Source: Trichoplax adhaerens (taxonomy: Eukaryota > Animalia > Placozoa). From it: a stretch of DNA of 64,000 bases. Of the stretch, positions 1 through 64,000 are shown piece by piece (position 1 is the stretch's first letter; each line of letters starts with the position of its first letter). Position numbers and translations under genes: made by a program. The stretch spans positions 3,189,264-3,253,263 of the forward strand of contig NW_002060943.1 of NCBI RefSeq assembly GCF_000150275.1, in the 5' to 3' direction. The notes beneath the pieces were generated by a model. The model saw only the letters and a list, made by a program, of their open reading frames with translations. It searched no databases and had not been told where the DNA came from.

Positions 1-23
1 TTTGAATATTGTATTGCATTTAG

Positions 24-2604
24 AAATGGGAGAAAATATCGGAAGATTTTGCGTCTTTTAAGAAGTCAAAAGAAAGTGGCAGTATCGTAAAAGGCCAAAA
101 GTTAATGTCTCTGCTTATTATGCCTGTTCAACGTATTCCACGTTATAAACTCCTTTTAGAAGAATTATTAAATCTATCGCGTCCTGGTGATAAGGATTAC
201 TTAAAATTAAAACGTAGGTTTGAGCCTAAAGTCTTATTTCAGGATTTAAATTTATCATTAATGTACTATAAACTGGGATGAGAGATTATAATACCTAATG
301 ATTTTATTGCTAATTATGCAAATAACATAATAAGAGTCCTACGTTCTATTACATAGAATCAGTTGAAGATATAACTAAAGTTGTCGAGTTTGTTAATGAA
401 AAAATCCGCGAACATCAAGACTACGACAAAGTCATTATGATACAAAATAAGTTTAAAGGGAATTCAGCTCCGAATTTTGTAGCTCCAGGTTTGATACTAA
501 TAAGTGAAGATTAGTTTTAATTGATAATTTAGTTACTCACTCTTTCAGTCTTATATTGCAATTTCAATGGATAACAATATAGATGTTGATTGAGTAGCTG
601 CACATTCGCTAAATTTTAAATTGCATTATTCCTTGTGTTGAAAGTTAATGTTAATTTGTAAGTGTAACAGAAATATTTCACTGTTTATTATTTAAAGGCC
701 GAAAATTAATTAAAGAAGGGTCATTGTGGAAGGTACGATTTACTAATCCGATTCAAATTCTCAATAAATACGTAGCACGCCTGTCATTGCTTAGACTATT
801 AATTTATTATTATCTATTTAATTGGTAGCATTTAGATTGTTGACTTTTATAACTATTCAAACTAGACTAATTGTTGGAAAATATCCTTTTTGCAGGTCTG
901 CGGCAAAAAATCGAAGATTAGAATGTTTTTTCTGTTTTCTGATATCTTAGTCTATGCTAGACAAGCCTTTACATTTGGTGCTAATAATTCAATAAGGTAC
1001 CTGTGTCTTTTTTACTATTTATTTAAAAAGTAAATAGACGGCCCAGTTTGTAAGCTGTAAAAACCTACAGTACAGTTTAAATTTTTCAAAGATACGTAGA
1101 AATAACTTCGTTATAGTCTTCAATGTTAATTTTGTTTTTCTTGACATAAAATATTGCGTTTCCACTACAGAAATTATGAGTGTCGTGGAATTTTACCTCT
1201 TTCATATTGCTCGATTGTGGAAATATTTGGCGGTAGCGAGAACGCCGATGCTGGTGGCTTGGTTAAATTGACTTGCAAAGGAAAATCGTTTTTACTATAT
1301 TCAAATGATCGTCTAGAGATTCAAGGATGGAGTAAAGAATTGAAAAATGCGATTAGGTATATTTTGCAATGTATATAGGGTCAATGCATTGATAAGGATG
1401 CAATTACCATTATTTCTAACTTTTTTTGTATTTAATTACAGAAACGCACTTGAATCTCGACTGTCGTTAAAAAAGTTGATAGTAGATAGCGATGTGGTAA
1501 GAGTTAAGAAGAAGACTACCATCAGTTTACCCCCTAGAAGATTTAGTCTCAGAAGGAAGAGTCGCACTCCTAAAAGAATTAAGGAGGTAGATTATGCAAC
1601 TCGATGTGTTACCCTAATTATGGTCACTCCTAACATATTGACAATCCTTGCGTTGATGCGATCCATTGATAATTATAATTTTTAATTATATTCTTACAAA
1701 TAGTACTTATCAGAAAGCTGTATGGACAGCTTATATCCAATGCGAAAAGAACTGATTCCACATCATACACCTAAAGTTGCCAGATACAATAGAGAACGAT
1801 CAAAAAACTTGGAAACTCAGAAAAGTAATGTTAAATGCGATGCTAATGAAGCACTTTTGACACCAAGTAAAGCCGTTGAAGAGTAAGTTACTATCCAGTA
1901 ATTATTGAGTTGTCTATAAAATAGTAATATTTAGATTAACCGGAGAATTAGTTGCTGTCACTCAACTGAGATAGATGGGGAATATGACATGAAAAAGCTA
2001 CCGTATGTGCAGTATAACGAATAAGTATAATTAGTAATTTTATGTTATCCTCAGTAACGACGGGTTAGCCATTTATGCGATCATTTGTAATAAGTATGGG
2101 AAGAAAAAATTTTAAGTATGTTGGCTTTTGTATGGTGCGTCTTTGGTTAGGAGCACAGTGTACTGTATTTCGTGTCCATGCATGCTTAGGATTACGATTT
2201 CTGAACTGGCTGTACTGTATGGTGTAATTTAGTTGACGCTTTTCCTTACAGAATGTAGACATAGACTTTTTGAAATTTTCTAAGTAATGTAGGTCGTAAT
2301 AAAAATGACAGTTATCGTACTGGTTTGGATTATGTTCGTAAAGTACTTTTTAAGACATCAGTACTCCCAACCCTACCTTTTACTTCTGAATAACAGTATG
2401 TCATTGAAACACCTAAACAACTGCAGGAGCTCTACTAAACCATACAGCTTTTGTCAATACCTTGAATAAATTTGAACGTAGCCATCTAATGTTTTACTAA
2501 CATTTGGACATTGATTTTTTGCTAGGACATTGGAATTAACACATGATATGTCACTCTACGTACCGAAAAAGAAACCAGAAATAGCACAGTGTATCATTAT
2601 ATAA
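24..2604 (+). CDS. ARHGEF39: ARHGEF39-like Rho guanine nucleotide exchange factor (DH-PH), 3' part; 5' end lies outside the window. Exons approx. 24-213, 357-488, 698-732, 897-997, 1171-1356, 1442-1586, 1704-1882, 2526-2604
   Basis: Spliced translation gives the DH signature LLIMPVQRIPRYKLLLEELL and a PH domain (GRKLIKEGSLWKVCGKKSKIRMFFLFSDILVYA...ECRGILPLSYCSIVEIFG...GGLVKLTCKGKSFLLYSNDRLEIQGWSKELKNAI) resembling ARHGEF39 as I recall it. GT-AG junctions keep frame. The last exon is preceded by a TACTAAC branch site and a T-rich acceptor. Confidence 0.85.
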
Positions 2605-4078
2605 AATCTACTAGACTATCACGATTGCAAAGTGATAGACAGATATTATCATCTGCTGTATCTGTGAGATAAAATAATGAGATAGAAATATTCTGGCAAG
2701 GATAATATTTAATACTAAATTTTTTCTTCTAACTTCAGGCGTATTTAGTTTTAATATTTTGCAATAGTAGTAACATCAGTCGATTACATTATAATCGATT
2801 GTAAAGCAATAGCAGCATCTATTACAGACCACCAGACGGATTATAGTAATCGTGCGTCATATAATAGCACCCATATCTGTTCTATTGTATTTGAAATATT
2901 TTAAAACGCGAATGTACTAAGTTTCTATTTATTGTGTAAGTGCTATGAAAATGTAGCCACTTCGGATGATTCTGTCACATATTGTCAAGGGCTAATTTTG
3001 TTTAAGTCCAACTTAGTTCCTATTAAAAGTAGTTAATATGGCTACAAAGACAACTTTGTTATTAGGTCATAGTTATGGATGTAAATGCCTGATATGCATA
3101 GTTAACGGACTACGTATCAATAATTGATACTCGCATTTATCTAAATTATTAGATGATGCGCATAATATACATAACATAACGGTGGTATATTTAGTTAACA
3201 GATTGTACACACATCTTAATATGATTTCTTTACGTAATAATTTTATTTTGGGTTATCAAGATAACTGGTGTATTTTATCATGTAAATCTTAATGCAGCTG
3301 AGTGTGTGTTCATAATATGTTGATATTTGCACTGAAGTAATAATAAATCAGCTGCGAAATAAGAAATAGATAAATGGCTGCCACGCATAATAATACCTTA
3401 CGTCTATAATTTAATACAGTTGAGAACGGTCGTCAATTACATCGGCTTAGCCTAGTATCTATCTTTAAAATTCAGACCAGAAGCATGTTTGTATAGAAGA
3501 AGTTTCAGCAGTCTTCAAAATTTCTATAGATCTAGTCATTCATCGACAAAGTATTTACTTCGTAGAAGAGAATGCTACGAATTAAGAAAAGACTGCTGAT
3601 GTTTAGAACTACTGCAAGATTTTGTCTTATACTCACATTTAAGGAGTGATTAAAAATTGTTGATTGAATAAGGTGAATAAAATGGATATAAGAACAAGTA
3701 CAGTTAACGATGTAAGTTATCGCAAGATCATGAAGGCCTTGATACATTTGTAATTATGCTTATGGCGCGGGAATATTTTACAGTACCCGTAGTAGTAAAT
3801 CTGTATAAATATATTTCTCTTGTTGATATTATAAAATTCCATGGAATAACGGGATTAAAACGTAAACATGTCTTCTGTAAACATTATCATATAAACAATG
3901 TAGATGAGCTTTAACATCGTTAAAAATTATCTTATGATGATAGAAACATAAATAAATCTTAGTTATATTTTTAATAGGATATTTTGTTGAAAGACTTAAA
4001 AGACAATGGTAATAAAGGTGCAATTTTAAATCCCTACGAAAATATTAATAAATAGAGGATTATAGGTTCTTAATTGGC

Positions 4079-7000
4079 TTAGAGAGAATCGTTTGCTTTT
4101 TTCATTTTTAAACTATGGCGCCAGGATAATCCTCTCTTAAATTTAGGTTCATTTTCTCCTTTATCCATACTTGCACTTAGCTAAAACACGTATACAGCAG
4201 ATTTACAACAGTTTCGATTACCGTTAATTGAATCTTGTGATGATTAGAATAAAAATCGATGGTGCTGAAAAATTTTTTGCTTAAATACCTGATCAATTGA
4301 TAATTTGTTACCCTTGACAGCCATTAATGCTTCAAACTGTAAATGGAGTCTACCATAAGCCTGTAATAAATGATAACGTATACTATAAAGTAAATATGCA
4401 TAAGCAGAGGAAGGAGGATGTTACTATGATCTTAACATCCAACCGAGAGATTATTAATGTAAAACAGCTTACAATGTTATTATACCTGCAATCCATGGTT
4501 TGGAATTTTGAGTTTTTGAGCAAAGACAGCGGTGGTAAATTTGCTATCAAGAGCTAGTACAGCACCATTAATTCCTGTTTGCAGCAGGTTATATGCGTAT
4601 TTCTCGAGTCCAATATCGCAAACCCATTTTATTACACGAGCATTACTCCATATTAGTAATTCTATTATATTAGAAATAAAATATATCATTATAAATTCAT
4701 AATATCATTTCATCACGAATTCACCCGGTGATTTTAATAGTTATTTCTATGGTACCTTGGTCAGTATGCTGGTTTTCTTTATGCTTTTTTACCAGTTTCT
4801 ATAATTTGAAAATGAGAATAATTTAGTTCTCATAGTGAATCAACTGAGTATTAAGCGAAATTTGCATATGTCTTACCCTCCAATCGTATTTGTATTCTTT
4901 CAAGCAGAGTAACGCATATTGCAAGCTACGACTAAGAGTAATTAGTGTAGAAAATGAATTTTAGTTAAAGGGTCTTATGAAATTCTGATTATATGATACT
5001 TACTAGTGAAATGTATCCAGTACTTTTATATATGTTTTCCAATCTTTTCTACTTAGATGCTCCATCATGCGAGCATCAATTAAGCATCCTAGAAATTTTT
5101 CCTAATGGATAGTCATAGTATTGATAAATAATAAACGTTAATAATTAGGGTTAATTGATTCCCCAATACTAATCGAATAGCCCTAATTTCAGCTTAGATT
5201 TATTGCTACTAAAATCTGAAATTGTTTGTCCTGCGACATTAAGAGTATTGCTTATATCAAAACGAACTTTGTATTGTGTTAATCCAACATGGCTTAACCA
5301 TTCACTTGCAGTCCAATCGTAATTTAAGCTACCAAATGTTATGGACTGGATAGAAAAAATTTCAGAATAACAGATGAGAGAAATTGCAATTATAAAACTA
5401 GATATAGAGGTGGTTGTATATCCTTACCGTTGGTAGAAAGTTTGAACCAGGAGTCATAACCTTAACAATTTCATCTACGGCTAACATCAATTTCAATCTA
5501 TGCAGAGGGTGTGTAATTCCGACATCTTTCTTTAATCGATCTGAGGTCATTTCCTGATTTAAGTTAAGTAAAGATAGTGTCTTAAGAATTTTCTTATTGA
5601 AGATTAAAGCTAAAAGATTATAGTACAGTGTGTCGCCTGACATACGTTTAGATCAGCTCCAGACTGGACATGATTCTTACACATCGCTACAAACCAGGCT
5701 GGCAAACAAGCCCATAGCTGAATAAAATAATAAAATAGAATTTTAACCGTTAATAATGCATTGAGTTGAAGATGATGATAAGTAAATTAGGAAATTACCT
5801 CCAGCCAAGCGATAACAGTCAAAGCATCCCAATGATCAAACGGAACTCCTTGACTACGAACTTCCTGCAATAACTGAGATCTACAAGAAGAGAAAGAATA
5901 ACTATAATGGTTAAGTTACATTGCAAAAGTTGCAGCTTTAATTATTGAATAACGATCAATATGCGACATGATCAAATCACTGCACTCACTTTGTCTTGGC
6001 TTGTGTAGTACTTCCTTGGCTTTCAGATATAGTGCTCTGGCTATCCATTGAAATTTTACCATCTAGAAAATGAGCGTGTGTGTATTAGCATTTTGTACAT
6101 TCTTTATTTAGAAGTAATGAATCGATGAAGAATTTATAATTTAGGATCGATAAGAAAAAACAATTTTCAATTGTAATTTTACCGGTTGTTGAAGAAGAAT
6201 CGTCTTTGGGTTTAATTCCTAACAGTTTGCGGAAAGAATTTCGTAAACGATTCTGCCCATGTTTTATCGAAGATTTTCGATCGATAGAGTTGCTATGAGG
6301 AGACGATGTACTATTGCTTTCCGTATGATTTAATTTGTATTCTTTATCTTCGCTAATTTCAGATGATCCAGAAACGGTATACTCTCCAATGTCCACTTCA
6401 TCATCACGATTTAGCTTAGGTCTTGACGAATTGTTACTAAATAAGATAGTAGAAATAAACGACAGATTAGTAAAATGATACTTAAACTAACTTATAATTT
6501 ATCATAAAATTTACTTACTCTGAAATTGTAGTAGAAGCATTTGAAGCTTGGGAATCTCTTGAAGTAAATTGACTATTAGCTTTGCTGCCTAAATTTCCCT
6601 CTAGTCGCTGCAGGAAACTATCCTGTTTGTGCCACTCCGTGGAGACTTTTGGTGGAGAAGGTAAAGGAGAATCGGCTTTATCTGAACCATTATCAATTGA
6701 TGATGTAAAGTGTTCACACTAAATGATAGAAAAAGAAGAGGAAAAAATAAAGATCCAATTTTAGAACGTTCTATTCAGTTTAGAAGAATAAACTTAATGT
6801 TAGGTTATTGAACTATTCAGAATGTTCTATTCAATTCAGAGGAATAACTTGAGCATTCTATAATTATTCAGAATTCTCGACTCAGTTCAGAGGAATAACT
6901 GTAGCAAATGAGTAATTAACTATTTCCAATGTTTCGTTTGATTTAGAAGAATAACTTGAATAAATGATTGTTGAATTATTTAGAATGCCGCATTTAATTT

Positions 7001-10000
7001 AGAGAAATAACTTGAGTAAATGATTTACTATACAGGATGCTCCATTCAATTTAAAGGAATAATTTGCGTAAAGAATTGTTAATCAGTCCGATTGAGACAC
7101 CCAATTTAGAGGAATAATTTCGAATCAATAATTTTACTAGATTCCACCGTTAACATAAAAACTTACATTTTCACCCAGTTCGTTCATTGTTGGATATTGA
7201 AATTTAGATGGAAGTTGGTAATTTCTTGTTACCTAGGATAATCAAGCAATGAATAATTAATTGCTATTATTTGCTTTGCTCAAACAAATACATTAGTACC
7301 CTTTCTAGCTCCGTGGTTAATATTTCTGCTTCCCATAATAATTGATCATCGTTTCTTGCTAGAGGCATTTGTGTAGCAATTCTCTGCGATAGTGGCAAAT
7401 AGGAAGCTTTCTCGATTGTATACTGATCTTCACAGCGATTAGCTACTCTCTTCTGAAGTAATTTAACTCGATCTAATGTATCTTTCAGTTCTTGTTCCTG
7501 GCTTCTATATAGAAAAAACAAATTTGGATATACAAGAGTTATAAGATAACCTATAATCATCAACCCATCGAGAATAGAATCATGACGATTTAAACGTGTA
7601 ATTGAAAAAGCTTTCTTTCTCGTTATTATTAGCATACGTTAATTCATTTTCCTCCAAAGGCGAGGAACCAGAAGATCGATTCTCCATCTCCTTTGATTCA
7701 GGTGATTCAATTTTCAGGTTTAATAACTTGTTATTAATATTATTCTCCATTTTAGGGTTATTTTCCATAATGCTTTTTGCTGTGCCTAAGAAAATGAAGA
7801 CAATGATGGTGATTCATTTTAGCTCAGCTAAATTATTAAATTACAACTTGATTAAAAAAGAATTTGTTCTCTTATTCTACCTGTATCTTTGTCTGAAGTT
7901 GTCGATGAAGAACCTTCACTTGTTAATTTTCCACGTCCATTATGATCGTCAATTTTGCCAAAGCTTTTGCTCAATTCAGATGAACCAGTTATAGCTAGAC
8001 TACTGCTTAATAAGATATCATCATGGCTCATCGAATCTCTGCCATTGCTGCAAATTAAATAATATGGAATATCAATAAAACCTATACAGAAAAGAGCTTA
8101 AAATCCATAATTACAAGTTATAAATGAAATTAATACTAACGTTAAAGCGGTTGTCGACCTTGGCGATACTCGATCTTCAATATTAATATTAATAACCTGA
8201 AGAAAGAAAAAGAATATCATTTACTTTCATGAATCATGAGAATGATAGTATACATCTAGGGATTAATAATGACCTTTTCTTCTGCTGAAATAAGTTCACG
8301 TTTAGTGCGCTCAAGTTGTAGCTGCACCATTTTCTGTGCAAATAGAGGTCGAAGGCATAAGAAATACAAATTAAACTACCTACAACTATTTCATGTTAAT
8401 AATGAGAAACCTTTTCGTAGGTTCTTTCGTCTAGTAATTCTCGAACTCTTTGTAACTCTTGATTTAAACCATTCTAAAACAGATCAATCAGTAGCAATGA
8501 CTATTTGACTATTATTTGATATTAATGATGAAAATATGGCTAAATCGAATGCCACAACGATACAGAATGTCATTTTCTCCATCAAAATACCTTGGTTTCT
8601 AAAGCAGTCATTCTTTCCTCTAAATGGATTTGTAATCTCTGATTCGTTTCCGATAGCATTTTATCCAATGTGCGTGATAATCTCATATTATCATCTTCGC
8701 TTACTTTTTGCCTCTTACGTGCCTATCCAACAGATTGAAACGAATTATTACTTTTGCTTCAGTTTTGAATCGGAAAGGGACATGATGAGCTGTATTAGAT
8801 AAATTTCTATATCATTTTACCCTTAGTAATTCAGCTTCATGATCTTGTATTTTAGTTTCAAGATCTACAATTCGATTACGCATTGCTTTCTGATTCTCGT
8901 TAGCCTGTTCAAAATTAGAAAGATTGGAAATTATAGAGAGTAATGGCAATCTTCGCTTGTTGGACGTGATCTAAAGCTCGATTTATTTTACATACTTTGG
9001 ATAATTCTTTTAGCGTATCTTGAAGTTGATTTTCTAGATCAGGTATAATTTCTGCATTTTTAATAGTATCTTTTAATTCTTTCTCTTTTGCCATATATTT
9101 CTCTTTATATTCATGTAGTAATTCTTCCATCTACAGCAATTATTTTCATATAGATAGAGGGTAAATATGAGATAGAATAAGATGATAAGTGGAGCTTGTG
9201 AAATGCTCCAATTGACAAAGTACTGAACCTCTTTTTGCGATTCTTCTTTACATGTTAATTCATCGCTTAAAAATTGATTTGCGCTTGTAGTATTATCTAA
9301 ATCTCTTTGCGTTTCACAACATCGATCTTCTAGCGTTGTAATTCTAACTTCAAGATCCTCTTTTTGTGCAAAAGTCTGTAAGAATTGATTGTTAAGGATT
9401 AGTCCTGATATCTTTTACCATACGTATAGTCTAGATTAGACAGGTAGTTTGCTGAATTCAGTTACTATTCTACATCGATTTTGCATTGGAATAGCACTAA
9501 AATAACTATCAGATAATCTTTCTATGCAAAGCCTGTAAAGAATGGATTGGCAAGGATTGCTTGGCATTTCTGGCTATAAGTGTAGTATAGACTAATGGAG
9601 TAGTTTACCAAATTCAGTCACTATTCTATACCAAATTTTCGACTAGAATAGCACAGTAAGATTATTTTATTTTTCTGTGCAAAAGCTTGTAAGAACTGAT
9701 TAGAAAGGATTACTTCTGGCATTTTAATGGTAGCATAAGCTAGTCGGTTAGTCTATCTAGTTCAAGTATTATACTACACTGATTTCCCTCTAGAACAGAA
9801 CTAAAAACAACTATAAGATTATCTTTCTATGCAAAAAGTCTGCATAAATTCATGAGTAACGTTAAATCCTGGTCATTTTTACTGTAGCCACAGCCTAGTA
9901 AATTGCCTCATTCAAGTATTATTCAACAACGATTTTTAATTAGAATTGCAATAAAAACAGCTAGCAATCATTCTTATTCAAGCAAATTGAACCTCTTCCA

Positions 10001-13000
10001 ATTTCTGTTGTAGATCAATAATAACTTCATCAGTCTTAAATAATTCGCCTTGAGTAACAGTATTTTGCTGTTCACATGTCAGTAGTTTGGTTTTTAACAT
10101 GTCTCTTTCTTCTCGTACCTTTAATGATAGTAATAACACTTTTAGAAATATGAATGATTTCGAAGCATAACGGTGAATTAATTGGTCTTACCTCTTGTAA
10201 TTCATTTTTACATTTGTCGAGATCAAAATTTAAATCTAGATTAGCATAGCTAAGTCCAACATCCTAGTATAATACAAATAACAATTTACATGAAATCAAT
10301 GCCATGTTGGTCTAGGAATGGTATCAATTATTCCACAACTACCATGGAATTGGTTGAAAAAAAAGCAATCATGACTAACCCCGTTGGTTAATGAACTTGT
10401 TGAATTTAAGCCATTATCGGTATTAATTAACTTTTCAAAAGATTCTCCATTTCTTTTTGCAATTTCTTTTAGACATTTTCTGAGCTTCACAATTTCTTTC
10501 CTAGCTCGTAACAATTTCACGTCGGTTTGATTGGCTTTTTCTGTAGCTAATGCAAGCTTTTGATGCAGCTAGTAAAAAGGAATAGAGAGGCAAATTGGAT
10601 GATTTGTTTGGGTTGTTGGTGAAATGAAAAAGTAGAAATTGATTTACCTTCTCGTCCATGGTTTTATGATGTTGATAGAGGGTTTGTAATGCTTTCATAA
10701 TTTCAATTTCTGATGATACAGCTGGCGAATTAGAATGGCGCCGAACTACCGTATTTCGTAATGATTTTTCATGTCTAGAGACTAAATTCTCCAAATGTTC
10801 TAGCAGCATCTACATATAAAATTAATCGATATGAGAGAATGTGAAAACTAAAAATATTGCTTCTGTAAAGGGAATCCGCTGTCGTATCATATTAGCAAGG
10901 ATTGAATTTTAAAATTATATTTACACTCATATTCTGTCGTTCTGATCTTAAACTATCAATTTCATCGGAATATTGTCCAATTTTATCATTTGCTGTTACC
11001 AATTCTTGTGCTATGCAGGAAAATTTCTAATATTGGTTATAAAAATGAAATTGTTATAAAATTATTGTTGCCTGAAAATTTCTTCTACAGTAATTAAACT
11101 TGATCTAATGAATGAAAGATATGGATATACGCCAAGGAATCCTTAAAATCATCTATCTATAACGAGACTAATTTGGTTGATAGCGTAATGATAGATGTTG
11201 AATCAAAAATAGAACCAAGTTTATTTTATCGAATTATTTCTCGCACCTCGGCAATGAGTATTGATCCGTCATCTAGATCATCCATATTAGTATGGAGAAC
11301 ACCATGCAAGGCACCATCGATAATATCCAATTCTTGTTGTTTCTAAAAGAAAATATATGCATCATTAATTAATTTAGACCGTGCAGTCTATTCGCTAACA
11401 TGGAAAAGCACCTTTAATTGATCTACTGCTATGTAAATCATCTATGAATGGATATTACATTAATAAGACGATGCTTATCAAGGGTAGTTTTATAATATGG
11501 AAAAAGAGCATTTCTTAGCAAACTGCAGCTCGAATGATAGCTTCGTTCATGATCAGGTTAATTCCTTCCCTTTGCAGATACATACACAAATAATAATGTA
11601 ATGATTTTAACTGATTCTACTAATGGCCAATGTATTTGATGATGATGAATCGTATTACATTGGATCATTTAAATACAACTGGTGATAGCAAATGTATACT
11701 AATCTACTTTAGTCAATGTCAAATACAGCTGCTATGGTATGTAGATGAAAATAGATCGATGAGAAATTGAGAATAAAGTTGTCAAAATAGTCATGACGGA
11801 TTTTCTACGCAATGCAAATGGATCTACTTGAACAAAAATCTTAGATGAAAAGAGCTGCGATGATATTCAAATGAATATTCTACTTGATATCCTTTGAACT
11901 ATTTTAATGAATCTTGGGTAAAAATAGAACTGTCAAGATGTTCACAGTGGACATTCTACTCAATTTCCATTTGTCTACTTTAATCGATCTTGGGTGAAAA
12001 TAAAGCTGCCATGATATTGGCAGGGTACATTCTATTCGACCTCCATTTGTCTACTTTAAACTCACAAATCTTGCGTAAAAATAGAGTTGCAATAGTCTTC
12101 TCAGTAGCTTTTCTATGCCAGTTTTAATGGATCTTAAGCATAGGAGTATGCACCAGTAAGATATTATTCAACGATTACTTTGGCCATTTCAATTCATCTG
12201 AAATTAAAATAGAGCTGCCCTTGCTATTCGACAATTAACATAAATTGATCGACTAGAACATGGCAAAGATGGATCAAGAATTGCCATAATCTGGGCGATA
12301 GATATTGAAATTAAGGCACGATAGAATAAAAATCTGCATACCATAAAATTCATGCAGTTTTTCCAGAGGGTCAATTTGCTGCCATGATAAATAGCTTATT
12401 CTTATTCAATGACTTTTAATTTTAGCATTCAATGGATCAATTGGAGTTGATTAGACTGTAAGATCAAGTTCTGGTGGATACGGAGATACTTGTATAATTG
12501 AATGATAAGAAGATCAAATTTAAAGTAGCTTTGGCGTATGGCAAGAAACGATCAAGGGCTAGAATGCTGTTATATCGATATTCCATTGAATAGGCTACCA
12601 GTAATTTAATTGCATCATCCATAGAATAATAATCTTTCCTGTCTCTTTATACGATATTATGGATAAATGGATAATAATTTAACACTGGATATGGATGATT
12701 ATCGAGTAGAAGTAAGGAGAGAATTACGTCAACAGGATCTAGATCATTTCTATATCATTGTCGTTGAGATTACGTCATTTATCCTTGGTCAGAATAATAT
12801 CGCCATTAAAAATAAAATACAATACTGATTTTTCATCTCTAGGGTATAGTTTTGAAGAAATTCGATTTTCTCTATACTTAGTGAATAAGATAGAGACTTT
12901 GTCCCTACCCTAACTGATGTCATGATAGATACAACGTAGAATTTCTCATGTCTAGGTTATGGCTTTGAAGAAATTCAATTCTCTCTATGCTCTGTGAATA

Positions 13001-16000
13001 AGATTTTACCTCTATCCGGGATAATGTCATTATAAAATTACAACACAGAATTTTTTTCATATCTAGACCATCTAGTATTGAAGAAATTCGATTTTCTCTA
13101 TGCTTAGTGGATAAGATAGAGACTTTGCCCCTACCCTAACTGATGTCATGATAGATACAACGTAGAATTTCTCATGTCTAGGTTATAGCTTTGAAGAAAT
13201 TCAATTCTCTCTATGCTCTGTGAATAAGATTTTACCTCTATCCGGGATAATGTCATAATAAAATTACAACACAGAATTTTTTTCATATCTAGACCATCTA
13301 GTATTGAAGAAATTCGACTTTCTCTATGCTTAGTGGATAAGATAGAGACTTTGCCCCTACCCTAACGAATGTCATGATAAATACAACGTAGAATTTCTCA
13401 TGTCTAGGTTATGGTTTTGAAGAAATTCAATTCTCTTCATGTTTAGTGAATAGGATAGAAACTTTTATTCCAACCCAGAATAACATCATTTTGTGGTAAG
13501 ATGACAACATGAATTTCTCGTGTCTAGGCTACCGTTGTAAGGAAATACGATTCTTTATAGGATCAATGGATAAGATAGAGGGATTAACTATTCTATATCA
13601 CATCGTTGTTCATACAATTTGAATAATGTAGGTAGAAGAAGATTTTTATCGCATCGAGTGTAGAAGGATCAGCGAATAGCGAGAGCAATGATCTACCCAA
13701 GTCGACCATGATTGAAACAAGATTGATTGCATACTCGAGCATCATTTATTAAGACAGAAGTGAAACAGATTTCTCATTGGAAGTTTAAATTAAGCAGCTC
13801 CAGGCTAGGACTATCACTTCTATGGTCTACGAAGAAATGAGGAGGAAAAGAACTATTCCGAAACTGGTAACATAGAAACGATGGTATAAACCCACAGGTG
13901 ATTTAATAAGTTTGACAGCCTAGACTGTCTATTACAAGTAGAAAGGCTGCAAGAAGATCATGTTCATATCGCCATTGCTAGCTTCAATAAGAACAATTTT
14001 AACTTCAGCGTGGGGCTATTTTTCTACTTATTAAACTAACTACTTAGTTGCAATATAGTCAATATATCAATGAGCTATATCATCCTTTATCCGTCTAATT
14101 ATGAAATTATCGCCTGCAGTAAATAATCATCTTAATAAACTATTGTGGAAATAAAAAGACGGAAGAATACAGCCGTTATTGATGGCAGCTAACATCCGTT
14201 AACTCCTATTCAGCATTTATTCTTGGTGTTTACCATCGATTGAGTAACTCCAACTAAGGCTTAACCAATTCTATTGACTCTATATACATGTATTACTGGT
14301 CGATATGAAATAGAATTGCTAGTGGGAATGTTACAAAACAATCTTAAGATTGATTATTGAAAGTCTAGACTTGCAGGTGTAAGTAGAATAAATTTTTTTC
14401 ATCAGGTTTAAATGAACATTGACATAAGATTTTTTCTTTACAACATAAAGAAGATTGATCGAGATGTATAGTCCACTGCTATCGATGCAGTACACGGAAT
14501 GATTTCTTAAGTTTTCAATTTACTATAGATTGAATGATTTTGTAGTAGAATAAAGAATCGAAGTTATCGCTATGAGAGAATTTAATGGCATCGACAATCA
14601 CTTTATGAGACAGAAATTAAATGTATCCATCAATAATCTAGGTTAACGTTGTGAGAGAGTTTAACTGGATAGACTACAACTTATAAGCTAGAGATTTAAT
14701 ACGTTAATCCATGATTTTGCCTGACTACATAGATCTATAACTCTATAACTTGATGGGATGGAGATTATTAATAGAGTGATGAAAGATATTAATTGCATAA
14801 ACTATAACATGATAAGATGGAGATTGAAGGAGTTACGAGCGATATTGATAGCATAAAACTTAATGAGATGGAGATTAAAAATGGGTTAATCAATAATCTG
14901 AGTCTGAGTTGTTATGATAGAACTTTGGAAGATGGAGACTAAATACACCCTAAGACAAGTAACTGCATAGACTATAACTTAATAAGATGAAGATTAAAAG
15001 CAGAGTGAGATAGGCCCATTTGAAAGACTAGAGCTTTAGGTAATGCAGATTAAAGACACTCTACAACAAAATCATTATGATATTACCATTCTAAGATTTA
15101 ATCAAGCAGCGGCAATAAACTGCGTAGAGTAATCATGTATCTAAACTATCCCTTACGGTAAATATCATGATAATAAATTCTGTAGGAATAGTCACATAAA
15201 ATAATGGGTATTGATATTTGTCAGGAAATAACAGCTTGAGGCTGTAAATATTTTAGGGAATTTACAATCTGTTCTCTCTGTTTTGCAGTGTCTAATTTAT
15301 TCTGCAGTAGAAATGAAAATAGCGGATCTGTACTTGAGCCAATTATTGTAGACAAGAAATTAGCATATTTGGCCATTATTGGAACGTTTTTGGCCATCTA
15401 AAAATATCTTGCCATCTTGGTTGTAGTAAATAAATCTCATCCATTAAACTAATACAAAGAGTACCATAAGTAGAAATGTCAATTTTAAATAATACTACAC
15501 CTTCCTTTCCCTCGTTGTGGATGAGTAGTTTCAACAAGGGAAGAAATGGACTGCAGCATTTACAGGTTAACAATCTTCTTTATCATGGAAGATGATCGCT
15601 CTTTCCTTATAGACAAGAAATAGGAAATCTACTGCCAAGGATTACTGTCATGATGTGCAAACACCTGGTTTACTGGCGATGACAATCGTGTAGACTAAAT
15701 CAATCCATTCCTATTCCATGGCCTGCAGTGATGTTAAAGGAATAAGAGTTTTTTTTTTATTGTATGTATCTTGAATAAAGACGAGAGACTTTAATGCCCT
15801 TTTGGGGGCAAATGGTGACAAAATCAAAGCGTATGGATGCAGCTGTTCAGCAAGTATTGAATACCATGATAATAATATTTTCAATCTTTTCATCATGGAC
15901 AGCGTCATGATAAGCATAGACGAAGAATAAAGTTGATTACGCTATCCTCAATTTCCAAATAAATACTTTATCGTTCTTGATGATTAATCACGGTAGCATT

Positions 16001-19000
16001 GAAAAGCGATAATAGATTTGACTATAATCTATTCAAGTGAAATCATTCTATTGGGTAAGAAAGGGAAAAAAGGAGGCCAATAAAAAGACTCTTTAAAAAT
16101 TAATCAAGATACAAATAGAAAGCAAATAAATAAAGTGGGTAAATAAAATCATTTCACCTCGTATTCAGTCTACGAATAGAGCTGAATAATTACTTTAGTT
16201 GGAAAGAATTTCATGACTAGACTAAACATAGAATACTGCCAGTTGGACGATCTATGGATGAATGTTGTTTACATAAAATAAAATAGAGGTAGAATCGAAA
16301 AATGATCCACTAATATGCTGACGAATATCCCAGCACTTTGTCATTTATTATTTATATAGCAAAATCCTAATCCTAAGCCTAAACTCAAGTACTCATATGC
16401 TTGATTTATACCTACAGAATGGGTAAAATAAAGACATTTCTTCAAGTTTTGAGTGACAGTGTAGGAAAAAATTCCAATTCATAGAATCGATTCAAAAAAA
16501 TGATGACGAGTAAAAACTGAATTTTCTACGAATAGCCAATGACAGTTATTTGCTAGCCACTATAATGGGTAATATTAGAACCTGCCCGGGATAAATTCCA
16601 ACTCTGAATTTTAATCCAGTTTTAAGAGGAAATTAAATTCCTATTGACAGATTCCTTATGACCATGAACCTTCGAAGGTAGACTAAAATGATTCAAATTC
16701 AATCGAGAGCATTTTAACCATTGGAATCACTCAAACTATAGCATGTCAAGAGTAAATTTCAATTCCTGATCTTCCAGTTTGATGATGAAATAAAAATTAT
16801 GACTATATGTAGTTTCCTTCATTATCACGATAACATCGTGAAATTGATAGGGATACCGTCAAAGTAGATGTAAAATATTTCAAATATACGGATATTTTAG
16901 CGATTGAAATTAGTATTATAATCACTTGTCAAGAACAAACTCCAATTTTGGATTCCAGCCCAGTTTTAAGAAGAAGCAAAACTTGTATCAACAGATTCCT
17001 TCATGATAATAAACTACTACGTCCTTGTCTGTAGAGAAAATAAAATCTGTAAAAGAGTATCTACAGATTCCTCCATGAGAATAGACATGTGTGCCGTAAA
17101 GTTAAATATTTCTAATGGAATCAAGATCGGCTTTAAGCGATTAAAGTCAGTAATATAACATGGCAAGAACTAACTCAAATTCAACGAATTTAAAATGTCT
17201 TATTTCACTTCATCCTTGAAATATTAAAATGAACATTTAATATCTAGCGGTACATTTTTAGCTGTTTGATTCTGACTATCAACAAGTACCGACGGTGCTT
17301 GGCAGTCGTCAAAGTTCACTCTAGCAGAATAATGCCTATTTGATTTTCTATTCCTAGTGCCAATTCTTCGAATAGTTAAATTAGTATTGAAGGATCTGCC
17401 TATTTAGCTTTCTATTCGTGGCACTAATTCTCCAGAGAATCATCTAACTTTGCTTTATTACTGTATACTTATATTCAATCTTTTATTAGTGGCGCTAATT
17501 TCCCACAGAGTCATCCAAGTTGATTAAGAGATTATATTACCTATTACCCATTTGATCTTCTATTAGTCATGCTAAATTTTCAACTAGCTAAATTAGTTAG
17601 TTATTCGAGTATTTTTCTATTTGACCATCTCTTATATTATTAGTAGCACTGATTCTTCAGGTAGTTTTCAAGGTTTACTCGAATATTATACGAACTACAT
17701 ACTGAATCTTCTATTACTAATTGAGTATCAATCTATCTGATCTTCTATTCGTTGCGCTAATTTTCCAGATAGTTGTCCCTGCATGATGTTGCATATTTGA
17801 TTTTCTATTAGTAATAAGTGGAAGATAGTGATCATAAATTCACTTGTGAGCAATATGATATGTTTGATCTTCTCTTTGGTCGAATTGGTTCTTCAACTGA
17901 TGAAATTAGCATTTGAATATCTGTAATAGTTTTATTCTGATTATAGCTATCAACAAGTAATTGGTGTATAGTAATTAACGTTTACTCCAATATCATACTG
18001 TATATTTGATCTTCTGCAGAATTAGTCCAGTCGATTCTTGCAATGGATCTACCTGTAAAATATCATCACTTTCCCTTTTTCTATCCTAGGCTTTCTGACT
18101 ATGCAGAATTATTGCTAGCGACTGTATTCATATATGCAGGATATTTTATTCCATCCAAATCGGGTCATTTTTTTCCAAAGTAATCATTTGCAATAATAAG
18201 TGTCTTTGTTATGCCTTACTTACCTACTATTTTGGTGATGGAAAGGAAGAAAGACAGTGGTAAAATTGATTTTAAAATAAATATTAAATTAAATGATAGT
18301 GAGACTTTATATTGGTTAAGACTTCTAAACTAATCGTTGTCAATGTTGAGTTTTACTATTGAATTTGCTATCGTTTTCTTTCCTATATCGAGGATAGAAG
18401 CGGAGACGTTAAATAAGTTTATCGGAGATAATCCATGCTGATGTTGAATATGAATGACATTAATGAGTGGTTTACATCATTGACTCTTCCATTAAGGGTA
18501 AAAATAGAGACGTGAAGTAAGTTGCATAGAGGTAAAACTCTTACAAGTTTATCGCGGCCTTTATGGTAATAATTTAATTAACTTTCTAGTAATACTTTGT
18601 CAATATTACTAACTTGACGATCATCAGTAAAATAAAGACATTAAACAAGTTATTTCCATCGTTTTACAATAATCATTTATCCACATCATTAACTCTACGG
18701 TCAAGAGGGAAAGCAAAGACGTTGAACAAGTTCGCTGAAGGTAATTCTCATATTGGCTGATTATTAATATTACAATAATAATTTACCTCCATGCTACTCT
18801 ACAATCAAGGATAAGAACGAATGCGTTAAGCTAATGAACCGAAGAGAATGCTCGTAAAGGCTGATCATAAGTTTTATAATAATCCCTTTCCTACAATTAA
18901 GCATGAAATTAGTGTAGTGATCCAGTCCATTCACAAGGTGCTTTTCAACATTATCTATCTACTGTCAAAATTGAATGCAATTCCCACGTTTTGCTTCATC

Positions 19001-19962
19001 TTGGCGATTATACATGAAACGACAAACGAGCCTATTCCTTAAGGAATACTTTATTAAGGTTTAAGCATATTGGAAGGAAATCTAGTTCGATGTTGAGTTT
19101 TTATTAGTACATAATTTCTTATGCCTGGTCATCATAAGATCGATAGGGTAAAGTAACTCATGGAAGCCTAAAATTGACATTAAGTTGACACTCTATTTTA
19201 CAGCTTTGTCTCCCATGTTGTTTCTTAAAATCCACGATGAAAAGGATAAATGTCAATCCAATTCCCATAAAACTGTTTGCCATCCACTATCTTTCTAGTG
19301 TAATCACTGAATTGATCACAGTAGCTAATTAGATTGACTATCCGAATCTCTCTTTCCTCATGGCAAGCAGATATTTCGACTTTAATTGAATCAAGCTACC
19401 ATTACAGATATTCTTTTGGCAGCAATTTTAAACAGTCAGATACTTTCTCTCTCTTGAACTTGAAAGTGAACTTTCCAACTAAATGGAAGAAGGCAATGGA
19501 ATAATAATCTTTGGGAGGAAATTATAGTCAGTCTGCCTTAATTGAATATACAATTCAATGATGCAATGATGGGGAGTGGGGGAACTCATAAACAAAAATA
19601 GAGACAGTACAATGTCAATTTACTGTTCTCGTATAGATAGGCTAGAAAATGATTCAAAAAGGTTATGAAAATATTCGTAATAGGATTCATTTCATGACGC
19701 TATAGGGATAAGTGGGCACGAGTTTTGGACTTACCTTGGGTAGTAAATGGGCCACTCTTGCTCGGAGTTCATCTTGATTGTTTTGTAGCTGGTTAATTTG
19801 ATGATTTGCAGTTTGTAATTTTTCTTGGCTACAGCTTAATTTCTCAGCTAGTTGATCACGTTCATGGATTAAATCAGTGAGTAATTCTTCCATGCCTGGT
19901 CGTCTTGTGTTCTCATCATGAGTAGAATCGCTTTCTTCCATAATGGTAGCAATATCATCCAT
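4079..19962 (-). CDS. PPFIA: Liprin-alpha (PPFIA/SYD-2 family): N-terminal coiled coils plus three C-terminal SAM domains, multi-exon
   Basis: LH1 region [54 protein letters not shown] (10809-10648); [14 protein letters not shown]; SAM motifs [16 protein letters not shown] and [24 protein letters not shown]. First coding exon 19962-19735; last exon ends ...[21 protein letters not shown] (stop at 4079-4081). Confidence 0.95.
6770..7120. repeat. Degenerate tandem repeat (~55 bp unit) in a liprin intron
   Basis: Recurring core ttcaattyagaggaataactt at roughly 55-bp spacing, about 6-7 copies. Confidence 0.65.
9365..9990. repeat. Four ~154-bp degenerate tandem copies forming a liprin intron, each containing a copy of the exon's splice acceptor
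   Basis: Core tgcaaaagtctgtaagaa recurs, with the minus-strand AG at about 9376, 9533, 9686 and 9840. Confidence 0.75.
11830..12130. repeat. Degenerate tandem repeat (~75-80 bp unit) in the large liprin intron
   Basis: aatcttgggtaaaaatagagctg-like core at about 11836, 11909, 11986 and 12066. Confidence 0.6.
12830..13580. repeat. Minisatellite, 113-bp monomer with A/B alternation (226-bp higher-order unit)
   Basis: ttgaagaaattc at 12852, 12965, 13078, 13191, 13304 and 13417 (exact 113-bp period). Alternate monomers are near-identical; a degenerate copy lies near 13535. Confidence 0.92.
14660..15050. repeat. Degenerate tandem repeat (~55-65 bp unit)
   Basis: gcatagactataacttaataagatggagattaaa-like core, about 6 copies. 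Confidence 0.6.
17335..18020. repeat. Degenerate tandem repeat (~65-75 bp unit)
   Basis: atttgatcttctattagtggcgctaatt-like core, about 8 or more copies. Confidence 0.6.
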
Positions 19963-21719
19963 GTTCGATCAGTTAATAACTTTGGATTTACTTGATGTAA
20001 TCGATGATACTGTTTAAAATAAAATTGTTTATCCACAAATATAAAGACGCCACGGTGGTTGATTTATGCAATTCTTATTTCACTTAAAATGATGTAAATC
20101 TAATTGTGGATGGTCTACCGTGAAAGAGAGGAGTGATTTCAAGATCAAATAATTCAATTATAATAGATTGATCCAGCCGTCAATATTAAAATCTTCCTTC
20201 CTGCTTCTGTTAATAATTTTTAGCAATATTGTAAAGATAGAAACTATAAAAAATGATCATGGATAGGCTAAAATGGACTAAAATACCAAGCAAAATTGTA
20301 AAGGAGTAGCAATTTATTATGGATTCTTGTTGCTAATCTAATAGAAAAGACACCCAAGATTTAGGCAAATAAATCGATCTCTTTCTTGGAGTAAAGGATG
20401 AAAATCGGCAACACCAGTGTAATCGAGATAGAACTATTGGTGGTAATCATCATCGACTATAGAATTGACTAGAATTGAAAATTAAGTAAAGCTTAGTATT
20501 AATTTAATCAATATTTCAAAGCAAACAAGACAGAGTAACCTTTCATAAATTCATGGATCGCTATCCTATAAGTATTAAGATAATGTTGAATAATTTTGAT
20601 ACGCTAAATTAAGAATACCATGTTTCAACTCTATTTTTAATGATATTATCAAATTATATCTACCATTCGCTTCTTCTATAATTAATTGATAATAGCTCTA
20701 TCCTTGTGAGTAGCAAGATAGAGTAGAGTCTATTTTTTTCGTCAATTTAAAAAACAATGTTTCCCACTCGATCATTCCTCTGTTTAAATCCTATCGTAGG
20801 AGTGGATACCTATGCTTTTCAATCCTTTAAACCAACAACTAGGGTTTCTGTGACTGTTCATATGGACTAGAAAATTATTTTTAGCCACTTTGCACCTCGA
20901 AATGGACTCTATGGTGGCTGTGAATTTACGACATCATTTAATAAAATATACCCGTCATGAATTCATTAAGAAATATATGTGTGTCATCATTGAATTGGAA
21001 ATGAATTTTTTAAACTAAATTTGCAGTCCTATGTGGCCTTTAGCCATGTTTTAATTACATTAGCATTATTTATTTATTAAAATTTTCTTTAATCCATTCA
21101 GTTAACAAGTATGAAATTGTCTGCTACAATTGAAAATTTCTATCAAATTATAGCTATACAGGATATGCAACGGCTTTAAATAACATGAAAAAAATCTACT
21201 GTACTTTTGGCCATCTTCTCATCGAGCTCATGAGCTTGCCACTGAGAAAAGCAAAGATAAAATTGAAAAAATTAAACTGCATTGAAAACGATGCACGCGT
21301 AGTTTACTGGAATTGGAAGGATAGAATGAAACTTTTAATTTGGATTCTATTCATCAATCAATCGATGGGAATAAAAGTAATGGCAGAATAAAATAGGATC
21401 ATTTCCATGCTTTAATATTATTACCCAACGTCTAGTTATTCCCAGTATTGAATGGCATAATAAAATTGGACATGGAGCTATCTCCTTTTATAACTTAATG
21501 ACTACCCACGTAGGACTGGCATGATCGAAAGAACAATTTCAATTTTCAATCAAGAACTACTCGAGTAATTCCTGTTCACGCTATGCTAGATAGATTACAA
21601 CTGCGACCATTTTAACGGACGAAATGAATTTGCTATTATGATGATATTGATGAATTTAAAAAAGTAGGGGAGAGTTATGAACTATTTTGCGGATAGTTTT
21701 TTAATATAGAATAATACTT

Positions 21720-22580
21720 CAGAGTTGTGCTTGATAGTACGGTAATAATCCTTGTCTAGAGTAATTTAGAACGCTTTCAATGATGTCATTAAATGGCTGC
21801 TGTTTTGGCGATTTCCAATTAATTCAAGAGTGTATAAGTGTTACACCAAGAACTGGAGATAACTTGTATTATTTCCCTATTTCCATGTATGCTTGATAGT
21901 CATTACTTTCAAACGGAAAAAAATGGAGACCGTTTCAATGATGAAGCAAGATTCTACTATGACGATCTTAAACAAATTCAAATGTGTATGAGCAAAGTAT
22001 TTTTAATTATTTCTTGATCAATTTAGAGCTGTACTTGATCATCATGATTGTCATATGGAAAAAAATGTAGATCTTTTTCAATGATGCAATCAAGCTTCTA
22101 CTGTAGCGATCTTGAACATATTCAAGTGTATATGAATGAAGTATTTTCAATCATTTCTCGATTAATTTAGAGCTGTGCTTGATAGTCATTATTCTCATAT
22201 GGAAAAAAAATGCCAAGCTGCTACTATAGCAATCTTCAAGAAATAAAAGAGTAATTGAATGTTACCATCGAAGTTGAAATTATTTTTACCATTTCTCGAT
22301 GCATGTAGAGCTGTTGTTGATGCTACAGTAATAATTATAATTCTGGCATAGAAAAAGGGAGATGGCTTTTAATGATGTAATCAAATTGCTACTATGGCAA
22401 TGTTGAACAAATTGAAGAGTATAGGAGTGTTACCATAAGAATTGGAGATATTTTCTATCATTGCTGGATGCGTTGAAAGCTGTGCTTGAAATTAAGATCG
22501 TTTTCAATGATAGAACCAAATTGATACTATGGCGAACTTCAACAACTTCAATAGTATACCAAAGCTAGCATAGAATTGAA
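21720..22580. repeat. Degenerate tandem repeat (~140-155 bp unit)
   Basis: tttcaatgatg...ctactatggcgatctt...agagctgtgcttgatag cores at about 21776, 21932, 22076, 22368 and 22502. Confidence 0.65.
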
Positions 22581-24839
22581 ATTTGTTTTCTATAATTAAA
22601 GCATTTCTACAATAGAATCGTACTATGATTACATTGAAATATACTACCGCTCATTTAAATCAATCCATTAACCTAAGTTTTTCTAGCATTTACCGCAAGA
22701 CAATAACCATGTCAATATTACCATGCTGTCCATATGCCTGAAGATTTTGTAAATAATTTCAACCTCTTACTCCATCTTGCTAAACTGCTGTTGTTTGCAT
22801 GCTAACATTATACCATAAGATAGTTTCAAGGTTTTACGAAAATTGGTATTTCTTTTCAATTTTAGTCGACTAGTCCTAGCGATTAACCGCATGAACAGGC
22901 TATAATTGAATTAGGTAGAATATTGGATGGTCATCCATTGACAGAAGGCTAGGCTAAGACTATGGGTAAAGTGTATTTTCTATGGCGATGATGTTGACTT
23001 GATTACTTGATTTCATCTTCAATGGAAGTTCATTAATGGTTGTGAGATAATAAATCGGTTTTAAGGTTTACTTTTACAATTGTACCCGAGGCATTTCTTA
23101 CTATACAAGACTGTACTGTATTGAATATACACAACATGAAGGCTTTCATGCTCGTTATATTCTACACAGTTGAAGGGAATCATGGATGCTATTACAAATT
23201 CAATTAATTCAACGAGTAAAAGAAAAAGAAATTCGCGTCGAGAATGAAGATTTTCGTCCTTGCGACAAGATTGAGCATTACTAGTCAATCCGTAATATTC
23301 AACCATACTATTCTAAATTTATACTTGTTATGATCCGATTATAGCTAACAATATGATTACGATCGAGGAAATGGAGAAAGGGGGAAATAATAAGGGCAAT
23401 AAGGTTGAAAGAAGTTATTCCAATTTGCTATACGAAAACTAAGCCGGGAGATCGAGATTGAAATATCATTTTAATTTAGGCGTATTTTATCCTCCAAAAT
23501 TAGTTTAGTCTATTTGTCGAACGTTGTATTGTTGTTAATTTATAGTTAGTCTAAAAAATTAAAAAGAAAAGTATTGCAATCGGTCATACTATTACTCATG
23601 TCATGAATTATTCCTATAGTCATTTTAAAGTTTAATGTATAAAACTTTGATTCTATTCTATAACTGGAGTCGATTAGGTCAATCAATCAAGGCATACTAT
23701 GATTTTAGAATCAGACTGAACTTGTACAAGCTGTCGTGTAGATTGATATAACAACAGTGATTTGAGTATCTTGTAAAATGAAAGATGATGCATTGACAAT
23801 TTTATACTGTCGAGGATTGTAAAGGCACAAATAGTGATACACTAGAGTCTTTATATCAAAGTTTGCTTAACGGATTACAACGCGTTGGGAAAGGATGAAG
23901 ATTTTACCCAATCTATCTTGAAGTGCCCTACGTCGTGTAGGTAGACATGAGTGAAATGGTATAGCAAAATAAAAAATAAAAAATGAACTTACTCGACTTT
24001 GGAGATTGATAGAGGAACGTTGTTAGAACACCAATACTTTTGATGACTCTATTGAAATAGAAATTGAGACATTTATAGGAAATATTCAAGACGGAGCTTT
24101 TGTTTGAAGGATGAAATTTTTACATTAAAATAGTCAAGCGATTGAATTTTCCTTCTTGGTCTGTACGTATGCTTGAAAACGATCATCAATTGGAAGGCAA
24201 GGATTGAACTAGCACCTTTTTATTTGGCTAGTTTAATCGTTTCAAGAAATACGAATAGACAGTTGATTGTGCAAAGTTGGAATATAAATAGTGTAGCTGA
24301 TTTTACAGTCGAGTTACGCATGCAATATATATAATACCTTTTAATTGACTATCTGTGGTGATTATGAATAGCAGTTATTGTTGGCAATAATTGAATCAAA
24401 CGAGTATCTGCAAGGATGGCATTATTGACTACTATTTGCTGTTGCACTGTCGATCAAGTAGGATGGAAGAAATAGTTGACGTAATAGTAGATGCTATTTT
24501 CAATCTTGACTCTATCATCAACGCATACAATCCGTAGCCACTTCCTTCTTTTTTATTTGATTGAAATCAATCAAGTCTCCATCAAATATAAGTCGATGAT
24601 CGATTGTATTCAGGCCATAAAATAATCAAATAAGAAAAGGCCACAATGGAATAAGATTCAAGCCATATCTCGTTTACTCTGTATACAGAGAGAGAAAGAA
24701 GGCAATCTTTTATCCAAGTTCAATTGGTCTACCTGTCCCTATCTACTTGCCTAGATGGCTAGATGCAAACGCATAAAGGGCATGATTAGCCTGGAGTCAA
24801 AAATAGCTTGAATAAAAAGGCTTATTTTTAAATTTCAAG

Positions 24840-25240
24840 AGTACAAAAAGGAAAATGACGACAAAAGACGAATGGTAGCTCAAAATAGACTAGTTTATGG
24901 TGTTATTCCATGATAGCGTGTGTATGCGTATGTAGGGCCAAAAGTATAAAAAGGAAAATGACGGCAAAAGACGAATGGTAGCTCAAAGTAGACTAATTTA
25001 TGATGTTATTCCATGATAGTGTGTGTATGCGTGTGTAGGGCCAAAAGTATAAAAAGGAAAATGACGGCAAAAGACGAATTATAGCTCAAAGTAGACTAGT
25101 TTATGGTGTTATTCCATGATAGTCTGTATGCGTGTATAGAGCCAAAAGTAGAAGAAGGAAAATGACGGCAAAAGACGAATTATAGCTCAAGGTAGACTAG
25201 TCTATGGTGTTATTCCATGATAGCCTGTATGCGTGTATAT
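24840..25240. repeat. Minisatellite, ~103-bp unit, 4 copies
   Basis: ggaaaatgacg at 24850, 24953, 25056 and 25157; high identity between copies. Confidence 0.92.
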
Positions 25241-26998
25241 AGATCCTATTGATTGTTGAAGGGACAGAAGGCAATTGAAGGATAAAAGTCATGAAGCAGA
25301 TGTTGAATCGAGGCATGTTATTGTCCATAACATGGATAAGTTGAAGTTTTACATTGAATAATATATTGAATATGATAGAGGATCGCTAGGGTGATCGTGG
25401 GCAATACAAATAGATGCAATTTTATTCCATCTAGTACTATAAAATTTCAATCATAAGACCATATCAATGTCCTAGTCATCATCATCATTTCCTACCTAGC
25501 TAAAGCGATTTCCTTGGCGAATAGTATAATATGCTTTCTTCATCAATGGGACATTCAAATTGGTTGACCATCAGCAATCGGATGAAGGATTATGGCCAAG
25601 AAATGGAAATGGGAATTTTTCACCTTTTAATCTGGACTTTTTCCCCCTCTACCGTAGAATGTTGTCGAACACCACTTTGGATAATAATAATAATAATTGT
25701 AATTACATTTTACAAGAGATAAATGACTCTCTCTATGCAGATTATCTTTCAAGAGGGGAAAAACGCTCAAAAGAATATCCCATCCAATATAAACAATGTC
25801 TACTAACTATACTCTCACTATTGCAAGCGCAAGAAGGAGAATTGGTCTTCAGATCGAGTATGGAAAAGAGAAAAGCGTTTATGCGCGTCTCTTAGTCTTT
25901 CTTGGCTGGATATCGTCAAGATACTATAGGATCCCTTATGAACAACATCTCTATCATCATCAATGTCATCATTATAATAATACTCATAATAGTAAGAATA
26001 ATACGCCAATAATAACAATCATCATTCTAATTATTTATTGATTTAACGTTGGACGGGATCTATCGCTCTATTGGTGTATTATGGCTTTGAGTGATGTTGT
26101 TGTTTAAGTACTAATGTTAGCTTAGGCATAATATCGTGTACTGGTCGAGAGAGAGGCGCAGTCTCTTGTTGTTACTTTCTTGCTGGGGTCCTCTGGATTA
26201 AAAGTCGTATTTAGTAGACGATAGTCATTGATGATGCAAGCTTAATGGAGATGGAATACAGTGTTGTCCTTGAATGAATCGTTTTGGCAGCAGGTGGGAT
26301 ACGGTAGACTTTGATTTAAAGCGCTGAAACGCTGCTATTGGAATAAAGTAGCGTGGAAATGACGATAGTACAGTGCAACGATGATACTATCCCTAAATTT
26401 AATTCGGGAAATTGGACTAGGAGTCATTCATTCGTCAACAATCATTGAATTTGAAAATTCAATATTGTAGGCTACCCAATGGCTGTTGGCTAGCAATGGT
26501 TTTTGCAATAGATGGAGTCAACCTATGGTGAACATGCTAAACGCAATGGTTTGAAATGGACAATCTTGCGATTTAAGTGTCGTTGCAATATTGCATATAC
26601 CCGTAGGCTTGATTCACATGCTATTGGAGTAGAAGTAATCGATGAAGGATAGTTTTATTTGAAAATCGTGTAGGTACAAGTCTTCTAGGTATGCCCAATG
26701 GATGTTGACATAATACTGCTTTTGAAAGAGTGGCTTTTGCAACTGATACAGCATACGCGTAGAAGATCAATGGTGACCAACAGCTCCTGAAAGAAATGGA
26801 CAAGCTTGGGCAATGTGATGGTAGAAGGGGCCGTGATGATACTGTCAATTTTTGAATTTTTGTACAAAATTGCTTGCATTCATTACTGTAGTCAGTGTAG
26901 CGTAACCATGGTGTAAGCATGTTAGAAAGTACTGCATGTAACTGGATTAGAAGTAATTGGTGAAGGATAACTTGATTGGAAAATGCACTACTACAGAA

Positions 26999-27050
26999 TA
27001 GCAGAGATTGACAACGACGAAATGTTCGTCTCTGTTGTCAATCTCTGCTA
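26999..27050. repeat. Near-perfect inverted repeat (hairpin)
   Basis: tagcagagattgacaac / gttgtcaatctctgcta form a perfect 17-bp stem, with a gacgaa/ttcgtc inner stem, 3-nt bulge and 3-nt loop. Confidence 0.9.
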
Positions 27051-27126
27051 CGACTGTATATACAGTACATCTATTTAAGGATCAAATAGTTTCTAGTAAA
27101 TTAAAATGTAAAGTACGTATATGGAA

Positions 27127-27727
27127 AGTCAATGGGCCTTCTGTGCATATTAAATGACTATCGATATTGGCTGTGGATAGCCTTATTCAATTTTACAGAC
27201 CACTGCGCTAGACCTTCGGTGAAAGCGTCGGAACTATGCTATAAAATGAGCTAGTCTAGCGTGGCCTGGAGAATGCTATCCTATCTATCCTATTTCGGTT
27301 AAGTTGAAGGAGAGTCAATGGGCCTTCTTTGTATATCAAATGACTATCGATATTGGCTATCGATGGGATGGGATAGCCTTATTCAATTTTACAGACCACT
27401 GCGCTAGACCTTCGGTGAAAGCGTCGGAACTATGCTATAAAATGAGCTAGCCTAGTCTAGCCTGGTCTGGAGAATGCTATCCTATCCTACTTCGGTTAAG
27501 TTGAAGGAGAGTAAATGGGCCTTCTATCACTGATCATGAATTCTATGTATATCAAATGACTATCGATATTGGCTGTCGATGGGATAGGATAGGCTTATCC
27601 AATTTTACAGACCACAGGGCTAGACCTTTGGTGAAAGCGTCGGAACTATGCTATAAAATAAGCTAGCCTAGCCTAGCCTGGCCTGCAGAGTTGGAAAATG
27701 CTATCCTATCCTATTTCACTTAAGTTC
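27127..27727. repeat. Three tandem ~190-bp units, each containing an internal inverted repeat (fold-back/MITE-like)
   Basis: Units start with agtcaatgggccttct at about 27127, 27313 and 27510. In copy 3 the left arm 27581-27625 is imperfectly complementary to 27671-27713. Confidence 0.85.
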
Positions 27728-28719
27728 GGTCAATTGAAAATGTATTCTCTGTACACTGAGTGTACAGAATAGTGCAAATTTCAAGATTAAAAAATTGCAG
27801 TGGTGAAGTTTGTAAAAACAATCTTTATTATATACAATACTGCGCTTGGATGTTTTATCCTTTTTCTCATCACTGTAGAGTGGACATAGGGTAACCGAAT
27901 CTTTGCCATATCGAAATGGCACTTGGGATGAGTTGGGCTTTAAACGAGAATCAATCAATGCCGAGTCATGAAGTGAATACTTGTAGTGAGCAAGAAGCAA
28001 GCATACTCTTTTTACGCGTAGAATGGTCAATATATTGACAGCACTGTAATGCATGCTGTTTTTGCGACATTACGCTGAGATTTGAATCGGTAATATTGTA
28101 TAGATAGAGATGGCATCTATCCGAGTAGACAGTTATTTAGAATGTTGATGTTTACTTCCAACATTATACGTCGTATAAGTTTGTTACGAGTTTCGGTCAA
28201 CGCGCTTCTACGCGTAAAACTCATTCTTATGGCATATTGATTGATTATTATTTTTATTATTGACTTTGACATTGGCCGTGACGTATCTCTGCCACAGCTC
28301 TCTGGATTAAACTGTTGCATAGGGTAGATGTATTCTAACGCCGTTTAATTTATTTATGAATGGCTTGCCTCTATCCAGACCACACTGTCATTTTTTTGCC
28401 AATTGCCCGTGACATATCTCCTCCCACTGCTCCCATACGGTTCTATCGATGATGAGGCCTTACCCTGCAATGAATGCTTTGCATCTATTGGGACAACATT
28501 GATTTGATTATCCTTGGAAATAGGATGCAAAGACAGTCATTGACAGAGACGGCATTTCATTTTAAAGTAATTCCTTTTTAGCCTTGAACCATTGATTCAT
28601 TTTATAGTGATGAAGTTTTACAAGCAAATTGGCACAATTATTTCGCACACGACGATCCAAGATATCGACACCGAATAGTCCATCCATTACTCTCCTAGGA
28701 TACAGATGTGCCTATTAGC

Positions 28720-29692
28720 ACGTCAACAGAAGGCATCAATATACTCATCCAATCGATCTACGAATAGCCAGCCTGTCGATTGAAGTATATCCTAGTTGTA
28801 TTTTTAGTCGGTGCTGGTTGTTGATCGATGCTCTTTGCATATCCCTTCGTTTATAGTCACGACCATCATCCTCTATAAATCTCCCACCCGTCTAGTGACA
28901 TCAACAGAAGGTATTAACATTCTCATCCATCGATCTACGAATAGACTGTCGATTGAAGTATATCCTAGTCGGATTGATGGTTGCTGATCGATGCTCTTTG
29001 CATATCCCTTCGTTCATAGTCATGACCATCATCCTCTCTAAATCTCCCGCCCGTCTAGTGACATCAACAGAAGGTATTAACATTCTCATCCATCGATCTA
29101 CGAATAGACTGTCGATTGAAGTATATCCTAGTTGGATTGATGGTCGATGATGGTTGCTGATCGATGCTCTTTGCATATCCCTTCGTTCATAGTCATGACC
29201 ATCATCCTCTCTAAATCTCCCACCCGTCTAGTGACATCAACAGAAGGCAGCTATATCCTCATCCATCGATCTACGAATAGACTGTCGATTGAAGTATATC
29301 CTAGTCGGATTGATGGTCGATGATGGTTGCTGATCGATGCTCTTTGCATATCCCTTCGTTCATAGTCATGACCATCATTCTCTCTAAATCTCCCACCCGT
29401 CTAGTGACATCAACAGAAGGCATCCATATTCTCATCGATCGATCTACGAATAGACTGTCGATTGAAATATATCCTAGTTGTATTTTTAGTCGGTGCTGGT
29501 TGTTGATCGATGCTCTTTGCATATCCCTTCGTTTATAGTAATCACCTTCATTCTCCATAAATCTCCCACCCGTCCAGCGACATCAACAGAAGGCATCCAT
29601 ATTCTCATCGATCGATCTACGAATAGACTATCGATTGAAATATATCCTAGTCGGATTGATAGTCGATGATCGATGCTCTTTGCATATCCCTT
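28720..29692. repeat. Minisatellite, ~173-bp unit, about 5.6 copies, two subtypes
   Basis: tcaacagaagg at 28723, 28901, 29064, 29237, 29410 and 29583 (periods 178, 163, 173, 173, 173). Confidence 0.93.
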
Positions 29693-32122
29693 GCTTTTAA
29701 TAAAGGTGAACGACCGCCATGACCATCAGCCTCGACCAATCTCTCCAGTCTAGTGTCTCGTATGCGATACAGTAGTGCACGGTATCAATCGGTGTGGGAT
29801 GTGGCTGATCGTCCGTCCATACGATGCTATCGTGTCGCTCAGGGACTCGCAAGAGGAATATTCCTTTTGTTGATTGTGTCGTAGTCGCCGCTATGGCGGA
29901 TAGGACTATACTAGAGGTAAAATACAAAACCAAGGTCAACTAGATGAACAGATATAGAATTGCAAATGTTGACTTTCAGTAGAAAGAAGCCTTTCAAATT
30001 GCAATACGGTCGTATAAAGCAAAGTGGAGAAAACAACCATTGGACGTCCTTCTGTCTTGCTTGATGAGTCTCGGTCCAAATTGGATGGCTATTCCCTTGA
30101 CAATAGTGGACCTTCCCAAGGCTCAAAATAGCCCAGGAACAAAAGAAAAGTCAGCTGATCTAGTTTGACGTCACAGAAAGTCAAGGCCAGTCAGCCGATG
30201 GGCAGTGTCCCCGTGACTTGGACTTTTCCGACGACGACGTCAGGTTTGACCAGCACTGTCATGTCTTGAACGTGGCGTTGACGTCGATACTTTGACTAGG
30301 CGATTTCCCTGTTGGGGTCGGGTTGTTGTCAAGCGGTCTCACCCGCCTTCGCCTCACTCGCCTGACTGTGTGTGGCGCAGTATAGGATGACCCTGTCAAG
30401 GCAATCGATCGCCATCGACAACAACACCAACCAGCTTGGCAAAGCTTGGCCACCAATTTGTTGCAATTCTTCCTTGTCTTCTTCCATTTTATCCAGTCTC
30501 CATTGGAAAGTAGCCATGGTTAGCCATGTCTTGAGTCATTAGCTGCCAGAAAGAGTGATGTAAGTTGATCTTGATGGTAGTACAACATCATCATCAAGAG
30601 ATGATGATGTAGGCAAAAAAGGAACGACATGCAAATCCTTGCTTATCATGACGATTGATGAAAGTGCATTTTCCGACGATTCCTTTTCTATCTTGATGGG
30701 GGTTAGCATAACCTCAATTGGGCTCCTGACCATTTAATCCATGTATTTCAACATCCTATTTCACTTGTAGAATAGCAATAATTCATTCCTTTTCAACTGG
30801 TACTTCTTAGGCGATTGCAAGGTCATTCAATCCATTGCTAACGTCATTACCATGGTCGGTGATGGTAGTTTTCATTGATTTGAAAATGAGGAAAGCTTGC
30901 AGTCCAAAATGAAGGACGAGACGATCATTTCCATCCACATAAGTATAGCCATGGATTGTTTACCAACAATCCATGTTGTTGAGGATCAATACAAAATGCG
31001 ATGATAGTCTAGTAAGTTATGTTTCTTTTCTCATCATGGCCATACTGTTGTAGCCGTAGCGTTCTCCATCTTTTTCATCGCCTTTTTCCCAACACCGTAC
31101 ACAACGACTCTTCCATTCCATCACCATTCCAACATTGTTCCCTTATTGCCCATGGTCATCATCACACTACTCTCATTTTCTAGTCCTATTGCTATTTTCT
31201 ATACGCTATCCCAATCATCCATGTCGATAGAAATGGCAATCAAAGCAGTCAACACATTCAATTGATATTGCCAATGCATAACAGCAATCTTCCAAAGGCG
31301 GCGTTACTAGGCCAATTCAAAACGACATCATAAGGATGGATGGAAATCCGATGGGACGACTTCAAGTCAGAAAGGAGAACATCCAAGTTAAGCGATTATC
31401 GTACAAGCAGGAGCGAGCAAAATAGCCATAAACCAATTGCATCCAAACACAGACAACTGCTTGAAAGACTACCGTTGTACTGATCGTTGCCACCTTCCAT
31501 CGCATTCCATAAACGCTTCGAAAATACATTTGCCCAATTTCAATAAATAGACCATTTCCTTTAGGGGGCTAACACAGGGTGATTATAAATTAGTAATCAT
31601 CGTCGATAGGGTTGATACTAGTTTAGACTGCTTGTGCCATCGGATTGGACTCATCAACATCATCATGCCTATTTTCCAATATTGTTAACACACAGTCCTA
31701 CTCGACCATCATTGTTATTACTACGCCATGCTATTGACTATTATTTATTATGGTTACAATTATTCTAAACTGTAGACGAATAGTAAAAGGAGGATGCTAC
31801 TTGATGGCAAAAACAAAATGACTGTAGGAGAAATCCATTGAAAATATCGTGTCATGATAGCATTTGGTACACCCTACATTCTCCTTCCTGTTATAGTTAG
31901 CTTACACCATCCAAACTAGATGCCATTTTTGCCACTTGGCAAAGTCTAAACAACACAAAGCCATGGCGATACTGGAAATTCATTCGGCCGTCTGCCTACG
32001 TAGACATCAAGTATGGACGAAACCTACTTAAAGTACAATCACCATCATGGAAATGATGAAATACGTAGTTTGTATCTTGGATCGTAATCATTGGGTAGAG
32101 TAGGAGAGGCGACATGGAAATC

Positions 32123-32440
32123 AAAAAATGTCCACTATCATCTTTACTGTTGCCAAGTAGTTGCAAACCCCCTGGACTACTGGACTGAACATATTGTCAG
32201 AGTGAGAAAACCATGCAAAAGGAACAAGAATGATGACTTACACCATTTCTCTCGCCTTGAGTCACGATAATAAATTGACCTCTAAAAAATGTTCACTATC
32301 ATCTTCAATGTTGCCAAGTAGTTGCAAACCCCCTGGACTACTGGACTGAACATATTGTCAGAGTGAGAAAACCATGCAAAAGGAACAAGAATGATGACTT
32401 ACACTATTTCTCATGCCTTGAGTCACGATAATAAATTGAC
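32123..32440. repeat. Direct tandem duplication, 161-bp period, followed by C12/A11 homopolymers
   Basis: Near-identical copies start at 32123 and 32284. Confidence 0.9.
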
Positions 32441-34350
32441 ATTCCCCCCCCCCCCAAAAAAAAAAGGTGGATAGAATCATTCCTGCTTATGGATCAGATG
32501 CTAAAATGCTCAATGTTCACTACTGTAGTTATCATGAATTGCCGTAGTGCACTATTTGAATTCGATTCATGACTTGTTCATTTTAGCAGTAGTCAATGTA
32601 GCTGTACTTAATCACCCGCTACGACATCCAACCATGTTGCTCACCATTCAAAATGGTGAGCAATCATCCAACTATTTGGAAACGAATTATTTCACCAAAT
32701 CATCTAGCATAAGATACACTGACAAACGACAACATGGTGTGATAGTATAATATACATGATTAAGCGATGCATCAAATGCCAATCGTATTAATTAATCCAA
32801 TTGATGAATTTCCCATACGCAATTACTTGATGAGATTGACTGGAAAGTGATGACTATCCAGTCAAAAGATGAATGGATTCAAATGTAAGCTTTGCATGCT
32901 AATTTTCTCCCAACATTGACTTTGATTGTTAGACTCCCTATGGTTAATGACAGCAAGCACGCAGTGCAATGATTGCAATGGCAGTTTGTAGTAAGTTTAC
33001 TCTCATTCCATGCCTAATCATAATAATGATGATACTATTTCTCTGTCGTATCATCATACCAGTATAAAGTAACCCTCACAATATGTGGAGAATAGACGTT
33101 TGCAAATTTTCAATCCTCTTTCAGAATTGTAGTGAAATGCGCCTCCAAATGACGATACAATTTAAAAATTGAAATTGGAAGCAATTATTACACAGCATAA
33201 CATTTCTAACAGTGGTCTATACAGCCAGTATCCATCTGATCGCTAGTCGTGATAGCATATCTAATTGAAATGGATGATTTATATCCACTTTTAGCGAGTG
33301 ATGATACGATAGATCATTCAAAAGGGTGAAATGGATATCATTTCTTTTTTTTTTTTGGATACTTACCTTTGATCCATCAACGCGTAGAATTCTACTGTAC
33401 ATAGGATTACATAAAATCTTATTTTCAAAATGACTCTCGACTAACCTTTTAACCAGTGGTTGTACATAAATCATTCTATACCAACCATTGGCCTGCTGTT
33501 AAAAACAACTCATCATCTTGATAGTGTAATGCTTAGCATGATCCATAAAACTCCTACAACAGTCATCCATCCGTAAGTAACAGAGAATCCATTTCGACCT
33601 TACGGCTATCTCTCCTTATTCGGTGACTGCCATAAAATGGAAAGGATTTGCAAATATCCTACTGTGCATAGAACATCCATCAAATACCCAAATACACTTG
33701 TGATTCAATAGCAATCAAACATCATTACTCTGTCAACAACTTTTCAATACTTGTTCAACTTGCATTGCATCCACTGACAAATTGCTCAACAATTTTATCG
33801 ACATGTGGACAGTCATGAATTTCAAGTGAAAATCATTGGGTATTGCCGCCTGTAAATGGAGAGTACAATCAGTCAACATGTTATCCTAACCCAACTCCAT
33901 TTCCGTTGGCCAGCATACAGGATATCTTCCAATTCTGCATGAACATACATTGTATACGGTAACATAAGATGGAACAACAACTATATTAAGTGGTTCACTT
34001 GAAAGTGATCCACTTTATTCCACGTGTTGACGAACATATATGCCACTGCAATACCATGTGGCTTTGAAATCAATCATGGACTCTAGAATGGTGACAATCA
34101 ATTGGAGCCCAAAGTGAACGTCCATGACTGCTCCGAGAGCATATAAATAGTTGTTGCCAACGCCTTGAAGGCATTTCCAATTTGACCATCACATGATTCA
34201 CATCGCCATCCTCATCGTAATTGTTCGTCTTGACATTAACTTACTGCTAGTAGAAGAATCCAATTCGACTTTGAACGACTGATCTCATGGACATTTTTTT
34301 TAATTTCTTATATTTTAGATCCACAAAATCAAATTTCAATCAAGTTAACC

Positions 34351-37300
34351 ATGGCGTACGACGATAACAGCACATTCAGACGAAGCGTTGATGGCTGTGG
34401 CAATACTTCCGTAGACAATCATTCGGACAGTCTTGATTATAATGGAATTCTGTCTGATCTACTCTATCAGTCCGATAGGCAAACTGATCGTACAACATCA
34501 CCAATGTTGCCACTTTCCACTACTTCAACACAACAAGCGAGATTAACCAGTAATTCTAACCAGTCTACCGCTACAACAAGCAACACTAATAGTACATCTC
34601 CTATGTTAATGATTAATTCTGATAGGACAAGCAGCAATACTCATAGTCTACATCAAAAAACGACCAATTATCCGCCTCATACTAACAATCATTTTCCAAG
34701 GTACACCGATCAACTATGCCCAACTGCTCCATCTCAACACAGGATTGCTAATCTCTCAACTTATAGCCAACACGTAGGTTGCACTAATTATAATGTAGAC
34801 AATCGTGCAAGAAATAACATTTCCCATCATGATAACCAAGCTATCAATTTCAAAACCGACCGCAAGAACGCCAATGGCAGTGGCACACATCATTTAAGCA
34901 ATGATCAATCATCCCCATTTGTAGTCAATCAAGTAAATCCTCACATTCACAATCAAACATACGGTCGCTCTTATTTGTCCAGCAATACTAATAATATAGA
35001 AATGGCTTCATCCAATCTTCCTACATCCCAAGCATCGTTATGGTCGCCTGCACGTGAAATTTCAGCCAATTTAATGAATAACAGTGAGAATTTGGATCAT
35101 GCACATGTTGGTGATAATTCTATCATGGATCCTGAAGCCACTTTTAATAATCCATTTTTAATGTCAACTATGGGTAATTTTACATCTTCAATCAACGCGT
35201 TCAATGATTCTTTCCCTCGAATGCGATCTTCATATTGTAATTCATCACCATCCCATCAATCTCAGCGCCGCTATAGCAGGGAATCAACTACTTCCAGAAC
35301 TCGTGGCAACATGAAATCGCCTACTACATCACGTAACTTTAATCCCAATTTTCAATCTAGTCATTTTTCTCATCCATCACAAGATAGGTCTCTTGCCTCC
35401 AATTCTGCTAGTAGTAGCGGTAATTTGAGTGCAGTTTCAAATATGCCCACATTTGATACTTTTTCCACGTCGACAATATCCCAGTAAGTGATAGCCGTTC
35501 GTTCAATTAAGAGTATTTCACTGATATATTGTAGATAGGGTAGTAAGAAAATGATTATATTTTGCGTTATTTTGCATCACCGTATAGAGAAATACTCTTA
35601 AAAGCGTTCATTACCTTATCCCAACAGTACAATTAGGACAAGCCATGATTGTACTATTGACATCAATTTCTAATGTTTTACATCTTATTTTTTTCCCTCT
35701 GACATTAAACGATGCAGTCCTCGAGTCAAGCCGACATTAGATGTGGCTTCTGAATCGCATAGTTTGGATGTCTTGTGCGATGTAGCTAGCGAATTCTATA
35801 ATGAACAAAATGATGATTTATTCAATCTTCCGATACCTTCCACTAGCAGTAATTATGAATGTGGTACTAATGTTGAAAGATGTAAAATGCATTCAAACGG
35901 TCGTAATGCCGAATATAATGCAGATCGACAAATGGAACCATCACCTAAACGTATTCGACGGTCGAACAATCTATCTACAAGCAGTAATGCATCAGCTTCT
36001 ACAGCATCGAATAACCACCAAAGATCAGTAGCAGTAATCGTGCTAGATGATGATGGAAGTGATGATGAAGCTAGAAATAATAACAACAATACCAATCCAA
36101 TGGCTAATATCCCCACTGTGATTGATTTATGCGAGGTCAGTTTTCATGTATACCCCGATACATTATTCTGCATAAATCTGTCTTATCCCAATTGAATATG
36201 GAATTGGATCAATAAAAAATTAACAGATATAATGATGAAAATTATATCTATCCCGTAATTATTGGTTGTTAATAATAATTTGGCAATTGCTCATTGAAAT
36301 GATATTTTTGTAATGTGAATTTATAGAGTCCGCCATCGCAACATCATCGTCAAGAAGAAGAAATTGAGGTGATCTCATTACCGACGTTACCATCATCACC
36401 GCCAGTGCCATTACAACATACTACTACTACTGTTGAAAATCCTGATATTTTTTCAGTAAGATATGATCAAGAATGCTTACCTAACTTATCTGTATATAAA
36501 ATATAATTTGCATATTGTCAAGGAATTTTCTAAATTTACTAATAGTTGCAACAACTTTTACAGGATAATGCTGACGATGAAGATGTCGTTTTTACCAGAC
36601 GTGTCAATTCAACAATTTCTGATGTAAGTCTGATCGATCGATTGATTGATTGAGTAATTGATAAAGAGTTACGTTATGCCATTAGTTGAAATGTTTTAGA
36701 ATTATTTAATAAATGATATTACTTGTATAATCATTTCTATAATTTTCTATATTTAATCAATGCTACTTCTAACTTAAACGTGTCATCTTTTCATTATTAC
36801 AATAGATTGATTGCCAAAAGCGAATGATTAAACTAAACCTTAACTATAACATATCATTGTCGATTACAGCGTTTCCTTCGTAGGTTCTTATTAAACTCGG
36901 ATGATAATAGCACTGTCAGTGATGTTCCATCTTCATCGTCTAATAGTGAAGTAAATAGTGGAAATTCCTTCGGCTGGACGCAATCTGAGTCGTCACGTAT
37001 GCCAGCTACTTCACCGTTAAATTTAGGCAATCCACCATCATTTACACCACCGTATGTTTCGCATGTTTCGCATGTTTTCCGCATCCTACCACTTGGTATT
37101 CCGAGTCCTTTTCGAGTATGGTGCTTATTTTAATAAAGTTGTAATTAATAATGAAATATTTGAATAAGCTAACAATATAATCATTTTTTGCCTTTTTTAT
37201 TTTCAATTTGGACGTGATTACTTAGATCACTGTCGGCTTAGATGCTCCACATTTCAACAATAATAATAGAAGAGGTGGCCTTGAAAAGCGCAGTAAGTAA

Positions 37301-37892
37301 CTTGAAATGTTTTAATATTGTATATAGCAAGTTATGCAACTATGATAACGAGTAGAAATATATTGTAAAAACTGGAAAGTACATATATTATATTTAAGTT
37401 AGGTAATGTTAATGGTATATGTTTTTGTCTGTCAAAAATATATAGGCATAGATAATTTATCATCTCGTAGATTTGATGGAAAGGCTGATAACGATGCAAC
37501 ATCTGATACTACGTAAGTAGACACTTGTTTATACTTTACTGTCTATCTTAGTCGAATTGAAGTGTAGTATATACCTTCATGTACTAACGATCAATTTCTT
37601 CTCCCATTTCATCCAATACTAATACACTCTAGCTGTGCAATATGCATGGATGATTATAAGAAACGAGAAAAGATTCGGGAATTACCTTGTTCTCATGGTT
37701 TTCATGCACGTTGTGTTGATAAATGGCTGCGGGTGAGCGACGGGAATAATTTTGTAGCTTATTATACATGATTTATCCGATATTATGAAAATGTGTTTAT
37801 TTTATAGTTAATAGTCAATGATACTTATTTTTAACTTGTAGCAACACAATTCGTGTCCAATTTGTCGAGAAAATATCAATCCTACTGTGTAG
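34351..37892 (+). CDS. C-terminal RING-H2 E3 ubiquitin ligase with a long disordered S/N/T-rich N-terminus and multiple SIM-like motifs (Arkadia/RNF111- or RNF38/44-like)
   Basis: Exons approx. 34351-35483, 35718-36135, 36327-36455, 36564-36623, 36871-37115, ~37242-37292, 37446-37512, 37633-37732, 37842-37892. C-terminus [12 protein letters not shown]...[49 protein letters not shown] is a C3H2C3 RING-H2. The boundaries of the exon near 37240 are the least certain. Confidence 0.88.
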
Positions 37893-38849
37893 CTCCTGGT
37901 GCATCGGGCTCTGACAACGCCGTGCCCAATTAGTGACTGTGAATTAATTTTGATTTAATGTACTTGTTTTATAATTTTGTATGATAATAATATACGTACA
38001 GTACAATAACTAGTTAATGGAATAGTAGTCTTAAAATATATCCGTACAGTGGATTATTTTATAAAATTATTCGAGATATATAAAAATCAGATAATTGTAA
38101 TTATGTAGGTCTTGTCGCAGATACTTGACCATATTTTAATTTCCGTATGTCGCACAAACAGTGGTTTACTTTTATATAAGTGCGTAGAATTGTACGATTA
38201 GTATATGATCAGTTTATTTTAAAAATGTGATTTATATACTAAAGAAAGTTACATATAATATTCCATAAATAAAAGATATGCCGATTTTAGATACAGTAAT
38301 TACGTACTACATTAGTACCGGATTTGCAATCTTCGCTGGTAAATACGAGATAAGTAATCGACTAGACGGTAGTCTTTGACCTAAATAGTACTGTACTGTA
38401 TCGGCTACTGAATACTTTCAACATAACTTGAATGATTACTGTAAAATTAAGTATTTATCTATCTATCTCTCTCTCTCTCTATATGTATATGTATCAACAT
38501 AAGTACGATATCTATATATCTGATATAGTGTCCCAAGCATCATGTACGAAATCGAAATTTTTCTTAATAAAATTGTATTGCTACGCTTAAACAATAAAAT
38601 CTTAGAATTTCGAATTATTTTAGCCTAGATTTTTTATATATTTGTAGTAGCAAGACTGCGGCTGTATGTATACGTTATTAAATAGATATTACAAAATAGA
38701 AATTTCTGTACTTGAAGCAGTGGAATTAGCGTGTTATTATTAAATTAATGGTCAAATATTCTGTACAGAAGAATTTTGTTAATTACATATGCTAATGTCT
38801 GCACTCTTGGTTTCTGTAATCTTGGACCATAAGAGTATTATCGTTGACA

Positions 38850-41800
38850 TCAGCAGAGTGTCTCTGTAGATCGTTTCATGCTATTAAGGTAACTAGTAGA
38901 TCTTCGTACTGATGAAGTCGAATCTTCATATACAGTCACTTCAGCTACATCGCCACTAATATTAATTAAGCACTGACCCTATTAATTAGGTAATAAATTC
39001 AATAACCGTTAGAGATAAAGGTAAGACGGTAATTTTTTCAAGTGAAAATTTAGAGATTAATGCTGCACTATAGATATCATAAAACAATTTGACAATTCGT
39101 ATTCGATAGCTATTCAACCTGATTCCGGTGAGTATTGTCTTCGATGAATAATTCATTTAAACGGTAAGATAAAAAGGCATTACCACCGATAGCGCGCGTG
39201 TAAGCTCGTATGATGGCATGAACTTCAGTTAGTGCTCGGTAAATAAAGCCAGCTTTATCACCAAACTAAAAAAGATAATACTTTTGTTACAGATTATTTA
39301 AAATAATTACAGAAACAGCAAAAATTATCACTATAAGAATACAAAGAAAAGACCTACCTCTCTAATCGAGGTACTTTCACGAATGAATGACATATTAAAA
39401 TATCCAAGGTAACAATCTACTCGACCGGATGGAATCTGTGATGTCGTAGTTACTAATACAGATGTAGGCTGCCACGCACATAAATTAGGAGAAAATCATT
39501 TCAAATACTCCATCCTTTACAAGAATTGCATTGAGATATTAGTCACAATTTTCACCTTATATTCTTTTTTAATCTTTGGATGCGGCTGAACTTGCTCATT
39601 CATATCTTCAAATTGGAAGATCATATTCGTATGGCTGCCATCAGCTTGTACCGTAACATTTCCTTCTATAGTAATTGTAATATCCACATAGTTAATATCT
39701 AAATATTGTTTCAAAGAAAACTCGTAAAAATAAACTTACCAATAACAGCGTTATCGGAGCTTCCGAAACTTATCTTTCTTTCAAGCTTGAGCAATGTTGC
39801 AACCGTGTATAGCTAGCACAATATACAGTTGTAGCAAGACTTATGTATAAGTATAGCACTACAAAATAAATGTAGATCAACAGATAACCAATTACCTCGA
39901 TTTCATCGCCATTTAATCTAAGTGTATGATTTATGCCGCATAAACAACAAGGTAATTGCTTTCGTGCTTTAAAATGAAGGTACTGAAACATAACCGCATA
40001 ATATTAACACCAATAACAATAATACGTATATAACTAGTGATCATACCAAAGATTTATTACCTGGTTCGCTTGTTTACAAAAGTCGGATAGATGTGCGTTA
40101 GAGGATGGAATTGAAATATACTGTACTCCAGTCATAGTCTAAACAAGCATACTTTTTTAAAATGTATACGATAATCATAAATTCTTATGATAACAATACG
40201 CATTAACAACGAAACTTACTTGAAAAGTGCTCGATAAATATCTGATCCCAGGAAGGCAGTCAGTATTACATTGGTATAAACCTATTTAAAGTCGTAATAT
40301 CGGAACGTGGTTTACACATGACTTTAGTATACGAGTAATCGTAAATAACTTAGATATAGAGTCTTAATTACGAACCCTTTGGTAATTGCTCGTCTAGGAG
40401 TACCGATAGCGTTTCAGTAGACAAGTCATCAACCTATAATAAGAAAGTGCGGTAACAACTATGTCAAAATAATGCTATTCAAAAATTGATTAATCGAATA
40501 TCAATTACAGAGACTTTATACCTGTAAATAAGCTAACTGTTTAACCGGACTATCTTCAGCAATTTTCATTTCTGTTAATCCTCCTTTGCTTTCGGTTCTT
40601 CGATGTCGGCCTGGATCTCGTATGGTGGGATTGACAACATCAGTTGGAGTTCTGACTTCGTCGGTTGGAGATGCAGTATTTCTGTCGGTATTTTCTTCTT
40701 GCAAACCGTACAGTTGAGTATTGGTTGCTAACGTTTCCCGTAACTGCTGCTGAATGATTTTTAATGAAGTTGCGTGCACATCGGATCCCTATTAATGTTT
40801 ACAAGTATTTTAATTTTGGACTATCCATTATTTGCTGTGAACATGATACATAGAGCAGATCGCTATTATTACTTACACTTGTCTCTGCATTATTAATAAA
40901 ATCTGGCGTATCAGGGGACGGTAAAGCCGTCAAATAAACGGCTGTTGCGGTCTGTGAATAATTTCAGTTTAGATATGTTACATATACAATACACCCAACT
41001 ATATGCATTGGTACAGTACATTACAGATATGAAATATTTACCGCTACAGCAGCCATTGCCGTATCACCTATGGAAACATTGATTTGTAGACCAAATAAAC
41101 TATTCATTCCTTTTATCTGGGTATACATCAAGTGAGAAAGGGATATTACGTAATTGGAGCTTTATATGCAATAGTATAATCCATCTGGAGTACCTTCAAT
41201 TTACTCAAGAGTTGCTGGTGCAATTCATACACAAGGAATGGCAGTTTCTATTGCATTAATGCCATATTGGAAAATTCAATATATGAACAATTACAAATTC
41301 TAAATCACAAAATACCTCATTGACAATATAAGCATGAGATTCCTTTTGAGCCTTTCTTGTACTGCGAATGACTCTAGATATCCATTCATTAGAAGGTAAT
41401 CGAATCAAAAACGATTACATAAGATTTAAAGATGAAGAATTAAATGTCAGCAGTTTCATTCGTTAAAGTTCTCAGAACAGAGTGGTGATTTATTATTTTC
41501 CTACCTAGCTTGTATATAGCATCCTCGTCCACGTATAGCAAATTCAGGAGGTGTTTCAATAGTATTAAACAGTACGTCTGGGACCCTTCCTCGACTGCAA
41601 ATAGCAAATCAAGAGCAAATGCCAAAAATTAAACTCGAATAATTAATTCATCAAAAACAATTTTCGATAGTCTTGTTCCGGTTGATATGAGCAAATATCC
41701 TCTAAAACTAGATTATGGACTTTTACCTGCAAAAATTACATAAGTTAATTTTTGTGGGTAAAGGCAATTCATTTTCTTGATAAGGAATATGGTAAATTCC

Positions 41801-44378
41801 ACAACCAGAATTATGAGGTTCTTCCCTATTTATAGTTTCATAATTAGAGAAGTCGACGATACGAATAAATATCTTTACAGATAACGGTTCAAACTGACCC
41901 CAAATCGGTACTTTTAGAAGAGGCGTCATTGCGAAAAGCATTGGTAACTAGTATTAAGTAGACATGTTATGGTAAGTCGTACGAGGAATCACAATATTGG
42001 GAATAATGCTAGCGGAAAACAGATAACATGTTGTTACCTTGCGCTGATACGTTTACAGCCGTTCCAATAGCAGACAGAAGGCATAAATCATCACTGATAT
42101 GAGAAATAAAGTTTAAAAAGGCAGTTAATTTAGGGCGATGTTATAAAGGTACTAGGCAAAGCATAGTTAAGATAAGAACCATATCGACAAGCTTTCAGAG
42201 TAGCCGGCCACACAATCACATTCAAGCAATTTTGCATGAGATTGAATTTCCAATCGTAGTTCGCGCCACCACGAATCCCGTACTTCCGATTCATCTTTTG
42301 CAGTGTAAGAAGATCATAGTTGAGCACGTGTTATGCTTAACATTTCTTTGCAATAACGATACAAATGGTTCCTTACCGGGATTATCGATTTTATCTAGCA
42401 GCTTAACTGATCTAGCTGATACAATCCCACCAACAGATTTCAGAAATCCAGCAGGAAACGACGAGATAGTAAAGAATTTAAATTCCTATGTATTTTGATA
42501 GAAAAATATATCTCAAAATTTAAGCATTCACAGGTTGCTTTGAAAGATCACTACACTAATTAATTTGAAGTTCTAAAGTTTAGATGCAGTTAGGTTAGAA
42601 TATCTTACGGTCGTATCGAAACCCGATGGTGGTTGCCATGTTGGTACGATTGGATTCACTAAAAAGTAGCATATTTGTATCCAATGTTAATAATTAAAAG
42701 ATGTACTTAGATGCCATCAATGAAAGACTTAAGCTATTGTCTGTACTAAAATTACCGCTAGGTCCTGATGGAATTCCATCCGAGGAAGATGTTGATGATG
42801 CATGTATCAATAAATTGCCATCTTTTCCTACACTGATACAACGATTTTTTACTGGTGTCGAGGGTGCTTTCGATTGAATTTGATTATGAAGGTCGATATC
42901 GATTGGAGACGAACTAACTTCTTGAATAATCTTGTCTTTAAAGGCTTTTTTTGGTCTATCGGAAAAGGATTTTAGTCATTTAATATATTCAGGTGGAGCT
43001 ACGCGATCCATAATCGTAAAATCTTTGTCTAGATTTTGTCTAATCAAGGCAACACATACAGTACCTTTCAATTCTGTCAGGACTACCAATGGTTTGGTCA
43101 TCAATGTTAGTAATTCGTGAGTGAGTAGTAGATAAATGTGGCGATGATACAATACTAAGTTTTCTAATTACAGCTGCTGTGCCAATACCTCGTACCACAA
43201 TGCCGGATTCACCTTCAACGTCAATGCATTGTCTATACCTATTTATTTATAATGCATTTCAAGTATAGGAAAGAATTATAGCCAGTGCAGCTAGAATAGC
43301 TGTATTGCCATATGTCACGCAAAGCAATAACACTGCATCATAGTTACCCCAAGACAGCATTTCCATTTAGTTCAATAACCTTATTCCCAGTTTTTCGTTG
43401 TACTTCACCTAAATCGTCGAGAGCATTCGTCATTGGCATCGCTATGCTATTGTAAATATTACGGCTCTGATATACAGTAGCAAGCATCTAGTCATACCTG
43501 AAAGTCGTTGCAAAAGACGTTGCCGGGCTTGATTGGAAGTTCTTGAGCTTCTGATTTTATCGCGCCACTAATACAATAAAGATCAAAATCATTTACCATA
43601 GTCAGCATATACTCCAGAGAGTTACTATTTTATTTAACACATATACCTCGTATTCAGGATCATTGTTTACTACTAATTCTTCAACCAATCCTAGAATATT
43701 TGTGATTTGGTAGCCATGAGGTATTTCAGTGGCTAAATGTTGGACATAATAAAATTTTAAATTATTTGTTATTAAGATTTTAAACTGTAGTTCAATGTAT
43801 ACCATTAAGCCATTAACCATGTTGCTCTACCAAATCTACTTTGATGGCAGAATCATTAAACATTTATACTGTACTTACAGGAGAACATTTTCACACCACA
43901 AGAGGATTCTTTAAATTTATTAAAATCACGAAATAATTCTACCGTGACTATAATGTTCAGCTCACCGCGGACACCTGTATGGTTGTATCGGTTATGCCAG
44001 AACAATTTTAATTTAAAAAACTATTATTATTCGAGATCTAATGACAAGAAAGTTTCGTATTACCTCTTAGCGTGTCATAAACCGGAAACCAACCCGATAG
44101 TTGTTGGGAAGAACTCCTTTGCAATAGCGGAGTAAGGCAGACATAAACCTTTGATTTGATAAATTGTTATAATAATATGATCTTGATGAGCGCATTATGG
44201 AGTAAAACGATAGCTTTTAATTATTGCCTCTCATTCATTTATACATATTGCACATTATGTATAATCTAAGATCAAGACAAACGTCAATTTAAGCGCAGTA
44301 TAACAAGTTAATAAAGCCAGTTATATTAAGTCATGTAATAACCGAAATCGATCCATTAAACACAACTACAGTACGAAC

Positions 44379-44415
<37 letters not shown>

Positions 44416-46379
44416 TCGTAATGATGAATTGACTGTATAAGTGTACGTTGGAGATTGCTCATTAGGAGATCATTTTAGTGCAATATAGTATAAATTTATT
44501 TGGAATTATATTCATTTAAACAAATTTCAAAGAGTTTATGTTGTATTTGCAAAGGTATTTAATTTACTTATTACCATTCCAATAGCATCGTGGGCGGTAT
44601 ACGTATCATGATCTAGAACCCTTTCAAATTGTTTCAAAGCAACTCATTAATTTTCTTTAATTAACAGTAGAAAATAAAACTTGGAAGTTTAAATTCAGCC
44701 GAAAGCGAACATCACCTAAAATGATCTATAAACTAAAACTATTTTGTATACTCATATAATAGCCAAGATAGAAAATACGCAATTAATGCCGGGAAGTTGC
44801 TTACTTTATTTCCAAGCATCTGTCTTGTACTTCTTCATCATCAGCCTATATAATAGGTATAATGCTAGTTAGAAATTGACACATATAATCCTACATTTAT
44901 ATATCAAAGTTACTTACATATCACAATCTATACTAAGTACATCTACTAGTAGTCTATCCTTTATTAAAGATTTTTTTGTGATTCCGTATACGGTACAGTT
45001 GATTAGAAATGGCCGTTATCTGTAGATCTACAGTAAAAGTTACAGTTATCTAGTGGCCACTGACCTCAAAGCGAAACCAGTCGCATTTCCAAGAAGGATT
45101 AAGTGTACGCTTACAAACATCAGTTTTGTAAGTATTACTACCAAACTTGACCTGTACAAGTAAGGTAACAAATAGAAAAGTGTTAATGTTACCAGAGGTA
45201 TATTGAATTAACCGTAAAAATGAAGGATTGCACTTAGTTCCTGGCGTATACTTTTCATCACATGAAACATAAAACGTTATATGCCATAGTATTTGAGCAA
45301 AGGTAATAGAATTATCATATTATTTAATATCACGAATTTTTGTAAGTATTTCAGCGACAAAAATGAATACCATCAATGTACCCATATCGAACGACATTCC
45401 CCAAGTATGAATGGATAAGTTAACGAGATGACAGATATGCAACTGATTCATCAATTGAATAAGGTATCGGAGTCATTTGCGATAGAATTTATAACGGTAA
45501 CTCTTGTATGTTGATGAAAGAAAATTCGTATTCAGGATATATGAAAAAGTAGGGTTTAAAAGGATAGAGTTTCATGTGCATTTCTTCCGTAGTACAGTAC
45601 AATGCATTCAGAAATGAATTAACACTAATACGTATTGTTTATCTACTTTATTTTAGTACTTGATCCCAAAATTGAAATACACCAAGACTAGATTGAACAA
45701 AGTTGTCCAAAGCTAGAGAGTAGTTTGTGTATCACTTTCTAAGCATGTCGCAAGACTGGATTAAATTTAATAGGATTGTATTGACGATGGTGGCAGAATT
45801 GTGCAAATATGGAATAAAGGGGAAATGCAGGCATTGTCATGAGCAGGACGTTATTGTGTATGGTACTAGGCTACTAGCTACTACTCGTCTTTTCAGGGGT
45901 TGGTCGTAATTTTGGGAATTGGCCATTTTCGATCACACCTAATACTACTAGCGCAACGACAGTATTGTTTGAAAACTATTGTGCATCAGAGAGAATACAA
46001 GTTGGCAAGATTTGGTTTGAAAGTAAGCGGTCCACTCGTATAACAATACAGGATACAACGATGACAAGACATGTTATTCCTCTTCTTTCTACCTAGGCCT
46101 AGGCAAATAAGGCTACATTCTACCCACTGCTTCCAACTGAAATTGATCGATTGTCGACAATTTGTGGTAGTTTGATATTGGCAAAATTACTTATATGCCA
46201 CAGCATATTTTCGTATTTACTAATATGCCACTCAAAAAATCTTTGCAAAGGTTAGACATGTACTTCGCTTTCACTGTAGCAATACGTACCTCAACAAATG
46301 CATCGGCTAAATCGCTCGCCCGATCCATGACGGGAAAATTGCGACCAGCGACTATTTTTACATTGATTTTGGCCGGCAT
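38850..46379 (-). CDS. C2CD5: C2 calcium-dependent domain-containing protein 5 (C2CD5/CDP138/KIAA0528), multi-exon
   Basis: N-terminus MPAKINVKIVAGRNFPVMDRASDLADAFVEVKFG...WFRFE ADDEEVQD...VLDHDTYTAHDAIG; internal GLVEELVVNNDPEYE, VPDVLFNTIE, FIRESTSIRE; last exon GQCLINISGDV...STETLC*. All match C2CD5 as I recall it. Confidence 0.95.
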
Positions 46380-47282
46380 GATCCTACACTCCATTAAGAA
46401 TAAGTATATTTTGATCAGTCGAAGGTTTATGCTTGTATGTCTATTCGTTGAACAAGTATTGTCATGGATCGCTTTATCAATTCAATATGGTTACAAAGCA
46501 GCACTATCAACAACAAATCTTGATGTTGTATCAGATGTACAGTATATGACGATTGGCATCATACTTTTACTTATTGGATTCAACTACCGTACCTGAATGG
46601 CTTTCTTTCTTACCGGGATCAACCAAGTTGGTACAGTAGAGTCAGTGCAAGGAGTTAATGCTAGGTGTAATATCCAAATCAATCAATTCGTTCTCTGTCG
46701 TTTTTGATCTCTTACTTACTCCTTCTGTGCAATCTTTTTGACGTTCTCTACAAATCCACTGCAGTTCAACAACATCCACACATGTTGAGCAGTCTATTGG
46801 GGGATGCTGTTGGATACCGATGCAATCCTAATCCAGTAATGGACAAATGGGTTGTTGGAAGCTTCTTCGACGTCACTAGCCGGCTCCCGACACTTTGCAA
46901 AAAGACCAATTCGCTTGGCTTGAAATTGTTGTACACTTCGCCAATCTTTGGATGGGAAATCACAGCAGATTAACTCAGCACTACATAGATTCCAAGTTAT
47001 TCACTGCTAGAAATTCTATCAATTGCCAATAGATCAATATTGATCAATTTTCTACTTCATGCAATGCAAGAAAAACTAATATTAAACTTGTCAGTCAGCA
47101 CTGGTCTAATCATAGTCAACACTTAATCTAGTGTTGTTAATCAATATGATTTCTTTGGCGTCAGCCAGACAGCCGCCGTTACACTGGTCTAGTACGACCA
47201 TAGTGGTACTCTAGAGTGCGTCTACAGTGTATAGTACCGTACCGCGTACAGTACTGTGTCAAGGGTATCAACATCGCTTTAT

Positions 47283-47337
47283 TGCGCATGCACCAAACAG
47301 GAGATCAGCCTGTGAATGGGGAGGGGGGGGAGGGGGG
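47283..47337. promoter_or_regulatory. Possible promoter elements upstream of C2CD5: NRF1-like TGCGCATGC and a G-rich tract
   Basis: tgcgcatgca at 47283-47292 and G4-a-G8-a-G6 at 47318-47337, upstream of the C2CD5 start on the minus strand. Confidence 0.3.
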
Positions 47338-47339
47338 TA

Positions 47340-47881
47340 CAAAAAATGAATTCAATCGTCGATGTCATTAGTTTATTTTCATCAATTAAATGAACTCGAT
47401 TCTCTGTCCTTTTAAACTTGAAAATGCAGCGAATACGAATAGAAGCATCAAAGGAAGTATAGATAAAAGATAAAATCGTAAATTGCATACGGCTTTATAT
47501 CCCTGACGTTGGGCCTTGAACGGACCTTTACATGTTCAGTAGGTTGTCCCTTTTTAGACAGTACTGGAGTAAGACAACATGCTTAAATACCGATACATTT
47601 TAACCAACGTTTCAAAAAATGAATTCTATCGTCGATGTCATTAGTTTATTTTCATCAATTAAATGAACTCGATTCTCTGTCCTTTTAAACTTGAAAATGC
47701 AGCGAATACGAATAGAAGCATCAAAGGAAGTATAGATAAAAGATAAAATCGTAAATTGCATACGGCTTTATATCCCTGACGTTGGGCTAATCGCCTTGAA
47801 CGGACCTTTACACGTTCAGTAGGTTGTCCCTTTTTAGACAGTACTGGAGTAAGACAACATACTTAAATACCGCTACATTTT
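47340..47881. repeat. Direct tandem duplication, ~273-bp period
   Basis: caaaaaatgaattc at 47340 and 47613; copies differ by a few substitutions and one small indel. Confidence 0.92.
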
Positions 47882-49574
47882 GGTATTGTCCGTGCTATTA
47901 CTAGAGGCCATTTTAGGACAAAGCCGTGAAATTCCTAAATGGACGCTTTAAATCCTATAGGACTCTTTATTGATGTCATTACATGCGGTGAAAAAAGAAA
48001 TGGATGCTTCCAATGATATCACTGTCATCTTTTGAATATTTTACTGATATGAAAATCTTGAATCATAATAGAAATGTATTCTGCGAGACGTAGAATACTG
48101 TATGCTAGACCATGGACGACTACAAGAAGAGTGTAGATCTTCTTTTAATAGTCCTGGCTACACTTACCACATCAACCATGTCAGTCTCATAAAGGTAAAA
48201 AACCTCTAGGCACGCAATAAGTAATACTACGTACCTATTCATACATGACCTAGAAGAGAGTTGGCATTGAATGACGATATTGTCAAAAATAAATTAATTA
48301 TAATTATCATGAATAAATTATACGTCTATAATGATTGATGATTTCATTGCCGAACTCTTTCACTTAATTTACTGTGATGTAGGGTTGATTAATCAGCGCA
48401 TGTACTATTTTATATGAGCTCTGGTCAATGTACTGTTATAATTGAGTTGTCCTTAATGCGAAACAACATGGACTTAATCTAAATCGAATTGAATATATTA
48501 TAAAATGTTAAGATTTCACCATCTTTATGGCATACCAATACTGTTTAGCAACGCGACTGGACGCTTATTTTTCGACTATTGTAATAGAGTTATTATGTAG
48601 TATACGCATAATTGCTCAAAATGTGTAAGTTCACGCTTATACTCAGGGCTATTCAAAGCATAGTAATTTTTTAAATCAATCCTAAAAGTCTATAAAGCAA
48701 AGCAATAGAATAGTTGAGAGTGTTCATACAGGTAACATTTACGTAAGTGTCGTGCTAATACCGTCCATGATACCATCTTAAAGTGAGTAAACGTTGTTAT
48801 CGTTTCACTAAACGATAGAAGCTCAAGCCTTTCTACTATTTTTTTTTCTCTATAGGCTTACGCTTAGAACATAAATTTAACTCTCAATATGACCTCGATA
48901 GTGTTTAAATCTGTTTACTTGATGGCAGACCAGTAAAAATATAAATGCTGAAGAGATAATCTTGGTAAAGTGACTCAGCGTTTTAAAGACAGTGATAATC
49001 TAAATGCTGCAATCAAATAAAATTGTTCACCGGGACAAAATTTGGGAATAAAATCAATCAATCAATAACAAGTGAACTTAATAAAAGGTAATTAGTATTG
49101 TACTTATTCGCGAAATAACTTAATAGCGGTTACCAGCTGATTATTCAAGCTCAATAGATTAATCTAATACTACTTTGAGAAAGAGCCTCATATAGCATTA
49201 TGTTAAAACATTAAAACATGAAAGTAGGATACATACGAGTATATATATAATATTTTGAACTTATCAATCTATTTTGTTTATACTGTAGATAATTACTATG
49301 GGTATTCAAACAATAACCTTAACACTGAATAGTTTAATAAACGTAAAATTACTCTTCCTTTTCTTAGTTTTCTGAAAACAGTACAATTTAGTTAATTACC
49401 TATACAGTATTCAGCGCATTATCTTTTTATCATAGACTACGCTATATGAATAGCACAGAATAAAATAAAATAAATCGATGGAAATAGATACAGGGGCATA
49501 CAGTATCTTATTAACTGTGTACATATGGCACGATCCTAAAATTCACATATTGCGTTCTATATGGCGAATAATAT

Positions 49575-52373
49575 TTATATATTTTCCTTTTCCATATCAA
49601 TGACATTCGCCAGACCAACTCTATTTCTACCTTTATCGAAAATGGTATAATAGTTTGCTAAAAATAGATCTCCTAATATCCAAACTGAATGTCTCATGCT
49701 AAGGCTATAAAGTCCGCTAATGCACAGTGTTCTTGTCTTCAGTGGAGCCTGATAAGAAAATGAGATATAACACGTTAAGTAAATATACATTTGTCACGAT
49801 TTGGTAAAACTTCAATTTTCTCTACAATTTTAGTAATAAATTTACCCTCCATATGTAATGCTTTGGTAATAAAGGGAAGTCTTTTCCATTGAAGCGAAAA
49901 TTAATTACTGGCAGGCTATCTACTACATTGCAATCAACTGCATACTACATGTAAAACAAAAACATTTACGTTATGGATAGGCAAATTAACTATTTTTAGC
50001 TCCTACTCATCTTTTAAAAATTGTAAACAAGTGCATGTTTCAGACAAAGCTATAAGTCTTTACGGTATTTATTCCGTAATTATTAATCAATTTTACTTAA
50101 TGCTGATATATATTTACACTTTCATATTTACCATGTTCAAATTTCGATATTTATTGTATTCTTCACTCCTGCTATCCATCAATTCATCCAAGTTAACAGC
50201 ATGTATCTCTTGATGAATTCTATCCACTTGTTCTGTAGGTCCTATTATCATACTTGTGCCAGTGTCTATAATTGCCGAACAATCACGATTGCATAATCTG
50301 ACGTTGTCTCCTTCTTTTCGATCACTACTAACAGTTATTCTTTGAAAAGATTAATTTACATTGGTTATTGCGGATTAAAAATTGGCTAAAATTCATTAGC
50401 ATTATCTACATATAACTGATTTTAACTGATTGTAACTAATTTTAAACTGATTTTGTATAACTGATTTTAAAGCTTTCATGAGATCTCCAGGAATTTTGAA
50501 TGATGCAAATATACTGTATGCATATAACAATACTATCAATAATGTACCACTGCAGTAGAAATCTTAGTTCCATTACTATTCGCCTGAAAATTCAACTTAC
50601 AGATCGAGTTTAATTTGCCAATATGCTTGCTTGATAACTGGAATATAAGTAATTGGGCCTTCGATGTAACTTTTGTCAATGCCACCTAAAATTAGTTCTC
50701 CACCCGGATAAGTCGACCCTCTGAATAAATTGAGTAATTAAAAAAAAATTAGCTATTCTCCATTAGTCTGATAGAGCTATTTTTGGAAGTCTTTGATTAT
50801 ACGTATATAGTATAATTGAATGAATAAAATTATACCCACCGTCTAAAATAGAAAGAAAAAATTGGTTGATCAACACTTTTTTGATAGATCATGTTATCAA
50901 AAACTGTGTTGGCGTCAATTACTGATAGTTCTCGATATGCCAAGCCGACAAGACCGTCAAAGGCATGAAACCTTGTTTTGCGTCTACTATTGGACCATGA
51001 CAGTTGAAAAATTTCACTGAATATTTGTTTATATACTGCTATTCCTCCAATCTATTAACGACAAAAATTGATACGTAGTTGAATAATTTTTAAATTTTAT
51101 TAATATTCTTAAGAGGCTTTATCAAGCTAGTATAGAGATAGTAGGAGGAAAAATTATGTATTGAAAATTGTTGTGAATCTTAACTATAGTCATGGATTAC
51201 TAGGCACTATACCAAGGTAACGTATCTGGCGGTGCATGCAATGATTTATTTGATAATTTAACCTACCGAAACGACATCTTGTCCAACGAAGCCTTTAACA
51301 TCACTTATTAAGTAGCGGAAGCTTACAATATAGTTTGATGGACGAAAAGTGGTTGATGCAGAATGATTAAAAGTTTTATGTAAAGCTAGTTCATAGTAAA
51401 ATAGTTTAAAAGGTGATTAATATAAGTTGTTATAACAGTAAGAACACAACATGCGAGTATGGTATTACGCAAGTTTATCAAGCACAATCTTTCCATAATA
51501 ATGAGAAGTTACGGTATGTAATGAAAGCTTGTGCAATATGTATTATTTTATCTAGATATTTGAGCACTACTAAAGAAACATTAGGTTCACGACTAACTAT
51601 AGCAATCTATTTGTGAGGAATTGTTTTCATTTGATTACGGTACACATCCATACACTGAACTTACTGCAATACGAATTATGACATTTTGATGATGGGATCC
51701 AAAAATCGGCTGAGCCGGTGTCAAAAATCACTTGAAAAGTTTGTGAAGGCGTTCCAATTGAAATTTCGCCGAAATACTGCATCTGTCATAAATACAAGAT
51801 TTAAATTTTAATTTATTTATTCGAGTAGTTATAAAATATCCCTATCTAGGAAATCTTATCACAGCTCCTATCTAAATTACAAAAGGACTGTTATTTCTTA
51901 TAGGCTAGATGTAATCGGCTTAGGAAACATTTATCGATATTTATATGTTGCAATCAAAATGCACAGTGTAGTGTCACTAACATCCAAAAAGTTAGTTAAT
52001 ATCTCCCTTCCATCTCTTTTGAATTTAGAATCCTTCCTATTTTTGTCCATGATATTGTTATATCGACGCCCTATATCATCAGAATTGCGCATCGTGATCT
52101 TCTGATTGAGTTGAATCCTTCAAAAAATATAAAATATCCATTTACTAAAGATAACATGTATTTGCTAATAAAAAATAAAGAATTGCATACATAGTAAAAC
52201 AATTAAGAGATTAAAAACGGTCACTGTAAAACACTTGTAAAATGGAAAAAGTTGCACTCTATGCAATCATTTATTTCAGATTTAATGGTGTCCATTTTAA
52301 TATACCTTTGAATAGCTAGTGACCTCGCTAGTAGCATACTGAAGATTACTGCCTGAATGATTTGGTAAATCAT
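49575..52373 (-). CDS. Pepsin-family (A1) aspartic protease, cathepsin D/E/pepsin-like preproenzyme
   Basis: Signal peptide [20 protein letters not shown]; [40 protein letters not shown]; FDGLVGLAY; second catalytic motif [15 protein letters not shown]; [25 protein letters not shown]. Both catalytic Asp residues and the Cys pairs are intact. Confidence 0.95.
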
Positions 52374-53488
52374 TTTTTTTTTCAATAATTTCGCGAAATT
52401 AAGTACCGTATTCAAAATGATCAATTACTTCGTCTCTACACGGATATTTATTTAATTTTCCCTTAAGTTCGATAGACCATGGCCAAAAAATGAAAAAATA
52501 ACATGCGCGCATACCTCAATGAAAGGAATTTCACACAAGAATAAATATAACTCTTTAAAGTAGCTTGTAGTATAGAATGAAAAGATAAAACAATATTGTT
52601 ATTGTTATTGGAAGGCAGTTTGTCTAAGAAGAAATCTGATATTGTTTCATTTGTCACATGTGGACAAATTAAAAAAGAAATGAAGTAATTGTTTATTAAT
52701 TATATTGAAGTATCAACAGATACTGTTGTAATTATTACAAGACTCTTTTATACCGAATGTACACTGCGGTAAATCTGCTCATTTCTAGAATGAACAAATA
52801 ACAATGCAATAAACAAATCAAACTAGATACTGCCATTCGCATGTCGATTGAGCCTGCGGTCCGAGATAGTTCATTGAAGCCTACCGCAGCTAGTTGTAGA
52901 ATAGTACTATCGACATACAACTTTATTTACAATGAATGCGTTGTGAACAGTATCGCTAAACTGGAATCAAATTGTCAACACTACTTGCAATATCAGTAAA
53001 TTGAATGATTCAATTTAATGTTCATTTCTCAGGCAAAACGCAGTCGAAGTGCACTATACTCGTACCATACAGTATATTGAAATAGAAGTATGTGAATAAA
53101 GTACAAAATTGTAATTTCGGGGAGTAGAATTGCATGCTTCATACTCCGATAAATTAGTATTAATTAGTATTCAAGATTCTTTCATTTTAATTAATTATGA
53201 ATGATATAATAATTATTATCCAGTATTGCCATTTGGAAACGTTATAAATAGTAATAACGATACCAATACAGTAATACTGCCATGAAAAAGAAAGATTGAT
53301 TAGCAAGCGCACCCGTTTGGAGAAGGAGATGCTAATCCCATTCAGGGATCAACATCAATATAGGGCTCCCCCATATTAATGTCTATGTATCAAATTGATG
53401 GGATCAATCAATATCAGTACACGGCTCTCTTCTCAAGTTACATGTACAGTACAATATTACGAAAATAGGGAAGCTATGTAGAGTACAT

Positions 53489-53690
53489 TAGGCCCCGTTC
53501 ATAATAACCCCGATTACTTAGATACTGGGCATCAATAGCTTAAACGATAATACATTATTGTAGGAGTCTGCACTTCAAATTGGATGCGATTCTTCCAAGA
53601 GTAAGACGTTGCACCAACGCAATGAAAGTTAGGAACAACCGACGACAACTATTGAGTTATTGGTAATAGGGGTTACTATGAACGAGCCTA
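53489..53690. mobile_element. ~200-bp MITE (non-autonomous DNA transposon), Harbinger/Tourist-like termini
   Basis: Left taggccccgttcataataaccccgattac versus right gtaataggggttactatgaacgagccta (imperfect ~28-bp TIRs), flanked by the direct repeat atgtagagtacat (53476-53488 and 53691-53703). Confidence 0.8.
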
Positions 53691-53699
53691 ATGTAGAGT

Positions 53700-54345
53700 A
53701 CATGTATGCAGTATGTACAGTATACAGTACAGTATACTGTTTGTACTGTAATGTACTGTAGGGAAATGGTATGCAGTACTGTATATTGATATTGATCCGT
53801 ATTAATTAAGTCAAGGTGCAAAACCTTATAGCGACTATACTTCTTAAAAGTCCCTGTTTCACATCAACCGTGGATTTGTAATATCGAATATCACAGACTG
53901 ATGAAATTTCTTCAAATCGGGGACTCTGCCGTGGAGGTAAGAGAAAGAACCTCCTCTTTGTCGAATACCATAATGATCCAGAATCAAATTTTGCGCGCTG
54001 AAAAGTTGTTGCTTTGTTACAGTACTCAGTACTGTACAGTACTGTACTGCTGCGCAGTGTTCTGGTCAGACCCTTGGAAACTGTGTGTACAGTATAGTAC
54101 TTTGCAAGAATGCTTTTACTATTTTTGTATTGTACAGTACTGTACCACAGTAGAGACTGTACAAATGTACTGTAGAGTACAGTGTACAGTACTCAGAGTT
54201 GGAACACACTTTTGAACTTGAGCTGTACTGTACTGTACAGTACAGTACAGTACTGGACACACTGTACTGTACTGTACTGTACAGTATTGTACCGTACAGT
54301 ACGATTGACTGCATCCTGTAAAACTGTACTGTAGCATCTTGCCTA
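53700..54345. repeat. (CAGTA/TACTG)n pentamer low-complexity field in both orientations
   Basis: Runs such as ctgtactgtactgtacagtacagtacagtac; these account for the spurious Y/C/T/V/Q-rich ORFs here. Confidence 0.85.
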
Positions 54346-55466
54346 CAGTAGTTGGTAACGGTACAGTCCCACTGGCAGAGTGGTATTTGCTAGCATTTCT
54401 TGGTGATTCGATGAAACACGTCTTATTACAGTCTTCTTTCTATCAAAGCTGCACCGCTGTGGACAACAAAAACAGCAAGACTAGGAAATAAAAAAGTACG
54501 GTACGTATATATATTTAATCGTCGACGGTGTACGGTAGTTATTATGAAAAACATTCAAGCAATTTGGACTTGATTGTACTGTATACATCAAGTCTTGCAA
54601 AAAGTTTTGTCTCTTGTTAGTCGGACTGTACAAAGTTGCATTTTAATTTTGCTTCATTCGTATGTAGTAAGAGTGCCTTCAACGATGACAGTATTCGTCT
54701 ACTGTGAGTTAAAATCGATCTCTTACAAAAGTATGTACAATACATACTCTACTGTACTATACAGTACACTTGACGAGTGACTGATAGGAGTCTATGTTCT
54801 TCTATCAGCATTATCAAATTGTCCCCATCCCGGAGGGAATGATTTTACTCATCCTGCTTTCCCCGTACCCCTTTTTTTTTCACGTCAATGCTTTCCCAGT
54901 ATAGTATTTGCTCATTGATTTAAAGTGACGATACTGCTAGTCCCGATAAAGCGTTTCCACGTACGCTACGTCCTTTCCGAGTCAATGCATATAAGAGAGG
55001 CTCCGAGGAGCCTCTATGAAAAGCATCTCACTAAAAATGGAAGTGCATTATTGTCAATCAATCCATTCACTTCGTCCATTCCAAGTGGAATTTTCAAAGA
55101 TCTCTCCAAGCTGTCATTTTGACCTTGCATTCCTTTCATTAGTATTGCTCAATCAGTGGGCATGAGTCATTGGAGAAGTTATTTCGAAGATGAAATCAAC
55201 GATTTTGGCGGTGGATAAGTTTAGAATTTGAAATCGCGCTTGAACTATAGCTATGCAGTGACAGTATAGTGTCCAATGTTAGTATACGGTACAGTGTACA
55301 GTAGTGACAAGTTGACGTCCGTTTTGCCGTAGATGAGCCATAACAAAGCTGACACTACCAGTGCTTCATTCTGCAAACAAAGGCATTCCAGTTTTGGCGC
55401 TGGAAAGCACCTTGCGCATACTACGCAGAAGCAGAAGGAACCGCATTGAAAACGCCAAATGAATGC

Positions 55467-55497
55467 GACCAATCAGCGCTGTCCTACAGTCACATGA
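55467..55497 (+). promoter_or_regulatory. Candidate promoter of the Myb/SANT-like gene: CCAAT box plus E-box
   Basis: gaccaatcag (NF-Y consensus) at 55467-55476 and gtcacatga (USF/MiT-type E-box) at 55489-55497. A donor CAG|GTTAGG follows at 55650 and an acceptor ttccttttttag at 56233. Confidence 0.5.
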
Positions 55498-56299
55498 TAG
55501 CGTCGCCTATTGTCTGCATCGAGATACGTCGATAGATATCAGATTGTACTTCATACGCGTGTTGTGTAGACTGAAGGCCACAGTGTGCTGTCTTGAGTGA
55601 TTTTTTCCTTGCTGAGTTTGACTTCTGCCACAGTATTTTTCTTGCTCAGGTTAGGACTGTAACATGTATCTTAAGTTCAATATCTACAATCCGCTTCCAA
55701 ATGTCTTTTTGTTATCCTTCCATTTTCAATTACTCCACAAAGATGGCAATCACTATTTTCATTTTGTCTGGCAACATCGTTTTCTCCTTTTTCTTAAACG
55801 CTTAACTTTCAAATTTCTTTTGTGAATCCGCTTTGCTAACCGATTGACAATAGGCAATGTTGGCGCTCTTTTTTTTACGGTACTGCTATCGCAAGTCCAG
55901 TAACTCAGTCAAATTCTATCTAGATAGGGATAGTTTCAGTAGAGATTGAATGGGGGGGGGGGGGAACGATGTCATTTTGCGAGCTGTATTTTAAAACTAT
56001 GTATGCATAGATCGTAGTGGTATTCCTTAGTATTTTATGATGGTGTTTCTCAAAAGATGAAGAGTTTTTTTATCCAACTTGTACAGTAGTGATACCATTA
56101 TATGAGCACGCTAAGAATGATTTCACCCTATGTCTGTTCTAGTCAACATGAATACGAATTGAATTTCCTTGATTTAAAACAGTAAATCAATAGGATTGGT
56201 TGTAATGAATGGATCATCTTCTTCCTTTTTTAGGCTATCGAATAGTTGCCAAATAATATTATTCTATCGCAAGCTGATTCCACATAGAGTTGAGATAAG

Positions 56300-57031
56300 A
56301 TGATCGAAGAAGAAGTAACTCTTACTCACGAAAAAACCAGAACAGTTGGTACCGTCAGAAAACGACAATTTCGATTTTCTGCCAAAGATGATATCACCTT
56401 GTTGACGCAAGTCTTAGCATACAATCCATACTCTGTCAATTACAAGGAAATTGGCAATACTTGGCATGCTGTTGCCAATGGCGTCCGTGAAAATGGATTG
56501 GATATCGATGCTACCCGATGTAAGCGCAGAACTGATTTACTATTAACCTACTATAAAGAAGGTAATACGGAACATTTAAGAAAGAATGCTAATGAGGGTG
56601 AATATCAGGAGAAGGAAAATCTTTTAAGTCAATTAGCTGCTGCTAAAGTTGAGTCCGAAGAACCAACTGTTACGCCAAAAAGGAGCAAAAAGAGAAAGAA
56701 CAACAACTCTGAAAGCGTGGCCACATTGCCTTTACTTGATGCTGGATCTTTTACAGTACGCAATACACATGATATTAGTCACCTAGGTAATAAGAAACAA
56801 TTGGTAGACCTAGGCAGTGTCGATTGTGGCAGCTTGCTAGAATTTTTGAATAAGAAGATAGATGTTGAAGCAGAATCGAGACGCGTCGAAATGCAAAATT
56901 TGAAAGAACGCTTAGAATTTGACAGGGAACGATGGAATGTGGAACGAGAAGACATTAGGATGCTGGTTCAACAGAATCAGCTGCTGCTACAACATTTGAT
57001 CAACACCATTAAAACAGGTCAAGATGTATAA
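56300..57031 (+). CDS. Myb/SANT-like (trihelix-type) DNA-binding protein of the Harbinger/PIF ORF1 type, 243 aa, single coding exon
   Basis: Intact ORF. N-terminal RFSAKDDITLLTQVLAYNPY...TWHAVANGV...DATRCKRRTDLLL...EGEYQEKENLL pattern; basic NLS PKRSKKRK; C-terminal coiled coil (RRVEMQNLKERLEFDRERW...QQNQLLLQHL). Confidence 0.8.
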   Translation: MIEEEVTLTHEKTRTVGTVRKRQFRFSAKDDITLLTQVLAYNPYSVNYKEIGNTWHAVANGVRENGLDIDATRCKRRTDLLLTYYKEGNTEHLRKNANEGEYQEKENLLSQLAAAKVESEEPTVTPKRSKKRKNNNSESVATLPLLDAGSFTVRNTHDISHLGNKKQLVDLGSVDCGSLLEFLNKKIDVEAESRRVEMQNLKERLEFDRERWNVEREDIRMLVQQNQLLLQHLINTIKTGQDV

Positions 57032-59960
57032 AATAGCGCAGTAATTTACTAGTTAATTATCGATGCGATCCCGGCTCTTGACGTTTTAAATCGCAAATTT
57101 TTCTCATAATGTAACCGATCCTGCCTATGCTAGCGAAATAGGCACTTGCATGTCAAAGCATCTTATACCGTAACACAGTATTGGTAGACAGCGCTCGTTC
57201 ATGACTATTATTATAATACCATACCGCAACAAGTACCCAATTCGAAACAGATTAGAATTTATTCTTATCAAATTTAAGCTGACTGGTTGAAAAGTGATCT
57301 TTGTTCAGAAACTGTACTCGTATTTATAAAATTACTATTTCTATGCAGTGTACAATACTGATACATTGTCGTAAATTTAAAACCTTCATTGCTATCTACT
57401 TGTACTAGTACTGTATTTGATGATATGTGATTAATTACTGTATTGCAGTGCATAGGGAACAATTTGTTGCACTGATTATTCTGCAATGCATTTTATTTGC
57501 TCCCTTAAAGTATAGTACTAGCATAATAGTAGGGATGCTTGAGTGATACATTCTTGGAGCTAAAGGTGTTTATTCCCATTTTCTGTCAACCCGAAAATTC
57601 ATATTACATGAGCATCTGTTATAACTTGCGCATTATTACTGGACTACTGTAGTATCTTAAATGTGTAGCTCTTCAAGAATAATTTTTCACTAACATCAAT
57701 CTTTAAAACTTCTTATTAGACGTCCATTAACTATCATTACTAACACCAGAATAACTTTTATTCAATCAAAAAATAGATGATGAGTAAATCATTGAAGAGA
57801 AAAGCTGCAGAAGTACGCATACTCTCCTTCTTAAGACTGTGATGTCCAAATATCACTCATTCTGTACGTGTTAGATCGCCGTGTTATACTGTTGTTTATT
57901 TCTCATTTGCTATGTTGTACTATACGGTACAGTATTATATTTTACCATTCCTAATTTTAGATCTTCTTAATATTATTATTCTGTAATTTAACGGATTTAT
58001 CACTTGTACTTCGTGAATATTTATCAGCATTCACGACTGTAATTTCAATTAAAGATGACTCTTAAGTGAGTTATAGCTTAACGTAATTACGTGTTAATAT
58101 TTTATATCCCGGATTAATTAAATGAAGTAGTACTGTACTTTAGTGCTGTTACAAAATTACTATAAAGTACCTGTTGACCCTAGTGCAGCTAGCAGTACTT
58201 TATACGCTAAACCTCATTCTAAGTTAAAAAATTAGCATTACAACGGATATTAAGTTGGATAATGTAGCCAAGGATTGATGGTTAGGTTTAGCTGTTTCAA
58301 GATGCAATTAAGTTTTCTAAATATGTCATGGAGTAGCAGTTTTTGCTACTATGAAACGGTAACCAGTAGTAGATGAATGCAGAGCCGCTAGACTCAAGTT
58401 GAATCCCGCATAATGTGTGCTCTGTGTAGCCTGTTGTATTCGCGATTTACAGTTAGATTTTTAGCAGATCGCTATATGTTGTTACGTATACGGTGGAAAC
58501 ATTCACTTTTATTTCTCCGATAATTATCTGTAGTAACCACAGTAAGAAAGTTGTAAACTGTTAGATACAACAAAAATAATTGAGTCGACGTCAATAACTA
58601 ACTTTCAGTATTGCAATGGTGCAATGCACAATACGTAATTAATTAAAATAGAGCTTGAAAATTAAAAACACGGCAGTAGATAATTCTCGTATGATTTCAT
58701 CTTTAACTTTTGCGGTATGATATCAGCTGTTATTATTGAAAAGCCATAGTAAAATTGTGCCTCTGGCTAGGGTTAGTGCTTACGTTTCGTAAAATTATAA
58801 ATCTCGTCTAGTAATGCTGTAATTATAACAATTAAATTTATGCATGTAAACACGGCAGATTTCAGCAAATGTTAAATGTTTAATGAACAGCTAGCGATAT
58901 GATATGTGATAAGTAACAAGTCCTGTAATGCAGATTTATGAATTATGACTGCTGCTAAATAAAAACTACGAGAATAAGCTTGGTCTTGATTGTGACGTCA
59001 TTTCTCGATGGTATTCCAGACTGTAGTTACTTTTACCTTAGTCTTTATTTAATATTATTATTCGTTGTTTCATTCAATGTTATCGGATACTTTAAAGTAA
59101 AATTTTGTTTTGCAATGTGCAGCATACGTACAGTATGTCGTAGTTGTTAACCTAATACAATTGTGTGATATAAGCGTAAATTAATTCTCCAGCCATTGAT
59201 TGTTTGTTATCTTTGGACCAGAATTAGAATGTGTACTTTTTGCAACCATTAAAACTGATCAATTAACCCGTACATCATAATGTCATGAATGTATACCGCC
59301 ACCACTGTGTACAGAAGCGTAGTTAGTCAGTAAGATCTGTACTACAGTAATATACCCCTACAGAATAAAGTCATCACATTTCCCAGGTCACTTACTAGCT
59401 GTGCTTTACCGTGCATACAAAATAGTATTCAGTGCATTTAAACAGTTAAAAACGTACGGGGTAAACTTGGATTATGAAGATGATTAGCTAGAAAGCAATA
59501 GCATACGTATTCGAGTTCTATCTTCAGAAAATTAGGGTGCATTGTTTTGCATAAAGTACCTTCTTAGTGTGAGTGAAATCGAGTGAGTTACGCTGCAAAA
59601 TGCTTGCATGATCCAATTTTATGAACTAAAATCTATTGGCTGCTGACACACTCGTATATATTAGTGGGCATCATAAATTAACTAAAATAACGACGGCATT
59701 AGTAATTAGAAAAGTAGGTAACAATATATCCCTAACTACTCGTATATCAGAGTTCAAGTAATGATGCCAAATGTGATGATCATGATCGTTCGTACACATA
59801 TAAGCAGAATCTGTTATGGATATGAATAATAAAAATAAATAACTGCCACATTTTAATTAAGTTGCAAGTAACACATCCCAATACAGTACAAATGATGTTT
59901 CGGCACCTCATACTTCTCATTACAGTAAATTGTTTGTGGGACTATAGTAATTTCAATATC

Positions 59961-62046
59961 TTAATTTCTTCCTAAAATTATCATCAGCCATCGAATGAGC
60001 TCAGCTGTACGGGTTCTCGAATTCATTCCATCAGATTTAGCCTCAAGATAATAGACAATTCCCGAAACGTCTTCCGTACCATACCGACAGCCTGGCAAAA
60101 GACATCACATTAACAGATCAGTATATCTAATTAACAGACTAACGACGGTACGAACCCAGTATCTAAGAATGCATACTACAATTTACCAACTAGGCCACTC
60201 GATATTTCGTCTATGATTGCACTAGGTATAGCTTTGCTAATGTCCAATTTAATCTCCGATATAATTCCTTTTCTTATCACAACTGAAATTGTCTTAATCA
60301 CAACAGTTGTTTATCGCAGTCAGTAATATTAATCTGATATGGGTTTAGCTAATTTAGTAAACAATCACGCAAACTAGTATTTATTTTGCCTACAAAGACT
60401 TAGAAATCATACAAACCACTTTTCCCATTGATAAATTAGAACTTTGATGTATTTCGAAATCAGGAGTCTTACCGTAGATCCAATCCCAACTCTAAGCCAC
60501 AAATAATAACAGTTACTTGACACCTTACAATTGATTTTAAAGTTGCTATCTATTTCAATTCCACAAGGGGAATACTCATCTGCATAAGCTAGCGAATTTT
60601 ACCTTCAATTCATTTCTTAATGATGCGATACCAGGATAATTAGACTCAGTGTTAGGATTGATATCGAGAAGTTCCTAAGAATACAAAGATGGAAGGATGT
60701 ATGTGCAAGTGAGGTAAAATTTCTACATTAGATAAAGGCAATGAGTTGTCTCGAAGGTAAAGTTCTGTAACAAATCCTACGTAAGTATTACCTCATTATT
60801 TATTTTAGGGTGAAAAGTCTTCGTAAAGGTTGATGCTATTTTGGAACATAAATTATCATAGGTAATAGCATTATTGATCTGAGATAAGTTTATTACGGAC
60901 GATCTTACGCTAGCAGTAGCATTTGACCTAAGTCCATTCTAATAAAGGATTTGAAAATGGTCAATCAGTTATTTCGCTCCCTGAATAAAGGAGCGATAGG
61001 CTCTCAATAAAATCAGATGCAACTCCTAGTTGTTATTTTCCTACCGTATGAGGCGTCAGCATCTGTGCTAGCTGCTGTAATTTTGAATGAAATAATAAGG
61101 TAAAATGATGATAAGCTACTAGTCTTCCTAGACGTGAAGCTGAACCAGATATTTCCGGCTGGTTAAAGAAATTCACATGGAGCGAATACACGTAAGTTGT
61201 ATCAAAGAAATGAAAAGTCTCGTTCATTAAAAGTATCAGATTATATAAAAAGATATTTTAGATGTCCCATTAATGACGAGGTCGCTTCTGTCATTTACGC
61301 TGATATCAAGATTCCAAGTCTCTTTTAAGGCGTTTGCGATCATTTCTAAATTTCTTTTTCTATCATATTGGCTGCGATGCGATACAATAGTTACGTTCAA
61401 ATTACCCAAATCCTGTGAAATGTACACATATACAGCTTATCATGGTAAAGCCATTGAGTAGATCAATTAAGTTAGTATGGTTTATAAACCAAGACTTGAT
61501 TGAAAATGTAAAAGTTCCGTATCCTAGCAGATAGTTTGAGAAGGTTGTACTACACATTACAAAGTTACTTACATGATAAACTGCCCCTCCACCACTTCTC
61601 CTGCGCACCAACGGAACCTGATCTGGGTAAATTCCAACCAATTTTGAGTTGCATTCAGTCCATGGATTCTGATGTCGTCCAATGACTATACATGGATGAT
61701 TTCGATAAAGATACAAGAGTGGATAGTGTTGCGATCGTAGTGGATAATTTTGGTAGAACCAGTCATCTAGAGATATATTGACGTATGGATTGTGCGAAAC
61801 CGAACGGAAAGCTACGGCCTGAGAAGATGATACAAGCATTATTGTCCATACAGTAATAAGAAAGAAGAATTTCTAACAATTACACCAATACAAGGTACAC
61901 CATGGAAACAAATTGTCTTACTTTACAATATGTTTACGAATGCATTCAAATCCGCTGGACTATCCAGCAACAGTATTGGCAATCATTACCTGAGCTAATG
62001 GCAGATGCAAGTTTCGACTGATGATCTTATTGTAAGACGTGGCCAT
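59961..62046 (-). CDS. LIPT1: Mitochondrial lipoyltransferase 1 (LplA family), multi-exon
   Basis: NPYVNISLDDW...IVIGRHQNPWTECN...VRRRSGGGAVYHDLGNLN...KISGSASRLGRLVAYHHFTLL...SNATASVRSSV...WDWIYGKTPDF. First exon MATSYNKIISRNLHLPLAQ (62046-61990) looks like a presequence; stop at 59961-59963. Confidence 0.95.
61153..61256 (-). other. Probable U12-type (minor spliceosome) intron of LIPT1 with AT...AA ends
   Basis: 5' end ATATCTTTT, branch site TTCTTTAAC (61170-61162) about 10 nt from the 3' end. Removal restores the conserved K|ISG motif; no in-frame GT donor fits. Confidence 0.75.
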
Positions 62047-63547
62047 TAATATACTTGAGTAATCATTTCGATATGATTGAATAATTCATGATACTCTCTT
62101 TTTTATTCTAGTTCATATAATTAATCAACCAGTTCAGCGATTGGATTTGCAAAACTAGGTAAGCAATAAGCATGCAAGCGAGCTCCACTAAGCAGTCGCA
62201 AGTCTCTGCAGTAGCAAGCTGACCAGGATTCTCCAGTACTGTCATAACGAGGAAATTACTATAAAGGATTAATATGCAATATACGGTACTGACAGTATAC
62301 TACTGTATGCATACTGTCATATTGACTATACACTATACTGTACACTAGAGTATTGGAGGACACTGCTCTACATACAGCTTTGTACCCAATGAATGACGGG
62401 ATTCAATCTGATTTGCAATGATTTATAACCTTAATAATTAATTTTTGGACTAGGGGAGCCGGTAACCACTACTGCACTGCAAATGAATTCTAGTTAAGAT
62501 ATCAATCTTGTTAGGCTTGTGCATAGTAAAACTAGAGATCACTGAACAAGATGGTTAAAATTAAATTTTTCGATATCTTCGCTTATGGTTACAAGTTAAT
62601 AATTATTCTAGCACACCAATCTTGAACGTTAGTTGATTCATCGACGGTAAACCTTGTGGGGAAATAAATAATTCCCAAGAGATAGACATAGACTCGTTTA
62701 CATACAGTACACATCAGTCAAAAGCATATCGTCAACAAAATAACGTTTAAACTAATCTTTTCCCGGCTGTCTTTAACTTACGATGCAGCAGAGACCCTAA
62801 AAGGATATATCTATATATATGGACGGCTAAAGTAGATGGACATTGGACAGTACATAATTCGATAATTAATTAATAGGATGTATTTGCAGATTCGAGTCGG
62901 GAGCGCAACATCCGTGCTGGCTTGCAATGATTTAAGTGAACTTAATTTCATATTATTGTCAATAGAGCATGTAGGCAGTGTTGCACATTTAGTGAAACAC
63001 ACGGGAAAAATTGCACTAAATCTCATTTGTAAACGCTTTCCACGACTTGGAGTTCTCCATAAATTGATCCTTTACTGTACTATGGAACATTCACTTAATC
63101 ATCAAAGTGGCGGATTGTTATTCGATAATTCATCACGTTGTTAAGCGATTTATGTAAATGTTATATACTACATGTAAGCAATAATATTGGATATCGTAAC
63201 AGTCTATTGCATAGCCTGTATATACAACACTAAAGGAAAATGATTTTATGCCCTTAATAGATACATACAATCTATCACCACTGGCTCCAAAATAATTTCT
63301 CCAGTATTCTCAAATTAAAAGATGTCCTTAAATGGAAAGAAATTTCACTTTTTTTTCATCCTAATTAGTAACTGGTCAAAACTGTAATTAACATTTCATT
63401 ATGGCTACCATGAAAAGTATCTGTCTTGTGTATAAATATAGTACTTGGTGGGCGATTAAGTTTAAAATAACAGAAGCAGTGATATCTATTTTTTAATAAA
63501 TGCGCAAATTTACAGCTATCGAGAATTGATTAGCCATCAATAGCTAT

Positions 63548-63724
63548 TTAATGCAATTCTTGAGATGTGGAAATCGCACAATAACGAGTCGTTAGAGCCC
63601 ACATCAGTCTCACTATGCGTTTGATAGTACTAGCAACATTTGGACTCATTTCATCAATCTCTTCAGTTTTTTCTATGGTACATCTAGGACAATTTTTAGC
63701 TTCACTACGAAGAACAGGTGAGCC
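63548..63724 (-). CDS. Possible terminal exon of a gene extending beyond the window (unidentified)
   Basis: An AG acceptor is followed by an open frame GSPVLRSEAKNCPRCTIEKTEEIDEMSPNV...ELH*; no recognisable homology and no confident upstream exon. Confidence 0.2.
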   Translation of the reverse strand, partial: GSPVLRSEAKNCPRCTIEKTEEIDEMSPNVASTIKRIVRLMWALTTRYCAISTSQELH

Positions 63725-64000
63725 CTGTTATTGCAATTGATCTCCTACCCTAGTATATGTTATAACAATATAAAATTTATGTTAAACGGCATTAATACGC
63801 TATTTTTATATAACACTCGTATATAAATTTGTTACACTCTATATACGTTAGAGCTTAGACACTTTTTCGAAAATTATGTTCAAATTTTTAATAACGACGC
63901 TGACAGCAAGATCTATCCCCTTTCAGTTGTGCCTCAAATGGCAAATAAGGCCTACTACTTGCTTTAAATTTTTAGGTAATGCCATCAATTGCATTGATAT

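What the first reader, a model, noticed from the sequence alone, without database searches (positions are those of the whole stretch)
61153..61256. Minor-spliceosome intron with non-canonical AT-AA termini at the LIPT1 active-site lysine motif
Seen: the coding sequence ...NGTSK stops at 61257 and resumes as ISGSASRLG at 61152. The 104-nt gap begins ATATCTTTT (U12 donor consensus RTATCCTTT, one mismatch), has a U12 branch site TTCTTTAAC (consensus TTCCTTAAC) about 10 nt from its end, and ends in AA rather than AC or AG. AAATATCT is directly repeated at both junctions. Known: the K-I-S-G lysine is the conserved lipoyl-AMP-binding residue of LplA/LIPT1, and U12 introns with non-AC/AG ends are rare. 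Inference: splicing could be rate-limiting for mitochondrial lipoylation, and use of the nearby AG (CAG|CCGGAA) would insert Pro-Glu into the motif. Automated gene models probably mis-annotate this junction.
Basis: partly seen in the sequence, partly recalled or inferred. Interest (0 to 1): 0.8.

Follow-up and report, generated by a model that had tools for sequence, protein, structure and literature searches.

The report
AT-AA minor intron in Trichoplax LIPT1
The 104-base gap is very probably a real minor-spliceosome (U12-type) intron ending in AA, placed right after the catalytic lysine codon of the Trichoplax lipoyltransferase gene; it is an ancient intron of a rare but known subtype, and both public placozoan gene models get it wrong.

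Summary
The window is Trichoplax adhaerens. On the minus strand lies the genome's only LplA/LIPT1-type gene: 9 exons, 365 codons.

**The gap.** Window 61153-61256 separates ...NGTSK from ISGSAS..., exactly between residues equivalent to K135 and I136 of bovine LIPT1. An AAATATCT repeat allows nine equivalent cut registers. None is GT-AG, GC-AG or AT-AC. One gives ATATCTTTT at the start, TTCTTTAAC nine bases from the end, and AT-AA termini.

**Support for a U12 intron.**
- U11, U12, U4atac and U6atac genes are all present.
- An independent Trichoplax sp. H2 assembly has the identical intron, so the AA is not a base-call error.
- The same site and phase hold a U12 GT-AG intron in Nematostella and Asterias, a U12 AT-AC intron in Porites, and U2-type introns in a sponge, a snail and a tubeworm.

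So this is an ancient U12 intron that switched subtype, not an insertion.

**Annotation.** The T. adhaerens model skips exon 2 and so loses the catalytic lysine. The H2 model starts inside the intron.

**Novelty.** AT-AA is the commonest non-canonical U12 subtype. This scan already noted AT-AA introns in HIP1, SHMT and NHE genes of this genome. It is a new member of a known kind.

No RNA evidence was available, and the rate-limiting idea is untested.

The parts
61153..61256 (-). U12-type (minor spliceosome) intron, AT-AA termini, 104 nt, phase 0
   Evidence: Boundaries are set by the exon 2 / exon 3 match to consecutive profile and structure positions. Only the AT-AA register carries a U12 donor. 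The intron is identical in Trichoplax sp. H2. Orthologous U12 introns sit at the same site.
61248..61256 (-). 5' splice site ATATCTTTT (consensus RTATCCTTT, 8 of 9 matched; the C6 to T change still allows a G-U pair with U11)
   Evidence: The 5' end of the Trichoplax U11 sequence was read.
61162..61170 (-). Branch-site word TTCTTTAAC. The presumed branch A at 61163 lies 10 nt from the last intron base.
   Evidence: The same TCTTTAAC variant occurs at 9-10 nt from the acceptor in Asterias and Nematostella. It pairs with the GTAAGGAAA region of Trichoplax U12 through one G-U pair.
61159..61161 (-). CAG used as acceptor by the public T. adhaerens model; only 3 nt after the branch word
   Evidence: P0001 reads AVYH|PEISGSA; sequence.
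61257..61412 (-). Exon 2 (52 codons, DLGNL...NGTSK), ending in the catalytic lysine codon; absent from both public models
   Evidence: PF21948 positions 71-123, TIGR00545 78-128. Matches 2e5a residues 83-133. No difference from H2.
61045..61152 (-). Exon 3 (36 codons, ISGSASRLG...)
   Evidence: PF21948 positions 126-159. Matches 2e5a from residue 136 and 1x2g from residue 134.
61573..61818 (-). Exon 1 (82 codons, includes RRRSGGGAVYH)
   Evidence: PF21948 positions 1-70, E 1e-18; present in model P0001.
61990..62046 (-). Exon 0 (19 codons, MATSY...LAQ), probable start and targeting peptide
   Evidence: Present in P0001. Nematostella has an intron at the matching Q|A position.
60792..60938 (-). 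Exon 4
   Evidence: shared by P0001 and P0156.
60603..60674 (-). Exon 5
   Evidence: shared by P0001 and P0156.
60417..60491 (-). Exon 6
   Evidence: P0156.
60187..60292 (-). Exon 7
   Evidence: Boundaries agree with the H2 model P0156; frame check.
59961..60091 (-). Exon 8, including the stop codon
   Evidence: Agrees with P0156; frame check.

Best explanation
Window 61153-61256 (minus strand) is an ancient U12-type intron of the single-copy mitochondrial lipoyltransferase (LIPT1/LplA-type) gene of Trichoplax adhaerens. It is removed by the minor spliceosome. U11 recognises ATATCTTTT at the 5' end. U12 pairs with TTCTTTAAC, and the 3' cut is placed by distance, 10 nt after the branch adenosine, which here falls after AA instead of AC or AG. 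Splicing joins the catalytic lysine codon (equivalent to K135 of bovine LIPT1) to Ile-Ser-Gly and restores the K-I-S-G motif. The intron was already U12-type in the common ancestor of placozoans, cnidarians and bilaterians. Since then it has switched subtype (GT-AG, AT-AC, AT-AA) or been converted to U2-type in different lineages. The 8-nt repeat at the junctions is a by-product. The AT-type donor ATATCT happens to equal the conserved Ile-Ser codons ATA TCT of the next exon, and the terminal AA equals the end of the Lys codon.

Shown: the sequence, its position, its conservation and the presence of the machinery. Inferred: the actual splicing and which spliceosome performs it.
For: 1. Exons 2 and 3 abut at consecutive positions of PF21948, TIGR00545, and bovine LIPT1 structure 2e5a; exon 3 starts at residue 134 of E. 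coli LplA 1x2g.
2. No canonical register exists; the AT-AA register alone has a U12 donor.
3. The branch word lies 9 nt from the acceptor, as in the orthologues, which show 9, 10 and 11 nt.
4. The genome holds U12 (97 bits), U11 (99 bits), U4atac (59 bits) and U6atac (105 bits), all above Rfam cut-offs. It also holds a CENATAC/CCDC84 homologue.
5. The Trichoplax sp. H2 assembly has 104 of 104 identical intron bases and an intact exon 2.
6. The same site and phase carry GTATCCTTT...TCTTTAAC...AG in Nematostella and Asterias, and ATATCCTTT...TCCTTGAC...AC in Porites. Ephydatia, Bradybaena and Lamellibrachia have U2-type introns there.
7. The nine-exon model is open for 365 codons, against 366 in Nematostella.
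8. This is the only LplA-type locus in the assembly; the other PF21948 locus is LipB/LIPT2.
9. The intron sequence is unique in the genome.
10. AT-AA is a documented U12 subtype (PMC1635337, PMC1557818 Table 2, PMC10639083).
Against: - There is no transcript evidence. A word search with exon 2 found no short fragments spanning the junction. No correctly spliced Trichoplax protein appeared among the relatives.
- Both the donor and the branch word carry one mismatch to consensus.
- The nine equivalent registers mean that even cDNA cannot prove the AT-AA register; it rests on motif and orthology.
- intronIC or published U12 weight matrices could not be run.
- H1 and H2 differ at only 5 exon positions, 3 of them amino-acid changes. 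That is too few to demonstrate purifying selection.
Confidence: 0.9

Rival explanations
1. The main product uses the nearby CAG acceptor. This could be an AT-AG intron adding Pro-Glu after the lysine, or, as in the public model, a U2-type splice from the exon 1 donor that skips exon 2.
For: The JGI/NCBI model XP_002108584.1 is built this way. CAG is the only AG near the 3' end.
Against: The CAG lies only 3 nt after the branch word, whereas the U12 orthologues have 9-11 nt. No orthologue has a two-residue insertion at K|I. Skipping exon 2 removes 52 conserved residues, including the catalytic lysine, from the only LIPT1-type gene. Exon 2 is intact and identical in H2.
Confidence: 0.04
2. The intron is removed by the major (U2) spliceosome as a non-canonical intron.
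For: Rare U2-dependent AT-AC introns exist (PMC1557818). Three animal lineages have U2-type introns at this site.
Against: The donor lacks G at +1 and +5, and its ATATCT core is U12-like. The last nine bases (CAGCCGGAA) contain no pyrimidine run and there is no AG at the junction. The branch word is at the U12 distance and of the same variant as in the U12 orthologues.
Confidence: 0.03
3. The terminal AA is a disabling mutation. The intron is retained and the locus is decaying or non-functional.
For: There is no RNA evidence. The few H1/H2 exon differences are mostly non-synonymous.
Against: All nine exons are open in two lineages. It is the only LplA-type gene. AT-AA introns are spliced in other organisms (PMC1557818, PMC8280824).
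Confidence: 0.02
4. It is a recent 96-bp insertion with an 8-bp target-site duplication (AAATATCT), that is, a newly gained intron or mobile-element insertion, or an assembly artefact.
For: An exact 8-nt direct repeat sits at both junctions.
Against: An intron occupies exactly this site and phase in seven animal genomes from six phyla. The sequence occurs once in the genome. It is identical in an independent assembly. The downstream ATATCT is the conserved Ile-Ser codon pair, also found in Nematostella.
Confidence: 0.01

Closest known systems
Orthologous LIPT1 U12-type intron of Nematostella vectensis, Asterias rubens (both GT-AG) and Porites lobata (AT-AC)
   Same: Same gene, same site after the catalytic Lys codon, and phase 0. 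All have a U12 donor core TATCC/TATCT and a branch word (TCTTTAAC or TCCTTGAC) 9-11 nt from the acceptor.
   Different: The termini are AT-AA here. The donor has T instead of C at +6. The intron is much shorter: 104 nt against 414-1072 nt.
Documented AT-AA U12 introns (for example human RASGRP4 and MSH3; 3 in human, 4 in mouse, 1 in Arabidopsis in SpliceRack, PMC1557818). AT-AA is the commonest non-canonical minor subtype in animals and plants (PMC10639083).
   Same: A-type U12 donor, U12 branch site at the optimal distance, 3'-terminal A in place of C.
   Different: A different gene and phylum. This instance is absent from the public gene models, so databases built on annotation are unlikely to hold it; they were not checked.
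Other AT-AA minor introns noted by this scan in the same genome (HIP1, SHMT, four NHE paralogues)
   Same: Same genome, same subtype, same failure of the gene models, according to those notes.
   Different: Different genes. Those notes were not re-tested here.
U12-to-U2 conversion and subtype switching (Burge et al. 1998 as summarised in PMC2831892)
   Same: The LIPT1 intron cluster shows both processes: GT-AG, AT-AC and AT-AA U12 forms, and U2-type forms, at one site.
   Different: Nothing beyond the established model. The direction of change cannot be fixed from seven taxa.

Membership tests
U12-type (minor spliceosome) intron | Extended 5' splice site RTATCCTTT at the first intron base | tested here: met
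   ATATCTTTT, 8 of 9 matched. It is the only one of nine equivalent registers with such a motif. The mismatch (+6 C to T) keeps a G-U pair with the AAAAGGG region of Trichoplax U11.
U12-type (minor spliceosome) intron | Branch site TTCCTTRAY about 10-15 nt upstream of the 3' splice site | tested here: met
   TTCTTTAAC at 61170-61162, with the branch A 10 nt from the last intron base. The same TCTTTAAC variant occurs in Nematostella and Asterias.
U12-type (minor spliceosome) intron | No canonical U2-type boundaries that preserve the reading frame and the conserved protein | tested here: met
   Nine registers, none GT-AG, GC-AG or AT-AC. The alternatives delete the catalytic lysine or insert two residues.
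U12-type (minor spliceosome) intron | Genome encodes U11, U12, U4atac and U6atac | tested here: met
   All four are above the Rfam gathering scores. This agrees with PMC2396436.
U12-type (minor spliceosome) intron | Orthologous intron of U12 type in other species | tested here: met
   Nematostella, Asterias and Porites.
U12-type (minor spliceosome) intron | High score with trained classifiers (intronIC or U12 weight matrices) | not tested
U12-type (minor spliceosome) intron | Removal in vivo, dependent on U12/U6atac | not testable with these tools
   No RNA-seq access. The exon 2 word search found no transcript fragments.
AT-AA subtype | First two bases AT and last two bases AA, not a sequencing error | tested here: met
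   Identical in the T. adhaerens and Trichoplax sp. H2 assemblies. The register is inferred from the motif and orthology, because cDNA cannot separate the nine registers.
LplA/LIPT1 lipoyltransferase | LplA-B catalytic domain with the RRxSGGGAVxHD and K-[IV]-SG motifs | tested here: met
   PF21948 and TIGR00545 are matched exon by exon in order. The Lys aligns with K135 of 2e5a and K133 of 1x2g. The closest named relatives are animal LIPT1 proteins.
LplA/LIPT1 lipoyltransferase | Full-length match over the curated cut-off, and enzymatic activity | not tested
   The joined spliced model was deliberately not searched or folded. Activity needs an assay.

The most novel reading that the evidence does not exclude
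AT-AA may not be an isolated oddity in Trichoplax. It may be a recurrent, perhaps preferred, ending of A-type minor introns. Together with earlier notes of this scan on HIP1, SHMT and the NHE genes, LIPT1 would be at least the fourth independent locus. This would imply a placozoan-wide relaxation or shift in how the minor spliceosome treats the last intron base. Trichoplax also carries the unusual 'CC variant' of U6atac. A further possibility is that slow A-type splicing at the catalytic-lysine codon gates lipoyltransferase output.
Probability: 0.2. Interest if true: 0.5.

Novelty: new member of a known kind. Interest (0 to 1): 0.3.

Why it matters
**Annotation.** The public proteins for this gene in both sequenced Trichoplax lineages are wrong in a way that destroys the enzyme on paper. 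One lacks the catalytic lysine and the HD motif. The other lacks the whole N-terminal half. Pathway reconstructions that rely on them would therefore misjudge whether placozoans can lipoylate.

**Evolution.** The LIPT1 intron is a compact example of minor-intron evolution at a single site. Seven animal genomes show U12 GT-AG, U12 AT-AC, U12 AT-AA and U2-type forms. No paper in the searched library links LIPT1 with minor introns.

The finding does not change what is known about how minor introns work.

Tried and rejected
- **Insertion with target-site duplication.** Considered because of the 8-nt repeat. Rejected because the sequence is unique in the genome and an intron occupies the same site in six other animals.
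- **Base-call error at AA.** Rejected by the identical H2 assembly.
- **Donor word as evidence on its own.** It occurs at chance frequency in the window. Only its exact placement counts.
- **A second candidate U12 intron at window 5418 (+).** This ATATCCTT with a branch-like word 110 nt downstream is a coincidence. The region codes on the opposite strand, where the same bases form a GTAAGG donor.
- **Pyrimidine content before the acceptor.** It does not discriminate in this AT-rich gene, so it was not used.
- **Transcript evidence.** The word search with exon 2 found nothing. No correctly spliced Trichoplax protein was found among the relatives of P0001.
- **Orthologue look-ups that failed.** Nematostella isoform X2, Branchiostoma and Halichondria returned no record. 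P0005 is an intronless gene on a metagenome contig and is uninformative.
- **U6atac 5' region.** Its odd sequence first looked new, but it is the 'CC variant' already described for Trichoplax (PMC2396436).
- **Joined spliced model.** It was not searched, aligned or folded. Exons were searched one by one by reference. One script only counted the length and stop codons of the joined exons, without printing or saving them.

Full report
**What is there.** The window lies in Trichoplax adhaerens (G000 contig C1414; 105.6 Mb in 1414 contigs). The locus is annotated TRIADDRAFT_51631 / XP_002108584.1. The minus strand between about 62046 and 59961 carries a lipoyltransferase gene.

I searched the exons one by one, by reference. 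They hit the LplA-B catalytic domain PF21948 in consecutive order:
- exon 1: profile positions 1-70
- exon 2: 71-123
- exon 3: 126-159
- exon 4: 164-199

The same order holds for TIGR00545 lipoate-protein ligase. My model has nine exons and eight introns. Seven introns are ordinary GT-AG introns of 95-171 nt. The eighth is the finding. Counting the joined exons gives 365 codons with no internal stop. The Nematostella protein has 366 residues. I did not search, align or fold the joined model.

**The observation.** Exon 2 ends ...N G T S K at 61257, and exon 3 begins I S G S A S at 61152. Against bovine LIPT1 (2e5a), exon 2 covers residues 83-133 plus two further residues, and exon 3 starts at 136. 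Against E. coli LplA (1x2g), exon 3 starts at 134. The break therefore falls immediately after the codon of the catalytic lysine (K135 / K133), with nothing gained or lost.

The 104 nt between the exons start ATATCTTTT. They contain TTCTTTAAC followed by nine bases, and end in AA. AAATATCT is repeated at both junctions, so nine cut registers give the same mRNA. None of them is GT-AG, GC-AG or AT-AC. Only the AT-AA register has a U12-like donor.

The donor word by itself is no rarer than chance in this AT-rich DNA: 7 matches against 6.5 expected. Having a donor word in one of nine allowed positions, together with a branch word 8-14 nt from the acceptor, has a joint chance below 1e-6 by the window's own motif frequencies.

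**Is the machinery present?** Yes. The genome has single, high-scoring U12, U11 and U4atac genes and a full-length U6atac gene. This was reported for Trichoplax in 2008 (PMC2396436).
- Trichoplax U12 has the usual GTAAGGAAA branch-pairing region.
- Trichoplax U11 has the AAAAGGG 5' end.
- The two deviations of this intron from consensus (C to T at donor +6, and C to T in the branch word) each replace a G-C pair with a G-U pair. This pairing is inferred from the established pairing scheme.
- A CENATAC/CCDC84 homologue is also present. In human cells this factor promotes splicing of AT-AN minor introns (PMC8280824).

**Is the AA real?** The independent assembly of Trichoplax sp. H2 (GCA_003344405.1) aligns to this gene at 98.6% identity. 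The 104-nt intron is identical, including the terminal AA. Exons 0-4 show no difference, while the other introns carry substitutions and two indels. A base-call error is excluded.

**Is it ancient or a recent insertion?** The 8-nt repeat suggested an insertion with target-site duplication, but that reading fails. The intron sequence occurs only once in the genome. An intron sits at exactly this site and phase in every animal orthologue I could fetch:

| Species | Group | Intron start | Branch word and tail | Type |
|---|---|---|---|---|
| Nematostella vectensis | sea anemone | K\|GTATCCTTT | TCTTTAAC + 10 nt, ending AG | U12 GT-AG |
| Asterias rubens | starfish | K\|GTATCCTTT | TCTTTAAC + 9 nt, ending AG | U12 GT-AG |
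| Porites lobata | stony coral | K\|ATATCCTTT | TCCTTGAC + 11 nt, ending AC | U12 AT-AC |
| Ephydatia muelleri | sponge | GTGTGT | pyrimidine tract, CAG | U2 |
| Bradybaena similaris | snail | GTGAGT | CAG | U2 |
| Lamellibrachia satsuma | tubeworm | GTACTT | CAACAG | U2-like |

The Trichoplax acceptor after AA gives the same branch-to-acceptor spacing (9 nt after AAC) as the U12 orthologues. The CAG would give only 3 nt. The downstream ATATCT is simply the conserved Ile-Ser codon pair, and Nematostella has the same six bases. The repeat is therefore a by-product of an A-type donor sitting next to these codons.

This is the classical picture of subtype switching and U12-to-U2 conversion (PMC2831892; PMC1557818).

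**Is the gene needed?** Only two loci in the assembly match the LplA-B catalytic domain. One is this gene. The other, at C1414:7778433-7779232, is LipB/LIPT2. The LIPT1-type gene is therefore single-copy, and removal of the intron is required to produce an enzyme with its catalytic lysine motif. That the gene is functional is an inference.

**Public models.**
- XP_002108584.1 (245 aa) reads ...GGGAVYH|PEISGSASRLG. It joins the exon 1 donor to the CAG at 61161-61159 and drops exon 2. It also runs into intron 6 at its 3' end.
- The Trichoplax sp. H2 protein (237 aa) starts MNETFHFF...NQPEISGSAS. Its start is an ATG inside the intron (window 61227), and nothing is annotated upstream.

**How novel?** AT-AA minor introns have been known since the early 2000s (PMC1635337). 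SpliceRack lists 3 in human, 4 in mouse and 1 in Arabidopsis. A survey of over 3000 genomes finds AT-AA to be the most common non-canonical minor terminus in animals and plants, with non-canonical termini making up about 3.8% of conserved animal minor introns (PMC10639083). No paper in the library links LIPT1 with minor introns.

Earlier notes of this scan report AT-AA minor introns in the HIP1, SHMT and NHE genes of the same genome, and AT-AC ones in MOCS3. I did not re-test those. They suggest that AT-AA may be recurrent in Trichoplax, which is the most interesting open lead. A genome-wide count needs RNA-derived junctions.

**Limits.**
- No transcript evidence was reachable. The exon 2 word search was blank, and no correctly spliced protein was among the relatives.
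- intronIC and published weight matrices were not available.
- The AT-AA register cannot be proven even by cDNA, because of the repeat.
- The rate-limiting-splicing idea is untested. [quoted passage not shown]

No sequence taken for human was fetched or compared.

**Verdict.** It is an ancient U12-type intron with AT-AA termini in Trichoplax LIPT1: a new member of a known kind, and a useful correction to the annotation. Confidence is 0.9 and interest 0.3.

Noticed in passing
G000:C1402:438491-439592 (loci L002-L007): One full-length U6atac gene is followed, on the same strand and within about 1.1 kb, by five partial matches that cover only the 3' two thirds of the RNA. This looks like a small tandem cluster of truncated copies. 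The full-length copy carries the 'CC variant' (GCCGA in place of AAGGA) already described for Trichoplax in PMC2396436.
   Followed up: partly
window 60417-59961 (-) and 60416-60390 (-): The public T. adhaerens model XP_002108584.1 also ends prematurely. It reads through the exon 6 donor into intron 6 (...MGKVVCMISKSL stop) and lacks exons 7-8. The Trichoplax sp. H2 model includes those exons.
   Followed up: yes
G000:C1414:1382722-1385706 (+), loci L019-L023: An exon-by-exon match to Pfam CCDC84 (CENATAC), the minor tri-snRNP factor that promotes AT-AN intron splicing in human cells. It lies on the same contig as the window.
   Followed up: no
G000:C1414:7778433-7779232 (-), locus L024: A two-exon LipB/LIPT2 octanoyltransferase gene. 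It is the only other LplA-B catalytic-domain locus in the assembly.
   Followed up: partly
window 5398-5643 (-): An 81-codon open frame on the minus strand. On the plus strand its GTAAGG donor reads as ATATCCTTAC and mimics a U12 donor, so it is a false positive for motif-only U12 scans.
   Followed up: partly
L018:585-1163 (Lamellibrachia satsuma LIPT1): The orthologous intron starts GTACTT, which is not a U12 donor, but it keeps a CCTTTTAAC word 18 nt before the acceptor. This may be a remnant of a converted U12 intron.
   Followed up: no
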